Part shown: piece by piece, positions 1 to 64,000 of the stretch
How positions within the stretch are numbered: position 1 is the stretch's first letter
Layout of the letters: every line of letters starts with the position of its first letter
NCBI GenBank assembly: GCA_965214775.1
Contig: OZ243974.1
Coordinates: 2,624,001-2,688,000, forward strand
Direction: 5' to 3'
DNA: 64,000 nucleotides
From: Nitrosopumilus sp.
GTDB lineage: Archaea; Thermoproteota; Nitrososphaeria; Nitrososphaerales; Nitrosopumilaceae
Notes under the pieces: model-generated
Database searches by the model: none
What the model saw: the letters and a program-made list of their open reading frames with translations, nothing else
What the model was told of the DNA's origin: nothing
Program-made: the position numbers and the translations under genes

Positions 1-509
1 TCCGCACGATACGCGACGGTCATCACAAAGAGAAGGAAGAAGAGGTCAGGCAGGACCGGGGCAGAGAAGCTGCCGGCGCACGAGCGGCTCATCGGATTTG
101 CAACCAACGTGCCCGGAATAGATCCTGACGAGTACGGCCGCAGGCGGCGAGGTAGAGACAGGATACCGGATGATAAAGAACGCAAGGGTCAGGACACACA
201 GCAAGGGCCCGGCCGCAAGGATGCCGTGCTTTGTGTACTCGGCCGCGGTCTTCAACGCGTGGGTCATGGCAAACGCGATGATGAGGGACATGACGGGGAT
301 TATAGCAACGGGTAGAAGTCTTTGAGTCAAAGCAGGTAATAACTACACGTAAAAAACCTCAATTATTTCTGCTCGTTGCTATAGTATCGAGGATCCCCTG
401 ATCACCCAACAGTGCCTCAAGGACGTGATCATGCTCAACATAACAGACTGTAGGATGCTGCCCCAGCCCCCACCGCCGGTGCCTCCCTGAGTTACTTCTG
501 GGAAGACTG
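1..509 (+). mobile_element. ISH3-family IS, 3' part; frameshifted transposase interrupted by a MITE; right TIR at ~497-509
   Basis: Reads ...IGFATNVPGIDPDEYGRR / (frameshift) VETGYRMIKNARVRTHSK...VFNAWVMAN, the Y-R-E-K motif of IS4/ISH3. Removing the MITE restores the frame to TGA at 488-490. The end TTCTGGGAAGACTG matches the TIR of the MITE at 21011-21132. Confidence 0.75.
301..383. mobile_element. 83-bp IS630-derived MITE (copy 1 of 4)
   Basis: TATAGCAACG...CGTTGCTATA terminal inverted repeats, TA flanks; near-identical copies at 19833, 26610, 41605. Confidence 0.92.
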
Positions 510-550
510 GCTTTCCAGGTAGAATTATCTACCGATAACTTACCAGTTCC
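510..550 (-). repeat. GGAACTGGTAAGTT-type end repeat, copy A
   Basis: 40/41 identical to 3783-3823; related to 6313 and 25767. Confidence 0.85.
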
Positions 551-595
551 ATTTGATCGCTATTTTTTTATTTATCTGCGAACATACAAAAAACA

Positions 596-3031
596 TTGAC
601 TCCTGACAAAGGTTCTATATTCATCGTTCTTGCACTGATGTCTGCTATGCTACCACTGGCAGCGGCCTCTGAACAGACTGTAGATGAAGACTCCCCGGAT
701 CCTGATGTTCTAGGAGACATAATTCCGGTGCTGCCTCCCGGGCACGTGGGAATGGTGGACGAACTGCGCAAGGCGCACAGCCTCGTAACTGACATCATGG
801 TACACACGCAACAGGCAATTGTCGATGAGGGGTATGCAGACGAGGAGATTTATTTTGAGGCAGTCTGGGTTGACGAACAAACCGAGGAACTGGCGGTTAT
901 CTTGGATCCGGCTCAAACCTTTTTTGATCTCATGGATGCCCAAGACATGCAAGAGGAGCTTGGTACCACCGTTCCAATCCGCATCGAGTATGGCGTGTTT
1001 GTTCCAGATGCTCCGTTGTCAGAGGCAACACCATGTCCTGCCGATGCAGGTTCGTCTATCTGCTATTACTGGGAACGCTACATTACAAGGTGCCTGCCAG
1101 AAACGACCACAAGCAGGTGCAATACATATGCTGCAATAATCGCTACTGCGGGCTATCCGTTGCCAACCCTGCTAGATGACAACAACGCTCCGACTGATGC
1201 AGACGGCGATGGCATAAACGATGACACTGATCAATGTGATGACCAGCCTGAGACGGTAAACGGATATCAAGATGAGGACGGCTGTCCTGACACTCTGCCG
1301 ACTACAAACTCGACTACGATATTTTCAGATGACTTTGAGAGCGGATTCTCAAAGTGGACACAGACCGGACAAGAGGAATGGCAGATAGGCCTATTGGACG
1401 AAAGCGTCTACATTGATGGTGATGCTACAAACAAGGTGGCAGAAGCTGATGACTGTGATGATGAGGCCTGTATCATAACCTCGCAACCCTTTACTCTGAC
1501 TGGCTATACCGATGCAACGTTGAAGTTTTATCGATTCGTGGATAACTCCCTTGACTCAGGCGAATATCTTGAAGTTCAAGTCGGAGACAACGGCACTTAT
1601 ACACAGATATTCTACTGGACAGACGGCGACGGCGATGATGATCAGTGGCACCATGAGACGTATGATCTTGGCAATTTCTTGAGCTCAAGCAGTGTCACCA
1701 TACGGTTCCTGACCGAAGAGTCCTCTTCTGGCGAAGACGTTGGCATTGATAACGTTACAGTTACTGGCACTGTGGATGACACCGTATGCGCGCTTGATGT
1801 CACAGCTGCGCTGCAAGACAATGGGGACATCCATATATCCTGGAATGACTGCGGCAGCGACGTCAGGCGCTACAAGGTGTATTATGCAGAAGATGAGGGC
1901 GTAAGGCGTTTTATTGATAGTGAGTATAACAATACCAGTCATACTTGGTCTGGGGCAAATGATGGTACCACATACACATTTTCAGTAAAAGCACAGTACA
2001 ACGATTACACATACACGGATTACTTTGCAAGCAACCAGATAGACGTGCCGGCATCTGATACGGTGCCTCCCCAGATTACCATGCCCGCGTCGCTCGAACT
2101 TGCGGCTCAATCGGCTAATGGAACTGTAGTTACATTTGTAGCGACAGGCTATGATCTGGTAGACGGCACAGTGCAAGTCACATGCGTGCCTCCCTCTGGC
2201 AGCCTGTTTGCGGCAAGCACCAACACGACTGTTAGCTGTAGCGCAACCGACAGTTCTGACAACAGCGTATCGGGCAGTTTTTGGGTGTGGGTCGGAGAAT
2301 GGAATCCACAAACAATCCCAGCTGGCGATGTTACAATTTCTGGCGGAACTCCCTATGTTTATCGATTTGATCGTCCTGATGGAAGCTACACTACTAGTGG
2401 AGGAACAATAGCAATGGGTGCCACGCAAAATAACGCATCGGGCTTTGTGACTACGATGCATTCTTTCATTACAGAATATACTCCAACCAGCACTCAGCAG
2501 ATCGAGGTGAACCTCAACGGAGTGGATCATAGCATAGCCAGTTTCACTCATGTCTATTCACGTGAGCAGCATCACGAACAGATTGCCGATGCGGCATTTG
2601 TTCCACTAAATAATGCATATGAAATCCCTGCCGATTATCTGATTGACAGCCAAGACAACATCATCAATATCACTGGCACGGGCGGTCTGCACAGGAGTTT
2701 CGGAACACAGATTTCCATGCTAAACCAAACGCACACCATGAATGGTACGTTGACAATCTTCAATGTCACGATGCGGGATGATCGCCACATCACAAATCAC
2801 AATCAAATTCTAGGATACTGGAACAGCTCCGGTGGCAATAGCGGTGCTCCGATAATCACACGGGCGTCCAACAATAACGCAGAACTAGTCGGAATGCACA
2901 TTGGGCGCATATGCCAATACTTGGTAGAAACAGATATGCTCTCTGCATGGTATCCTACCAGTGGTTGCCAGACTGGCATTTCAGTATTGGCACCATGGGA
3001 AAACATCGTTGAATTCCTGTCGTTGAATTGA
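596..3031 (+). CDS. Large secreted multidomain trypsin-like (S1) serine protease (TSP3-like, MAM-like, FN3 and HYR modules)
   Basis: Signal peptide; DADGDGINDDTDQCDDQPETVNGYQDEDGCPD Ca-binding repeat; IFSDDFESG beta-sandwich; DTVPPQIT...VTCVPPSGSLF HYR; C-terminal triad motifs FVTTMH, DAAFV, GNSGAP. Confidence 0.8.
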   Translation: MTPDKGSIFIVLALMSAMLPLAAASEQTVDEDSPDPDVLGDIIPVLPPGHVGMVDELRKAHSLVTDIMVHTQQAIVDEGYADEEIYFEAVWVDEQTEELAVILDPAQTFFDLMDAQDMQEELGTTVPIRIEYGVFVPDAPLSEATPCPADAGSSICYYWERYITRCLPETTTSRCNTYAAIIATAGYPLPTLLDDNNAPTDADGDGINDDTDQCDDQPETVNGYQDEDGCPDTLPTTNSTTIFSDDFESGFSKWTQTGQEEWQIGLLDESVYIDGDATNKVAEADDCDDEACIITSQPFTLTGYTDATLKFYRFVDNSLDSGEYLEVQVGDNGTYTQIFYWTDGDGDDDQWHHETYDLGNFLSSSSVTIRFLTEESSSGEDVGIDNVTVTGTVDDTVCALDVTAALQDNGDIHISWNDCGSDVRRYKVYYAEDEGVRRFIDSEYNNTSHTWSGANDGTTYTFSVKAQYNDYTYTDYFASNQIDVPASDTVPPQITMPASLELAAQSANGTVVTFVATGYDLVDGTVQVTCVPPSGSLFAASTNTTVSCSATDSSDNSVSGSFWVWVGEWNPQTIPAGDVTISGGTPYVYRFDRPDGSYTTSGGTIAMGATQNNASGFVTTMHSFITEYTPTSTQQIEVNLNGVDHSIASFTHVYSREQHHEQIADAAFVPLNNAYEIPADYLIDSQDNIINITGTGGLHRSFGTQISMLNQTHTMNGTLTIFNVTMRDDRHITNHNQILGYWNSSGGNSGAPIITRASNNNAELVGMHIGRICQYLVETDMLSAWYPTSGCQTGISVLAPWENIVEFLSLN

Positions 3032-3402
3032 AAAAATTCATTTTTATTCTCATTTTCTTTTGCTTTTCAATCCCGGCAGCTTTTGCTTACATTGACCTTG
3101 AAATTCAGGATAGTTATTGCCTGCACATAGGTCGGATTTACACTATGGAATTTTGCGGAACGCTGGAATCTGTAAGACAGTATGCCCTCGAGTATACATT
3201 CTGCTATGGGGAATCCAGGTCCACGTGCACCATACTCTATCCCTATGGCAGGTGCGAGCCTACCAACTATGGACGAATTCCGCAGTATCCGTGCATTTCA
3301 GAGTCCTGGCCAATCACGGAAAAGTCACACTTCAACGGATTATGGTGGGATTTTCGTTCATTGGAACATAGCATCTCTCTAGCCAATCCGGCAAATCACT
3401 GA
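3028..3402 (+). CDS. Small secreted Cys-rich protein
   Basis: Signal peptide MKKFIFILIFFCFSIPAAFA, 6 Cys in mature part, 4-bp overlap with protease stop. Confidence 0.65.
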   Translation: MKKFIFILIFFCFSIPAAFAYIDLEIQDSYCLHIGRIYTMEFCGTLESVRQYALEYTFCYGESRSTCTILYPYGRCEPTNYGRIPQYPCISESWPITEKSHFNGLWWDFRSLEHSISLANPANH

Positions 3403-3415
3403 ACAGATTAGCCTT

Positions 3416-3770
3416 CCCTCAACGCTGGTCTCAGACGGAGCTTCAAACTTTCACCATGCCTGGAGAAAGCAGTATAAACCAAGGAACTTTCTGCACAAGG
3501 ATGCCGAACACCGCAGGCACATCCACATGGCAGGCGATACGAACAACAACCAGATGGAGTCATTCAACGGCAACACGCTGAGGGCAAGGGAGAAGGTCAT
3601 TTGTGGCATCAAGAAGAACGACTCTGCCATACTCAAGTGGATGCAGCTTCACCACAACTATATCCGCCCACATCAGGGTCTTGACGGTGACACGCCTGCC
3701 GACAGGGCCGGAATCAGGATTCAGGGGGACAACAAGTGGAAAACCATGATTCAGACGCATCTAAAGATGG
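3416..3770 (+). pseudogene. C-terminal fragment of IS6-like/rve DDE transposase
   Basis: In frame from 3416: PSTLVSDGASNF...NNNQMESFNGNTLR...HHNYIRPHQGLDGDTPADRAGI; N-terminus absent. Confidence 0.75.
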
Positions 3771-3771
3771 T

Positions 3772-3823
3772 GATCTACCGACGCTTTCCAGGCAGAATTA
3801 TCTACCGATAACTTACCAGTTCC
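3772..3823 (-). repeat. GGAACTGGTAAGTT-type end repeat, copy B
   Basis: Contains ATCTACCGA twice; sits at the accessory/core junction. Confidence 0.85.
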
Positions 3824-3866
3824 TTTGGCAGGAAAGAAATAATAGGTTTGAAAAAAATCACAAGTC

Positions 3867-4232
3867 ATGGCAGTTCCGAAAAAGGGAGGATACATCGGTA
3901 AATTCCTCAAGCGTGCAGACAAGGCATTGCAGGACGGAGTGAAAAAGGCAGATGAAATTTTAGATGACGCCGTTGAATTTGGCGAGATGACTGCAAAGCA
4001 GGCGGCAAAGACCAGCAGGGAACTGCAAAATCAGGCAAAGAAGGAGAGGATTGCACTGCAGAAAAGAGGGGCAAAGAAGATCAACGAAGGCATCACTGCC
4101 GCAAAAAAAATCACGTCAAATACTGACGAAGATTTAGCGACATTGGAGATGCTAGGAAGACTTAGAAAATCAGGAGTGATCACCGAAAGGGAATTTCAAG
4201 CAAAGAAAAAGAAAATCCTGGGAAGAATCTGA
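3867..4232 (+). CDS. Coiled-coil protein with C-terminal SHOCT domain
   Basis: LEMLGRLRKSGVITEREFQAKKKKIL SHOCT motif. Confidence 0.85.
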   Translation: MAVPKKGGYIGKFLKRADKALQDGVKKADEILDDAVEFGEMTAKQAAKTSRELQNQAKKERIALQKRGAKKINEGITAAKKITSNTDEDLATLEMLGRLRKSGVITEREFQAKKKKILGRI

Positions 4233-4694
4233 ATGGAAAAAACAAACATCGGCGGCAGGGGGGACCAGAGAAAGGTAAATCCAAACTGGTTTACAGGCAG
4301 AACATGGATGAAAGTGCTGTCTGAGAGGATAGGATCAGAGGATCAAGACATTTACCACGTTCACTTTCAAAATGGCTCCAGAACGAAGCTTCATTTGCAT
4401 ACCGGAAACCAGCTGCTCATTGCAACAAAGGGTATCGGAAGTCTGGAGATCTTCAGAAGATTCGGCAGTAAAAAAACAGAATTCAAGATTAAAAGGACCA
4501 GGAAGATCACGCTCAAGGAAGGAGACATCGTCCACATCCCATCAAAAATACTGCATACACACGGTTCTGTTGACAGAAAGAAGGAATTTGCGCACATTGC
4601 AATCAACATTCTGCCAAGAAAAGGCGCAGAATACAAAACAGTCTGGTACGAGTCTGATTTCAAATCAAGGGTTTCAGAAATTATCCAAACATGA
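4233..4694 (+). CDS. Cupin domain protein
   Basis: HLHTGNQLL and GDIVHIPSKILHTHG cupin motifs. Confidence 0.85.
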   Translation: MEKTNIGGRGDQRKVNPNWFTGRTWMKVLSERIGSEDQDIYHVHFQNGSRTKLHLHTGNQLLIATKGIGSLEIFRRFGSKKTEFKIKRTRKITLKEGDIVHIPSKILHTHGSVDRKKEFAHIAINILPRKGAEYKTVWYESDFKSRVSEIIQT

Positions 4695-5095
4695 CAATTC
4701 TGAGAAATTCTGAAATTCAAACGATTCATGGAAATGAAGGAACATACATCAAGCAGTATTTTCATCCACACAACACACTGAATGGAATTTCATACAGCAT
4801 TGCCCATTTCTCGCTTGAGCCAAACAAGGAGACACTGCTGTACAAACTGACATCATCAGAGATCTATTACATTCTAGAAGGCAGAGTGGTCTTTATCATG
4901 GGCGCAGAAGAGTCTGAAATCAGGAAAGACGACTCGATTTATGTGACGCCCAACGCAGAGCAAAAAATCAGGAACACGGGTGCGGATCTTTTGAAGTTCC
5001 TGTGCATTGTAGAGCCTGCATGGACACATGACTGTGAAAAATCCTGGAATAGCCGCCTGCAACACATGCAACTGTTTTTAAAATATGAGGGATAG
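4691..5095 (+). CDS. Cupin domain protein (C-terminus possibly extended by a 1-nt loss in an A run near 5040)
   Basis: EIYYILEG...DSIYVTPN...IRNTG...LKFLCIVEPAW; one more A would give ...EKILE-stop at ~5052. Confidence 0.8.
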   Translation: MTILRNSEIQTIHGNEGTYIKQYFHPHNTLNGISYSIAHFSLEPNKETLLYKLTSSEIYYILEGRVVFIMGAEESEIRKDDSIYVTPNAEQKIRNTGADLLKFLCIVEPAWTHDCEKSWNSRLQHMQLFLKYEG

Positions 5096-5103
5096 AGAAG
5101 TTT

Positions 5104-5778
5104 ATGAACAGGTACCAGGCCCAGCGCGTCTTGAATACAGGCCCGGACTCGTCACAAAACGAGATCAAGGCAGCGTATAGAAGACTGGTACTGGAGGTTC
5201 ACCCCGATAAAAGCCAGGACAAGAACAAAGACGAAGAAGAATTCAAAAAGATTACCGAGGCCTACAACATCCTAAAAGACGACAAAGTCCGAAAGGGATC
5301 CCGGGATCATACGAGCCCAAAAGACAGGACTGGGGCCGATTTCAAGGGAAATCCACAGTGGGGGGCACCAAAAGACAAAAAGACTCCGGAACAGGACTGG
5401 GGAAAGTATACCAGAGAATTTGAGGAGGGAGACCCTGATTTTTGGAAAGAGTATGAAAGAAAGTTCTGGGAGGATTACAATGCCAAGATAAGGGCCGATG
5501 GCAAAAACGGGGAATTTGACAAAGCAAAGGAGCCCAAAAGGCAGCCGAACCTTTTCGTTGATGTCGACAAGAGTCTGTGCATCGGCTGCTGCAGCTGCGA
5601 GATTATTGCGCCAGAGGTTTTTCAGATAGACAAGGAGGGAAAATTCAATCCAAAATCAACGGTGATTGATCAAAAGGGGGCGGGGGTAAACAAGATAATG
5701 AATGCCGCAGAAACGTGTCCGACAAAGGCAATCATTGTCGAAGACACAGACTCCAAGGAAAGGCTGTACCCCTACTAG
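5104..5778 (+). CDS. DnaJ domain-ferredoxin fusion (DnaJ-Fer)
   Basis: HPD J-domain; CIGCCSCEIIAP...CPTKAI Fe-S motif. Confidence 0.92.
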   Translation: MNRYQAQRVLNTGPDSSQNEIKAAYRRLVLEVHPDKSQDKNKDEEEFKKITEAYNILKDDKVRKGSRDHTSPKDRTGADFKGNPQWGAPKDKKTPEQDWGKYTREFEEGDPDFWKEYERKFWEDYNAKIRADGKNGEFDKAKEPKRQPNLFVDVDKSLCIGCCSCEIIAPEVFQIDKEGKFNPKSTVIDQKGAGVNKIMNAAETCPTKAIIVEDTDSKERLYPY

Positions 5779-5783
5779 GTTGG

Positions 5784-6191
5784 TCATAGTTTTAATTTGT
5801 CATGCAGCTCTTCAGTCTCAGATTCTGTCAGTTCGATCTTCGAGTCAAACATGCTGTGAATCGGACCTGCCGCATCAGAGCTGCTTCTTGGAACCAGATG
5901 AACGTGAACATGTGGGATTTCCTGCCCGGCATCCTTTCCGTTATGCACTGCCAGCAGTGTGGAGCCGTATATGGCATCCACCCGGGAAATCATCTCATGC
6001 ACCAGTGAAAACAAGTCAGCGTTCTCTTCTTTGCTCATGTCCTGGATTTTTTCATAGTGGTTTTTTGGAACTGCCAAGACGTGTCCCTTTGATAAGGGAA
6101 ACGCGTCCATGAATGAAGCAGAGTGTTCGGTCTGAGCCAGAAACTTTGCGGGAATTTCTCCTGAAATAATTTTGCAAAAGACGCAATCCAT
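5784..6191 (-). CDS. HIT family nucleotide hydrolase
   Basis: MDCVFCKI start; AGQEIPHVHVHLVPR histidine triad. Confidence 0.93.
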   Translation of the reverse strand: MDCVFCKIISGEIPAKFLAQTEHSASFMDAFPLSKGHVLAVPKNHYEKIQDMSKEENADLFSLVHEMISRVDAIYGSTLLAVHNGKDAGQEIPHVHVHLVPRSSSDAAGPIHSMFDSKIELTESETEELHDKLKL

Positions 6192-6312
6192 GACCATGTA
6201 AGAAACCTGATCATAATAGACTTTCCTTCTAGACGAATTAGGTGAAATTTCCAACTGGTACACGCCTAGCGATATGGAGGACGCCGGTCGCCACGGTTTC
6301 GGGACGCGGAAT

Positions 6313-6365
6313 GGAACTGGTAAGTTAACGTGTGTTTCTTCTCTCTGGAAAGTGTCGGGTGCTGG
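6313..6365 (+). repeat. GGAACTGGTAAGTT-type end repeat, copy C
   Basis: GGAACTGGTAAGTTA...TTCTCTCTGGAAAGTGTCGG; start of an accessory island. Confidence 0.75.
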
Positions 6366-6443
6366 TATTCTGGATTAGTGTCTTCCACTTGCTGTCTCCC
6401 TGAACCCTGATAGAAAACATAAAAAATAAGAATGGTGGCATGG

Positions 6444-6845
6444 TTAGTTTTGTAGTTGTAGCCTAGCCTTCATAAATGACCAGTCATGGGCGTAATTATA
6501 TCCCTCATGAGTACCAATATTCATTCCTCCATAGTGCTGATTAGAAATCAATATGATCGGTGCCCCGCTATCTCGGTCTTGGGTGCTTAGGCCAGATATT
6601 CTATACAAGTCACTGTACCAGGCCCCATCGAAGCTTTTCCATTGATTTACTTGTTCCACTCTCCCGTAGTCCAGTTGTTGTGTTTGGGCTCCGTATGTAA
6701 AGACCAGTGAATTTGGTTGTATGTCCGATTTGCCAAGAGTGACATAGTCCTGCGAGCCGACAGTTATTCTGGACGTGTTGACGGATCTGGAATCTGCCTC
6801 CACAAATCTACAGTCGCAGAAGGGTCCCCCATATATGCTACTATC
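6444..6845 (-). pseudogene. C-terminal fragment of trypsin-like serine protease, truncated by a MITE
   Basis: CDCRFV (Asp) and DRDSGAPII (Ser) motifs; the 5' part of the listed ORF is MITE sequence. Confidence 0.7.
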
Positions 6846-6975
6846 GGGGTTGTCGCCTAATTCCACTTATTTGACTCAATCTGCGCGTTTTTCTGAATTT
6901 CCGCCCTTTTACACGCCTGATCCATATGGCAACTCAATGGTTTTCAGGAATTCCGACGAATTAGGAAACAACCAC
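6846..6975. mobile_element. 130-bp MITE with GGGGTTGTCGCCTAATTC ends
   Basis: 18-bp TIR; copies at 20043, 43943, 49272, remnant at 36117. Confidence 0.88.
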
Positions 6976-7265
6976 GCCCGTACCATACGGAGGATGACTC
7001 CATGACTCACTTTGCATTCTCCGGAATCCCTGCAAATGTCTACCTTATCTCGTCATCATTGTTGCCGACTCTTGTGTTGCTCAGCACCTTGCCTTTCTTG
7101 TCCATCACCGCGACCTAGATGAACTCCTTGTGCACGTCCAGGCCGACATGCTGCTGCACCGCCTTTGATTTCACACGTATCCTCTTTTTTGGAGTAATCT
7201 GTCTGTTTGCACTGCCCTTTATTTTGGCACCATCTGAATTTTGTTTTTGAGACACATATGATTAC
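6976..7265 (-). pseudogene. IS110 transposase N-terminal remnant (paralog of 42242)
   Basis: VGLDVHKEFI*VAVMDKKGKV...VMESS with in-frame stops; DNA similar to 42235-42505. Confidence 0.85.
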
Positions 7266-7272
7266 ATTTGAC

Positions 7273-8181
7273 TTAGCTGTTCCCGTAAAACCCCCCCAGC
7301 ACTGCTGCGCCCAGCATACCAGACGAGTCTCCTAGTCTGTTTTGCAGTATGGGCGTAGTATTCCTGTCCCCGTAAAGCGAATGACGGCGAACACTTTCCA
7401 CCCCCTCGTCGTACAGGAACCGTATGTTGGATACCCCTCCACCGACGACTATGACATCAGGATCCAGTATCGAGATGACGCCTGCCAGTGCCGTCCCAAA
7501 ATCGTCTAGGAACTCCTCCTTCCATCTCAGGCCGTTCTCCGATTCAAGAAGGGACGGCGATGCGACGATCGCTGGGACCGTTTCGGTGCCACCTGTGATC
7601 TCCGTCCATCTGCGTTCAAGCGCAGGGCCCGATATGTACATTATGGCGCATCCCTTTCTTCCGCAGCTGCAGTCGACGCCGTTGTGGTATAATGTTGCAT
7701 GTCCCCACTCCCCTGCCAGACCCATGCGCCCGTCCTGTATCGCCCCATCTATTACTATGCCGCCTCCTACCCCCGTTCCCATTATGATGCCAAACACGGT
7801 ACGATACTGCCGCCCTGCACCCATGGTGGCCTCGGCCAACGTGAAGCAGTTTGCGTCATTTTCGACAAAAACCCTCCGTGACAGTGACTCCTCCAAGCCC
7901 TTTCTTATGTATGCGGCGTATTCAGACGAGGGAGAACCTGGCATGCCGATGCCGACGGTGGCATCACCCCCCCCCCCTCTCCGTGCCGTTTCGGCGGATT
8001 CGACGTCACCTACAAGTCTGGTGATCGTCTCCACGGTGTCATTCAAGTCGTTTTGTGGGGCAGCAACGCGTTTTCTTGACACCATGTTGTACGAGCCGTC
8101 CAGACGCACCGCCTCGATCTTGGTGCCCCCGACGTCTACGCCTATTCTCCATTGTGCATCCGTCGCTTCCTGAAGCCCCAT
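7273..8181 (-). CDS. ROK family sugar kinase
   Basis: GVDVGGTK, VENDANCFTLAE, GTGVGGG, GEWGH...CSCGRKGC motifs. Confidence 0.92.
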   Translation of the reverse strand: MGLQEATDAQWRIGVDVGGTKIEAVRLDGSYNMVSRKRVAAPQNDLNDTVETITRLVGDVESAETARRGGGGDATVGIGMPGSPSSEYAAYIRKGLEESLSRRVFVENDANCFTLAEATMGAGRQYRTVFGIIMGTGVGGGIVIDGAIQDGRMGLAGEWGHATLYHNGVDCSCGRKGCAIMYISGPALERRWTEITGGTETVPAIVASPSLLESENGLRWKEEFLDDFGTALAGVISILDPDVIVVGGGVSNIRFLYDEGVESVRRHSLYGDRNTTPILQNRLGDSSGMLGAAVLGGFYGNS

Positions 8182-8301
8182 AAGAATACCGTATGACGGT
8201 CGTATATATAGTGACGATTGAAAGTCTCTGAGTATGTGGTCGTAGTAACTATGCGTAGTAACCAATCATAAAAAGGACAAGAAAATTTTCACCAATAGAA
8301 C

Positions 8302-9320
8302 TATACTGACGATCATTGAAAATTTCGCCTTCCTTACACGCGGCGCTCAAGATATTTGTAGATGTCAACCTTGATGGAACACGTCCTAAAGTATTCTGAG
8401 ACGGCTCTTTTGAGGTGATCTGCCGTATCGTAAAAGACAGATGTGACCAGCCTGTACTTGGCGTCCTTCCAGATTGGCTCTATGCCACTCAGCTCCGGCC
8501 TAGCTACCGGCAGGTACAGCAGGACAACGTCGGGATTTTTCTTCAGGTACCTGCGGACCCTTCCGGTCTTGTGCTGTGCTGCGTTATCCATCACAATCAG
8601 AACCTTTCCCCACTTTTTGTGCGCCTGCTTGAGATAACGCACAAAGTTTATGCTGTTGAACTTGTCGTATGTGCGCATCAGCCTGGTTCCGTCGTCTGCA
8701 ATCGTTCCGTATACCACGACACGTTCCCTCCTGCCGGATCGTTGCACCTCGATCCTGTCCCCCACTGGCGACCAGAACTTTCTGCCGTCCCTTCCCGTAC
8801 TGACGAATATCGACTCGTCCTGTACGGTTATCCTAAATCCGCGCCTTTTTGCAAGCGCAATCGTGTCTTTTGCCTCCCTTTGCCACCGTCTTACCTCCTT
8901 TGCGTCGGCAGCATTTGCCAGCTTGGTAGTTGTCGTCTTTAGCGAGAATCCCATCGTGTGCAGGATTCTTCTGATGCTTCCCACGCTGTATGTGACATGC
9001 AGCCTGCGGCGCACCCAGTTGCACAGCTTCTTCGGGGTGAGCTTTTCCATCCTGCGCAACTTTGTGGCGATCTTTTTTATCCTGCCGACTGGGACCTTTG
9101 GCTTTTTGCCCCTGTCAGGGGAGTCACGAAGGCCGTCAACGCCGTCAAGCTCGAATCTATTGATCCACATCTGTACTGTACGCTGTGTCACGTTGGCAAT
9201 CTCTGCGGTCTGTGCGGTGGTGTTGCCAAGCAGTACGGAGCGCACCGCTAGGATTCTGGTATAAACTCTGTTATCCTTTTCGACACATATGGCATCCGTG
9301 AGGATTTTCGTCTTGTCCAT
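8302..9320 (-). mobile_element. IS630 family element; transposase 8334-9320 intact, 5' end displaced by IS110
   Basis: HTH plus DESIF, DNAAQH, PELSGIE catalytic motifs. Confidence 0.9.
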
Positions 9321-10062
9321 GTCAGGAGGGCCATGGATGGAGATCTCCCATATGAAATCGTACCTAATCCTACCGTGGACCCTTGCCAGCTCGATGTTCC
9401 GAATCAGGACAATGTTGCTATGCGATGCATCCTCTTATACTTTCTCTGCGTGAGAGTCTTGTTCTGAGTGCGGTACTCTTCTCCGGTGGTCAGCATGTGC
9501 CAGATTATCTCCAGCATATGCCTTGCAACTGCAATCTTTGCCTTCTGCCATCCTCGTCTCTTTCTTATCCTTTCATGTATCGCACCAAGCCTTGGGTCGT
9601 TTCGTGCTGCGACTGTGGCCGAGTTGACAATAGCCTGGCACAGCCACACGGATCCCTGCTTTGTTATGCCGCCTCCTTTGTGTCTGTCTGCGCTGTCCCT
9701 GCGCGAGGGAGTCAGCCCTGCATACGAGACGAGCTTCTCCGGAGTGGCAAACCTCCTGATATCTGCTATCTCAGAGATTATCGTCAGTGCAGAGACATGG
9801 CTTATTCCAGGCATGGTCATAATCGTCTTGGCCCTCGGATCGCTTTCGGATACGGAGGCAATGCTGCGCTCCAGATCCTTTATCTGATCCTGTATCCTCT
9901 TGATGTCATCAAGGTACATCTTCACCGTTGCCGCGTCAATCTCTGACATCTTTATCCCGTCTTGGATGTACTGTATGGCAGAAATCGTAAACGTCTTGTG
10001 CGTGGGCAGATCATAGTCATATTTTGCAAGTATTGCGTGTATCTTGTTCTTGCACCTGGTGG

Positions 10063-10173
10063 GTAACAGGTCGGGCTCTGGAAGCTGTTCCTGATTTCAG
10101 GCACAGATTCCATTTGATCGGCATTCATTAGTGGCAAAATTCATGCCTGAACTTCCAGAACCCGACCTGTTAC
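10063..10173. mobile_element. 111-bp IS66-type MITE
   Basis: GTAACAGGTCGGG...CCCGACCTGTTAC TIR; 8-bp TSD CCTGGTGG at 10055-10062 and 10174-10181. Confidence 0.92.
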
Positions 10174-10619
10174 CCTGGTGGCTTCTGCTGTCTTGCCGGT
10201 TCTGGTCCTGCCCAGCATTCTGAGGTCCCTATAGTGCTTGTCAGGCACAAACGACTCTGGCAGCATGTCTGCTCTGAGCAGGTCGGCAAGTATATTTGCA
10301 TCCACGCGGTCGTCCTTTATCTTGGCGTGCGCTATCACCTTGACCTTTGCCGGATGCACCAGCACGGTGTCTATCCCGCAGTCCTCAAGCGTGTCATGTA
10401 CGATAATCCAGTAGTTGGCAGTGGATTCGCATACTGCCCTGATTGGCAGCTGTCCCGGATATGCCTTTTTGAGGTTTGTTGCAAAATTCGTTGTTGCCAA
10501 AACGCTGTTCTCAAACTTGGATCGCTCAAGCAGCTTGCCCGAGTCGTCCTTTACTGCTGCAACGCATGTCTTTTTGTGTACATCTATTCCTGCGTTGATC
10601 ATGTTATCACCTCCTTTTT

Positions 10620-10790
10620 GATCAAAATGCCTGATCCAGGCGGAATCTCCCATTCACCGTCTTCTGCGCGGTATATTGCTTTCCGCCTGCTGTTGCGAGT
10701 CAGTCTACTGAACACCCTTGTACATGGTAAGTTCCAATCGACTCTCAGGCCCAACAGTAATAGTATATCACAGGATACGGATAAGATTTC
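10620..10790 (-). ncRNA. Putative IS110 bridge RNA (element A)
   Basis: Two stem-loops (GAGTC/GACTC; GGCGGAA/TTCCGCC) with internal loops containing CAGTAGAC (= left junction) and ATGGGAGAT (= right end). Transcript ends are estimates. Confidence 0.8.
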
Positions 10791-10805
10791 ATATAGCGTC
10801 TACTG

Positions 10806-10853
10806 GGAAAACCCTGCGGAATTTTTAATCACGGTCGATTACACATAAAGTCT
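10806..10853 (+). mobile_element. Solo right end of the IS5 family seen at 17680
   Basis: GGAATTTTTAATCACGGTCGATTACACATAAAGTCT matches 19221-19256. Confidence 0.85.
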
Positions 10854-10864
10854 AATAAATAATG

Positions 10865-11143
10865 TCATGGCTCAGATATGATAGCCCATGCCAGATCACG
10901 TCCAAACTTGATTGTCACTATGTCGCCAACATCCTTTGTGCAATCTTTAATGGTTTTAGGAACGTCGTCTCTAGTCTCAACATAGCATATCCCGTCTTGA
11001 TTTGCCAAGATTACGGTTTCCTCGAAGACATCCTCGCGGATAAGATTCCAAAACGGAAAGACGGCAGTTGAAATCACGATTCCTGCTGCAAGCAGCAGTC
11101 CGCCAAATATCAGGCCCCCTTTTTGGCCGGATGTCAATTCCAT
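10865..11143 (-). CDS. Small membrane-anchored hypothetical protein
   Basis: N-terminal TM helix; follows the C2H2 gene on the same strand. Confidence 0.7.
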   Translation of the reverse strand: MELTSGQKGGLIFGGLLLAAGIVISTAVFPFWNLIREDVFEETVILANQDGICYVETRDDVPKTIKDCTKDVGDIVTIKFGRDLAWAIISEP

Positions 11144-11145
11144 GC

Positions 11146-11310
11146 CTACCATGTCCCCCCGTCGCCGGCATTAGGATCAAGCTTCTTTGCAGGAACGTTG
11201 CCGTGGGCTTTTTTCATATGGCGTTTCAGTCTCTCAGGATCATGCAGTTCGGTCCCACACGTGTCGCATCTGGTCTGATTTTCTTTGTCTTTGCGTTTGA
11301 ACAGGCCCAT
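11146..11310 (-). CDS. 54-aa C2H2 zinc-finger protein (below ORF-track cutoff)
   Basis: MGLFKRKDKENQTRCDTCGTELHDPERLKRHMKKAHGNVPAKKLDPNAGDGGTW. Confidence 0.8.
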   Translation of the reverse strand: MGLFKRKDKENQTRCDTCGTELHDPERLKRHMKKAHGNVPAKKLDPNAGDGGTW

Positions 11311-11566
11311 ATCTTGCTAAAAATTCGTGCATTATATGAAAATTATGTCGCAGTAATAGCAACAGTAGCAGCATTGCAGGCTGTGGCAATGTCCTCTTCC
11401 ATCCATCATGGGTCACTTTTTTGGATCACCTCTTTGCCCTCTGCGGGAGCTCTCCTGTCTGTACTTTTCCCTGCAGAGGCGGCAATAGCCCGCGTTCTTT
11501 CTGCTGTTGCCCATTATGATATTCAGGATCGACTGATCAGAATCGTTTTGGGTGACATGCGCCCAT

Positions 11567-11678
11567 GATCTCCCATATGAAATCGTACCCAATCCTACCG
11601 TGGATCCTTGCCAGCTCGATGTTCCGAATCAGGACGATGTTGCTATGCGATGCATCCTCTTATACTTTCTCTGCGTGA
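11567..11678 (-). mobile_element. Solo right end of IS110 element A
   Basis: Near-identical to 9342-9453. Confidence 0.9.
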
Positions 11679-11679
11679 T

Positions 11680-12922
11680 AGTTTGTTGCATAACCCTTCC
11701 TAAAATTTGAAATCTGACTGAAAATCACCAAAATGATCAACTAATCCTTACCGAAAAAGTAATGGATCATGAGGATGCAACATACGGTACAAGTTGATAC
11801 ATACGGACAATGCAAAGTACGTAAAGAAGTGGGGCAGGCCCGATCGTCAAGTACGACCAAGGTTGAGAGAAGGATTTCAAGGTTGCCAACCGCCACAAGG
11901 AGGGTTCCCCGTTCCTGTATGCAGACGGCTTGATAATGGCTGGCGTTGTCCTCAGGATCGCATTCATGATTCCATACAGGCAGCTGTCAAGCATGCTCGG
12001 GGAGATGCCACGGGGCACGGATTCGCCGTGCCACACCACGATATACGGAAGGATGTAGAAGCTTGACGTCGACATTGCAGAGAACATAATTACGGTGCGC
12101 GACAAGTCCGGCGACATGGTCATGATAGATGACGCCACGGGCCTCAAGCAGCACGACTGGGGCGAGTGAATACGCAAGAAATGGAAGGCAAGGCGCGGAT
12201 TCGTCAAGATGCACCTGATGGTCGACGCAGACACCAAGCAGGTGCTGGCAGTATCTGTCACAGATGAGACAGTCGGCGACAACACTGAGCTGCCTGCACT
12301 GCCTGGGGAGGCGGCCGGGAACATCAGAGAAGAGGAAGAGGAGGGCTGCTCCGATAGTGCAGATGCAGTCAAGATCCCCAACATGTTTGCAGCCGGGATC
12401 TCGCCGCTTATCCTGCTCGGCACCGGCGAGGACCAGAGTACGCCTGGCAAGATCCCACTTGCAGGCGGCGGATACTGTTCAAGGAAGAACGTAGCCGAGT
12501 GCCACAAGCGCGGTACAAGGCCATTCATACGGCTTTTGACAAGCTGCACTGCAAGGGACATGGGCGCCGGCGACAAGTAGGGCATGCTTGTCAAAAGCCA
12601 TCTCGGGGGAGGCCCAGAGGAGGCTGTGGGCGATCTATCAAAGGAGGAGAGGCAGGAGAACCTGCGGTACTGGAAGAGCACGGCTGGCTATGGTGCAAGG
12701 TGGATAGTCGAGATCGTGGTATCTGCCATAAAGCGGATGTTCGGCGAGGACGTAAAGGCCCTCAAGTGGTCCAATATAGTGCAGGAGACAAAGTTGAGGA
12801 TATGGCTGTACAACAAGTGGATCACAGAGGAGGAGGAGGAGGAGGCAGCTGCCATGTAGGAACCTAGCGCCGGTGGGGATCCTGGAGGATTGACAGCTCT
12901 AGTCGGAGTTATGCAACAAACT
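11680..12922 (+). mobile_element. IS5 family (IS903-like) element, transposase pseudogene
   Basis: TIR AGTTTGTTGCATAAC; IDDATGLK...GE*IRKKW...KMHLMVD...GYGARWIVEIVVSAIKRMFG with stops and frameshifts. Confidence 0.85.
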
Positions 12923-12967
12923 GCCCTTCACGATGACATTATATGGGATGTCAGGAATTTTGAAAAC

Positions 12968-14107
12968 ATGTCTATCCGGAACATCACTGTTTTGGGCTCG
13001 GGGGTAATGGGCCATGGGATTGCCCAGGTCTCTGCAACTGCAGGCTACAACGTGATCCTTCGGGACGTCGAGCAAGGATTTCTGGATAAGGCAATGGAAA
13101 AGATCAGATGGAGTTTGGACAAACTGGCCGCAAAAGAAAAAATTTCCAAGGAAGAAGGAGATGCGATTTTTGGAAGAATCACGCCGGTAGTAGATCTAAA
13201 CGAGGCAGTAAGAGATGCAGAGTTGGTTATCGAGGCAGTTCCAGAAATCATGGATTTGAAGAAAAAAGTTTATGCAGAATTGGACAAGGCAGCAGATTCC
13301 AAAGCAGTCTTTGCGTCAAACACAAGCACGCTGCCAATTACAGAAATTGCAAACACAACATCGCGCCCCGAAAGATTTATCGGGATTCATTTCTTTAATC
13401 CGCCGCAATTAATGAAGCTAGTAGAAGTAATCCCCGGAGAAAAGACAGATCCCCAAATCACAGAACTGACCCAAGAGTACGTCAGATCAGTTGACAAGCA
13501 GGCCGTGGTCTGCAGGAAAGATGTTCCAGGATTCATCATAAACAGACTCTTCATACCGATGGTTCACGAAGCATGCTTTGTCAAGGAGAGGACGGGGGCA
13601 ACGCTGGAAGAGATAGATTCGGCCGTAAAGTTCAAACTGGGATTTCCAATGGGGATTTTTGAACTGGCTGACTTTACCGGAATGGATGTGATTCACAAGG
13701 CGACAGTAGAAATGCACCTCAGAGACAAAAAAGCAGTCAACCCGCATCCGCTTGTTGAAAAGATGTTTGACGAAAAGAAACTGGGGCAAAAGTCAGGCGA
13801 GGGGTACTACAGATACTCAGACGACAAATACGAGAGAGTGGCACTGTCTGAAGGACTGGCAGAAGGATGCAATCCGGCCCAGCTGGTTGCAAGCATCGCT
13901 AACAACGCTGCATGGCTCGTAAGCAATGGCGCCAGCGATATTGACGAGATAGAAAAGGCTGCACGGCTGGGATTGGGACTGAAAAAACCGCTGTTTCAGA
14001 CGGCAAAAGAGATTGGGATTAGAAATATCATAGACGAGCTAAACAGACTTGCCGCAGAACACGGCGAATTTTACAAACCAGATCCCCTGCTAGAATCATT
14101 GCAGTAG
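12968..14107 (+). CDS. 3-hydroxyacyl-CoA (3-hydroxybutyryl-CoA) dehydrogenase
   Basis: GSGVMGHG, IEAVPE, ASNTS, GIHFFNP, PGFIINRL, GFPMG motifs. Confidence 0.93.
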   Translation: MSIRNITVLGSGVMGHGIAQVSATAGYNVILRDVEQGFLDKAMEKIRWSLDKLAAKEKISKEEGDAIFGRITPVVDLNEAVRDAELVIEAVPEIMDLKKKVYAELDKAADSKAVFASNTSTLPITEIANTTSRPERFIGIHFFNPPQLMKLVEVIPGEKTDPQITELTQEYVRSVDKQAVVCRKDVPGFIINRLFIPMVHEACFVKERTGATLEEIDSAVKFKLGFPMGIFELADFTGMDVIHKATVEMHLRDKKAVNPHPLVEKMFDEKKLGQKSGEGYYRYSDDKYERVALSEGLAEGCNPAQLVASIANNAAWLVSNGASDIDEIEKAARLGLGLKKPLFQTAKEIGIRNIIDELNRLAAEHGEFYKPDPLLESLQ

Positions 14108-14277
14108 ATATCCATTCACAGTCAACCTGCTTGATTCGTACATTGCCCTTCTTTGTATTAAGATAGCACCCAGCAAAAACAGTCAATTCTTCTCCAATTC
14201 CAAATTGCAGAGAACTTTTTTCTTCCACCACATGCAGGATTTTTTGTTCGAATCTGCCGTCTTGAAGAATTTGAATG

Positions 14278-14469
14278 TAGTCAATGCATAAAAAAATGGA
14301 TAATCTTGACAACTATTTTTGATCCAAACATTAAGATCAGGCAAGGAATACGCATATGCATGGGCAGACAGAGAAAGGAATTCGTAGCATCAGGAAGCAA
14401 ATTCCTGCCAAATACGTCACGCTCCTACCTGCACAAGGCATACAAAAAGGAGACAGACAAGAAAAAAAG
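14278..14469 (+). mobile_element. Left end and first codons of an IS630-like element, cut by IS66
   Basis: MGRQRKEF...YLHKAYKKETDKK; similar inverted copy at 36178-36290. Confidence 0.6.
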
Positions 14470-16572
14470 GTACAACTTCAGGTCCTTTTTATACTGACTA
14501 GGAAACTTTTTGCCCGGAACTTTTTGATCCTTCCACATATGCTGTGACAGACCCGCTACATCATCACCACACGTCCCTTGTATATGCAAGACCGGCAGCG
14601 CGCAGACAACAGATTATTGGCAGACGGCACCTGCAGGAAACCAGCATTGTCGGATTTGCCAGGCGTTGTTGACTGGCAGACTTGCCTACACAGTCGGATT
14701 CTTTGATATGAAGCTACGGGTTACGCCGTCCCGTAGGCGCCAGACGGATCATGTTGTTATGGGAGCTGCTACTGGTACGACGGCCGTCCGATCCCGGCGT
14801 ACCGCTCCTCCTTCACTGCCTGCGTCATCATCGACTACAGGCGGCCACACCGGCGGCGGCCCGGGACACTCAAAGACGCTGTATCTTGTACCGTCCGTAT
14901 TGACAAGCGAGGACAGCAGGCGCGCATCATCATCATCTCTTGCTTCTGCAAAGACATCCCAGCCCGGATTCCGCAGGTATTTCAAGAGTCCGCCGGCAGG
15001 ATGTATGTTTTGCTTGCGACATGTCATCGAAAATGTCAGCAGTGCAGAAGCCGTCTTTCTTCCACCGTCAGTTACAATCTTGTGGCGTGCATTGCGTTGT
15101 GGTATGATCCCGTCGCGTATGCACCGCTCCGTATCGTTGTTGTGCAGCGGCATTCCCCGATGCGCCAGACACGTAAACATGTCATGTATGGCGTTTAGCA
15201 GGTGTGTACGCACGTGAACGTCCTCATACGGGTTGATTATTTTGTATACTTCCCTGGAAAGCTCCATGCATGTAAGCGGCGCAAGCGTCTTGATTTTATC
15301 TATCTTCCTGTAGAATTCCAGCAGCAAGTCATACCTTTTCTCATTATCGCCTTCGGGCATCTTTACTGCAAGCTTTTCTGCATATGCCAGAAGGTGCCTC
15401 CAGCACCTCTGGATTGTCACAAAGAACAGCTTGTACTGGGCCAGCCCGTCTACGACTATGGGAGTCTTGGGATCCAGCCATCCAAAGTGCGTGTGCAGTA
15501 CCTCGGAGGACCGGGAATCTGCAAAGACCACAAAACACGCCCCCTCGCAGTTGAGCACCCAGACGTATCCCATGTGTCCGTCGCCGCGCTTAAAGCCGGT
15601 CTCGTCCATCTGTATCCACGGCCTGCCCGCAATGAATGACTGTATGCGTTGTATCATGTTTTGTTGAATCGCCTCTGCCACTGCGTGCCGGGCGGCAGTC
15701 ACGGTATTTGGGGCCATCTTGAATCCAAACATATACTGAAAGTACTCTGCAATGTCCTCGTCTGTGTTTCCCTTCTCAAAGAACATCATGATTAGAGAGA
15801 GTGAGACGGGCCCAAGTGACGTGCCGCTTAGAAACGGGGTGGCTGCGATATGCACGGTATTGCACTGTGGACACACCGCGTTTTGGATGATGGCATTGGC
15901 AGTGAGCATGCGCATGGAGTCGTCCAGGTCGTTTACAAGCTTGTGGATCGGCTTGAGCATCCGTAACTGGATGTTGCACTTTGGGCATATTTTGGAGCCA
16001 AGATCGTACCTTAATGTCATTGATGGCCGGTTGCCGTGCGATGTACCATGGTGTCCGCACGGAGGGCCGCGTTTCTTGCCCCGAGCAGCATCGCCGGGAC
16101 TGCCGCCGGGATCCTCGCCCCTTTTCTCCCTGAACTTTCTTCTGGCATCATTGTATAATGACGGCGTGGACGTGGGCATGTTGGGACTCTCATACAGGGC
16201 AAGCCTTGCCTGAAGCTCGGAGTTCTCCTTCTTGACATCAGCATTCTCCTTCTTGACAATAGAGAGTTCTTTTTCCAGCCCGGAGATCTTCTCATCCTGC
16301 TCCATGATCATGACAAGTGCCTTTCCAGGATCCGTACAGTGTGCAAGCACGGCTTTGGAGTCCATATGTTACATCAGACAGGCAAGATCAAAAAAGATTT
16401 CCATCGAAATTCTTTGACCAAGATGCCGATATTATGTCACTCCCGTAAATTCCAAACCTGCAATATCTGATCACAAATGTCTGATGTTCAGCCATGTTCG
16501 GAGGGGCATCTGATCATAAGATGCTGCCCAAAAATGTTTGACTGTCAGTATAAAAAGGACCTGAAGTTGTAC
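14470..16572 (-). mobile_element. IS66 family single-ORF element; transposase 14749-16365 intact
   Basis: 29-bp TIR GTACAACTTCAGGTCCTTTTTATACTGAC; coiled coil, CPKC/CPQC finger, QMDETG, VDG, QRCWRHL, HNNDTERCIR. Confidence 0.92.
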
Positions 16573-16970
16573 TAATCTTGGAACGTTGGGAGGCGTGTTT
16601 TTCTTGCAGCTCTGGCAGAACGGCCTCTTTTTTACGTATTTTGCCTATATTTTGAGATATTTTACGCAGATTCGTTCACAGATGGTTCAGAATTCGCTAA
16701 TTTTGGGGTCAACTCTCTGATCTGAAATACAATTGTAATGCAATACAGCCCACGGCCGCGTTACCCGTCTTGGGGTCACCAGCCAAATAACTTTCTGACA
16801 AAGTCCACAAGCATCCGAGTCCACGATCCTCAGGCACTGCGGACTCTGCTGCCCTTGTACACGTCATGTGATGCCGTCAGCTTTGCATGTATAGTCAGCC
16901 CGCCGTCGGAATATTTTGATCCGGTCGATTACGCATAAGGTCTAGTGTAAAAAAAGAAAGAGATTACAAA

Positions 16971-17555
16971 TCATTCATCAGATAGTTGGGTAAGTTTTTC
17001 TCTTAAATCAGCCTTATCCATAGTTCTTGATTCAAGTATATTTTTTGCCTCTTCACCCTCTAACAGGTATGTCGACTTTGTGACAGATACAGGATGGTAA
17101 GAATCACCCCAGATAGATCCCTCATCTTTACCAAGCAACATAACTACGTTATCTCCTTGTTGTAAGGTAATAGATTCTGTATATGCAGTTATCCCATCTA
17201 AAGTACCACCGTTCATCAACACATTAATAGATTGGTCAACTTTAGCGTCTCCTTTTATGACATGACTTATCTTGATTGCATACTTTGTCTGAATATATGG
17301 ATATTCATCACCAGAGTCTATCTTCCAAAAGGGAGATACTTCTTGTACTGTTCCTTCAATAATTAACAGAGCTCTATCGATTTCAATCTGTTCAGAAATA
17401 TCCTCTTCAATAGAGGACATGCCGATTGTTATTCCGGGATTGTTTGTAGCAAACTCTTTTCCAATTTTATCAGCATCTGGTGTTAATGTAATAAAAGCAA
17501 GTATTGGTATGATTACGGTAATTGCAATTATTGGGAATATTATTTTCTTGTTCAT
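16971..17555 (-). CDS. Membrane-anchored exported protein, possibly NTR/TIMP-like OB fold
   Basis: N-terminal TM; IIEGTV...TKYAIKISHVIKG...INV..NGG...LQQGDNVVMLL pattern. Fold is inferred. Confidence 0.6.
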   Translation of the reverse strand: MNKKIIFPIIAITVIIPILAFITLTPDADKIGKEFATNNPGITIGMSSIEEDISEQIEIDRALLIIEGTVQEVSPFWKIDSGDEYPYIQTKYAIKISHVIKGDAKVDQSINVLMNGGTLDGITAYTESITLQQGDNVVMLLGKDEGSIWGDSYHPVSVTKSTYLLEGEEAKNILESRTMDKADLREKLTQLSDE

Positions 17556-17556
17556 A

Positions 17557-19721
17557 TCAATACATACCCCTTATTGTTGCCTTGTCATGACTGTTCAATG
17601 TTCTATCCACATAATTTGTTCCAATATATGCATTCATTGGAGAACCATATGTTGATGTATGGCCATGAATTCCAGCAATAGACTTTATGCGTAATCGGCC
17701 CATCTGATCTAAAAATACGACACAATAGATCATTATTTGCACACCAACAACCCTAAAGATCTGTATGATTCCCTAACTGTATGGGCTCAAATGACAAGAC
17801 TCTCCAAGCATTTCAAGCGTTACAAGCGCAACACGAGATGCTAGTCGAGCAACACGAGATGCTAGTCGAGCAACACGAGATGCTAGTCGAGCAACACGAG
17901 CAGGTATCCAAGCAAAACAAACAGATGTCCAAGCAAAACGAGCGTATGAGGAAGCAGCTTGCGTTTGAGGACTCGTTGTGGCAGTCCGAAGAAAACAAGA
18001 CAAAAAGAGTCGTGCGCGGCGGGACGCCTCTGCGGATGCACGCAATCGAGGTTGCAGACGGCATAATCGGCGATCCGGTGCGCCTTCGCAACGTCACGGG
18101 ATGCACAAAGGAGTCATTTACGATCATACTGGAGCGCTTTACGGAAGAAGTCATGGACGACGAGGACAGACCCCTGTTCTGGGAGGACGACGTAAGAGGC
18201 GGCGATGCCGGAAACCGGTGCAAGCTGTACATCAGGCACGCGCTGCTTGCAGTACTCATGAGCATAAGGACCAAGGCAACGCAGCATCATCTGGCCGCAA
18301 CGTTTGACGTCGACCAGTCCACAATGTCCAGGTACCTCCGGTACGGTGCCGTGTTACTGCGCCGGCTCCTGCCTGCCTCCGAAAAGCTAACAAGCATCAT
18401 CTGCAAGACCCCGGCAGGCAAGCTGGAGGAGGTGCTGATCCCAAAAAAGACGCTCCTGATTGACGGTACCCTGACTCCGGTAGACAGGCCCGGGGACAGG
18501 ACCGCAAGAAAGACCAGATATTCGGGAAGAAAAAAGCGGCACATGTTCAACACGATAATTACCTCGAACCTGGACGGCCTCATACTGCACTGCGGCAAGA
18601 CTGTGGACGGAAGCGTCAACGACAAGGGCGTGATGAACGCAGGGGGCGGCCCGGACTTTGGAAGGCACACCGGATCAATGAGGAATGCAAAAAACGCAGA
18701 CGATCCGGAAGAGGCGTTTGTGATTTACAGCGACCTGGGATTTGAGGGCATTCAAAAGATGCTTCCGGGCGCCATACACAGGCAGCCCCCAAAGAAGCCC
18801 AGGGACGGGGATCTTACTGCAACGCAAAAGAGGCGCCGCAAGCAGATAAGCAGGGTCCGCGTCAGGGTGGAGCACCACATAGGGCGGCTCAAAAGATATG
18901 GCATTCTTACCATGCCGTTTGGCGGAACTGCCAAGGATCTAAACTATTTCATGCAGATAATCACGGGTCTTGAGAACCTCAAGACGATGTTGAAAAGGAA
19001 AAAACACTATGGCCAGCTGCTGCAGCAGCTGCATCTGCTGCCAGACACATGACATACGGCGGTACGGACCGCCATTCTTTCTGACTTGTCAACGGGGCAC
19101 ATTGCCGTGCTGCATGGTTGCGCACGTTCTTTTGGTGCAACTGGCTTTTACGTGCGTCATGACACGAGATGCATGCGGTAATTTGATCCGATCAGCGCAT
19201 TTGCGTTTGGAAAAGCCTACGGAATTTTTAATCACGGTCGATTACGCATAAAGTCTAATATGACCTATTTCGTGAATAGATACTGTTTCATAATCATAAG
19301 ACCACCATCCTTGAGAGACATTAACATCACGAAAATCCTTATTGGAGTTAAACTCTAGTTTTGCATATGACATAGTACCACCATGAGCATACCAAGTAGT
19401 TACTGCCAAATCAGAAGAAAACCAACTAAATGATTTTGATTTAATATCTATATCTCCATTTGAATCATCACGTGTAAAATCCCACTAACTTCCTGAAACA
19501 CTATTCCATACATTAGCAGCATCTTCAAAATCTGTTGCAGGTGTAAAACTTTGATGTGAAATATTGTTCAAAGAGGAATGTATATCAAATGTCATATCTG
19601 TTTGCCAAGTAGATGTATTTGGGTGATCTGCAAACACATCACCAATACTAAATGCCAAAATTATTGTAGTAATCAAAGAAGCAAATAGGATTGTTTTCAT
19701 CGTTTTTGTAGTCATTGCCAC
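17557..19721 (-). pseudogene. Secreted matrixin-like (metzincin) zinc protease, split by IS5 and carrying an in-frame TAG
   Basis: Rejoined sequence ...YDYETVSIHEIGHI|AGIHGHTSTYGSPMNAY...LNSHDKATIRGMY; TAG at 19485-19487. Confidence 0.85.
17680..19256 (+). mobile_element. IS5 family (ISL2-like, DDE_Tnp_4) element; transposase 17781-19052
   Basis: TIR AGACTTTATGCGTAATCG; 3-bp TSD AAT; IDGT, YSGRKKRH, SDLGF, RVRVEHHIGRLK. Confidence 0.93.
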
Positions 19722-19752
19722 ATGGAGACCGCGATGCTATATAACCAACATG

Positions 19753-19790
19753 TTTCATTTGTGTTCATTTGTATTCATTTGTGTTCACTT
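19753..19790. repeat. 10-bp tandem repeat (TTCATTTGTG) x~4 upstream of matrixin promoter
   Basis: tttcatttgtgttcatttgtattcatttgtgttcactt; TATA-like TTATATA at 19738-19744 on the minus strand. Confidence 0.75.
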
Positions 19791-19832
19791 CAGCTAAGTG
19801 AAATGTGAACGGAATTTGTTGTTTTGTCTTGC

Positions 19833-19915
19833 TATAGCAACGGGCAGAAGTCTTTGAGTCAAGGTAGGTCATAACTACACGTAAAAAACCTCAATTATTT
19901 CTGCTTGTTGCTATA
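19833..19915. mobile_element. 83-bp IS630-derived MITE
   Basis: Near-identical to 301-383. Confidence 0.92.
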
Positions 19916-20042
19916 AAAGGCGTCCATCCGGATTTGCCAAATGGTCCGACAGTGCTACACCCGTTTTGTGCATCGCGTTTTTTTCCAAATCACAACAGCT
20001 CGGACTCTGAAAGTTCAGGAGTGAATCTTGCCGCCGAAGATG

Positions 20043-20171
20043 GGGGCTGTTTCCTAATTTGCTAGAATTCCTGAAAACCGTCAGTATGTCATATGATCAG
20101 GCGTGCAAAGTGATGAAGATTCAGAAAAACGTGCTGATTGAGCCAGATAAATAGAACTAGGCGACAGCCCT
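20043..20171. mobile_element. Diverged 130-bp GGGGTTGTC-type MITE
   Basis: GGGGCTGTTTCCTAATT...AACTAGGCGACAGCCC; internal similarity to 49272-49401. Confidence 0.8.
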
Positions 20172-20316
20172 CTTTCTCCCCCCTTCCCTTCCCCGAAGAT
20201 GTGTATTCACAGACGTAGTTTGTGCTCAAAACCGTAAATCACTTCAAGCTCGAGCTGTTATCTAAATCAGCAAGTTCCTGTTTTTTACCAGCATGACTTC
20301 CTCTTTCTTGCAACTG

Positions 20317-20856
20317 CTAGTGCTTGACTGAAAGAGGGGACTCATCAGACTGTGAGACAAGTTCCAAGATTTTCTCTATGGCCTCCTTGGGAGTGTCGGC
20401 ACCGTGGATCTTGACATTTTTTCTGTGATCAAGATATCCGTCAATGTATTGTTCGACAGATCCTCCGAGATTTCTCATTGCGACCATCGGTTTTTTGTGC
20501 ATATAGGCTGCACAGACCTCAGACAGTGTCCCGGAGCCTCCTCCGACTATGATAATGCCGTCTGCACTAAGCGCGTTCAGGAAGTCCCGTGTCAGCCCCA
20601 TTCCAGTTGGAATGACAATGTCACAGTATTCGTTTGCCAAAGATGCGTCATCCTGGGGAATTATGCCAATACTCAATCCATCAGAATCGCAAGATCCGTG
20701 AGAGGCGGCAGCCATCACTCCGCCCAAACCGCCCGTGATCAAGACAGAGCCTGATCTTGCAACCTCAGATCCGATTTCATATGCAATTCTTTCGTGTTCG
20801 GGAGTGCACCCATTAGTATTGTTTCCAATTACCAAAATCTGCCGTTTTTTTGCCAC
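20317..20856 (-). CDS. LOG/TIGR00725 family Rossmann-fold protein
   Basis: ITGGLGGVM, TGMGLTRD, GGGSGTLSE. Confidence 0.9.
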   Translation of the reverse strand: MAKKRQILVIGNNTNGCTPEHERIAYEIGSEVARSGSVLITGGLGGVMAAASHGSCDSDGLSIGIIPQDDASLANEYCDIVIPTGMGLTRDFLNALSADGIIIVGGGSGTLSEVCAAYMHKKPMVAMRNLGGSVEQYIDGYLDHRKNVKIHGADTPKEAIEKILELVSQSDESPLSVKH

Positions 20857-21010
20857 AGATTTGATTGAAAGACTGGTTTGAAATAGTTTTTCCCCAGTCC
20901 AGCTAAGTGAAAAGTAAATGAGATTTGTTGTTTTGTCCTGATATTGAGGCATCACGCCTCCTGTCCAGCTTCTGTTTTTACTCGATTTTTTAGTACTTTT
21001 CACTTAGCTG

Positions 21011-21132
21011 CAGTCTTCCCAAAAGCAATACATAAAGCGATTCTAAAACTCGAAACAGTTCAAACCAAGCTGCCTGCAAACTCACATATGGCCGACTGCA
21101 CCGCGATGAATCGGGTACATTTGGGAAGACTG
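21011..21132. mobile_element. 122-bp ISH3-related MITE
   Basis: TIR CAGTCTTCCCAAA / TTTGGGAAGACTG; second copy at 48831-49089. Confidence 0.8.
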
Positions 21133-21175
21133 TTCCCAGAGTAAAGGATATAGGAAAGCGTCACTAACTATCTTT

Positions 21176-21298
21176 ATGGAAAGGCGTTCAATACCAGTAT
21201 GTTTTACAGAAAAACAATACAAGACAATCGAAGGATATGCCAAGAGAAACGGCATGCTCAATGCAAGCCAGGCCCTTGAGAAAATCCTAAAGGAATAA
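21176..21298 (+). CDS. 40-aa ribbon-helix-helix (CopG-like) protein
   Basis: MERRSIPVCFTEKQYKTIEGYAKRNGMLNASQALEKILKE. Confidence 0.7.
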   Translation: MERRSIPVCFTEKQYKTIEGYAKRNGMLNASQALEKILKE

Positions 21299-21364
21299 CC
21301 ACTTTTTGTCATCTTCATTTTTATTTTGTCTACATTTATAGAATAATAATCTGTAGGAGATAGC

Positions 21365-21775
21365 ATGGGACTGTTTAGTAGGAAACCTGCAATATGCACA
21401 GTATGCAGCAAAAAACTTACACACAGACACAAGCCAAAGAGGGAATGGAACATCAAAGGCCCCCTGTGCGGGGACTGTCATTTTGAGAAGCAGAAAGAAT
21501 TCTACGAGGGCAAAGTCAGACAGCCATGTATAGTATGCGGCACAACCAGAAAAATCACCGAACTCTGGGAACCAAGATGGCAGTGGGACATGAATGGACT
21601 GTTGTGCAAAGACTGCTTTGATAAAAAAGAGGAGAACCATGCAAGAAAGAAAGACTTTTGCGCGTTGTGTAGTGGCAAAATGGGATTAATCAGGTACAAT
21701 CCCAAGGGCCATTGGAAAATAGAAGGACAGCTATGCAAAGACTGCTGGAATGAGAAAAAAGCAGAGCTGGGATAA
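21365..21775 (+). CDS. Cys-rich repeat zinc-binding protein
   Basis: Three CxxC...W...G.LCxDC repeats. Confidence 0.85.
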   Translation: MGLFSRKPAICTVCSKKLTHRHKPKREWNIKGPLCGDCHFEKQKEFYEGKVRQPCIVCGTTRKITELWEPRWQWDMNGLLCKDCFDKKEENHARKKDFCALCSGKMGLIRYNPKGHWKIEGQLCKDCWNEKKAELG

Positions 21776-21776
21776 A

Positions 21777-21980
21777 TTGGGTTTTTTTAAAAAAATCAAG
21801 TGTGATGTCTGTGACAAAAAGTTTTCAAAAGAAGAGGAGATGATGAACCACAAGCAAATCATACATGGAAAGGACTTGAAATATGACTGCAAGAAATGTG
21901 ACAGATACTTTTCAAACATGGAAGACATGAGGACGCATCTGCAAAGAGAACACAGCTACAAAAAAGACGCAGACGGCTAG
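21777..21980 (+). CDS. Double C2H2 zinc-finger protein
   Basis: CDVCDKKF...HKQIIH; CKKCDRYF...HLQREH. Confidence 0.85.
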   Translation: MGFFKKIKCDVCDKKFSKEEEMMNHKQIIHGKDLKYDCKKCDRYFSNMEDMRTHLQREHSYKKDADG

Positions 21981-22171
21981 ACGGCTTTTATGGTTTTTAC
22001 AACCGGAGGTCGAACCTTGGTAAATACCCTAAATCCGCAGATACATTTGATTTCTGGAAGTCTTGACAACTCTGTATTTGAGACCATGGTTCCACATCTG
22101 AGACAGGAATAGTTTACCACGAAGGTTTCGGCGGTATTTTCCTCCATCGAATCAAGGTTTTCTTCGGCCAT
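21977..22171 (-). CDS. rpoP: RNA polymerase subunit P (Rpo12)
   Basis: YSCLRCG...IKCICGFRVFTKVRPP. Confidence 0.88.
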   Translation of the reverse strand: MAEENLDSMEENTAETFVVNYSCLRCGTMVSNTELSRLPEIKCICGFRVFTKVRPPVVKTIKAV

Positions 22172-22207
22172 GTTTGTCATCAAAATTCCCACAATTTAAG
22201 GATACCA

Positions 22208-22516
22208 CTATGTCAGAGACAGTTCAATATAGACATCATCGGGAATTTTCAGCCTCATCAGTTGTCTGATTGCCTTGTCATCAGCGTTGATGTTGATGAT
22301 TCTTCTGTGCATCTTCATCTCCCATTTCTCATAAGTTTCTGTGCCGTTTCCGCACGGTGATTTTCTGGTTGCAACATGCAGTCGTTTGACAGGAAGCGGG
22401 GTCGGACCCTTGACTTTGACGCCTGTTTTTTTGCCGATGCCCATGATCTCTCCACAAACACCGTCTAATTTTGGTAGGCTGGTGGAGGTGAGTTTTACAC
22501 GGGCGGCTTGCGTCAT
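22208..22516 (-). CDS. rpsJ: 30S ribosomal protein S10
   Basis: GPTPLP...RKSPCGNGTETYEKWEMKMHRR. Confidence 0.97.
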   Translation of the reverse strand: MTQAARVKLTSTSLPKLDGVCGEIMGIGKKTGVKVKGPTPLPVKRLHVATRKSPCGNGTETYEKWEMKMHRRIININADDKAIRQLMRLKIPDDVYIELSLT

Positions 22517-22526
22517 TAAAATCCGC

Positions 22527-23825
22527 CTATGGCTTGTACTCTTCGGTAATTTCCTTGACGATCCCAGCTGCGATTGTTGCACCCATGTCTCTGAGAGCAA
22601 ATCTTCCCATTTCTGGAAAATTCTGGAATGTCTCGATCGGAGTTGGTCTTACCGGTCGAATTTTAACAATTGCAGAATCGCCAACTTTGAGGAATTTCGG
22701 GTTTTCTTCCTCAACTGCGCCGGTTGCCGGATTGATCTTTTGCAGAAACTCTGTAACAGTTGCTGCAACTTGTGCGGTGTGCGCATGCATGACCGGGGTG
22801 TATCCTGGTGCGATTGCCGTCGGGTGGTGAATTACAATGATTTGGGCCTTGAATTCTTTTGCAACGTTTGGCGGGGCATCAGGAGTTCCGAGAACGTCCC
22901 CTCTCTTGATGTCCTTCTTTTCAACGCCTCTGAGGTTAAAGCCAATATTGTCACCTGCTTCTGCAGATGGCATCTCTTGGTGATGGGTCTCGATGGATTT
23001 GATTTCGCCTGGAGCGCCAGAAGGCATTACAACGATTTTGTCGCCTGGTTTCATAGTTCCTGTCTCGACTCTTCCTACCGGAACGGTTCCAACACCCGTA
23101 ATGGTGTAAACGTCCTGGATTGGGACACGCAGTGGCTTTCCTACTGGTTTTTCTGCTACTGTAAAGTCATCAAATGCCTCAAGCAGGGTTTTGCCGGAAT
23201 ACCACGGCATGTTTTCAGATTTTTTAACCAGGTTGTCGCCTTTCCATCCGGAAACCGGAATGAATGGCACGTTATCTAGCTTGTAGCCTACAGATTTCAC
23301 TAGTTTTTCGCCTTTTTCCTTGGCTGCTTTAAATGCCTCCTCAGAATAGCTGCTGTCATCCATCTTGTTGATTGCAACGATTAGCTGGTTGACACCGAGG
23401 GTCTTTAGCAGGAAGGCATGCTCCCTTGCCTGTCCGCCTGCTGCAATTGCAGTGTCGGTTTCGCCTTCCTTTGCTGAAAGCACCAGAACTGCCGCATCTG
23501 CTTCAGAGGCGCCAGTAATCATGTTTTTTATAAAGTCCCTGTGACCAGGGGCGTCAATCAAAGTGAAAAAGTACTTTGGAGATTCGAATTTTTGGAATGC
23601 AAGATCGATCGTAATGCCTCTCTCCCTTTCATCCTTTATGTTATCCATTACCCAGGCATACTTGAAAGTATCACCTTTTCCGGTCTTTTCGGATTCAGTC
23701 GCATGGGATGCAATTGTTCTTTCATCTACAACGCCAAGATCCATCAAGAAATGGCCCATGGTTGTCGATTTTCCATTATCAATATGACCTGTAACTATCA
23801 GGTTCAGGTGTGGTTTATCTGCCAT
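22527..23825 (-). CDS. tuf: Translation elongation factor EF-1alpha
   Basis: GHIDNGKST, ERERGITID, DAPGHRDF, NKMD. Confidence 0.98.
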   Translation of the reverse strand: MADKPHLNLIVTGHIDNGKSTTMGHFLMDLGVVDERTIASHATESEKTGKGDTFKYAWVMDNIKDERERGITIDLAFQKFESPKYFFTLIDAPGHRDFIKNMITGASEADAAVLVLSAKEGETDTAIAAGGQAREHAFLLKTLGVNQLIVAINKMDDSSYSEEAFKAAKEKGEKLVKSVGYKLDNVPFIPVSGWKGDNLVKKSENMPWYSGKTLLEAFDDFTVAEKPVGKPLRVPIQDVYTITGVGTVPVGRVETGTMKPGDKIVVMPSGAPGEIKSIETHHQEMPSAEAGDNIGFNLRGVEKKDIKRGDVLGTPDAPPNVAKEFKAQIIVIHHPTAIAPGYTPVMHAHTAQVAATVTEFLQKINPATGAVEEENPKFLKVGDSAIVKIRPVRPTPIETFQNFPEMGRFALRDMGATIAAGIVKEITEEYKP

Positions 23826-23945
23826 ATCAAGTGCCTCACAGAGGCTATTTATTACTGTTATGAATTTTAAAAAAAACCCAGCATTTTTTCAATTGTTTTT
23901 AAATCAAAAGGCTTTGGAAACTACACATAAATCAAAGGGGGAAAA

Positions 23946-25091
23946 TTGGAAATTATGAAGATTACAGTATCAGTCATCAAGGCCGACGTCGGCGGAGTCG
24001 GCGGCCATACAAAGCCAAGTGACGGGCTGCTGGGCGCAATTAGAGATACCGTCAGAAACTCAGCAGATCTGCTGATTGACCATTACATCGGATACTGTGG
24101 AGATGACACCCACATTGTAATGTCTCACACACACGGTGTGGACAGCCAGAAAATCCACAAACTGGCTTGGGATGCATTTATGGCAGGAACCAAGGTTGCC
24201 AAAGACGAAGGGCTTTACGGTGCAGGACAAGACCTGCTTAGGGACTCGTTTTCCGGAAATGTAAAGGGAATGGGGCCCGGAGTCGCAGAGATGGAGTTTG
24301 AGGAAAGGCCAAACGAGGCGTTCACGGTTTTTGCAGCCGACAAGACAGAGCCAGGCGCGTTTAACTATCCGATTTATAGAATGTTCGTAGATGCGTTAAG
24401 CAACACAGGGTTAATCGTAAACGAGAATCTTGCAAAAGGCGTCAAAATCAACATCATGGACGTAGAAAAGGCGCAGATTGCAGAACTAGAATTGTGGCAG
24501 GACAAGCCTACAATTGAAGCGGCACTGATGTATCCGGGAAGATATGTTGTTGACTCTGTTACGACCAAGGATGGCGAGCCGATTCTTGCGGCGTCCACGG
24601 ACAGGCTGCACAACATTGCAGGAACATACGTGGGAAAAGACGATCCGATCTGCGTCGTAAGAACACAAAAGGGATTCCCGGCAACAGAAGAAGTGGGAAG
24701 CGTGTTTAACAACCCTCACTATGTTGCAGGAAACACAAGAGGAAGCCACAACATGCCGCTGATGCCCGTAAGACTGAACTCTGCGGCAACAATCAACTTT
24801 TGCATTCCGATTGTAGAGGCGCTTGTCTTTAGCATGCACAACGGAAAGTTCACAGGTCCGTTTGACGGATTCTCAACGCCTGACTGGGACCTGATCAGGC
24901 AAAGAGCAACAGAAAAAGCAATGGCAATCAGAAGCCAGGGATTCATCCATCCGGCTACCCTTGTTCCGTCCGAGTTGGAGTATGCAGAGGGCTACAGGGC
25001 AAGAATGGGCGTTCTTGAAAGCAAGATGATGCCAATGGAAAAAAATACCTCTGGCGGAGCCAAAAAAGAAGACTATGAGGATCCAGACTAG
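23946..25091 (+). CDS. fbp: Bifunctional fructose-1,6-bisphosphate aldolase/phosphatase (class V)
   Basis: SVIKADVG, GLYGAGQDLL, DKTEPGAFN, YVGKDDP. Confidence 0.96.
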   Translation: MEIMKITVSVIKADVGGVGGHTKPSDGLLGAIRDTVRNSADLLIDHYIGYCGDDTHIVMSHTHGVDSQKIHKLAWDAFMAGTKVAKDEGLYGAGQDLLRDSFSGNVKGMGPGVAEMEFEERPNEAFTVFAADKTEPGAFNYPIYRMFVDALSNTGLIVNENLAKGVKINIMDVEKAQIAELELWQDKPTIEAALMYPGRYVVDSVTTKDGEPILAASTDRLHNIAGTYVGKDDPICVVRTQKGFPATEEVGSVFNNPHYVAGNTRGSHNMPLMPVRLNSAATINFCIPIVEALVFSMHNGKFTGPFDGFSTPDWDLIRQRATEKAMAIRSQGFIHPATLVPSELEYAEGYRARMGVLESKMMPMEKNTSGGAKKEDYEDPD

Positions 25092-25209
25092 TAATTTGTG
25101 TGCTTGCCAATCACAGATAGGCAAAATGTGAGTCAAAAGGATCGTTTATGAACACGTGATACAAACACCCTTTGTCGATTTCAAATCCGTCTAACAAACA
25201 CTACAAAAA

Positions 25210-25722
25210 TCATCTAGTACAAAGGGACAATTCTATCTCAAACATTTGATGATCAAAAACAAAGTCAACTATTCCATACCAATCATCTGCCTCAAAGAAC
25301 GCCCGGATTGTGTCCTCAAGCCTTCTAGTGTTTAGATGAGCAATATGCTTGTAGCGACAAATTGGATCGCTACAAAATATGGGAGTCGAAACGTTCCACA
25401 AATCATCACCCGTCCTGAGAATATCAAACGAGTCAAAGTTTTTCTGGTTGTAAAACACGATCCATGCATGATGAGGGTTCTTGAAGTTCGGATCGGCAAT
25501 TACGAGATTCGCAGTCTCATCCAGCGCCTTTTGCAGATCAATGGACACCATCTTGTTGGGATTATCTGGTACGCGATCCATAATGCGGCCCTTGCAGTAA
25601 ACGATCTCCTGATATTGCGAATCTTTGCTCTGTGTGGATTTCTGCTCCCCCTTGTTGTCCTTTATACCCATCAACAACTCCCGGTCCTGCTTGGGATTAA
25701 TTTCCGTAGTAATCAAGTTCAT
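25210..25722 (-). CDS. Hypothetical protein
   Basis: 170-aa ORF filling the gap; no motif recognised; start uncertain. Confidence 0.55.
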   Translation of the reverse strand: MNLITTEINPKQDRELLMGIKDNKGEQKSTQSKDSQYQEIVYCKGRIMDRVPDNPNKMVSIDLQKALDETANLVIADPNFKNPHHAWIVFYNQKNFDSFDILRTGDDLWNVSTPIFCSDPICRYKHIAHLNTRRLEDTIRAFFEADDWYGIVDFVFDHQMFEIELSLCTR

Positions 25723-25766
25723 TTTATGTGGTTACATTCCAATTTATTTAATGATTGCTAGGAGAG

Positions 25767-25885
25767 GGAACTGGAAAGTTTACGGTGGGTGGTTCTCTCT
25801 GGAAAGTGTCAGTAGATCGGAACTAGATGGTAACGGGAACTGATTTCTTCTGAAAAGTTTCGGGTGCTGGAAATTTCCGATTTTG
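25767..25885 (+). repeat. GGAACTGG-type end repeat, copy D plus an internally deleted copy at 25836
   Basis: GGAACTGGAAAGTTTACGGT...TTCTCTCTGGAAAGTGTCAGTAGATC aligns with reverse complement of 3772-3823; 25836-25870 aligns with 6313-6365. Confidence 0.75.
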
Positions 25886-25897
25886 AAGACTTAAAAC

Positions 25898-25970
25898 GTA
25901 ACAGGTCGGGCTCTCGAAGCTGTTCCTGATTTTAGGCACAAATCTGTCTGATCGGGCTCTGGAAGCTGGA
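25898..25970 (+). mobile_element. Unpaired IS66-type end of the 10063 MITE family
   Basis: GTAACAGGTCGGGCTCTCGAAGCTGTTCCTGATTTTAGGCACA; TCGGGCTCT.GAAGCTG occurs twice. Confidence 0.75.
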
Positions 25971-26147
25971 TTTTGATACAATCTGCCATGTATTTCGGGA
26001 ATCAGGACTGCAGCTGCGCGCCGGATCGGAACGAATCCTCGTTCATACACCGCTTGCTGCCATCATCATTTGCAGAATTGTCCACATGTAATTAAAGTGA
26101 CAGGACATATGGAGGATCTTTTATGAGCAGGTAGTGCGCCTCTTGAC

Positions 26148-26423
26148 ATGCGCGCGGTGGTTAAAGTCAACATGACGTATTTCTGCCTGCAACACTCTGG
26201 TATTTTGGAGGATGGCCCGTTCAGCTGTGATCCGGATCCCGGGTGTGATCCCGCCGAGTTTGACAGGCAGTTGGAGCGTGCCATGAGTTATGATTTGCAC
26301 AAGTGTGAGCGTGAGGGTTGTGAAAAATACACGTGGTGTAAGGTGACTGACACGGGTTGTGTCAAATGGTTCTGTAGGAGTCATCACACAGAACGCGCAA
26401 TGGAGGCATCCATACCCACATGA
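26148..26423 (+). CDS. Small Cys/His-rich hypothetical protein
   Basis: CEREGC...WFCRSHH; ATGA overlap with next ORF. Confidence 0.5.
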   Translation: MRAVVKVNMTYFCLQHSGILEDGPFSCDPDPGCDPAEFDRQLERAMSYDLHKCEREGCEKYTWCKVTDTGCVKWFCRSHHTERAMEASIPT

Positions 26424-26614
26424 ACTGCCAGAACCGGTGCAAAAAGTACAAGATACCCACAACGCGCCTCCATCCCGACAAAAAGTGGTGTGACGGGCGT
26501 GATGTATTCTTGTTGTGGGACGGGGCATTCTGTCCTTGTTGCAACTCCCGGCCCCGCATGAAGAGAGGCCCGCGCAAGTGCCGCTCACGCCAGATTGAAA
26601 TGTTGGGCATATAG
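26420..26614 (+). CDS. Small zinc-ribbon-like protein, ends at a MITE
   Basis: CQNRC...WCDGRDVF...FCPCCNSR. Confidence 0.5.
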   Translation: MNCQNRCKKYKIPTTRLHPDKKWCDGRDVFLLWDGAFCPCCNSRPRMKRGPRKCRSRQIEMLGI

Positions 26615-26692
26615 CAACGAGCAGAAATAATTGAGGTTTTTTACGTGTAGTTATGACCTGCTTTGACTCAAAGACTTCTGCCCGTTGCTATA
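26610..26692. mobile_element. 83-bp IS630-derived MITE (inverted)
   Basis: Reverse complement of 301-383. Confidence 0.92.
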
Positions 26693-26810
26693 AGACGGTG
26701 ATTCCAGTACATGGTAATGAAATGCTAGGCAAAGGTTTGATTAACGAAATTCTCAAACAAATCAGATTATCTAGAGAAGAATATGAAAAACTCAGACGAA
26801 AAATGCAAGT
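26693..26810 (+). pseudogene. HicA-like toxin C-terminal fragment
   Basis: KTVIPVHGNEMLGKGLINEILKQIRLSREEY. Confidence 0.75.
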
Positions 26811-27099
26811 CGTTAAAAAATCTACACTGGTAAATCTTCGGGGTTTTTCAGCAGGGTGTTAAGTTGAGGGTTTCTGGCGTTAACTTAGGAAGATGGACGT
26901 GACTGTGCCATAGCTTAGTTTTCAAACAGGCGATTCTATCCAGATCCGTCAAGCGTGTCTTGGAGTCCGGGTTTCCTTCTGTTCCTCTTTGCGGTTTTTG
27001 GCTTTTTAGGTTGCCTGGTTTTCCTCGCTTGTGATTCTTTTGCCGTCTTGGCAATTCTGGCATCAGACTTTCCGAGGTATGACTTTGGCTGTTTTCCCC

Positions 27100-29403
27100 A
27101 TAGGTGATCCGAAATTAGAAATCAGGCGCCCCGTCTGTAGCCGTTCTGCTGCCGCCACTTATTAGGCCGCAGCAACAGCAGCGATTCTGGCCGGCGCCCT
27201 GTCGTTGACCAGTCCGCACACGATACTGTTTGCAAGGTCATACTTTTTGAGTGGGTTTCGGTACCGGTCGCCCATGATCCTGTATGTCTTGACCCTGCGT
27301 ATGGTGTTCTCCACGTACACGCGTATCTTTGAGTGCGTGATATTGTACTCTTTTTCCGCATCGGTGAGCTTGCCGCCCGGTTTTTTCCTGATTGGGAGTA
27401 TGATGTCCGTGCCTGCATCCACTGACTGTGCTCCCTGGTATCCGCGGTCCATGTAGTGACGTAGTATCTACGTCAGCCATTTGTTCATCTTTACCACCTT
27501 TATCTCGCCCCTGCGCGTCATACTGCGCAGTGATCTCTGCATCTCCTTGACGGTCTTGTAAAGGCAGTTTGAAGTCGCCTTTTTGAACCCGCGCCACTGC
27601 CCCTCCGAGTTGTTAAGCTCCGGCGCGTACGGCGGCAGGTACTTTAGCACCACGTCCCCGTTCCACTTGGCCATCTTTCTATTGAGTTCTGCTGACTTGT
27701 GGTACGATGCGTTGTCGACAAACAACAACACCTTGCCGTACTTGCGGCGCAGTGTCCTGAGAAACTTGTAGAACGTTCCCGTGTTGGCCTTTTCGTAAAA
27801 GCGATAGTCAAACCTGTTTCTTGAGAGGGCCCCTATAACATAGAACCGCTTCCTGGACAGGCTGACGGGCGTATAGACCGGCTCTCCTACGGGGTACCAG
27901 CTGTTCTTGACGTTCCATCCCAGTATGAACATGGACTCGTCGCCTATCATTACCGTGTACCCCTTTTTTGAATAGTACTTTGCGCTCTGCCTAGCTTTTT
28001 TTTTGAACTCCTTTTTCTCGGATTCTGAGGCTGATTTTGGGTGTTTTGGCCTGGGCTTTCTGCATGAGAAGCCGATTCTGTGCAGCAGGTCGTACATGCT
28101 CGTTTCTGCATACGTGATGCCGAACTTCTTTTTGACGTGGGCAATGACCAGCGGCCCTGTCCATGTTGTGGCCTTAAAGCCGCAGTTGTCCGGGCCCTTG
28201 ATCAGGTCTGCGCGCAGCCGTTCAAGCTGTTTCTTGTCGAGCCTGCACGGGGCGCCATGCTTTATGTCAAACCTGCCCTCCAGGCCATGCTTGTGCGCAC
28301 GCACCAGCCAGTATCGTACGGTTCCATACGGCCTGCTCAGCTTCTCGGCAATATCATATATGCTCGCGCCGCACTTTCTCATGTGGTATGCAAGGAGCCG
28401 GATTGCCGCCTTGGCGTCCTTCTCGGACTTGTGCATCCTAAAAAGCTCGTCCTTGCTTGCTATCCCGTACAGGAACGCTGTTCCCGTCGGTAATTCCTTC
28501 TTTCCTTTCATGTGTATATATGGGACTAATAGCTCTTAGATCCTTTGGTTGAAAAAAATTGTCCTTTTTGTGATCAATTGGTAGCCGAGGATACTACGCA
28601 GCTTTGTGCACTTTTGTTGTTGTTGTGGCGCATCACCATCCCCGCTGCCGCCGGGACATTTTCTCTTTCTCTTTCTCCTTTCTTTGGCCGTACCGGAACG
28701 TGGGATGCCTCATCTGGTACATCGTGATGTCGTTTACGCGTCCCGGAGAGTGGGGCGTGTCTTGTGTACCAAGTCCGTGGATGTTGGTGATATACTGAAC
28801 CTTGACTGTGTGCGTGCCTGCCTTGCCTGAATAGTGCGATTTCTCCATGTCCTTTCTCTTGGACCTGCATATCTTTTGTTCTGAGGCATCTGTCAGGCAG
28901 ACAAGTTCCGGTAATACGTCCATTAGTTCCTCTACTGAGGATATTCTCTTGGTGCCCGAATAGATCTTTTCGGGGATCGACAGGCACCCTTTGAGAACCG
29001 GCGCAATCCCGTCTATCGAGCGCGAGACTGATGCCTGTCCTATTCCGAACATGGCAGATGCCACGTCCTGCGTGACGTACGTCCTGTAGTAGAACAGGGA
29101 CAGCAGAAGGCTTTCCTTTAGGTTCAGAGCAATCGGGCGTCCTGCACCGATGATGTCACGCTTGCGGTCTTTTTTGGCAGAAAGCAGAAAGCCTCTTTCT
29201 GTCCATCTTTTGGTGTTTTTTTGCCACTTGCATACAACAAATCAAATTCGGGAGCAGTCATGCCGGCAAACGTCTTCTTGAATGTCCGGGGTTTTTGATA
29301 ATTATCAAATAACTTTATGAATTGCACATTTTGCCTGCATTTGGATCGGGTTGGTATACATTGTGTCCATTTGATCAAAATTTGCTAATTTTGAATCAAC
29401 TCT
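27100..29403 (-). mobile_element. IS5 family (DDE_Tnp_4) element, frameshifted and interrupted by IS630
   Basis: Ends GGTGATCCGAAATTAG / CTAATTTTGAATCAACTCT; KTFAGMT..EFD, TDASEQ, YSGKAGTH, MDRGYQG, RVYVENTIRRVK. Confidence 0.85.
27462..28596 (-). mobile_element. IS630 family element; transposase 27468-28511 intact
   Basis: Imperfect ~27-bp TIR TAGTATC...GATACTA; DESMF, DNASYH, PPYAPELNNSE. Confidence 0.92.
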
Positions 29404-29593
29404 GGAAAGAGCGTCAGAAAGAGTCATCCTACAACCGGCTCTAGGACTTTCCCCCTCCCCAATGAATGCGTCCGTCCCGGCCTCCTTGGCTCCCAGTTTT
29501 CCGTTTTTGCCATATTTTTGAGCATATTTTGCCCTTTGACCGAACCATTGGAAATAGTTAAAAGAAAACAGGCTCTAGTAAAACCGGTCTGCA

Positions 29594-30001
29594 ATGAGTC
29601 TTCAAAAGGTATTTGACTGGAAAACATACATCTTTACGGCACTGGCAGTCATTTCATTCTCAAACTTTGTCGCAGTACTGTTTGGCCAGACCATCCCAAA
29701 TATTATCTTGGACTTTTTCAAGATTGCAGGCGAATACGTGATCCTAGGCGCAGTTTTCATATTTGCCCTGGCCTGGCTGCTAAAGGCAAAGCCCCACAAC
29801 CGTCCAAAGAAATACTCGGTGGTAGTTTTTGACGTATATGGCAAAAAAAGCCGGATCGACGGAATCAGAACAGAGTTCAAGACGCATGATGTGGCATGGA
29901 GTTTTATGAAACAATACAAAAGGCAGTATCCGTTGTATAATTTTGCACTGGTCTCTGATCTTCCAAAATCAGACAGGCCCACAATCTTCAGATACATCTA
30001 G
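29594..30001 (+). CDS. Hypothetical membrane protein
   Basis: Two TM helices plus soluble C-domain; core-like composition. Confidence 0.75.
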   Translation: MSLQKVFDWKTYIFTALAVISFSNFVAVLFGQTIPNIILDFFKIAGEYVILGAVFIFALAWLLKAKPHNRPKKYSVVVFDVYGKKSRIDGIRTEFKTHDVAWSFMKQYKRQYPLYNFALVSDLPKSDRPTIFRYI

Positions 30002-30038
30002 ATTCAGATTTTTATTCATGGTCAAACAAGGAAATAGA

Positions 30039-31805
30039 ATGGACTTTGCCATTTTAGCTGATGCGTTTAACAAGATGGAATCAACCAAAAAGAGATTAGA
30101 ATTAACACAGTGCTTGGTGGAGTTGTTTGAAAAAACGCCACAGAAAGTCATTGCGCAAATTGTGTACCTGCTCCAAGGAAAGCTGAGGCCGGACTTTGAG
30201 GGTGTGGAGCTGGGTGTTGCAGAAAAACTCGCAATAAGGGCCATCGCAAAATCATCAGGCGCCCCCGTCAAAAAAATCGAAGAGCAGTACAGGAAGGGAG
30301 GGGATCTGGGCCATGCGGCCTCGGCAATCCTAGAACAAAAGACCCAAACGACTTTTCTTGCCGAAGACATTACAGTTGAGCGGGTTTACGAAACACTTTT
30401 CAAAATAGCAAGGCTGGAGGGGACAAGATCACAAGACATGAAGATGAAATACATCTCTAGCCTGCTCAATGACGCAAATCCTCTTGAGGCAAGATTCATT
30501 TTGAAAATATTACTTGGGACACTGAGGCTGGGGGTTGCAGAAAACACTGTCATGGATGCGTTGGCAATTGCGTTTTCAGGCAACAAAGACAACAGGAAAG
30601 TTTTGGAGCATGCATATAACGTTTCAAGTGATTTGGGAAAGGTTGCAGAGGCAGTTTCTGAGAAAGGGCTGGAAGGAGTGGAAAGGTTTGAAGTCATTTT
30701 GTTTAATCCAGTCAGGCCAATGCTTGCAGACAGGGTAAAAAGCAAGGAAGAATCCGTAGAAAGGCTGGGAAGCAACTTTGCAGCCGAATACAAGCTTGAC
30801 GGGGAAAGAGTCCAGCTGCACGTTGAAGGCGACAAGGTGGTCTTGTACTCTAGAAGCCTAGAGAACATCTCCAGTTATTATCCAGACATTATAGAAAAAA
30901 TCCCAAAATCCATAATAGCTGATAATGCGATTTTAGAGGCAGAGGCAGTTGCAGTAAACGAGAACACGGGGGAATTTTTGCCGTTTCAAGAACTAATGCA
31001 CAGAAGAAGAAAATATAAAATTGAAAAAGCCGTTACACAGTATCCGATCACGGTGAATTTTTTTGATGTTTTGTTTTGCAATGACAAAAGTTGTTTGGAT
31101 CTAAGCTACGAAAAGAGAAGAGAAAAGCTTGAAAAGATAGTCAAGGAAAACGAATATGTCAAGCACATTCCGATGACAGTTGCAAAAAATGAAAACGATG
31201 TGGAAGAATTCCTCGAGAACAGCATCAATGCAGGAAGCGAGGGATTGATGCTCAAAATGCTAGACAAGCCATACCAGGCAGGGTCCAGGGGAAGTTATTG
31301 GTTAAAACTCAAACGGGAATATCAAAACGAACTTGGAGACAGCCTGGATCTTGTTGTAATCGGTGGGTTCTTTGGAAAGGGAAGAAGGGTAGGAAGCTAT
31401 GGAACGCTGCTTCTTGCAACATATGATGAAGACACCGACATGTTTACAAGCATATGCAAGGTAGGTACGGGATTTTCAGACGAAGACCTGGATCAGCTCT
31501 ATCAGATTCTGCAGCCCAAAGTCACAATCAAGAAAAATCCAAGAATAGAAAGCGAGATGGAAGCTGATGTCTGGTTTGAGCCAGAACTAGTAGTCGAAGT
31601 CGTCGCATCAGAAATTACCCTCAGTCCGATTCACAAGGCTGCAATGGACAGAGTAAGAAAAAATGCAGGGCTGGCATTAAGATTCCCCAAATTTACAGGA
31701 AAAATAAGAACGGAGAAGACGGCCGAAGACGCATCGACAAATGAGGAAGTCATATCACTTTACAAAGGTCAGAAAAAAGTGGCCCGCGACAAAAGCCTGG
31801 TTTAA
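30039..31805 (+). CDS. lig: ATP-dependent DNA ligase
   Basis: EYKLDGER, EGLMLK, WLKLKREY, LRFPKF. Confidence 0.97.
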   Translation: MDFAILADAFNKMESTKKRLELTQCLVELFEKTPQKVIAQIVYLLQGKLRPDFEGVELGVAEKLAIRAIAKSSGAPVKKIEEQYRKGGDLGHAASAILEQKTQTTFLAEDITVERVYETLFKIARLEGTRSQDMKMKYISSLLNDANPLEARFILKILLGTLRLGVAENTVMDALAIAFSGNKDNRKVLEHAYNVSSDLGKVAEAVSEKGLEGVERFEVILFNPVRPMLADRVKSKEESVERLGSNFAAEYKLDGERVQLHVEGDKVVLYSRSLENISSYYPDIIEKIPKSIIADNAILEAEAVAVNENTGEFLPFQELMHRRRKYKIEKAVTQYPITVNFFDVLFCNDKSCLDLSYEKRREKLEKIVKENEYVKHIPMTVAKNENDVEEFLENSINAGSEGLMLKMLDKPYQAGSRGSYWLKLKREYQNELGDSLDLVVIGGFFGKGRRVGSYGTLLLATYDEDTDMFTSICKVGTGFSDEDLDQLYQILQPKVTIKKNPRIESEMEADVWFEPELVVEVVASEITLSPIHKAAMDRVRKNAGLALRFPKFTGKIRTEKTAEDASTNEEVISLYKGQKKVARDKSLV

Positions 31806-31871
31806 TCGAGCTCAATTTTTCGCGAAAAACATAGAGGATTTAAATTACCATGGCAATCCTTGGTTTCTGTT

Positions 31872-32525
31872 ATGTATAGCGGAGAGCTTGAGGTTCAGGC
31901 AAAAAGAAAGGCCATTGCAGTTTTGCAAGATGAGATTAATAGAATTCTGAACGCCGCAAGGGAGCTTGCAACGCTTCCTGACCTAATGATGAAAAAAAAC
32001 AGGACAGGAATCAAAAACGCCCTAGAGCAAATTTCAACGATTGAAGAAGAGGTCGAAAACCTGAGAAGAAAGATCACCCGCGAGGTTGCAGACGTAGGCG
32101 GGCTGATCATGAACAGGGAAAACCTCCTCAACACGGCATACACAATGGATGAGATTGCAGGATACATTACGGGAATTTCGTTCAAACTCTCAAACGTGAA
32201 ACCGACTACATTGAAAAGCGCAAAGCTGGACAAGGACGTTACAAAACTAATCGAACTAGTTGTAGATGAGGTCTACAAACTAAACGAGATCATCAGAAGC
32301 CTAAACACAAACACGGCAAATGCAATCGAACTGGCACAGGAAACACAGACAATTGAGCGTGAAATCGACGTCAAATACAGACAGGCTACATTAAAACTCC
32401 TGACCGAAGTTGGAAACACAAAAGAGCTGATGCTCATGAAGGATGTCATCGAGGGAATCGAAGAGATGGCAGACAAGTGCCAAAGAGTTTCAGATTCGTT
32501 CATACTGTTGGCATTAAGCCTCTGA
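31872..32525 (+). CDS. DUF47/PhoU-like phosphate transport regulator
   Basis: Helical repeats IEEEVE..RR, IEREID, IEEMADKC. Confidence 0.85.
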   Translation: MYSGELEVQAKRKAIAVLQDEINRILNAARELATLPDLMMKKNRTGIKNALEQISTIEEEVENLRRKITREVADVGGLIMNRENLLNTAYTMDEIAGYITGISFKLSNVKPTTLKSAKLDKDVTKLIELVVDEVYKLNEIIRSLNTNTANAIELAQETQTIEREIDVKYRQATLKLLTEVGNTKELMLMKDVIEGIEEMADKCQRVSDSFILLALSL

Positions 32526-32611
32526 CGGACGTATGCACATACACATCATTTACTTTTTGCCCTATTTTTCGCACCAAGAGAATTCATATACGTTACAAAC
32601 CGTCTAAAACC

Positions 32612-33148
32612 ATGAAAAGCGAGTTGGTTGAAAACAGAATCATTGTTTGGGACATTGAGGATTCAAAAAAGCTTTTCAGCAAGGGGTATTATGGAAAACC
32701 CATCGGAATTCCAAAACCAAAACCTGAAGAAATTGACGTTCCGCTAGTTTTAGACTTGATCGAGGGATTGTATCTTTTAGAAAACAAAAAGATCACGGTT
32801 ACAAAATCAAGACGAAAAGTCACAGTTGATAAAATGACAGAGATTTGCAAAAAAGAATACCACGGCTTTGACAAGAAATATCTGGTTTACAAGGATTTCA
32901 GGGACAAGGGATACATAATCAATCCCGGAATCAAGTTTGGTTGTGACTTTGCAGTGTATGAAAGGGGGCCGGGCATTGATCACGCCCCGTACCTGGTTCA
33001 AGTGTATGACAGAAGTGAGGCAATCACGTCAACTAGAATAGTTCTTGCAGGAAGGCTGGCAGCAGCTGTCAAAAAGCAGTTTATTCTGGCAATCCCCAAG
33101 GGAAAGGACAGAGTGGATTTTCTAGCCCTGGACTGGTGGAAGGCTTAG
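32612..33148 (+). CDS. endA: tRNA-intron endonuclease catalytic subunit
   Basis: VYKDFRDKGY...GIKFGCDFAVYERGPGIDHAPY...GRLA..VKK. Confidence 0.95.
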   Translation: MKSELVENRIIVWDIEDSKKLFSKGYYGKPIGIPKPKPEEIDVPLVLDLIEGLYLLENKKITVTKSRRKVTVDKMTEICKKEYHGFDKKYLVYKDFRDKGYIINPGIKFGCDFAVYERGPGIDHAPYLVQVYDRSEAITSTRIVLAGRLAAAVKKQFILAIPKGKDRVDFLALDWWKA

Positions 33149-33528
33149 ACAGATGACGATTTTATGTGGCCGGCAATGCAGTCATAAATTTCAAAGAGCT
33201 CTTTTGTAATTCCAAAAGACAGGTGATCATCCCATTTGCCCCTGATTCTTATGGCGCCATCAGTGGGCTCTACATAGATGGTTGCATCCTTTACTGACTG
33301 CCTTGCAATCATCTCGTTTAGTTTGGCATCCTCGTTGAGTTTTGTTGCAAGGATTCCCGGACCGTTCCAAGAAACAGAAACCACGGTTTTTGAGGCAAAA
33401 TGCCCCTTTGTGTCTAGGATTGTTCTTGCCACATAGCTGCCGGCATCAGCACCAGCACTTTTTCTTACGATAAAGTGTGCCTGGTATCTGTCTAGTGCGC
33501 CCCATGGAAGTGGATTTGGATCTTGCAT
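33145..33528 (-). CDS. Hypothetical protein
   Basis: 127-aa ORF in gene-dense core region. Confidence 0.7.
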   Translation of the reverse strand: MQDPNPLPWGALDRYQAHFIVRKSAGADAGSYVARTILDTKGHFASKTVVSVSWNGPGILATKLNEDAKLNEMIARQSVKDATIYVEPTDGAIRIRGKWDDHLSFGITKELFEIYDCIAGHIKSSSV

Positions 33529-33536
33529 GACTACTG

Positions 33537-33779
33537 CTATCCCTTTTGTATAATTTGGATGACGTCAATATTGGAGTTTTTTACATCCAAGCATCCTCGA
33601 TTCGTGACCATCCGGGCAGTATGGGCAAAATATCTGCTGTAATAATCACCCAGCAGTTCAACGTCATCGGTTCCAATTTCTTTGGATTCAGAGTCTATGC
33701 CGATCTCCTCTAGCATTTTGCTGAATTTTTCGGGCCAAGTTTGGTAGACAAACGTGTCTGGCTCTGAGTCATGCATCAA
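33537..33779 (-). CDS. Hypothetical protein
   Basis: 80-aa ORF co-oriented with the previous one. Confidence 0.65.
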   Translation of the reverse strand: MMHDSEPDTFVYQTWPEKFSKMLEEIGIDSESKEIGTDDVELLGDYYSRYFAHTARMVTNRGCLDVKNSNIDVIQIIQKG

Positions 33780-33876
33780 AAATCATGAATCATGCCCACA
33801 AATAAAGATATCAAAAAAACTCTCCCAGGGATCAATCCAAATAAATATCACAGATGAATGGGGATTTTGTTTCACC

Positions 33877-35652
33877 ATGAAATTCCAGAACAAAGTCGCC
33901 CTTGTAACGGGAAGCGGAACAGGAATCGGAAAGGCCATTGCCACCAAGTTTGTCGAGGAGGGTGCAAGCGTGATCATCCTTGGAAGAAGGAAAGAGCCGC
34001 TTGAACAGGCAGCAAAGGAACTGGAAGGAAAGATCCCCCAGGCAGCAGCAGGAGGAAGAGGCTCCACAGTCAGGATTTTTGCAGGGGTTGACGTTGCTGA
34101 CGAATCTGCAATGAACAACATGTTTGATATTCTGAAAAATGACAACGTTACTGTTGATTACATGATTAACAATGCAGGGGTTTCAGGTCCCGTCACCTGC
34201 TTTGCAAACTCGCCAGTTGACGAGTTTAAGTGCACGGTGGGAATCCACCTGACAGGCACCTTCTGGGGCTCCGTACAGGCACTGAGAGTTATGAAAAAAG
34301 GAGGAAAGATAATTACAATTTCGACATTCTTTACCGAAGAGAGGCCATTAGAACAAAGGCCATACAGGTTCAGAAGCCCATATACTGCATCACAGGGTGC
34401 AAAGAACAGGCTAGCTGAATGCATGTCATGGGAATTAACTGAGAAAGGAATTGTTTCAATTGCAACAAATCCCGGACCGGTTCACTCTGATAGAATTTAC
34501 AAGACAGTATATCCAAAGGCTGCTGCAGAATTTATGAGAGTCAGTGGATTTGAGGACTTGGATCCGGTCCAAGTTGAGGAATCAAGAGACGATCTGCTAG
34601 AATGCATACTAGCTGATGGTATTGACAAACAAGGAATTGCCAAAGTGGCAGAAAAACTGGCAGACGGAAGAGACGTTGCAAAACTTACTGAGACATACAC
34701 AAACCTGCTGACCAAAATCAAGACAATTGCAGAAAAAGTTCAAAACAATACATCCCACATGATTGCAAACAAAGAATTTTTGGAACAGTCACAAGTGGCA
34801 GAATCTGTTCTCAATCTGTGCGACGATGAAATTGCAAACATTCTCAATGGCAAGGTCATTCCAGGCGACAGGGTCTTCTATCCAGTCAAGCCGCACGTCG
34901 GAACGGCGACTCCCGGCGTCCATCAGCCAGACTTTGCAGGAAGATCGGTGGTTTTCACCATAGATGGAACAGACAGGGCAGACGCACAAAGGGTGGAATT
35001 TTTGGCACGGCACGTTGAGAAGAACAATGGCAAAGTAGCATGTTTTATCTCGCAAACTACGCCGACTGAGGTTCAAGAGTCAATTAGCGGCAAATTCCAC
35101 TCGCATATAGTAGACATTTCAAATCCCGAAGAGGTTCAGAGGTGGCTAAACACCGCAAGGGCAAACATTGGTGATATTTTAGGCGTAATTCACGTTACTG
35201 GAAGACTTCCAGACATGGGCAAGCTGACTGAACTAGACAGGGCAGCATGGGAGGAACTGGTCGCAAAATTCATCACCACTCCGGCAATTGTCGCCCAAAG
35301 GGCATTGGAGCACTATGTCCCAGGAGGCAGAAAAGACCCAAGGCTGTTCAAAGACAAGACAGGCTCCATTATGATCATCGGTCCTGACTTGCCGGTGGGA
35401 CGCAAAGTCTCAGGCATTCAGAGAGCTCAGGTAGAAGTTTTCAGGGGGGCCCTCAGGCCGTTTACGACAACAGTAAACCAAGAACTAAGCGACGTCCTAA
35501 AATCAAAGATCAGGTTGTTTACAGTGCTTCCCGGTTCTGTTACAGGTTCTGAGCCGGACAATCAAAAAATTGCAGATGCGTTTAACTTTCTTGTATCAGA
35601 AAGCTCCGCTTCATCATCTGAAGTAACTTTCTGTGTTGACGAGTCAAGGTAA
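33877..35652 (+). CDS. Two-domain SDR oxidoreductase
   Basis: TGSGTGIG, NNAG, RSPYTASQ, NPGPVHSDRI; second degenerate SDR domain. Confidence 0.88.
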   Translation: MKFQNKVALVTGSGTGIGKAIATKFVEEGASVIILGRRKEPLEQAAKELEGKIPQAAAGGRGSTVRIFAGVDVADESAMNNMFDILKNDNVTVDYMINNAGVSGPVTCFANSPVDEFKCTVGIHLTGTFWGSVQALRVMKKGGKIITISTFFTEERPLEQRPYRFRSPYTASQGAKNRLAECMSWELTEKGIVSIATNPGPVHSDRIYKTVYPKAAAEFMRVSGFEDLDPVQVEESRDDLLECILADGIDKQGIAKVAEKLADGRDVAKLTETYTNLLTKIKTIAEKVQNNTSHMIANKEFLEQSQVAESVLNLCDDEIANILNGKVIPGDRVFYPVKPHVGTATPGVHQPDFAGRSVVFTIDGTDRADAQRVEFLARHVEKNNGKVACFISQTTPTEVQESISGKFHSHIVDISNPEEVQRWLNTARANIGDILGVIHVTGRLPDMGKLTELDRAAWEELVAKFITTPAIVAQRALEHYVPGGRKDPRLFKDKTGSIMIIGPDLPVGRKVSGIQRAQVEVFRGALRPFTTTVNQELSDVLKSKIRLFTVLPGSVTGSEPDNQKIADAFNFLVSESSASSSEVTFCVDESR

Positions 35653-35654
35653 GA

Positions 35655-36104
35655 ATGAAAAAATTCAAAGAGTTCAGAGTAGGAGACACGTTCCAGTCCA
35701 CATGCAGTATTTCCGGCAAAGAACTTGAAGAGTATCTAGGCTTCTCCAGAGTTCGAAACGCGTTCTTGGATGAAATGAAAAAAACAGAGCCGATGGTTTC
35801 AGGAAGAGCAATTTTATCAAGAATGGAAGGGGAATTTACAAGACTGAGCCAGATTTACGGAAACCACATTGTCTTTATCGGGACAGACGGGGACGCAGAA
35901 TGGGAAAACAGAAGCACTAGGTTTCTAAAGCCATTATCCACTGATCAGGTGTTAAGATTAAAGTTCACTGTATCTGAAAAGGAAGACATTGATGAGGAGT
36001 ATGGAAAAATCGCAATAGATTTTGAGGGAACAGACAAGGATGGAAAAACCATCGTCATATCCAAAAAGAATCTCTACAGAATTAAAAAAGAACCTCCAGG
36101 ATGA
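35655..36104 (+). CDS. Hot-dog fold (MaoC-like) protein
   Basis: FKEFRVGDTF...TRFLKPLSTDQVL pattern. Confidence 0.7.
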   Translation: MKKFKEFRVGDTFQSTCSISGKELEEYLGFSRVRNAFLDEMKKTEPMVSGRAILSRMEGEFTRLSQIYGNHIVFIGTDGDAEWENRSTRFLKPLSTDQVLRLKFTVSEKEDIDEEYGKIAIDFEGTDKDGKTIVISKKNLYRIKKEPPG

Positions 36105-36116
36105 CATGCTGAGAAC

Positions 36117-36487
36117 GGAGTTGTTTCCTAATTTCACCTGCCTGACTCTGCCTGTATGTTTTTCTGAATTTTCCCCCTGATGCCACGAACTGTTTTTTCT
36201 GTATACTCATGCATGTACGTATGACTTGATCTTAATCTTTGGATCAAAAATAGTTGTCAAGATTGTCCGCTTCTTTTATGTGCTGACTACATGAACAAGA
36301 CGAAAATCCTCACGGACGCCATGCATGTCAAAAAGGATGCTAGGGATCACACCAGAATCCTGGCGGGCGCTCCGTGCTGCTTGGCAACACCACTGCACAG
36401 ACCGCAGAGATTGCCGGCGTGACACAGCGTACCGTACATATGTGGATCAAGGGATTCGAGTTTGATGGCACTGATGGTCTCTGCGAC
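36117..36487. mobile_element. Stack of remnants: GGGGTTGTC-MITE half, IS630-like left end (36178-36290, minus), IS630 N-terminal pseudogene (36291-36487, plus)
   Basis: MNKTKILTDA...LLGNTTAQTAEIAGVTQRTV matches 8334-9320 with a frameshift. Confidence 0.75.
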
Positions 36488-36577
36488 GTACGAGTTTACC
36501 CCTTGGGCGTCACTGGTGTCTGGAGCCTTTATTATCACGCCTGCCACGCCGTATCCCAGGCAGGGGTAAACTCGTAC
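36488..36577. mobile_element. 90-bp MITE with GTAC ends
   Basis: Perfect 16-bp TIR GTACGAGTTTACCCCT; no TSD. Confidence 0.8.
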
Positions 36578-36615
36578 CCTCACAAGACCACTAGAAAAGC
36601 AGCGCAGACAAAATT

Positions 36616-37389
36616 TCAAGGCCAAAACATCATTGTTCCATCAATAACGGAATCAAAAAATAATTTTCCAGCTGCAATCAAAATTACAACTGAAACAAGA
36701 ATTTGCAAGTAACGTTCTGTGATTTCAATGGACAGCCTTGCTCCGACTAGCCCTCCTGCAAACGAGCCTGCTGCCAAAAACCCAGCTTGGGTAAAATCAG
36801 GATGTCCAAGAAAACTATGGGTGATGACCCCAGACAAAGACGCAAACAATAAAATTAATTGAGATGTCGGAGCGGCCCTTTTCATTGCCATCCCCATTCC
36901 AGCTACCATTAGCGGAACAAATACAATCCCCCCGCCAATTCCAAAGAAAGACGAGATTATTCCCGCAAAAAAGCTTGCACCTACTGCAAAAATCACCACC
37001 TGTATGGATAGTTTTTTTTCTTTTGATTCTAATTTTCTTCTCAAAAAGATATAGGCCGCCGATGCAACCAGCACCAAGCCAAACAACATCTTAAAGATGA
37101 CAGGTGTCACGTCCGAGGAGATCAGTGCGCCTAAAACAGATCCTGGAACAGAGAGCAAACCGAGCTTGATTCCTAGTGAAAATTCAACTCTTTTTTGTTT
37201 CGAATAAGAGACAGTGGACGCAACGGCGTTGCCTAGTGCTGCAAACAAACTGTTGCTAGCAGCTGCAGTAGGAGAAAAACCAAGAAATGTCAAAACAGGC
37301 ACGACAATTATGCCCCCTCCAAGTCCAATCATCGAACCCAGCATCCCTGCTGCAAAGCCAAGCAGAATTAGCCACAATTGATCAATCAT
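36616..37389 (-). CDS. Sulfite exporter TauE/SafE family permease
   Basis: Duplicated G(L/I)GGGI..VP and A..(N/T)S motifs; multiple TM helices. Confidence 0.92.
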   Translation of the reverse strand: MIDQLWLILLGFAAGMLGSMIGLGGGIIVVPVLTFLGFSPTAAASNSLFAALGNAVASTVSYSKQKRVEFSLGIKLGLLSVPGSVLGALISSDVTPVIFKMLFGLVLVASAAYIFLRRKLESKEKKLSIQVVIFAVGASFFAGIISSFFGIGGGIVFVPLMVAGMGMAMKRAAPTSQLILLFASLSGVITHSFLGHPDFTQAGFLAAGSFAGGLVGARLSIEITERYLQILVSVVILIAAGKLFFDSVIDGTMMFWP

Positions 37390-37428
37390 CGTAATGTCAA
37401 CCAGGGAATTTTCCATCACACAATCAGA

Positions 37429-38073
37429 CTACTTTAGAATCAGCAGCGTGCGCAAAACAGAATTTTCGTTGGAGGTTATCTCCAAAATGATTTCGGCATT
37501 TTCTAAATCTTCAACTTTGGATTTGATGTTGTGCTTGTCTGAATCAAGATAGAATTTTTCTACGGCCTCAAACCAAGAGGTTGGAGTTGGAAACTCCTTG
37601 GATTGCTGCTCCTCCTCCCAGCAGTCACAAACAAGGGATTCTATCATGCTTTCAAAAATTCTAAAGACCTTGTCCCTATTGGCATCCAATGTGCTTGTTT
37701 CAAGATTCGCTATGGCCACAACCGGGGAATCAACATCACCTCCTAGATTGATGTTGCCAAGGGCATTTCCCGAGGAATCATAAACGGCAGTAGTTGTACA
37801 ATAACTCACAGATCTTGCAAGTTCCTTTCGCTCCTCGTCAAAATACAAGCAATACCGGTCTATGGTATCATCAGTGATGGCAGTAGGAGGCGAGACGATA
37901 ATGCCATGCTCTGCCAAAGCTGTTTGAATTAACTCAATATCATAATAGGTAAAACCGGATTCGTAAATCGGAATTGATTCAGGTTCTGACTTTGTACTGC
38001 CTGCCAGGATTACAGATGCTGAAATTGCTGCAATTGCCCCAATTACGATTGGTATGATCACTAGTTTGTTCAC
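37429..38073 (-). CDS. Exported hypothetical protein
   Basis: N-terminal TM/signal; LVCDCW motif. Confidence 0.75.
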   Translation of the reverse strand: MNKLVIIPIVIGAIAAISASVILAGSTKSEPESIPIYESGFTYYDIELIQTALAEHGIIVSPPTAITDDTIDRYCLYFDEERKELARSVSYCTTTAVYDSSGNALGNINLGGDVDSPVVAIANLETSTLDANRDKVFRIFESMIESLVCDCWEEEQQSKEFPTPTSWFEAVEKFYLDSDKHNIKSKVEDLENAEIILEITSNENSVLRTLLILK

Positions 38074-38111
38074 AAAATACAGGCGTTATGTTCAAAGATA
38101 AGGTTTTGCAA

Positions 38112-38603
38112 TCAGATAGAAATTATTCTCAAAACGGAGTCTTGTGTGATGTTGTTTGCATCAACAAAGCCTGCAGTTACTTCCAACACATACTTTGCAT
38201 CCCCTTCTGGGACAACGCTCTGACATGTTGTGATCTCTAGTGCGGTCTTACATGGCGGAACGTCTTTTTCAATGTGTACTACCTTTCCGTCTTCATCAAA
38301 CCAGATCATGTCTAGATGAAATTGCATGTTTAGCATCCACAATGAGTAAAGGCCCGGTTCGTCAAATACGAAGATCATTCCCTGATCGCCTGGCAATTGC
38401 TCCTGGAACATCAAACCACGAACGCGTCTCGGTTCAGTGTCAGCTATTTGTACCTCCAAGGGGACATCGTCAACCTTGATTGTTCCTCGGGGAAACTCCA
38501 CTGACTCTAACTTGCTTTCACTTGGGATGGACATCAAACCAACCACGCCCACAATAACTGCGGCCACAATGATTGGAACCAGGGCCTGGGTTCTAGTAGC
38601 CAT
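38112..38603 (-). CDS. DUF192 domain protein
   Basis: IADT..RRVRGLMF...GMIFVF...LWMLNM..LDMIW...YVLEVTAG. Confidence 0.92.
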   Translation of the reverse strand: MATRTQALVPIIVAAVIVGVVGLMSIPSESKLESVEFPRGTIKVDDVPLEVQIADTEPRRVRGLMFQEQLPGDQGMIFVFDEPGLYSLWMLNMQFHLDMIWFDEDGKVVHIEKDVPPCKTALEITTCQSVVPEGDAKYVLEVTAGFVDANNITQDSVLRIISI

Positions 38604-38641
38604 GAAATTAGTCAGTTGTGTCCTTTTAAAAACTAAGACAG

Positions 38642-38995
38642 TCACAACATTACGGATTGCTTGAAATCGCGAATCGAAGAGATCGTGTTTTTTGCCTCAT
38701 GGCCGATATCATGAATGGTGGCACTGTTGTATTTTTTCTCCAAATACCGACCTGCGACAATCATGGGTCCTCCCACTGCACAGGTCACGCCGGTCGGTTC
38801 TGGAACCCACAGCATCAGAAATCCGATTTTTTGCAGTTTTTTGCCAGGTGCAGGGGCTTTTTGCAAGGCATTCAGCGAGTTTGCAGCGTGTTTTCCATCC
38901 ATTCCGGCGACATCACTGTACAAACCGGCTCTGCGTTTGGCAGACTCTGAGAATTTCTTTAATTTGTCGAGTCGTTCCTTTAAGGGGTCAACCAT
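38642..38995 (-). CDS. Hypothetical protein
   Basis: 117-aa ORF with VPEPTG hydrophobic hairpin. Confidence 0.65.
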   Translation of the reverse strand: MVDPLKERLDKLKKFSESAKRRAGLYSDVAGMDGKHAANSLNALQKAPAPGKKLQKIGFLMLWVPEPTGVTCAVGGPMIVAGRYLEKKYNSATIHDIGHEAKNTISSIRDFKQSVML

Positions 38996-39130
38996 TCCAC
39001 CATACCATTTAGAAAAGAATAGTTAAGATTCAAGGATCAACAACGATTACCTACAAGTCAACAATGAGTGACAAAATTTCAACAAAAAGACACCCAATTA
39101 TACTAGCCCTGATTTAGATACAAGGATCAG

Positions 39131-39595
39131 ATGAAGCCAAAAACCACCAAGAGGCTGGACTCCATCAAGGCCGCACACAAATCAGAGAGGGCAAGATCTA
39201 GCTCTAGAATGGAGGATTACCTGGAAATCATTTCAGAGCTAGTAGAGCTCAAAGGCTATGCCACGACACTGGACATTTCAAGATACATGAATGTAAGTGC
39301 CCCAAGTGTGACTAAGATGCTTCAACGGTTAGACGAGAATGGGTTTTTAGAATACGAAAAATACCACGGAATCAATCTGACAGACAAGGGAGTGCAAATT
39401 GCGCAAGGCATTAGGCAAAAGCACGGCATCTTGCTGGAGTTCTTTGAGATTCTGGGGATCGGATACGACACTGCAAATGAGGACATTGAAGGAATAGAAC
39501 ACCACCTAAATCCAAAAACAATCAAACAACTAAGAAAATTCATCACATTTCTAAAAGCAGACCCAAAGATTATCGATAATTTTAAAAGTCTTTGA
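39131..39595 (+). CDS. DtxR/MntR family metal-dependent regulator
   Basis: MEDYLE, VSAPSVTKML, KHGILLEFF, IEHHL. Confidence 0.93.
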   Translation: MKPKTTKRLDSIKAAHKSERARSSSRMEDYLEIISELVELKGYATTLDISRYMNVSAPSVTKMLQRLDENGFLEYEKYHGINLTDKGVQIAQGIRQKHGILLEFFEILGIGYDTANEDIEGIEHHLNPKTIKQLRKFITFLKADPKIIDNFKSL

Positions 39596-41408
39596 GCAAG
39601 ATTTGAATCTCGTTTTGTGATGAGGCACGCTTCATCAATGCCTTGGCAGTGCTTGAGCGCTTTGAAATCTTGATTTGGCCCTTCTTTCCAATTCTGACTG
39701 ATGCGACATATTTGTCATGGACATAGATATCGGCATGCATTGAGGTGTACTCCCTGCTTACAGTTAGAATTAGCGAGGTCTTGGATTCTGAGAAGGTAAA
39801 CGGCAGATCGTTTGTGATTCCAGATGATTCATGACGGTCTTTTGGGACAACATCAATGTGAACTTTGAGTGATTTCTCAATTTCGTTAATGTTTGAGCCG
39901 CCTCTTCCAATAATGGATGGAATGCATTGTTCGTCAACCATTACTTTGACACGATTCTCTGATTGAATTTCAACTTGGGCCTGTGGGTCATATCGTTTGA
40001 AGGTCTCACGAACTTTGTCCTCTGCAAGCTTCTCAATGCCGATCTTCTCAGTCTTTTTGCCTACTGGAACTATTACGTTTTCCTCTCCAAAGGTGTAGAT
40101 TTCGTGCTCTAGTGTATTGTCCTCAAAATTTCTGATTTCTATTACAGGACGTGCAAGATCTGACTCGGTCATCCCGGAAGGAACCTTGACTTTTAATTCC
40201 AAGTCATACACTTTTTCTATTTTTCCGTTCTTGACAAAGACTACGGTATCCAAAACGTTTGGGATGATTCCCAGCTCTATCTTTCCAATAAATCTTTGAA
40301 TTGCATCAAGCGGAGAGTTTGCATGGACTACTCCCACCATTCCGACTCCGGTGAGTCGAAGATCAGCAAATGTTACAAAATCCTCCCTTCTTCGGACTTC
40401 ATCAAAGACGGTATAATCTGGCCTGACAAGCAGCAAAATGTCTGCAGTGTTGTCAAAACTTCCGTCAAGTTTGCTGTACTGTGTAATTCCGGAATCCACC
40501 TGCAGGTCTCTTGGGGACTCGAATGTTTTTACAATTTTACCTTGACTGTGGTAAAAATTTGCAAGGCCGGAGGCCAGCGTGCTTTTTCCTGAACCGGGAG
40601 AACCCGAAATTACAATTCCTTCTGCCCTGTCAGAAAATCTTTTCATCAGTTCTTCAGATACCTTATAGTCACTTAGATCTAATTTCGCTATTGGATGCAC
40701 TATTGTTATCTCAAAGGATTCTGAAAATGGAGGATGGGTGATTGCAATTCGATAGTCACCGTGCTGAATTACAGATGCGCCTGTTTGTGAAACCTCTATG
40801 GTGTTGTCATCTGAGGCATTTACGGCATTCAGGATTTGAGATGAGATCATTTCCAGATAATTACGAGTCAGGATTTCATCAGACAATACGGCAAGAGTAA
40901 AGGTTCCAGGCATGCCTTTCTTGCCCAGGGGCTGCTGGTTCTCCTTTAGATGAACGCTCATGGTTTCAGAATCAAAGAACTTTAGGAACTCCAGATCCTC
41001 CCTTTTGATCTCAGGTTTCAGATATACGGTGCCAACCCCCTCTGCCTGCGCAACCAGATGCTGCACATTGTCAGAAGTGTACAGAATTGCTTCGTTTTGT
41101 TTTGCGAGATCGGTGATAATTGCGTCAATTCTTCCCTTGTGGGCATATTCAATGTCGTCATTTGACGGGTGTGTGCCCGACATGGACACTGTCAGGCCGA
41201 ATTCTTGGGAGATCCTTTTCAAAGTCTTGATTTTCTCCAAGCCGACGAACCCTTGCTCCTTTTTTGTGGATGCCTGGGATTGCAGCTCATCAAAAACAGC
41301 CTGAGGGATGATAATCTCTGAATTCCTAACGGCTCCAGACTCAATTTGTGAGATTAGCTGTCCGTTAATGATCACGCTAGTATCAGCTACAATTTTAGAC
41401 AAATTCAC
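39582..41408 (-). CDS. PIN-ATPase-KH protein (PINA-like)
   Basis: VADTSVII PIN; GSPGSGKST; VRPDYTVFDEVR; IIGRGG KH. Confidence 0.93.
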   Translation of the reverse strand: MNLSKIVADTSVIINGQLISQIESGAVRNSEIIIPQAVFDELQSQASTKKEQGFVGLEKIKTLKRISQEFGLTVSMSGTHPSNDDIEYAHKGRIDAIITDLAKQNEAILYTSDNVQHLVAQAEGVGTVYLKPEIKREDLEFLKFFDSETMSVHLKENQQPLGKKGMPGTFTLAVLSDEILTRNYLEMISSQILNAVNASDDNTIEVSQTGASVIQHGDYRIAITHPPFSESFEITIVHPIAKLDLSDYKVSEELMKRFSDRAEGIVISGSPGSGKSTLASGLANFYHSQGKIVKTFESPRDLQVDSGITQYSKLDGSFDNTADILLLVRPDYTVFDEVRRREDFVTFADLRLTGVGMVGVVHANSPLDAIQRFIGKIELGIIPNVLDTVVFVKNGKIEKVYDLELKVKVPSGMTESDLARPVIEIRNFEDNTLEHEIYTFGEENVIVPVGKKTEKIGIEKLAEDKVRETFKRYDPQAQVEIQSENRVKVMVDEQCIPSIIGRGGSNINEIEKSLKVHIDVVPKDRHESSGITNDLPFTFSESKTSLILTVSREYTSMHADIYVHDKYVASVRIGKKGQIKISKRSSTAKALMKRASSQNEIQILLKDF

Positions 41409-41501
41409 TGTAAAGTCAGAAACACGCCCTAATTACCTTTCTAAAAACAACAGAAATTGTGACTGATCGGGCTGCCTTTACGCTTAACTCCAAAAGATCC
41501 C

Positions 41502-41717
41502 AGAGATAATCCGAGATTAGAGACCGTGCGAATTTTTCAAGTAATTTCAGATAGTCTGTATTTTGTTGATATTTTGAGTTGTTTTATACAAATTTATTTA
41601 CAAATATAGCAACGAGCAGAAATAATTGAGGTTTTTTACGTGTAGTTATGACCTACTTTGACTCAAAGACTTCTGCCCGTTGCTATAATCAGAGTCTGCT
41701 AATTTCGAATCAACTCT
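41502..41717. mobile_element. ~135-bp IS5-derived MITE with nested 83-bp IS630 MITE (41605-41687)
   Basis: Matches uninterrupted copy at 48842-48978; comparison shows TA duplication at the nested insertion. Confidence 0.88.
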
Positions 41718-41805
41718 GCCCCCAAGGCAGGCAGGCAGTCCAACAGGAGTGTGCGGATGCTCTGCTTAAAGAAAACAGACTCTCAGAACTAAAATTTCTC
41801 ACCCT

Positions 41806-41973
41806 ATGAGAAAAATGGGATCTTTGAGAAGATATGATGCCATGCAGCAAAAAAATGAAGATTTTTACCAAAACTGCTCAAAATATTTTGAATTTTTGAG
41901 GAAAAAAGGCGCTACTGACCGTGATTTTGAGGATGAATACTATTTCACAATGCCTGCAATCTCAAGCCACTGA
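41806..41973 (+). CDS. Small hypothetical protein (55 aa, below cutoff)
   Basis: MRKMGSLRRYDAMQQKNEDFYQNCSKYFEFLRKKGATDRDFEDEYYFTMPAISSH. Confidence 0.55.
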   Translation: MRKMGSLRRYDAMQQKNEDFYQNCSKYFEFLRKKGATDRDFEDEYYFTMPAISSH

Positions 41974-42045
41974 CTGCCAAAGAGATAATCCAAAATTAGA
42001 AGCCGTACGAATTTTTCAAGTAATTTCACATATCTTGTATTGTAA

Positions 42046-42506
42046 GAGACGTTATATCAAATCTTATCCGTAGCGGACGCCATATTATCCGTGTTGGGCC
42101 CAAGAGCCGAAGTAAACTTGCCACACATGAGGGCGCGTAAGAGACAGGCTCAGAGTAGACGGACGACGAAATGCCACATAATCGAGGGCGAATGGGAGTT
42201 TTCCGTTCAGTTGGGCACACACACTTTGATCGTAACCATATGTGTCTCAAAAACAAAATTCAGATGGTACCAAGATAAAAGGCAATGCAAACAGACAGAT
42301 TAGCGCAAAAAAAAGGATATGTGTGAAATCAAAGGCGGAGCAGCAGTATGTCGGCCTGGACGTGCACAAGGAGTCCATCCAGGTCGCGGTGATGGACAAG
42401 GACGGCAAGGTCCTGGGGAATACAAAAATAAGCAACAGGAACAGCGAGATAAGAGAGATGTTTGCAAAGATTCCGGATAACACCAGGTGCGTCATGGAGT
42501 CCTCGT
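42046..42506 (+). mobile_element. IS110 family element B, left end plus truncated recombinase (42242-42506)
   Basis: YVGLDVHKESIQVAVMDKDG...CVMESS; left end homologous to element A. Confidence 0.88.
42055..42230 (+). ncRNA. Putative IS110 bridge RNA (element B)
   Basis: Same scaffold as element A with compensatory stem GAGCC/GGCTC; loop segment GTAAGAGAC equals own junction 42042-42050. Confidence 0.8.
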
Positions 42507-43234
42507 ATGCTAAAGAAATAGATGGCCTTCAGTCAGTGCATAGTGGACATGCGTGTGAAATGAACGTCATCATCATCATTATTATTGTCATTACAGTTAG
42601 AACTTTAATCTGCGTTGATGTAGTTGAGGGAGATCCTCGTTTAGTAACTGCAGAACGGTTCTGACAAATGGATGAAGAATGGTACTGAGGGAGATCCTCG
42701 TATAGATAAGTGTCCGACCTTCATTTTGTGATTGTCAGGAAGAGACCCCCAGCCAAAGCCATACTTCACAACACCGTTACGCGTGGAATCCTTATAAGCA
42801 CGACACATAGATACAACATCAGGTTCTTTTTATACTGACAAGCCAACTTTTCTGGGCAACATCTTATGATCAGATGCCACTGCAGACATGGCTGAGCATC
42901 AGATATTTGTGACCAGTCATTGCAGGATTGGAATTTGCTGGGGTGATCCATTATCGGCATCCTAGTCAAAGAATTTCGATGGAAATCTTTTTTGATCTTG
43001 CCTGTTTGATGTAACACATGGACTCCAAATCTACGCCTGCACACCATATGGATCCTGCAAAGGCATTTGTCATGATCAAGGAGCGGGATGAGAAGATCTC
43101 CGAGCTGGAAAAGGAGAACTCCGACATCAAAAAGGAGAACTCCGAGCTCCGGGCAAAGCTTGCCCTGTATGAGAGTCCCAACATGCCCACGTCCACGCCG
43201 TCATTGTACAATAACGCCAGAAGAAAGTTCAGGG

Positions 43235-43327
43235 GTATGAGGTCACGTCCCCTTACTGGCTAGGCATGGAAATCATAATTGTGTATACTAATTCGTGCCT
43301 GATTGGTGGGGATAGGTGACCACATAC
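43235..43327. mobile_element. 93-bp IS66-type MITE
   Basis: GTATGAGGTCAC...GTGACCACATAC; 8-bp TSD GTTCAGGG. Confidence 0.9.
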
Positions 43328-43942
43328 GTTCAGGGAGAAAAGGGGCGAGGATCCCGGAGACAGTCCCGGTGATGCTGCTCGGGGCAAGAAACGCGGCCCT
43401 CCGTGCGGACACCATGGTACATCGCACGGCAACCGGCCATCCATGACATTAAGGTACGATCTTGATTTCAAAATATGCCCAAAGTGCAACATCCAGTTAC
43501 GGATGCTCAAGCCGATCCACAAGCTTGTAAACGACCTGGATGACTCCATGCGCATGCTCACTGCCAATGCCATCATCCAAAACGCGGTGTGTCCACAGTG
43601 CAATACCGTGCATGTAGCGGCCACCCCGTTTCTAAGCGGCACGTCACTTGGGCCCGTCTCACTCTCTCTAATCATGATGTTCTTTGAGAAGGGAAACACC
43701 GACGAGGGCATTGCAGAGTACTTTCAGTATATGTTTGGATTCAAGATGGCCCCAAATACCGTGACTGCCGCCCGGCACGCAGTGGCAGAGGCGATTCAAC
43801 AAAACATGATACAACGCATACAGACATTCATTGCGAGTCGGCCGTGGATACAGATGGACGAGACCGGCTTTAAGCGCGGCGACGGACACATGGGGTACGT
43901 CTGGGTGCTCAACTGTGAGGGGGCGTGCTTTGTGGTATTTGC

Positions 43943-44071
43943 GGGGTTGTCGCCTAATTCCACTTGTTTGACTCAACCTGCACGTTTTTCTGAATTTCCG
44001 CCCTTTTGCACGCCTGATCCACTGGCATCACAGCGGTTTTCAGGAATTCTGGCGAATTAGGCGACAACCCC
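43943..44071. mobile_element. 129-bp GGGGTTGTC-type MITE
   Basis: Perfect 18-bp TIR; 9-bp TSD GGTATTTGC. Confidence 0.93.
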
Positions 44072-44335
44072 GGTATTTGCAGATTCCCGGTCCTCTGAGG
44101 TACTGCACACGCACTTTGGATGGCTGGATCCCAGGACTCCCATAGTCATAGACGGGCTGGCCCAGTACAAGATGTTCTTTGAGATAATCCAGAGGTGCTG
44201 GAGGCACCTTCTGGCATATGCAGAAAAGCTTGCAGTAAAGATGCCCGAAGGCGATAACGAGAAAAGGTACGACTTGCTGCTGGAATTTTACAGGAAGGTA
44301 AAAAAGATCAAGACGCTTGCGCCGCTTACATACAT

Positions 44336-44458
44336 CAGTACTTCCTAGGTGTACTTTTACAGGCACAGTAATTACGTAATTTGGAGAAGATCTTATGCGT
44401 AAACGAAGTTAGCGGCTATGGCGTGCCGGGTCTGCAAAAGCACATCTAGGAAGTACTG
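44336..44458. mobile_element. 123-bp MITE with CAGTAC ends
   Basis: 27-bp TIR (24/27) CAGTACTTCCTAG.TGT.CTTTT.CAG; 4-bp TSD ACAT. Confidence 0.9.
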
Positions 44459-45277
44459 ACATGGAGCTTTCAAGGGAGGCATACAAAATAATCATTACAT
44501 ATGAGGACAATCACGTGCGCACACACATGCAAAACGCCATACCCAACATGTTTACGTGTCTGGCGCATCGGGAAATGCCACTGCACAACAACGGTACGGA
44601 GCGGTGCATACGCGACGGGATCATACCCCAGCGCAATGCGCGCCACAAGATCGTAACTGACGGTGGAAGAAAGACGGCTTCTGCGCTGCTGACATTTTCG
44701 ATGACATGCCGCAAGCAAAACATACATCCTGCCGGCGGACTCTTGGAATACCTGCGGAATCCGGGCTGGGATATCTTTGCAGAAGCAGGAGATGATAATG
44801 ATGATGCACGCCTGCTGTCCTCGCTTGTCAATACGGACGGTACCAGATACAGTGTCTTTGAGTGTCCCGGACCACCGCCGGCGTGGCCGCCTGTAGTCGC
44901 AGATGATGACGCAGGCAGAAGAGGAGGAGCGGTACGCCGGGACCGGACGGCCGTCGTACCAGTAGCAGCAGCTCCGATAGTAACAACATGATCCGTCTGG
45001 CGCCTACGGGACGGCATAACCCGCAGCTTCATATCCGAAGATCTGACCGTGTAGGCAAGTCTGCCAATTGACAACGCCTTGCAAGTGTAACAATTTCTGA
45101 CTGCATGGCAAGTGCCGTATGCCAATCTGTTGTATGCACGGCGTCAGTCAGTCTTGCATGTACAAAGGATGTGTCAGTAACAGTGTATCTAGTCTGTCAC
45201 AACAGATGATGCGAAATGATCAAAAAGTTCTTGGAAAAAAGTTGGCTTGTCAGTATAAAAAGGACCTGATGTTGTAC

Positions 45278-45374
45278 TGTCCGTTTCTTTTGCCATGCCA
45301 TTGCGCCGGTTAGGCGATCCATATACTTTTCGAATGATCCCGTTTTGGCTCAAAGACTTCTGATCATTGCTATA
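45278..45374 (-). mobile_element. Left-end remnant of the IS630 family at 45545
   Basis: Aligns to ~46557-46654. Confidence 0.8.
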
Positions 45375-45544
45375 CGCATAAGGTCTAGTATAGATTATCT
45401 GATTGTGTTTTGTAATTCAGGAAATATGTCGGCGTACATCATAGTGTATTTGTTACCATCTTCAGTTATTTCTGCCTCTTGAAAGTCATGTTGCAGATAG
45501 AACTCTTTTGCCTCTTTTGTAAATAATACAATGTATCTGCATCC

Positions 45545-46654
45545 TATAGCAACGGTCACAAGTAATTGAGGGCTTTGACCGGCGATCTGTAAATGTACTT
45601 GTACATGCTAAGGTGGGCAAACGACACCGTCCTATAATATTCGGATATGGCATGTCGTAGCTCGCTGATTTTCCTGTACACTATCCCCCTGAAAACAAAA
45701 TGCTTGCCCAGGTTCCAGCATTCTTCCACGATATTGAGGTACGGCGATCCTTTCGGGAGCATTATCAGCCTGACGTCGGGATGGTCGGCCAGATATTTTG
45801 CGACATCAGTAGATCTGTGCACACTCCACCTGTCGCAAAAGACGGCAACCTTACCAAACTTGGCGCGCAGCGCCTCCAGACATTCTATGAACTGCACCGA
45901 CGTAAAGGATCCCGTAAACGTCCTGAACAGCCTTCTGCCGTCTTCTGCGATGCTTCCAAACACGGCCACCTTTGTGTGGTCTCCAGAGTACGATGCCACG
46001 CTTCTGGTGCCGACCGGACCCCACACGTATCTGTCATATGCGCCCTGCACGAAGAACGCCTCATCAGATGACACCAGCGTAAAACCGTCGTTTTTCAGGC
46101 ACGGAATACGCACGTTTTCAAGATACCACTGCCACGAGTATACCGAGCTTGGGGTGGCATGGTTGACATGTATGTTTTGCACCTTGCGGCGCGACAGGCC
46201 ATGCTGGCGCATCATTCTCCGGACATGCTCTATGCTGTATTCTGTCCCGGTGGCATCCCTTATGTCATCGCGTACCGTCATGACATCGGTACTTTTGCAT
46301 GCAGTAGACAGATCCATTATGGCTGCAATACTTTTCCTGTCCACCTTTGGCCTGCATCCGGAACGGGGAAGATCCCGGAGACCGTCTATGCCGCCCTCCG
46401 AAAACCTCGCCAGCCAGTTGCGCACGGAATTCTCACTGCACCGGATCTTTCTTGCAGTCTCGGGTACGCCCATGTCGTCTTCTAGCACAAACATCAGCGC
46501 CATGATCTTCTTGTAGACTTTGGCATCCTTTTCTTTGCGCATGGCCTCTGACAGGATGTCTGTTTCTTTTGCCATACATACTGCGCCAGTTACGTGATCA
46601 TTATACTTTTCGAATGACCTTGTTTTGGCTCAAAGACTTATGCTCGTTGCTATA
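45545..46654 (-). mobile_element. IS630 family element; transposase 45556-46575 intact
   Basis: TATAGCAACG TIR with TA TSD; SDEAFF, DRWSVH, PKGSPYLNIVE. Confidence 0.93.
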
Positions 46655-46837
46655 TCTGTTTGGCAATTTGTCTTGCCAATCCACTACACCACAATAAAAC
46701 ATATTCGCCAAAACCACACCTTCTTGATGGCTTATCTATGCAAAATTCTTGAATGATCATTGCTGGAAAAAATGAACCATCTCTGCTTCTGGGTCTTGCT
46801 TTTTTAAATATATGATTTTTGTGTATGCTTGATGTCG

Positions 46838-47989
46838 TGTGGGATCCAGAAAGTAGTTCGCCCCCCCTTATTTGACATCATACTCCTCTCCTGTCTGCCC
46901 GTCAATAACGGTTTCCCCCTCCTTGGGCATCTTTCTGAGAAATGCCTGCGCGGGCGTCTCCTGATTGTCCCAGTCCAGCGACCTGTGGGGCCTGTCATGA
47001 TTGTACCACTGCATGAACAGGTCTATCGGGTCGCTTTTTCTCATCATGATCTCCTCGAACTCGTGCAGCTTGCGCTGGATCTCCCCGTGGAGGCGCTCGA
47101 CCTTTCCGTTGGTCTGGGGTCGTCCCACGCCTGCCAGGATCTGCCGTATTCCCAGTTCTGTCAGTTTCTTTTCAAACTCGCCTTCGCCCCTCTTTTTTGC
47201 CGTCTCTTTCTCGTTGGCATAGAACTGGCTGCCGTGGTCTGTCATGATCGAGGCCGGCTTGCCGTGCTTTTCTATTGCCGTCTCAAGCACTGCCAGGGCG
47301 TTTTTGGTCGTGGCATTATCAAAGATGCCATATCCGGTCACAAACCTGGAGGCATCGTCCTCGTAGCACAGGAACCATCTGCCGTCGTGCATTCCGCCGT
47401 GGATCTGCTTCCAGTCTGTATGCCACAGCGAGTTTGAGTGATCGCGCTCGTAGCGGACCCACCTGTACCTTGTACCCTTGCTGGGCTGCGCCTCTGCCAT
47501 CTCCTCGTCCCTCAGTATCTTGTGTATGATGCCGTGCGGGATATGGATTCCGGTCTGATTCGCTATGCGCTGCTGCAGTCCTGCAGCCCCCATGTGCTCT
47601 GCATGTCTGGCAGACATGACTGCAGAGTGCTCCCTGCGTCCGGGCAGACCGTTCTGGGGCCTTCCCATTGGCGCAGGATGCGATATTTCGCTTGCCGCAG
47701 GGCAGCCTTTGTGCCTGGCCCACAGCTTCTGGACCCACCGTACTGTCACGTCCATGGTTCCGGCTATCTGGGCGTTGGTAAGCTCGCCCTTTTTCTTTTC
47801 TTTCACTATCCATTGTACTTGGCTTTTCTCTAGCTTCATGCCGTTTGGGTGCTCAAGACTCACGTATTTACGGAGCTTTCGTCGCCAGACCCACACACCT
47901 GTACTTCCAGTGTGGGTCAGGCTTGCACATCTGCTCCTGACCGACTTTACACACTCGGAGAAGGGGTGAACTACTTTTTGGACTATACA
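46838..47989 (-). mobile_element. IS481 family element; transposase 46868-47839
   Basis: TGT...ACA ends, ~27-bp TIR; 14-bp TSD (T/G)ATGCTTGATGTCG; WHTD, DDASR, TDHGSQF, PQTNGKVER. Confidence 0.92.
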
Positions 47990-48255
47990 GATGCTTGATG
48001 TCGACAGCGTTATGTAACCAATTGGTTTTCTTTTGTACCTTATCACATATGTAGTACCGAGATGCTTTTCTTGCATGCCCACTGCATCCTTGTCTATGAA
48101 TCTTTGAAGTTTCTGAGTATCTTTGCCGTAGTCATCAGTACAATCCAGACATAGTTTATGTCTTTTCGAAAGTTGACTATAATACATCTCGTGTGGATCG
48201 ACTCTAAACCTAATACTTTCTGACAACATGTATCTTTAGAGAATTAGATCTCTAA

Positions 48256-48423
48256 TTATTTTTTTGCAGCTCGTTTTTTTGCTACTTTCTTACAGCGATC
48301 CTTGTAATATTCATCTGCTCTTTTGAAGAATTCAATCTCTTTTTTGGTAGCCTTGCGTCTCATATATTTGTCAAAGTTCTCGGCATTCTTGCCTTCCAGT
48401 ACGATTGGTTTGCTTGGAATCAT
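48256..48423 (-). CDS. 55-aa putative antitoxin of the GNAT toxin
   Basis: MIPSKPIVLEGKNAENFDKYMRRKATKKEIEFFKRADEYY...; directly upstream of the GNAT gene. Confidence 0.65.
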   Translation of the reverse strand: MIPSKPIVLEGKNAENFDKYMRRKATKKEIEFFKRADEYYKDRCKKVAKKRAAKK

Positions 48424-48830
48424 TCTTGACTTTCTCCTCTCAGGGATAGAATGTTGGCAAAACTCCTTATTAACCTAGTCTTAGGATTCCTGCTCGGATT
48501 TCTAAGATTGGCTTTATTGACAAAAACCGATCTACTTTTCCCCATTGCAAGACATACAGTTGGGAATACTATAAGCATTACCTAAACTGCTTTTGAACAC
48601 TCTATTGTACGAAAATTAGGTTGCATTAATTTGAGGAGGATTGCAAGGGATTGCTTTGGGCTTTGCCGATCAAGGAAACCGACGGTTGTAAGGCCCAGCA
48701 TACTACAGATCAGATACGCAGTAACGCAGTGTGCCGGGGGCGAAGGCCCTTTGAGGTGACACCAGAGATAGGCGGCACGGCCTTCCTTCTCGCCTTTTGT
48801 TGCACGTGCATCATAATAGGTTAGCCCCTG

Positions 48831-49089
48831 CAGTCTCCCAGAGAGGTGATCCGAAATTAGAAACCGTGCGAATTTTTCAAGTAATTTCACAGATAATCTG
48901 TATTTTGTTGGTGTTTTGAGTCGTTTTATGCAAATTCGTTCACAAATAATCAGAGTCTGCTAATTTCGAATCAACTCTCGGAAGTACCGCATCAAATCAT
49001 CCCAGGCTCGAAACAACTCAAACGGACTGCCTGCAGATCCGCATGTCATCTACTGCACCACCACGAGTCGGTTACTTCTGGGAAGACTG
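48831..49089. mobile_element. ISH3-related MITE containing nested 137-bp IS5-derived MITE (48842-48978)
   Basis: CAGTCTCCCAG [AGAGGTGATCCGAAATTAG...CTAATTTCGAATCAACTCT] ...CTGGGAAGACTG; body aligns to 21049-21132. Confidence 0.82.
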
Positions 49090-49119
49090 CCCTCCCTAGT
49101 TGATTTTTTATGACCACCT

Positions 49120-49243
49120 GATCTCCCATATGAAATCGTACCTAATCCTACCGTGGACCCTTGCCAGCGTGATGTTCCGAATCAGGACGATGTTGCTATG
49201 CGATGCATCCTCTTATACTTTCTCTGCGTGAGAGCCTTGTTCT
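49120..49243 (-). mobile_element. Solo right end of IS110 element A
   Basis: Near-identical to 9342-9465. Confidence 0.9.
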
Positions 49244-49271
49244 CATACGCTTGTATTTTGGCGGTATTTTG

Positions 49272-49401
49272 GTGGTTGTCACCTAATTCACCAAAATTCC
49301 TGAAAACCGTTGAGGTACCATATGATTCAGGCGTGTAAAAGGGCGGAAATTCAGAAAAACGTGCAGGTTGAACCAAATAAATGGAATTAGACGGCAATCC
49401 C
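49272..49401. mobile_element. 130-bp GGGGTTGTC-type MITE nested in an IS5-MITE remnant ending at 49471
   Basis: 9-bp TSD GGTATTTTG. Confidence 0.88.
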
Positions 49402-49514
49402 GGTATTTTGAGGTTGTTTTGTACAAATTCGTCCACAAATAATCCGAATCTGCTAATTTCGGATCAACTCTCAGAGGCCAGAAGATTTAGGAATGCGGCA
49501 ATCTTTCATTATTT

Positions 49515-52445
49515 GTGGATAGTTCAATCTTAGATTATGCCGAGAAGGCAGTGCGGTTTGCCCAAGATTTAGGAGCACAGTATTGTGATGCCAGAGCAGA
49601 AGAGCAGACTCTAAAATCAGTCTTAATTGAGAACCAGTCAGTCGAGCATACGCGGGAATCAAATGACGTCGGATTGGGGATCAGACTGATCAAGAACGGG
49701 GCATGGGCATTTTGTTCCATTACAAATCCAGAATCATGGAACCGTGTAAAAGGCAAAGTTTCCGAAACTGCAAAAAATGCACAGCATTACGGAGAAGGCA
49801 AACAGAACAAGATCTCACTTGCTCCAAATGATTCAAGGGAAATTACAGTTGACTATCCGGTAATCAATGATCCACAACTAGAAGAGATTACAGAACTGGG
49901 ACTCGAGTGCAGCAAGATTATTTCCGGCACCCCAAGAATAATCAGATCAATCGTTCATCCCTGGTTTGTAAAAAATTCAAAATACTTTGCAAGCACCGAA
50001 GGGGCAAAAATTTTGCAAAACTTTACAGATGTTGTAACTGACATGAATGCAGTTTCTCATGAATCAGGACTGACACAGTCAGTAAACATCACTGAAGGCG
50101 GAAGAGGAGGAACAGAGCAAATCACGCAAAACAACAAGATTCAAAATGCCGCAAAAGAGATTTCCCAGAGGGCATCACAGTTAATTGATGCAAGGCCTCT
50201 CAAAGGAGAAGGGGGAGGGGAAGGGGAAAAAACCACCGTAGTGATGAATCCGGATTTTGTCGCACTGCTGACACACGAGATTTTGGGCCATCCATCCGAG
50301 GCTGACAGGGTACTGGGAAAAGAGATGGCATGGGCAGGCGGTGCCTGGTGGAAAGGAAAAATAGGGGACAGGATAGGCTCCGAGCACCTTACAGTTTTTG
50401 ACGATCCTACAATCGAGGGGAGTCTTGGGCAGTAGACTTTATGCGTAATCGACCGTGATTAAAAATTCCGTAGGCTTTTCCAAACGCAAATGCGCTGATC
50501 GGATCAAATTACCGCATGCATCTCGTGTCATGACGCACGTAAAAGCCAGTTGCGCCAAAAGAACGTGCGCAACCATGCAGCACGGCAATGTGCCCCGCTG
50601 ACAAGTCAGAAAGAATGGCGGTCCGTACCGCCGTATGTCATGTGTCTGGCAGCAGATGCAGTTGCTGCAGCAGCTGGCCGTAGTGTTTTTTCCTTTTCAG
50701 CATAGTCTTGAGGTTCTCAAGACCCGTGATTATCTGCATGAAATAATTGAGATCCTTGGCAGTTCCGCCAAACGGCATGGTAAGAATGCCATATCTTTTG
50801 AGCCGTCCTATGTGGTGCTCCACTCTGACGCGGACCCTGCTTATCTGCTTGCGGCGCCTCTTTTGCGTTGCAGTAAGATCCCCGTCCCTGGGCTTCTTTG
50901 GGGGCTGCCTGTGTATGGCGCCCGGAAGCATCTTTTGAATGCCCTCAAATCCCAGGTCGCTGTAAATCACAAACGCCTCTTCCGGATCGTCTGCGTTTTT
51001 TGCATTCCTCATTGATCCGGTGTGCCTTCCAAAGTCCGGGCCGCCCCCTGCGTTCATCACGCCCTTGTCGTTGACGCTTCCGTCCACAGTCTTGCCGCAG
51101 TGCAGTATGAGGCCGTCCAGGTTCGAGGTAATTATCGTGTTGAACATGTGCCGCTTTTTTCTTCCCGAATATCTGGTCTTTCTTGCGGTCCTGTCCCCGG
51201 GCCTGTCTACCGGAGTCAGGGTGCCGTCAATCAGGAGCGTCTTTTTTGGGATCAGCACCTCCTCCAGCTTGCCTGCCGGGGTCTTGCAGATGATGCTTGT
51301 TAGCTTTTCGGAGGCAGGCAGGATCTGGCGCAGTAACACGGCACCGTACCGGAGGTACCTGGACATTGTGGACTGGTCGACGTCAAACGTTGCGGCCAGA
51401 TGATGCTGCGTTGCCTTGGTCCTTATGCTCATGAGTACTGCAAGCAGCGCGTGCCTGATGTACAGCTTGCACCGGTTTCCGGCATCGCCGCCTCTTACGT
51501 CGTCCTCCCAGAACAGGGGTCTGTCCTCGTCGTCCATGACTTCTTCCGTAAAGCGCTCCAGTATGATCGTAAATGACTCCTTTGTGCATCCCGTGACGTT
51601 GCAAAGGCGCACCGGATCGCCGATTATGCCGTCTGCAATCTCGATTGCGTGCATCCGCAGAGGCGTCCCGCCGCGCACGACTCTTTTTGTCTTGTTTTCT
51701 TCGGACTGCCACAACGAGTCCTCAAACGCAAGCCTGCTCTTCAGATGCTCGTTTTGCTCTACCAAACTCTTGTTTTGCTCTTGCAGTGTTTGGACAAGCT
51801 CGACATCTGAACCCATACCGTTAGAGAGCCATTACTGATCTTTATGGTTGTAGGTATGCAAACCATGATCTGTTGTGTTGTATTTTTAGATCAGATTTTC
51901 CAATTACGCATAAAGTCTAGTACCAGTATGACGACGAGGGCATCAGAACGAAGAGGACCACTCTAGTCGAGAACGGGTTTCTCAGGGAGCACATGCAGAG
52001 CAGGGAGACTGCAGGGATTTTTAATTCGACTCCCACAGGAAACATGAGGGCGGCAGGCTACAGATTCATGCCCCTAATCAGAATGGCCTGTACGTGTATT
52101 GCGCCAGGGAAATACAGTCCTGAAGAAATCATCAAGGGGGTCAAGGATGGTTACTATATATCAAACATGAAAATTCCCTCAATTGACATGAAGAGATTCA
52201 ACTGGAGTATTTCTGCACAGTATGCGCAAAAAATCAAAGACGGGGAGCTGACAGACATGAAAAGAGACGTTATTGTTACAGGGGTTGCGCCAGAATTTTT
52301 TGAGTCAATTGACGCATGTGGAAGAGACTTTACTGTCAGGCCGATAACAAACTGTGGGAAAGGAGACCCAATGCAATCAATGATTATGGGAAACGGGGGA
52401 CCGACGATCAGAGGAATTGCAACAGTAAAGAGCGTGAACCGATGA
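49515..52445 (+). pseudogene. tldD: TldD family metalloprotease interrupted by IS5
   Basis: HEILGHPSEAD...DDPTIEGSLGQ|YQYDDEG...GNMRA...NCGKG; frame restored by removing IS and one TSD. Confidence 0.9.
50434..51918 (-). mobile_element. IS5 family element, copy 2; transposase 50638-51816
   Basis: Same TIR as 17680; 3-bp TSD AGT; near-identical protein apart from N-terminus. Confidence 0.94.
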
Positions 52446-53032
52446 GTAAGTTGGAGAAAATCAGACAGCAGGTAATAGAATGCACAAAGTGCAAGCTTTG
52501 CAAAACTAGGACAAATTCTGTTCCAGGTAAAGGAAGTTTTGAGTCAGATGTGATTTTTGTCGGGGAAGCTCCTGGAAGAAGCGAAGACAGAAGCGGTGAG
52601 CCGTTTGTTGGTGCCGCTGGAAAAAGATTGTCAGATGCATTAGAAGAGATCGGGATTACACGAGACTCTGTGTATATTACAAACGTCGTAAAGTGCAGGC
52701 CGCCCAACAACAGAGTCCCAAACGCCGTTGAGAAGAGTGCCTGCATGGACTATCTGAACCAGGAGATTGCAATAATTGGGCCTAAAATCATCTGTATTTT
52801 AGGAAATACTGCATTTAATTCCATTCTAGGAGGCTCTGAAATTACAAAGCACAGGGGAAAAGTTGCAAGAAAAGGCGATCAGTTGTATTTTATTACAGTG
52901 CATCCGGCAGCGGCAATTTACAATCAAGAGCTGATTCAGGTTCTAAACGGGGATATTGCAAAGCTTTTCCACACCATAACACAGCTAAAAAGCGGGAAAA
53001 AAGTGGATGTAGACATTGAATACTCTTCCTAG
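52442..53032 (+). CDS. Family 4 uracil-DNA glycosylase
   Basis: CTKCKLC, VGEAPG, PFVG.AG, VKCRPPNNR, HPAA. Confidence 0.94.
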   Translation: MSKLEKIRQQVIECTKCKLCKTRTNSVPGKGSFESDVIFVGEAPGRSEDRSGEPFVGAAGKRLSDALEEIGITRDSVYITNVVKCRPPNNRVPNAVEKSACMDYLNQEIAIIGPKIICILGNTAFNSILGGSEITKHRGKVARKGDQLYFITVHPAAAIYNQELIQVLNGDIAKLFHTITQLKSGKKVDVDIEYSS

Positions 53033-53576
53033 GGAATTTTATCTCAGAGATACGGTTACCGTAGCCAAGGAACTGCTTGGAAAGAGAATAGTTAGAAAGG
53101 CAGGAAGAAAAGCAGAGATTTCAGGGATAATTACAGAGACTGAGGCATACAGACACAAAGACGATCCTGCCAGCCATGCCCACAGAGGCATTACTGAGAG
53201 AAACAAGGTGATGTTCGGAGAGGTGGGGATTTCTTATGTCTATTTCACATATGGAATGCATCATTGCTTTAACGTAGTTGCAAAAAACAAGAAAACAAAA
53301 GCAGGAGCTGTTTTAATTCGTGCAATGCATCCTGAAAAGGGAATCAGGGCAATGCAGAAAAACAGAGGGCAAGACAGCATGAAAAATCTGACAAACGGCC
53401 CTGCAAAAATTACACAGGCATTACAGATTACAAAAGATCAGTACGGTTTGGATTTGACAAGTAATTCAGAGTTATACATTACAGAGGGAGTTGGCAAAAA
53501 GAAGATAAGCGCATCGTCTAGAATCGGAATAAAGGAATCCACAGACAAGCTGTGGAATTTTAAGATAAGGGTCTAA
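53016..53576 (+). CDS. 3-methyladenine DNA glycosylase (MPG/AAG)
   Basis: ETEAY...DPASHA...YVYFTYGMHHCFN...AVLIRA...TNGPAK...RIGI. Confidence 0.94.
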   Translation: MNTLPREFYLRDTVTVAKELLGKRIVRKAGRKAEISGIITETEAYRHKDDPASHAHRGITERNKVMFGEVGISYVYFTYGMHHCFNVVAKNKKTKAGAVLIRAMHPEKGIRAMQKNRGQDSMKNLTNGPAKITQALQITKDQYGLDLTSNSELYITEGVGKKKISASSRIGIKESTDKLWNFKIRV

Positions 53577-54217
53577 TCATCTTTGTCATCAGGATTGTTT
53601 TCATCCAATGTCCAGGGTGCAAACCTTCCCAAGATTCTCTGCCAATCTAGCCTCAAAAGCAGGACCACAACTGCAGTCATCGATGCGCCAAAGACGGTTA
53701 TTCCGATGTAAATTGGCGTTGCATCATCAATGCTTTCAATAAACGGTTCCACCAGAGACAAACCCAGATAGTGAGAAACAAATACAATGGAATAACTTAG
53801 GACGAATTTTCCAGTCAGTGTTGCTATGAAAAATCTTTTTGGATCATATTTTGCCAATCCTAGCGGGACGTAAACCAGGTCATCGGGAATCGGAGTTGCA
53901 GCCGCAAAAAATGCGGCCCCTGCGCCATATCGTTTTACCAGTCTTTCAAACGGCCTCATTCTCTTTCTTGTCTCTTCTTTGATGATTTTTCGTCCCCCGT
54001 AACTGACAAAGAATATGATTTGTTTTGCAACAGTTGCAGTTATTGCCGATAAAATTGCCAGCACATGCAAGTCAAACTTGTCGCCAACAGACATTGTTGC
54101 AAGCAGCAGGAATCCTGGCAACGGGACAAACGGAACCAGAGAGCCAAAAAAGTTTACAAGTGCCAAACTAAGATAGCCCACTTCCGGGGCAAATGGAAAC
54201 AGGTTTGCAAAATCCAC
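53573..54217 (-). CDS. DedA/VTT domain membrane protein
   Basis: FFAAATPIPDD...GLAKY..RFF...GK; multiple TM. Confidence 0.85.
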   Translation of the reverse strand: MDFANLFPFAPEVGYLSLALVNFFGSLVPFVPLPGFLLLATMSVGDKFDLHVLAILSAITATVAKQIIFFVSYGGRKIIKEETRKRMRPFERLVKRYGAGAAFFAAATPIPDDLVYVPLGLAKYDPKRFFIATLTGKFVLSYSIVFVSHYLGLSLVEPFIESIDDATPIYIGITVFGASMTAVVVLLLRLDWQRILGRFAPWTLDENNPDDKDD

Positions 54218-55016
54218 AAGAAAACTATTTTCGGGCTTTATTTAATTAAAAGGGAGCAGTCAAAGCCCGGGCTTTTTTTGAAGATTGTTGTTTGCCTGAA
54301 AATCAGAAGCCAAGCTTGGAGCCCATCCCCCGCTCTGTCAGGCTGGGTTTTTTCACATGTAATGCTATGAAGAACCAATAAAGGCATCGGGATTTTGATT
54401 TGCAAACTTGGCATAATTGTGGTTATCAGTTTGTGGCAAGGGGGCAGCAGGTGCCAGGTTTCTCCAATGACGCCCTAAAACAATGCCAACATGACAAAGC
54501 ATGTGGTGCTTTTTCTTATTTTTTATATCCATAGCATAATACGCCAGATGACATGTGTAGCGGTATCAACAATCAGGTGTAAAAAAGGCAAAAAACATAT
54601 CATGTCTTGATAGTGATAAGACGGCCTCCTTCCTAGGCGGCAATCAGGCACACACTTGCTTGCATTCATGATTTTCATGCCTGTCCGGCCAGAGGGTCGT
54701 GGCTTTAATTTGCCTAGGGGTCATCTGTCGCTGTTGCTACTGCTGTTGTTGCTCTTAATATCGCAAAGATTCAAAAAATTCCAAGAATGCCATCTTTGCA
54801 TCTTCTGTCACCAAGCCGTATTTGCCATCAATCCTTCAAACAATAAAAGGAAGAAGAAAAGAAGGATCACCGTGCTGAGATTCTCTTCGTCTTGCGCAAA
54901 GGCAGTCACTTGCAGCATTTGATCGCATGTCTGGCCATAACCTTTGATCTGTGACTGGTTTTTAGGCATCAAAAATAGACACCATCATTAAAATACAATA
55001 TTTCCATAGTCTAGAC

Positions 55017-55394
55017 ATGACAAATGTCAGTATGGAAGAGATTTGCAACAAGATTTCGACAATTAGCCCCTACATCAGATTCGTAGGAGCAGTTGGGGAG
55101 ACCGGTGACTTGATTGCCTACAGGAGAAGAGCAGACTTGGTTCCATTATTAGATGAAAAAAACACAAAGTATCAGTTCTCCCATATTGCAATAAAGACGG
55201 ACTTGGAGGGATTTTTTGACAAAAACCTTGGAGAAATAGAGTTTGTCTGGGAAGAGCGCAAAAAGGTTCAGACCATTTCATTTGCAATTGGAAAATCAAG
55301 GGTCTGGATTTCAATTGATAAAAGAGTAATCAGATCAGAGATGTTAAGAATTATTGATGCATGTTTGCCAATTGTCAAAGAATATTCTGAATGA
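55017..55394 (+). CDS. Roadblock/longin-like hypothetical protein
   Basis: IRFVGAVGETGDLIAY.RR.DLVPLL pattern. Confidence 0.7.
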   Translation: MTNVSMEEICNKISTISPYIRFVGAVGETGDLIAYRRRADLVPLLDEKNTKYQFSHIAIKTDLEGFFDKNLGEIEFVWEERKKVQTISFAIGKSRVWISIDKRVIRSEMLRIIDACLPIVKEYSE

Positions 55395-55637
55395 TCTCAA
55401 AGTACCAATCAGATGGAGAATGACACTAATGAGTGGCGGAACTAACTTTCATGTGAGGCACATAAGGTCTAATCTTCATATGAGACAGATGCAAAAGCAA
55501 GATATGCTCGATTCTCCCACATTCGTGGTTCTGGAGCCTGTTTTAATGTATCGTACATTAAATGCAGAGCATGCATGCGATGGCCTATCTGTCCTGTTGT
55601 ATGACAAGGCAAAAAAGCTCTGGAGGGCACGTGTTTT

Positions 55638-57248
55638 TTGATCCGCATACAAAACAAAACCGCATTCCTCCTGCTTGCAGCCATACTGGCACTTTCTGCA
55701 TATGTCCACCTGTGGAACCCGGCGGGATTTCCAAGCTTGTTCTACGACGAAAGCATCTATATCAGAAACGCAGTGCTACTCTTGGATGATGGCATCCTGC
55801 AACCCCACGGATTTTACAACCATCCCTTTTTTGGCTGGATTGTCATGGCCGGATTTCTGGAGGCTACGGGATACAGGGAACTGATAGACACGCTGCCATC
55901 GGCGGATCCATCGTCACTCACGGCGATCTACTCGGTTCCGCGCATCCTCATGGGAATGCTTGCCGTCTTGGACACGTTTCTGATTTACAAGATTGCCGAG
56001 AGAAGGTTCGGATGGAGGACAGGAATGGTCGCATCGGCCCTGTTTGCAGTCATGCCAATGTCGTGGTTTCTCAGGATGGTCCTGCTGGATTCCATACTGC
56101 TTCCGATGGTGCTCTCCTCGATCCTGCTTGCCCTCTGCGCCAGGGACTCAGGCAGGCCCACCATACTGGTGGCCATGTCGGGCGTGTGCCTCGGACTGGC
56201 CATACTTACAAAGATCCCCGCATTTGCGGTGATTCCGCTGGTTCTGTTTCTGGTGTATGGCGTCAGGAAAAAACTAGGACATGTCATCCTGTGGTTTGTA
56301 CCCGTACTTGCGATCCCGATGATCTGGCCTGCCTATGCCATGTCTGTAGGACAACTCGATCACTGGATACGCGGGATCATTTGGCAGACAGGCAGAAGCA
56401 ACGGCGGTCTGCATGCTGCGATGTGGGATGTGTTTCGCAACGATCCGGTCTTGATCTGCATCGGGATGGCCGGCATTGCCCTGGCCGCTGCATGTCTGGT
56501 TTGGCGGCGTGCCTGGAAGGGCGCCGCCGCCGGTAAATCCGGCGCAACGGAAAAAAGCCGCTGCATGTCTGGTTTGGCGGCGTGCCTGGAAGGACGTTCT
56601 GATTCCCTGTTCGTAGTGTTGTGGTTTGCACCGCCCGTTCTGTTCTTTGCGGCAATCGGATACGTGGTGGCCTTCCACATAGGCAACCTGCTTCCAGTGC
56701 TGTGCATCGCCGCTGCCATTCTACTCATGAAGACAGAGAGGGCAGCCAAGAGGCTTACAAGACATGCCACGCAGAACCGCATGATGGCAGGCATCGTGCT
56801 TGTGGTCGTGGGATTTGGCCTCTACACTACTGGTACGGCCATAAACACGAACGCATCGCATGTGCAGTTTGAAATGCTCTCATATGTGCTGGAAAACGTA
56901 GACGACAAGGACGTGACAATCATCGCAAACAACATACATGCGTGGATATTATCATACATCTACGGATACGACAACGCGGTGTCACATTACAGCGCATCTT
57001 ACAAAACGGAGATAGACAAGGTGGTGATTATGATTGACTATGATTTTGCAGCCGACATGGATAACGCAAGAAGGAATCTTGCCATGAATCCTACAGATCC
57101 TGTCGGCGTACAGATGTCAGCAGAGGATCAGCGCAGATGGCAGTGGTTGATCGAACTACACGATGAGACCCATGTGCTGGCCAAGTTCGGGGGATCGGCG
57201 CACAGACCAATCGAGATCAGGACCAACGACGCGAACCTGCAGGGATGA
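55638..57248 (+). CDS. GT-C membrane glycosyltransferase (family 39 / ArnT-like)
   Basis: YDESIY, YNHPFFG, LAILTK motifs; many TM helices. Confidence 0.85.
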   Translation: MIRIQNKTAFLLLAAILALSAYVHLWNPAGFPSLFYDESIYIRNAVLLLDDGILQPHGFYNHPFFGWIVMAGFLEATGYRELIDTLPSADPSSLTAIYSVPRILMGMLAVLDTFLIYKIAERRFGWRTGMVASALFAVMPMSWFLRMVLLDSILLPMVLSSILLALCARDSGRPTILVAMSGVCLGLAILTKIPAFAVIPLVLFLVYGVRKKLGHVILWFVPVLAIPMIWPAYAMSVGQLDHWIRGIIWQTGRSNGGLHAAMWDVFRNDPVLICIGMAGIALAAACLVWRRAWKGAAAGKSGATEKSRCMSGLAACLEGRSDSLFVVLWFAPPVLFFAAIGYVVAFHIGNLLPVLCIAAAILLMKTERAAKRLTRHATQNRMMAGIVLVVVGFGLYTTGTAINTNASHVQFEMLSYVLENVDDKDVTIIANNIHAWILSYIYGYDNAVSHYSASYKTEIDKVVIMIDYDFAADMDNARRNLAMNPTDPVGVQMSAEDQRRWQWLIELHDETHVLAKFGGSAHRPIEIRTNDANLQG

Positions 57249-57273
57249 TCACCGTAGTTCATGCACAAAAAAA

Positions 57274-57363
57274 GTACAACGTCAGATCCACCGTAAAACC
57301 ATGCATGGATAGGAAATTTGGGTGGTTGTCTTATTCCTAGAAAGTGGGTGGCATGATGTATAC
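57274..57363. mobile_element. Diverged 90-bp GTA-ended MITE
   Basis: Imperfect TIR GTACAACGTCA...TGATGTATAC; patchy colinear similarity to 43235-43327. Confidence 0.5.
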
Positions 57364-57378
57364 GAACTTTTGAAGTGG

Positions 57379-58329
57379 TCACTCGTACAGCCAGCACCTA
57401 ACATAACCCGTTTCAGTTTTAAACTTGGGCGGAAGCTGCCTGCATTTTTCAGCTGCTTGAGGACATCTGTCTAGGAATCTGCACTGTGTGGGTTTGTCAA
57501 GCAAACTTGGCGGAACTCCTTTGATATACTTTGGCGTGTTTCCACTTAGAGTGGGAATTGACTCTAGCAGTCCCTGGGTGTACGGATGTTTTGGGTCTTT
57601 GTAAATCTCTTCAGATGAGCCAAACTCGACAATTTCTCCGCCATACATTATCCCTACGACATCTGAAATCTCTGAAAGCACTGCCAAATCGTGCGTAATC
57701 AGCATAAAAGACATGCCATCTTTTTTTAGTTTTTTTAGCAGGTTGATTATTTGGGCCTGGATTAGAACGTCTAGAGCTGTTGTTGGCTCATCGGCAATAA
57801 CAAGCCGGGGTTTGAGAAGCAGTGCCATTGCAATGATTACACGTTGCTTCATTCCCCCACTAAGCTCATGAGGATATTTTTTGAGAACTGTGCGGTCCAA
57901 ACTGACTGAATCCATTGCATCGGCAATCACTTGTTTTGAATCACCTGAAAAATTGTGCTGTTTTAGAATCTCTTCGAACTGTTCTTGTATGGTAAAAACC
58001 GGGTCAAGGGAGTTCATTGCTCCCTGAAACACCATGGAGATTTTCTTCCACCTGTACTCAGAATCAAACTTTGACTCGTCCATATCCAGGATCGATTCGC
58101 CGCTACTACTACTGCTACTGCTACCAATTGAGATCATGCCTGCCGCAGTACCGCCTTGAAGCATTCGAATTATTGACAGTCCCAACGTACTCTTGCCACA
58201 TGCACTTTCTCCTGCAATTCCAATTGACTGCCCTAGTTTTAGAGTAAAATCAGCATCATCAACTGCATACACAGGGCCATTGGCAGAGTTGTACCTTACA
58301 GACAATCCTTTGACTGTGAGAAAATCCAT
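57379..58329 (-). CDS. Oligopeptide/dipeptide ABC transporter ATP-binding subunit
   Basis: GESACGKS, YPHELSGGMKQR, DEPTTALD, HPYT, CRF..RC. Confidence 0.95.
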   Translation of the reverse strand: MDFLTVKGLSVRYNSANGPVYAVDDADFTLKLGQSIGIAGESACGKSTLGLSIIRMLQGGTAAGMISIGSSSSSSSGESILDMDESKFDSEYRWKKISMVFQGAMNSLDPVFTIQEQFEEILKQHNFSGDSKQVIADAMDSVSLDRTVLKKYPHELSGGMKQRVIIAMALLLKPRLVIADEPTTALDVLIQAQIINLLKKLKKDGMSFMLITHDLAVLSEISDVVGIMYGGEIVEFGSSEEIYKDPKHPYTQGLLESIPTLSGNTPKYIKGVPPSLLDKPTQCRFLDRCPQAAEKCRQLPPKFKTETGYVRCWLYE

Positions 58330-58373
58330 AGTATTCTTGAAAAATACTAGGATTTTTGTTTTGCATTATGGAT

Positions 58374-59644
58374 GGCGTTGTCCGGAATTTTTCCAGAAAT
58401 CTACCGATAAGCTTATAGATCATAAGCGCAGGATGCGATAACCTTATGGATCATAGGATCGACGTCCCCGTATCAATGAAATCAAAGACCAACAAGAAGG
58501 AATCCAAGAAGGAATCCAAGAAGGAATCCAAGAAGGAATCCAGCAAGGCCAGCAAGAAAAAAAAGTCAGAGTACACGAGACCTCCGGAATACTATGCCGA
58601 GTACGAGGAAAAAAGGAGAGAGGACAGCAAGAGGTGCGGCATCGGAATCAAAAAGATCCGCAAGATCCTCCTGTCCCTCCTCCATAACACAGAGCAAGAG
58701 GATGAAATTCCCTATCTTCTGTGCGTACTCGACATGGAGTACCGCGGAAACTCGTATCGCAGGCACGTCGAATACATGGAGTCGAATCCTGGTTCAACTA
58801 ACATGTACGGGCTCAAAAAGGTTCCGGCCAAGTCGACACTGCATGATGCAGCCGTAAGGATAGCTGCCTGGGACAAGTCGGTGCTAAGATCGGTACTCTC
58901 AGAACAGGCAGGCGCAGACGCCAAGGGAACGCTGCTTGGCGACTCTAGCGGTTTCTCCATAATGAGATACCACACATGGGAGGACGCAAAGAAGGGCGTC
59001 ATATCCAGGCAGATGTTTGCCAAGCTGCACATACTGTTGGCCCCGCACGGCAAGATTGCCGCCTGCGAGGTGACGCCGGGCGAATTCCATGATTCCCCGG
59101 TGTTCCGTGACGAGCTGCTGCCGCAGGTTCCCAACGGCACAGGACACGTGATCCTGGATGCCGCATACGACTCGTATGAGAACTGCAGGGTCATAGCCGA
59201 CGGAGGCAGAACCCCAGTGATATGTCCGCGTACAGGATATACGGTTCACGGGTTCAACGCCCGCTCCAAGATGCTAAGATGGCACAAAAAGGACCCCGAG
59301 GGATTCGAGAAGACGTACCACCAGCGCAGCCTCGTTGAGTCGGCCTTCTCGTCGATAAAGGCAAGGTTTGACTCCACGGTGCGCGCCATGTCGCTTCCGA
59401 TGCAGTCGCTCAGGCTTACCCTCAAGGTATTCTGCTACAATCTGGTCAGCTAGGATCCATAATGCCGGTACGGTGGAATCGTCCGGCTAGCGGATGCTAT
59501 GCAGTATGACGTCAAAACACGGGCCATAACTGCACAATGCGGGCCGGAGTGCGGATTCGTCTCTATGTTTGCAGTCATTGCGCCATGATTTTGTACAAAT
59601 CTCCCCGGAAATCACGTCCTAAAATCACGATTCCGGACAACGCC
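58374..59644 (+). mobile_element. IS5 family element; transposase 58446-59453 intact
   Basis: 15-bp TIR GGCGTTGTCCGGAAT; 9-bp TSD ATTATGGAT; DSSGF, KLH, DAAYDS, YHQRSLVESAFSSIK. Confidence 0.92.
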
Positions 59645-59691
59645 ATTATGGATATAAACAACACATTCAAAATACCAAAAGCCGGTTTAAG

Positions 59692-60205
59692 ACGAAGCTT
59701 CCAATATGCGGTTTTGATGCAAAAAACAAAGTACTCTGTACCCAATATGAGGACAAGGTCAGCGACGGGACATTAGCACAGGCAGACGTTGATGCATCCG
59801 TAATTCTCGCAAAAATCGCAAACACCACAAATGAGATTGGGGACTTTACACCGTACTCTTGCAAGGAATTTGACGGGAATTTTGTCCTGTATTTGGCCAA
59901 AAACGACATCCTGATGATTCGCCAGAGAAGAACTTTGTACGGACAACTCCAAGGGCAGTTCAAGGGCAAGATATGGCTTGTGGAATCTGATGAGACTGAC
60001 AAGAAATTCATCGAGGATCTGTTTTTCCCAACCAGGATTTTGTCAATCAACTCAGTCTGGGTGCCTAGCAAAGTCCGTAGGACAAAGGCGGTGGTTTCAG
60101 GCAAATGGGCCTTAAAATTTCCAATCGACACTGAAAAAGTAGTCCCCCATTGTCAAAAATGCCCGAAACCTTGACATTGAGATAGAGTTCGAGGATAAGA
60201 AATAG
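59692..60205 (+). pseudogene. Archaeal NusA-like protein, apparently degraded
   Basis: Open frame (T)KLPICGFDAKN...KGKIWLVE... starts at ACG; +1 shift at C5 60144-60148 separates IVKNARNLDIEIEFEDKK-stop. Confidence 0.7.
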
Positions 60206-60213
60206 GGATTGAC

Positions 60214-61500
60214 ATGGTTTTTGTAAAGACTCACGATATAAACGAACTTACGGCTGAACTTATCGGAAACCAGGTGGTTCTTGGCGGATGGGTGGAGGAT
60301 TTTAGAAAATTAGGCAAGATGTCATTTATCACACTGCGCGATGTGACAGGAATCTCCCAGGTCATCGTCAAGGGGCAACTAAATGACAGACTGGGTGAGA
60401 TAAACCGTCAAAGCGTCGTTTCCGTAAAAGGAGTGGTTCAGGAAACCAGAGCACGTGACTTTGCTTTTGAGATCAAGGCAGACGAAATTGACGTGTTGGG
60501 CAAAGCAGTTCATCCATTGCCAGTTGATCCCATCGGCAGAGTTCAAAGCAACATCGATACAAGACTGAATCATCGTGCATTAGACATGAGAAACCAGAAA
60601 ACAGCATCCATCTTCAAGATGAGACACCATGTGCTGCAATCATTGAGAAAAACTTTGGCCGAGAAAAAATTTATCGAGATCACAACTCCAAAAATCATCG
60701 GCAGTGCAAGCGAGGGCGGTGCAAATCTGTTTTCCTTGGAATACTTTGGACAAACCGCATACCTGGCACAGAGCCCTCAGTTGTACAAAGAACAGATGAC
60801 AGTTGGATTGGAAAGAGTCTTTGAGATTTCAAACTTTTATCGCGCAGAAAACTCCCACACAGGACGGCACTTGTCAGAATTTACCAGCATCGACATAGAG
60901 GCGGCATTCATGGATTACAATGATGTAATGGATGTGCTAGAATCGCTGGTAATAAATGTCTACAAACACACTTTTGAGAACTGCAAGGCAGAGCAAGAAG
61001 CAATCGGCCATGCCATAAAAGTTCCAAAATCGCCATTTGACAGAGTTACATACTCTCAATGCGTTGATGAACTCAAGGGTGTCGGCCAGAAGATTGAATT
61101 TGGGGATGACCTGTTGGATTCGCATCTCAGGATCATCGGCGAGAATCATCCGGGACTCTTCTTTCTGACTGACTGGCCAATGAAACTCAAACCGTTTTAC
61201 ATCAGGGAAAAAGACGAGGATCCGGAACTGTCACGCTCATTTGACTTGCAGTACGGGTATTTGGAGCTGTCATCTGGCGGAACCAGACTCCACAATCCAG
61301 ACACCCTCAAAGCGCGTCTAAAAGAGCAGGGTCTGGATCCGGCACAGTTCCAAGACCACCTAAAGACCTTTGATTGGGGAATGCCTCCGCATTCAGGTTG
61401 GGGCATGGGATTAGACAGGCTGATGACCACGCTGATTGGCATTGACAATGTCCGCGAAGTTGTGCTGTATCCAAGGGATCCAGACAGATTGAAGCCTTGA
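60214..61500 (+). CDS. aspS: Aspartate-tRNA(Asp/Asn) ligase
   Basis: FITLRD, SEGGA, LAQSPQLYKE, RHLSEF, GMPPHSGWGMGLDR. Confidence 0.97.
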   Translation: MVFVKTHDINELTAELIGNQVVLGGWVEDFRKLGKMSFITLRDVTGISQVIVKGQLNDRLGEINRQSVVSVKGVVQETRARDFAFEIKADEIDVLGKAVHPLPVDPIGRVQSNIDTRLNHRALDMRNQKTASIFKMRHHVLQSLRKTLAEKKFIEITTPKIIGSASEGGANLFSLEYFGQTAYLAQSPQLYKEQMTVGLERVFEISNFYRAENSHTGRHLSEFTSIDIEAAFMDYNDVMDVLESLVINVYKHTFENCKAEQEAIGHAIKVPKSPFDRVTYSQCVDELKGVGQKIEFGDDLLDSHLRIIGENHPGLFFLTDWPMKLKPFYIREKDEDPELSRSFDLQYGYLELSSGGTRLHNPDTLKARLKEQGLDPAQFQDHLKTFDWGMPPHSGWGMGLDRLMTTLIGIDNVREVVLYPRDPDRLKP

Positions 61501-61737
61501 GTTTTGAGAAAGACATTCATTCATGCACTCAAGGCAGCAGCACTGCAGAAAGCAGGGCAGAAAATTAAAAGACTGCAAGAGTGCAAGGATTTGGCTAAAA
61601 AACGGTTGTGAGATGACAATGTCGAAGGTACTGTATCAAGACTGAAAAAACCCGTGGAAACTAGAGCAGAAACACCGACTAGTTCCAAGAGCTCAGGCAG
61701 ATTCAAATTTTTATTGTGTCGTTGTTTTGGAGTGATT

Positions 61738-61986
61738 ATGATAGAGCAAGAAGACGCAAAAAAAGTAGCAGAAGTAATTGGAAACAATCTGATCGGAGTC
61801 TCGCATGATTCGGCCAGTTTTTCCAAGTTGCCAGATGATTTTTGGGGATATTTTGCAAGAGGCCACGACGCAAAGGGAAACTTTGGCGTAATTGTTACCT
61901 ATTCGGAGGACCGAAAAGACGTTGATGAGTTGATCAAAATGTACGAGGAATGGGCAGTAAAACACAAGGGCAATGATTCAGAATAG
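61738..61986 (+). CDS. Hypothetical protein
   Basis: 82-aa ORF from MIEQEDAKKV. Confidence 0.65.
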   Translation: MIEQEDAKKVAEVIGNNLIGVSHDSASFSKLPDDFWGYFARGHDAKGNFGVIVTYSEDRKDVDELIKMYEEWAVKHKGNDSE

Positions 61987-61989
61987 AAA

Positions 61990-62121
61990 CTATTTTGTTT
62001 CTCGCAATAGTTTTCTGTAACCCTGGCACTCTTTGCATATGGGCTTTCCCTTGTATTTCGGGTTGCCGTCTTTGATTTTTAGTGTTCCCTCAACCAGTTT
62101 GCAGATGCAGCACTTTGCCAT
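61990..62121 (-). CDS. 43-aa zinc-finger microprotein
   Basis: MAKCCICKLVEGTLKIKDGNPKYKGKPICKECQGYRKLLRETK. Confidence 0.65.
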   Translation of the reverse strand: MAKCCICKLVEGTLKIKDGNPKYKGKPICKECQGYRKLLRETK

Positions 62122-62279
62122 CAATTAAAGGATAGTTGTGTGGCTAATAAATTTACAAGTTGCCTGTCGTGCAAAAGATATGTCCTCATCCTCCTCCTCG
62201 AATCAGCAGGCCTTTTGCCAAAGATTGCTGCGTGTCAGTTCTGGCTCTAATTCCGAGTCGACTCAGCGGACAGCTCACA

Positions 62280-62549
62280 TCAGGTGATTTTTCTGGGATT
62301 TTTAGCCCTGTACCTGATCCAGACGGCTAGGATAAAAATTCCATATCCTGGCAGAACCAAAAGCAGCATAACGTTAAGCGGGACGTTTTTCCAGCAGTTG
62401 CTACGATCGGCTTCGGGGTACCATGCCGGATAGAAACAGGCATCCGGCGTGTGCTGCGCACCTATTATGACAGTGGCAAAGAAAGCAAACGACAGTGCCA
62501 ATCCTGTAATTACAAAAAATGTACGAGAAAACTTCAACGCATGTTTCAT
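62280..62549 (-). CDS. Small two-TM membrane protein
   Basis: Two hydrophobic helices flanking a Cys-Cys loop. Confidence 0.55.
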   Translation of the reverse strand: MKHALKFSRTFFVITGLALSFAFFATVIIGAQHTPDACFYPAWYPEADRSNCWKNVPLNVMLLLVLPGYGIFILAVWIRYRAKNPRKIT

Positions 62550-62585
62550 TACTCGACGATAATTTTTGTGCGTTCACAGGCAAAT

Positions 62586-62665
62586 AGACTTTATGCGTAA
62601 TCGATCTGAATGAGACGAATTTGTTCGTAATAATCCTGGATCTGAACCGATTACGCATAAAGTCT
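62586..62665. mobile_element. 80-bp IS5-derived MITE
   Basis: Perfect 18-bp TIR AGACTTTATGCGTAATCG; TSD AAT. Confidence 0.92.
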
Positions 62666-62775
62666 AATACGGGTTTGCCGGCCCGCCGCCGTAGGGTCGC
62701 GGTGGTCTTTGTAGGAGTTACATTCCTGTCTACTGTAAACTGACAAGATTGAATGATTTTTTGCGCTTCTGACTG

Positions 62776-63024
62776 CTATTCATAGACACTACTTCTGTGT
62801 CCTGCTGATACAGCATACACTAGCAGTTTGCGTCTGACTAGTTGCATGATTACTCGGTAGTTGCCTACACGTAAGCTATTCAGCGGAGCTCCTTTGAGCC
62901 TTTTTGTAAAACGAAAAGGATCCTCTGCACACTCTTCAACTGCATCAATAATCCCTTGTTGCTGCGTTTTGTCAATCTTTGAAAATTCTTTGATGGCCTT
63001 GTCGGACCAATCTATGTCCCACAC
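62776..63024 (-). CDS. RelE/ParE family toxin
   Basis: WDIDWSDKAIKEFSKID...KRLKG...LRVGNYRVI...GHRSSVY. Confidence 0.92.
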   Translation of the reverse strand: MWDIDWSDKAIKEFSKIDKTQQQGIIDAVEECAEDPFRFTKRLKGAPLNSLRVGNYRVIMQLVRRKLLVYAVSAGHRSSVYE

Positions 63025-63026
63025 GT

Positions 63027-63254
63027 CTATTTGAGTCCGAATTTCTTTTTTACATCATTGTGTGACATGATGCGACCACTTTTGATGTCTTCTAGTCCTT
63101 TTTGTACATCTGCAAGCTCTTGTTTAGTTAGAATTACATCCTTGTTGTAGTGCTCCAGAATGCGTACCACTACACTTTCCAGAGGTTCCTTTGGATAGTT
63201 GCGGTGACTTGCAAGCTCTTCTTTAACTTTTAAAGACATTTTTACCGTGCTCAT
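63027..63254 (-). CDS. Antitoxin of the RelE toxin
   Basis: MSTVKMS...KGLEDIKSGRIMSHNDVKKKFGL; directly upstream of toxin. Confidence 0.85.
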   Translation of the reverse strand: MSTVKMSLKVKEELASHRNYPKEPLESVVVRILEHYNKDVILTKQELADVQKGLEDIKSGRIMSHNDVKKKFGLK

Positions 63255-63308
63255 TTATACTACGATATACCATGGTGCCGTATGGTATAATAACATGATC
63301 ATTTGTGT

Positions 63309-64000
63309 AGTTTGTTGCATAACTCCGACTAGAGCCAAGTCAGTCCGCCCGGATCATGACCGGCGCCCGGTTCCTACACGGCAGCCACCGCCTCTGCGAT
63401 CCACTTGTTGTACAGCCATATCCTCAACTTTACCTCCTGCACTATATTGGACCACTTGAGGGCCATTACACATTCGCCGAACATACGCTTTATGGCCGAT
63501 ATCACGATCTCGACGATCCATCTGCTGCCAAAGCCGACCGTGCTCTTCCAGTACCGCAGGTTCTCCTGTCTTTCCTCCTTTGAGAGATCACCCACCGGCA
63601 CCTCGGGGCCGCCCCCGAGCTGCCATCGCACCAGCCGGCCCCACTTGTCGCCGGTGCCCTTGCCCCTTGCATTGCAACTTGTCAAAAGCCGTATGAGCGG
63701 TTTTATGCCGCGTTTGTGGCACTCGGCCACGTTCTTCCTTGAGCCGTATGCGCCGTCTGCAAGCAGGATCTTTCCCGGTATATCTGGATTCGCGCCGGTA
63801 CCGAGTACAACCAGCGGCTATGTCCCGTCTGCAAGCATGTTGGGGATCTTGACTGCATCCGCGCTGTCGGTGCGGTTCTGCTCCTCTTCCTTCTTGATGT
63901 TCTTGACTGCATCCGCGCTGTCGGTGCGGTTCTGCTCCTCTTCCTTCTTGATGTTCTTGACTGCATCCGCGCTGTCGGTGCGGTTCTGCTCCTCTTCCTT
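63309..64000 (-). mobile_element. IS5 (IS903-like) element, 3' part, runs off the window; 54-bp tandem repeat at 63847-64000
   Basis: TIR AGTTTGTTGCATAAC; LADGAYGSR...RWIVEIVISAIKRMFG; homologous to 11680-12922. Confidence 0.88.

Follow-up and report, generated by a model that had tools for sequence, protein, structure and literature searches.

Putative bridge RNAs with diversified guides at the left ends of archaeal IS110-family insertion sequences

In the insertion sequence IS621, a bridge RNA is encoded in the left non-coding end, upstream of the DEDD/Tnp recombinase gene. According to the available portions of the reports on this element, the RNA has an internal loop for the target and a second one for the donor, and each of them reads both DNA strands; target and donor have a dinucleotide core in common, and the first loop is variable while the second is conserved (PMC11208160; PMC11208158). 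Members of the IS110 group (IS621/ISEc21 type) carry the bottom-strand, or left, guide 5′ of the top-strand, or right, one. In the IS1111-type seekRNAs (ISEc11, ISPa11 and ISKpn4), the complement of the top strand comes first and the RNA sits downstream of the gene; subterminal inverted repeats of 7–17 bp are described for this type, and natural reprogramming among relatives has been reported (PMC11187229). The excerpt of that source used here names as exceptions ISMtsp17, with an upstream non-coding region, and ISHvo10 and ISAcp5, with non-coding regions on both sides, and gives no guide analysis for them (PMC11187229).

The DNA analysed here, hereafter the window, is a 64-kb stretch (64,000 nt) corresponding to positions 2624001-2688000 of the 2.83-Mb, single-contig genome of a Nitrosopumilus sp. 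(G000). Two of its regions, belonging to element copies A and B, are very probably the left non-coding ends of IS110-superfamily insertion sequences that encode a bispecific bridge RNA (seekRNA). Their predicted layout resembles that of IS621 in the position of the RNA upstream of the recombinase gene, in the two internal loops that each read both strands, in the dinucleotide core common to target and donor and in the combination of a variable first loop with a conserved second one. It differs from IS621 in the order of the guides, which is reversed in both loops, the right half (top strand) being paired here by the 5′ side and the left half (bottom strand) by the 3′ side (PMC11208160). Further differences from the parts of the IS621 descriptions considered here are the core, which is AG or TG instead of CT, the presence of 10-bp subterminal inverted repeats and a right-donor guide of 3-4 nt located away from the core (PMC11208160; PMC11208158). 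The guide order equals that of the IS1111-type seekRNAs, and the subterminal repeats, which covary between element types (ATATGAAATC, ATATCAAAT, TACGAAATC and others), are likewise an IS1111 feature; unlike in that type, the RNA lies upstream of the recombinase gene, and the right end past the stop codon (about 60-190 nt) gave no model match at the loci searched. ISEc21, of the IS110 type, also carries its RNA upstream and has its target inside other insertion sequences, but there the bottom-strand match comes first and the top-strand match lies 3′ of it, which is opposite to the arrangement found here (comparisons limited to the excerpted text of PMC11187229). At the level of the predicted RNAs, the layout is a mixed IS110/IS1111 one, which joins features that separate both groups. 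The mechanism itself is already known, and is predicted here with a guide order swapped relative to IS621 and in an archaeal lineage. No study of this archaeal IS110 family was found in the literature on Nitrososphaera IS110 or on upstream archaeal bridge RNAs; judging by the accessible part of one preprint (bioRxiv 10.64898/2026.10.21.760802), large catalogues of bridge-RNA variants may already contain it.

In the proposed mechanism, the bridge RNA would form two internal loops, with a basal stem closing and a hairpin capping each of them. On its 3′ side, loop 1 would match the left flank together with the core, and on its 5′ side it would complement the core and the right flank. In loop 2, the 3′ side would pair with the right end of the element and the core (ATGGG+AG), while a 3-4-nt stretch of the 5′ side would pair with left-end bases 3-5(6). 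With the help of this RNA, a DEDD/serine recombinase, of which three intact paralogues exist elsewhere in the genome, would join a circular copy (right end-AG-left end) to a target (left-AG-right). By analogy with IS621, ISEc11 and ISEc21, we infer that the RNA is produced, associates with the recombinase and guides its action. The fold, the four relations between guides and DNA, the common core, the boundaries of the elements and the unoccupied targets are shown by comparing sequences.

Copy A lies on the minus strand at 9345-10801, both AG cores included, and is 95% identical to an intact paralogue (G000 2030284-2031621). Its cores, at 10800-10801 on the left and 9345-9346 on the right, were placed by means of the unoccupied target sites of paralogues, and alignment to the intact paralogue describes the copy as an element of the 1,338-bp type plus a 119-bp insert. 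This MITE-like insert (10063-10181), bounded by inverted ends of 13 bp (GTAACAGGTCGGG) and accompanied by a duplication of CCACCAG, divides the recombinase reading frame into 10141-10602 and 9404-10062; a form that skips the 119 nt is present among contigs of public runs. The subterminal inverted repeats are ATATGAAATC at 10785-10794 and GATTTCATAT at 9350-9359. The putative bridge-RNA gene occupies the left non-coding end (10620-10801) and matches the covariance model R1 with 148.2 bits (E 1e-37), copy A being one of the training sequences. Its target-binding loop (10697-10744), recognised from the sequence, the comparison of copies and the consensus structure, is closed by a basal stem of GAGTC (10740-10744) and GACTC (10697-10701). 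Within it lie the right-target guide GGAACT (10730-10735), the distal hairpin (10713-10729) and the left-target guide TTCAGT+AG (10705-10712), followed by AC (10703-10704), the first 2 nt of the element. The left target bases CAGT (10802-10805) are identical to 10707-10710 in this guide. The donor-binding loop (10640-10686), assigned from the sequence, the consensus structure and the triplet test described below, has a basal stem of GCGGA (10682-10686) and TCCGC (10640-10644), the right-donor guide triplet AGC (10678-10680), a distal hairpin (10655-10673) and the left-donor guide ATGGG+AG (10647-10653).

Copy B, on the plus strand, is reduced to its left end with the bridge-RNA gene (42047-42231), homology to other B copies stopping at 42231; R1 matches it at 42047-42225 with 140.1 bits, again as a training sequence. 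Its left target GTAAG (42042-42046) precedes the core AG (42047-42048). The target-binding loop (42104-42151; sequence and copy comparison) is closed by GAGCC (42104-42108) and GGCTC (42147-42151) and holds the right-target guide GTAAACT (42112-42118) and the left-target guide GTAAG+AG (42137-42143), then AC (42144-42145). The donor-binding loop (42159-42206; sequence, consensus structure and triplet test) has a stem of ACGGA (42159-42163) and TCCGT (42202-42206), the triplet GAC (42165-42167) and the left-donor guide ATGGG+AG (42192-42198). The subterminal inverted repeats of the B type are ATATCAAAT and ATTTGATAT. B-type right ends, recovered in the genome from two fragments only, precede TTTACCCC, as predicted by GTAAACT. 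Truncated by another element at 42231/42232, copy B lacks a recombinase gene of its own. The intruder is a third IS110-family element type, C, whose start (42232-42500, plus strand) has about 30 matches in the genome and an N-terminal fragment matching PF01548, and which is itself broken near 42500. Type C also occurs at about 6997-7265 on the minus strand. Its upstream end is short, measuring about 115 nt, and A-type copies whose guide is CAAACAG have the left end of C itself as a target. Both window copies are unable to make recombinase, and their RNAs could act only in trans.

A first-pass annotation of the window had noticed that each copy repeats its own junction within loop 1, and its reading of the letters is borne out. 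On the minus strand, CAGTAGAC occurs at the left junction of A (10805-10798) and in loop 1 (10710-10703), the strand running ...TTTTCC CAGT AG AC GCTATATGAAATCTTATCCGTA... at 10810-10770 and ...GGGTGTT CAGT AG AC TGACTC... at 10716-10697. On the plus strand, copy B repeats GTAAGAGAC (GTAAG AG AC) at 42042-42050 and 42137-42145, and the offset from junction to loop is 95 nt in both copies. Loop 2 of A likewise shares ATGGGAGAT (10653-10645) with the right end and 2 nt of its flank (9351-9343), and the ATGGGAG said to be conserved in B is present at 42192-42198. The common scaffold is also real: the left ends align at 77% mean column identity, contain AAATCTTATCCGTA, TGTTGGGCC and GAATGGGAG in both copies and differ by compensatory stems (GAGTC/GACTC in A, GAGCC/GGCTC in B). 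However, two dinucleotides in each of these 8-9-nt matches do not vary between A and B, namely the crossover core AG and the AC with which the element begins, so that only CAGT and GTAAG are informative. The informative identity therefore amounts to 4 nt in A and 5 nt in B, and the window alone is weak evidence; that the matches exceed chance is shown by the further copies and the other genomes described below.

The left end of A has 34 matches in its own genome by sequence search, and R1 finds 32 in the genome and two in the window. The intact copy at G000 2030284-2031621 measures 1,338 bp and has a 359-aa frame with PF01548 and PF02371; for the intact paralogue at L004:1699-2778, these domains score 97.9 bits (6e-28) and 81.7 bits (5e-23), both over the cut-offs. 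An N-terminal DEDD_Tnp_IS110 (PF01548) domain combined with a C-terminal Transposase_20 (PF02371) domain identifies an IS110-family DEDD recombinase. The intact paralogue protein is distantly similar to the PDB chains of IS621 and ISCro4 (E about 1e-12; IS621 E 4e-12), and the alignment to IS621 places the active-site serine and acidic residues in register (residues as given in the portion of PMC11208158 used). Six copies are 0.48-kb deletion derivatives that keep just the left and right ends and retain the whole RNA structure. In contigs of four public runs, the forms seen are limited to copies that lack the 119-bp insert, to the 983-nt deletion form and to one contig in which 666 other letters join the left flank to the right end; no circle junction was found in them, and contigs cannot show transcripts.

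The state of these copies bears on whether the RNA could be real but the system extinct in this genome, its matches being fossils of past activity. Both window copies are broken, many genome copies are interrupted or chimeric, and with the queries used no intact B-type element was found in the genome, the copy at 403775 being interrupted and cut and the others truncated. Against extinction, a protein search lists three full-length A-type recombinases with an uninterrupted frame of 359 aa and 96-100% identity, left ends within one guide class agree at 97-98% of positions, and one copy is inserted in the guide DNA of another. An extinct system is accordingly considered unlikely, although a substantial chance is left to it.

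The interpretation as a bridge RNA is consistent with the predicted fold. RNAalifold, applied to 21 sequences, returned exactly four helices, which are the basal stem and the distal hairpin stem of each loop. In this consensus structure 95.1% of cells pair, versus 35-48% with slid partners, and 15 of 18 pairs change on both sides in a compensatory manner. On four of five measures none of 500 shuffles reached the observed value, while for the fifth, further pair types, 129 of 500 did; these controls are generous, the structure having been derived from the same alignment and the sequences being related. U.G pairs at two positions in 19 of the 21 sequences fit an RNA of the sense strand. Folded singly, the two left ends do not exceed shuffled sequences in stability (z -0.88 and +0.09), and Rfam at the gathering score gave 0 matches in the 64-kb window. 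Overall, the model describes a structured RNA with two stem-flanked internal loops in a non-coding end, as expected for a bridge RNA or seekRNA.

The second loop appears to be specific for the ends of the element itself, with the same core. Its 3′ side, ATGGG+AG, equals the right end plus core, and the variants ATGGA-TG and ATGAG-TG accompany matching right ends. On its 5′ side, the three bases adjoining the basal stem are, for 26 of the 34 sequences scored by script, the reverse complement of left-end bases 3-5. The complementary combinations are of nine different kinds, and the observed count was attained in 0 of 20,000 shuffles, a figure that overstates significance because the sequences are kin and not independent. 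Among the eight non-matches, two reflect an offset error of the script and three more would be G.U pairs. Unlike that of IS621, this right-donor guide, which is short, leaves out the core. A right-donor guide in the form of a direct reverse complement of core and left end, placed beside the hairpin, had been looked for and is absent, the covarying triplet at the basal stem being found instead. In the 3′ guides, the core is followed by two bases, AC for loop 1 and either AT or TT for loop 2, which equal the first bases of the non-cognate partner. They recall the handshake guides of IS621, although on the other guide (PMC11208158, in the part available), a likeness that we infer from the sequences.

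The first loop, in turn, appears to read the target on opposite strands, core included: its 3′ side equals the left flank plus AG, and its 5′ side, directly before the hairpin, the reverse complement of the core plus the right flank. Left flanks were compared by eye for 29 copies in the genome, 26 of which were usable. Contiguous identity of at least 6 nt (6-8 nt ending with the core) was found in 17/26 and one internal mismatch in 7/26, while in the remaining two (G000 2169398, with flank CAGTAG and guide TTATAG, and G000 1690530) the flank is unrelated to the guide. These two cases count against guidance of insertion by the RNA. The A-type guide classes TCAGTAG, (T/C)TTATAG, CAAACAG and TTACAG and the B-type class GTA[A/T]GAG each sit at matching flanks. 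Right ends read ...GATTTCATATGGG AG and then the flank, and right guides correspond to right flanks as follows: GGAACT to TTCC..., ATGATCT to ATCAT..., (T)GATCT to ATC..., AATCT to ATT... and, in the B type, GTAAACT to TTTACCCC (TTTAC). The earlier assignment of loop 1 to the target and loop 2 to the donor agrees with the way in which the guides track flanks and element ends.

Searches with the present queries detected a homologous recombinase gene in 78 of the 401 genomes that were sampled from the class (including the unpublished G283), the closest recombinases being about 55% identical. The upstream regions of 24 loci in other genomes align on this same scaffold. When the 7-mer guide was taken from fixed alignment columns and sought in the upstream flanks, 18 of the 24 loci had their own 7-mer in their own flank (17 at the junction, 1 off-site) versus 8 of 552 other pairings, L059 (G283) being among the misses. 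Covariation of loop and flank had been proposed as a check, and the suggested natural reprogramming of guides among paralogues is supported. Right ends were found for 17 loci; by eye, right guide and flank agree perfectly (core + 3-7 nt) in 10, with one mismatch or a 1-nt bulge in 5 and poorly in 2. The core is AG in most loci, and TG replaces it in L070-72 and L075-77, in both loops at once. R1, built from 21 sequences, was found in 13 of 151 genomes (including the unpublished G132). Among 15 hits in 14 loci outside the training set, several of them paralogues of training sequences, 12 have a common substring of at least 8 nt with their own junction, versus 2 of 210 other pairings. Guide and flank disagree in L097, L099 and L103. 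In L097:1501-1679 (G084), the left end begins with the reverse complement of a right end (CTCCCATACGAAATC), which may be an inversion at the subterminal repeat.

These joint changes weigh against the view that the structure is a mere 5′ leader regulating translation of the recombinase, or a binding site at the DNA level, with the protein picking the target and the flank matches due to descent within repeated targets. The structure does lie directly upstream of the ribosome-binding site and start codon, many targets are repeats in which the copies may be related by descent, and no transcript was observed, the public runs with the window sequence including no RNA run. Descent nevertheless leaves unexplained the joint change of guide and flank in unrelated genomes, the simultaneous change of the core in both loops and the tracking of the right flank by the loop-1 5′ side as reverse complement, and the recombinase-less 0.48-kb derivatives keep a structure that would be needless for translation. 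This view is therefore judged improbable.

Unoccupied sites contain the left flank, a single AG and the right flank in one piece. Those recovered comprise seven of AAGGTTTATAG/ATCTCCGCC, in the leader of an IS630-like element, five of CTATCTTATAG/ATCGGGTGG, two of CAGTAG/TTCCTA and 18 within two mismatches of AAGCTTATAG/ATCATGGGCG, 3 of which are identical and 13 of which read ATCATAAGCG. The single AG implies that the core is AG, as first proposed, and that the bases upstream of it belong to the target and not to the element; CAGT and GTAAG are accordingly target bases, present before insertion. That the 8-9 nt at the junction instead belong permanently to the element, repeating an internal sequence in direct orientation at its terminus and saying nothing on target choice, can be dismissed as wholly improbable: AGAC is constant in copies A and B and several A copies have the same junction octamer, but the unoccupied sites hold the guide-matching bases, and the bases upstream of AG differ in nearly all of the 24 + 15 elements and track the loop.

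Under the bridge-RNA interpretation, the guides of copy A (TTCAGTAG and GGAACT) predict the target CAGTAG/TTCC, which the left junction matches over 6 nt. The first-pass annotation had found partial matches to the right half of the target. This stands for A, whose right flank ATCTCCATCC (ATCTCC) mismatches its own right guide GGAACT, predicting AG/TTCC, and the cause is that this flank comes from the site of another guide class. It is the leader of an IS630-like transposase gene (gene 8334-9320, with its 5′ leader 8334-9344, minus strand; Pfam DDE_3 and HTH domains), which is a site of the TTTATAG/ATC class. On the left, the flank consists of another repeat, which breaks off after about 49 nt. 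The two flanks of A are therefore not one target and stem from two places, for which the simplest reading would be recombination between two A-type copies. Because these flanks are non-contiguous, no unoccupied site for copy A was found within two mismatches in a search of its own genome. The IS630-like element to the right of A (8100-8345 of the window) keeps its right inverted end (...CAATGATCGTCAGTATAG), and its left end is lost. Solo A-type right-end fragments lie at 11570-11681 and 49123-49243 of the window, both on the minus strand, followed by ATCATGGGCG and ATCAGGTGG with no left end nearby.

Taken jointly, the elements may form a distinct, mainly archaeal lineage of bridge recombinases, in which an IS1111-type guide order and subterminal repeats were moved to the upstream end. 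Guides would be diversifying inside single genomes (at least 4 classes here, each with its own target family in other mobile elements), and the recombinase-less 0.48-kb elements would be "guide-only" parasites that borrow the recombinase in trans while choosing their own targets. This joint reading is tentative, being plausible rather than probable. The sequence evidence would place RNA-guided recombination in an archaeal class, in which promoters and cell machinery differ from those of the bacterial models. It would also make this genome a natural experiment, with about 30 copies, several guide classes and matching occupied and empty sites, including mismatched or half-matched insertions, insertion into guide-coding DNA and RNA-only mini-elements.

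Several further copies deserve mention. One mini-copy (G000:C1:2787934-2788520) has entered the loop-1 DNA of another copy at the position directly following TTATAG, guide-coding DNA being here a half target for its own guide class. At G000:C1:1348541-1348672, a copy is cut exactly after its left guide and core and joined to TTCC..., the right target that its guides predict; this junction looks like a recombination product at guide DNA. A chimera with a B-type left end and an A-type recombinase gene extends from G000:C1:1100551-1100778 onward. A haloarchaeal IS110-family element (L081; Haloarcula sp. plasmid NZ_CP142029.1, 253276-255238) has, by eye, the same upstream two-loop layout; its junction and loop 1 both contain GAGATTGAC, its loop 2 and right end both contain ATAGGTG, and TG is its core. 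The nearest plasmid-borne matches to the recombinase of the present family are 36-38% identical and are named "IS110 family" only. A match in Ensifer has a long non-coding region that is seemingly located downstream.
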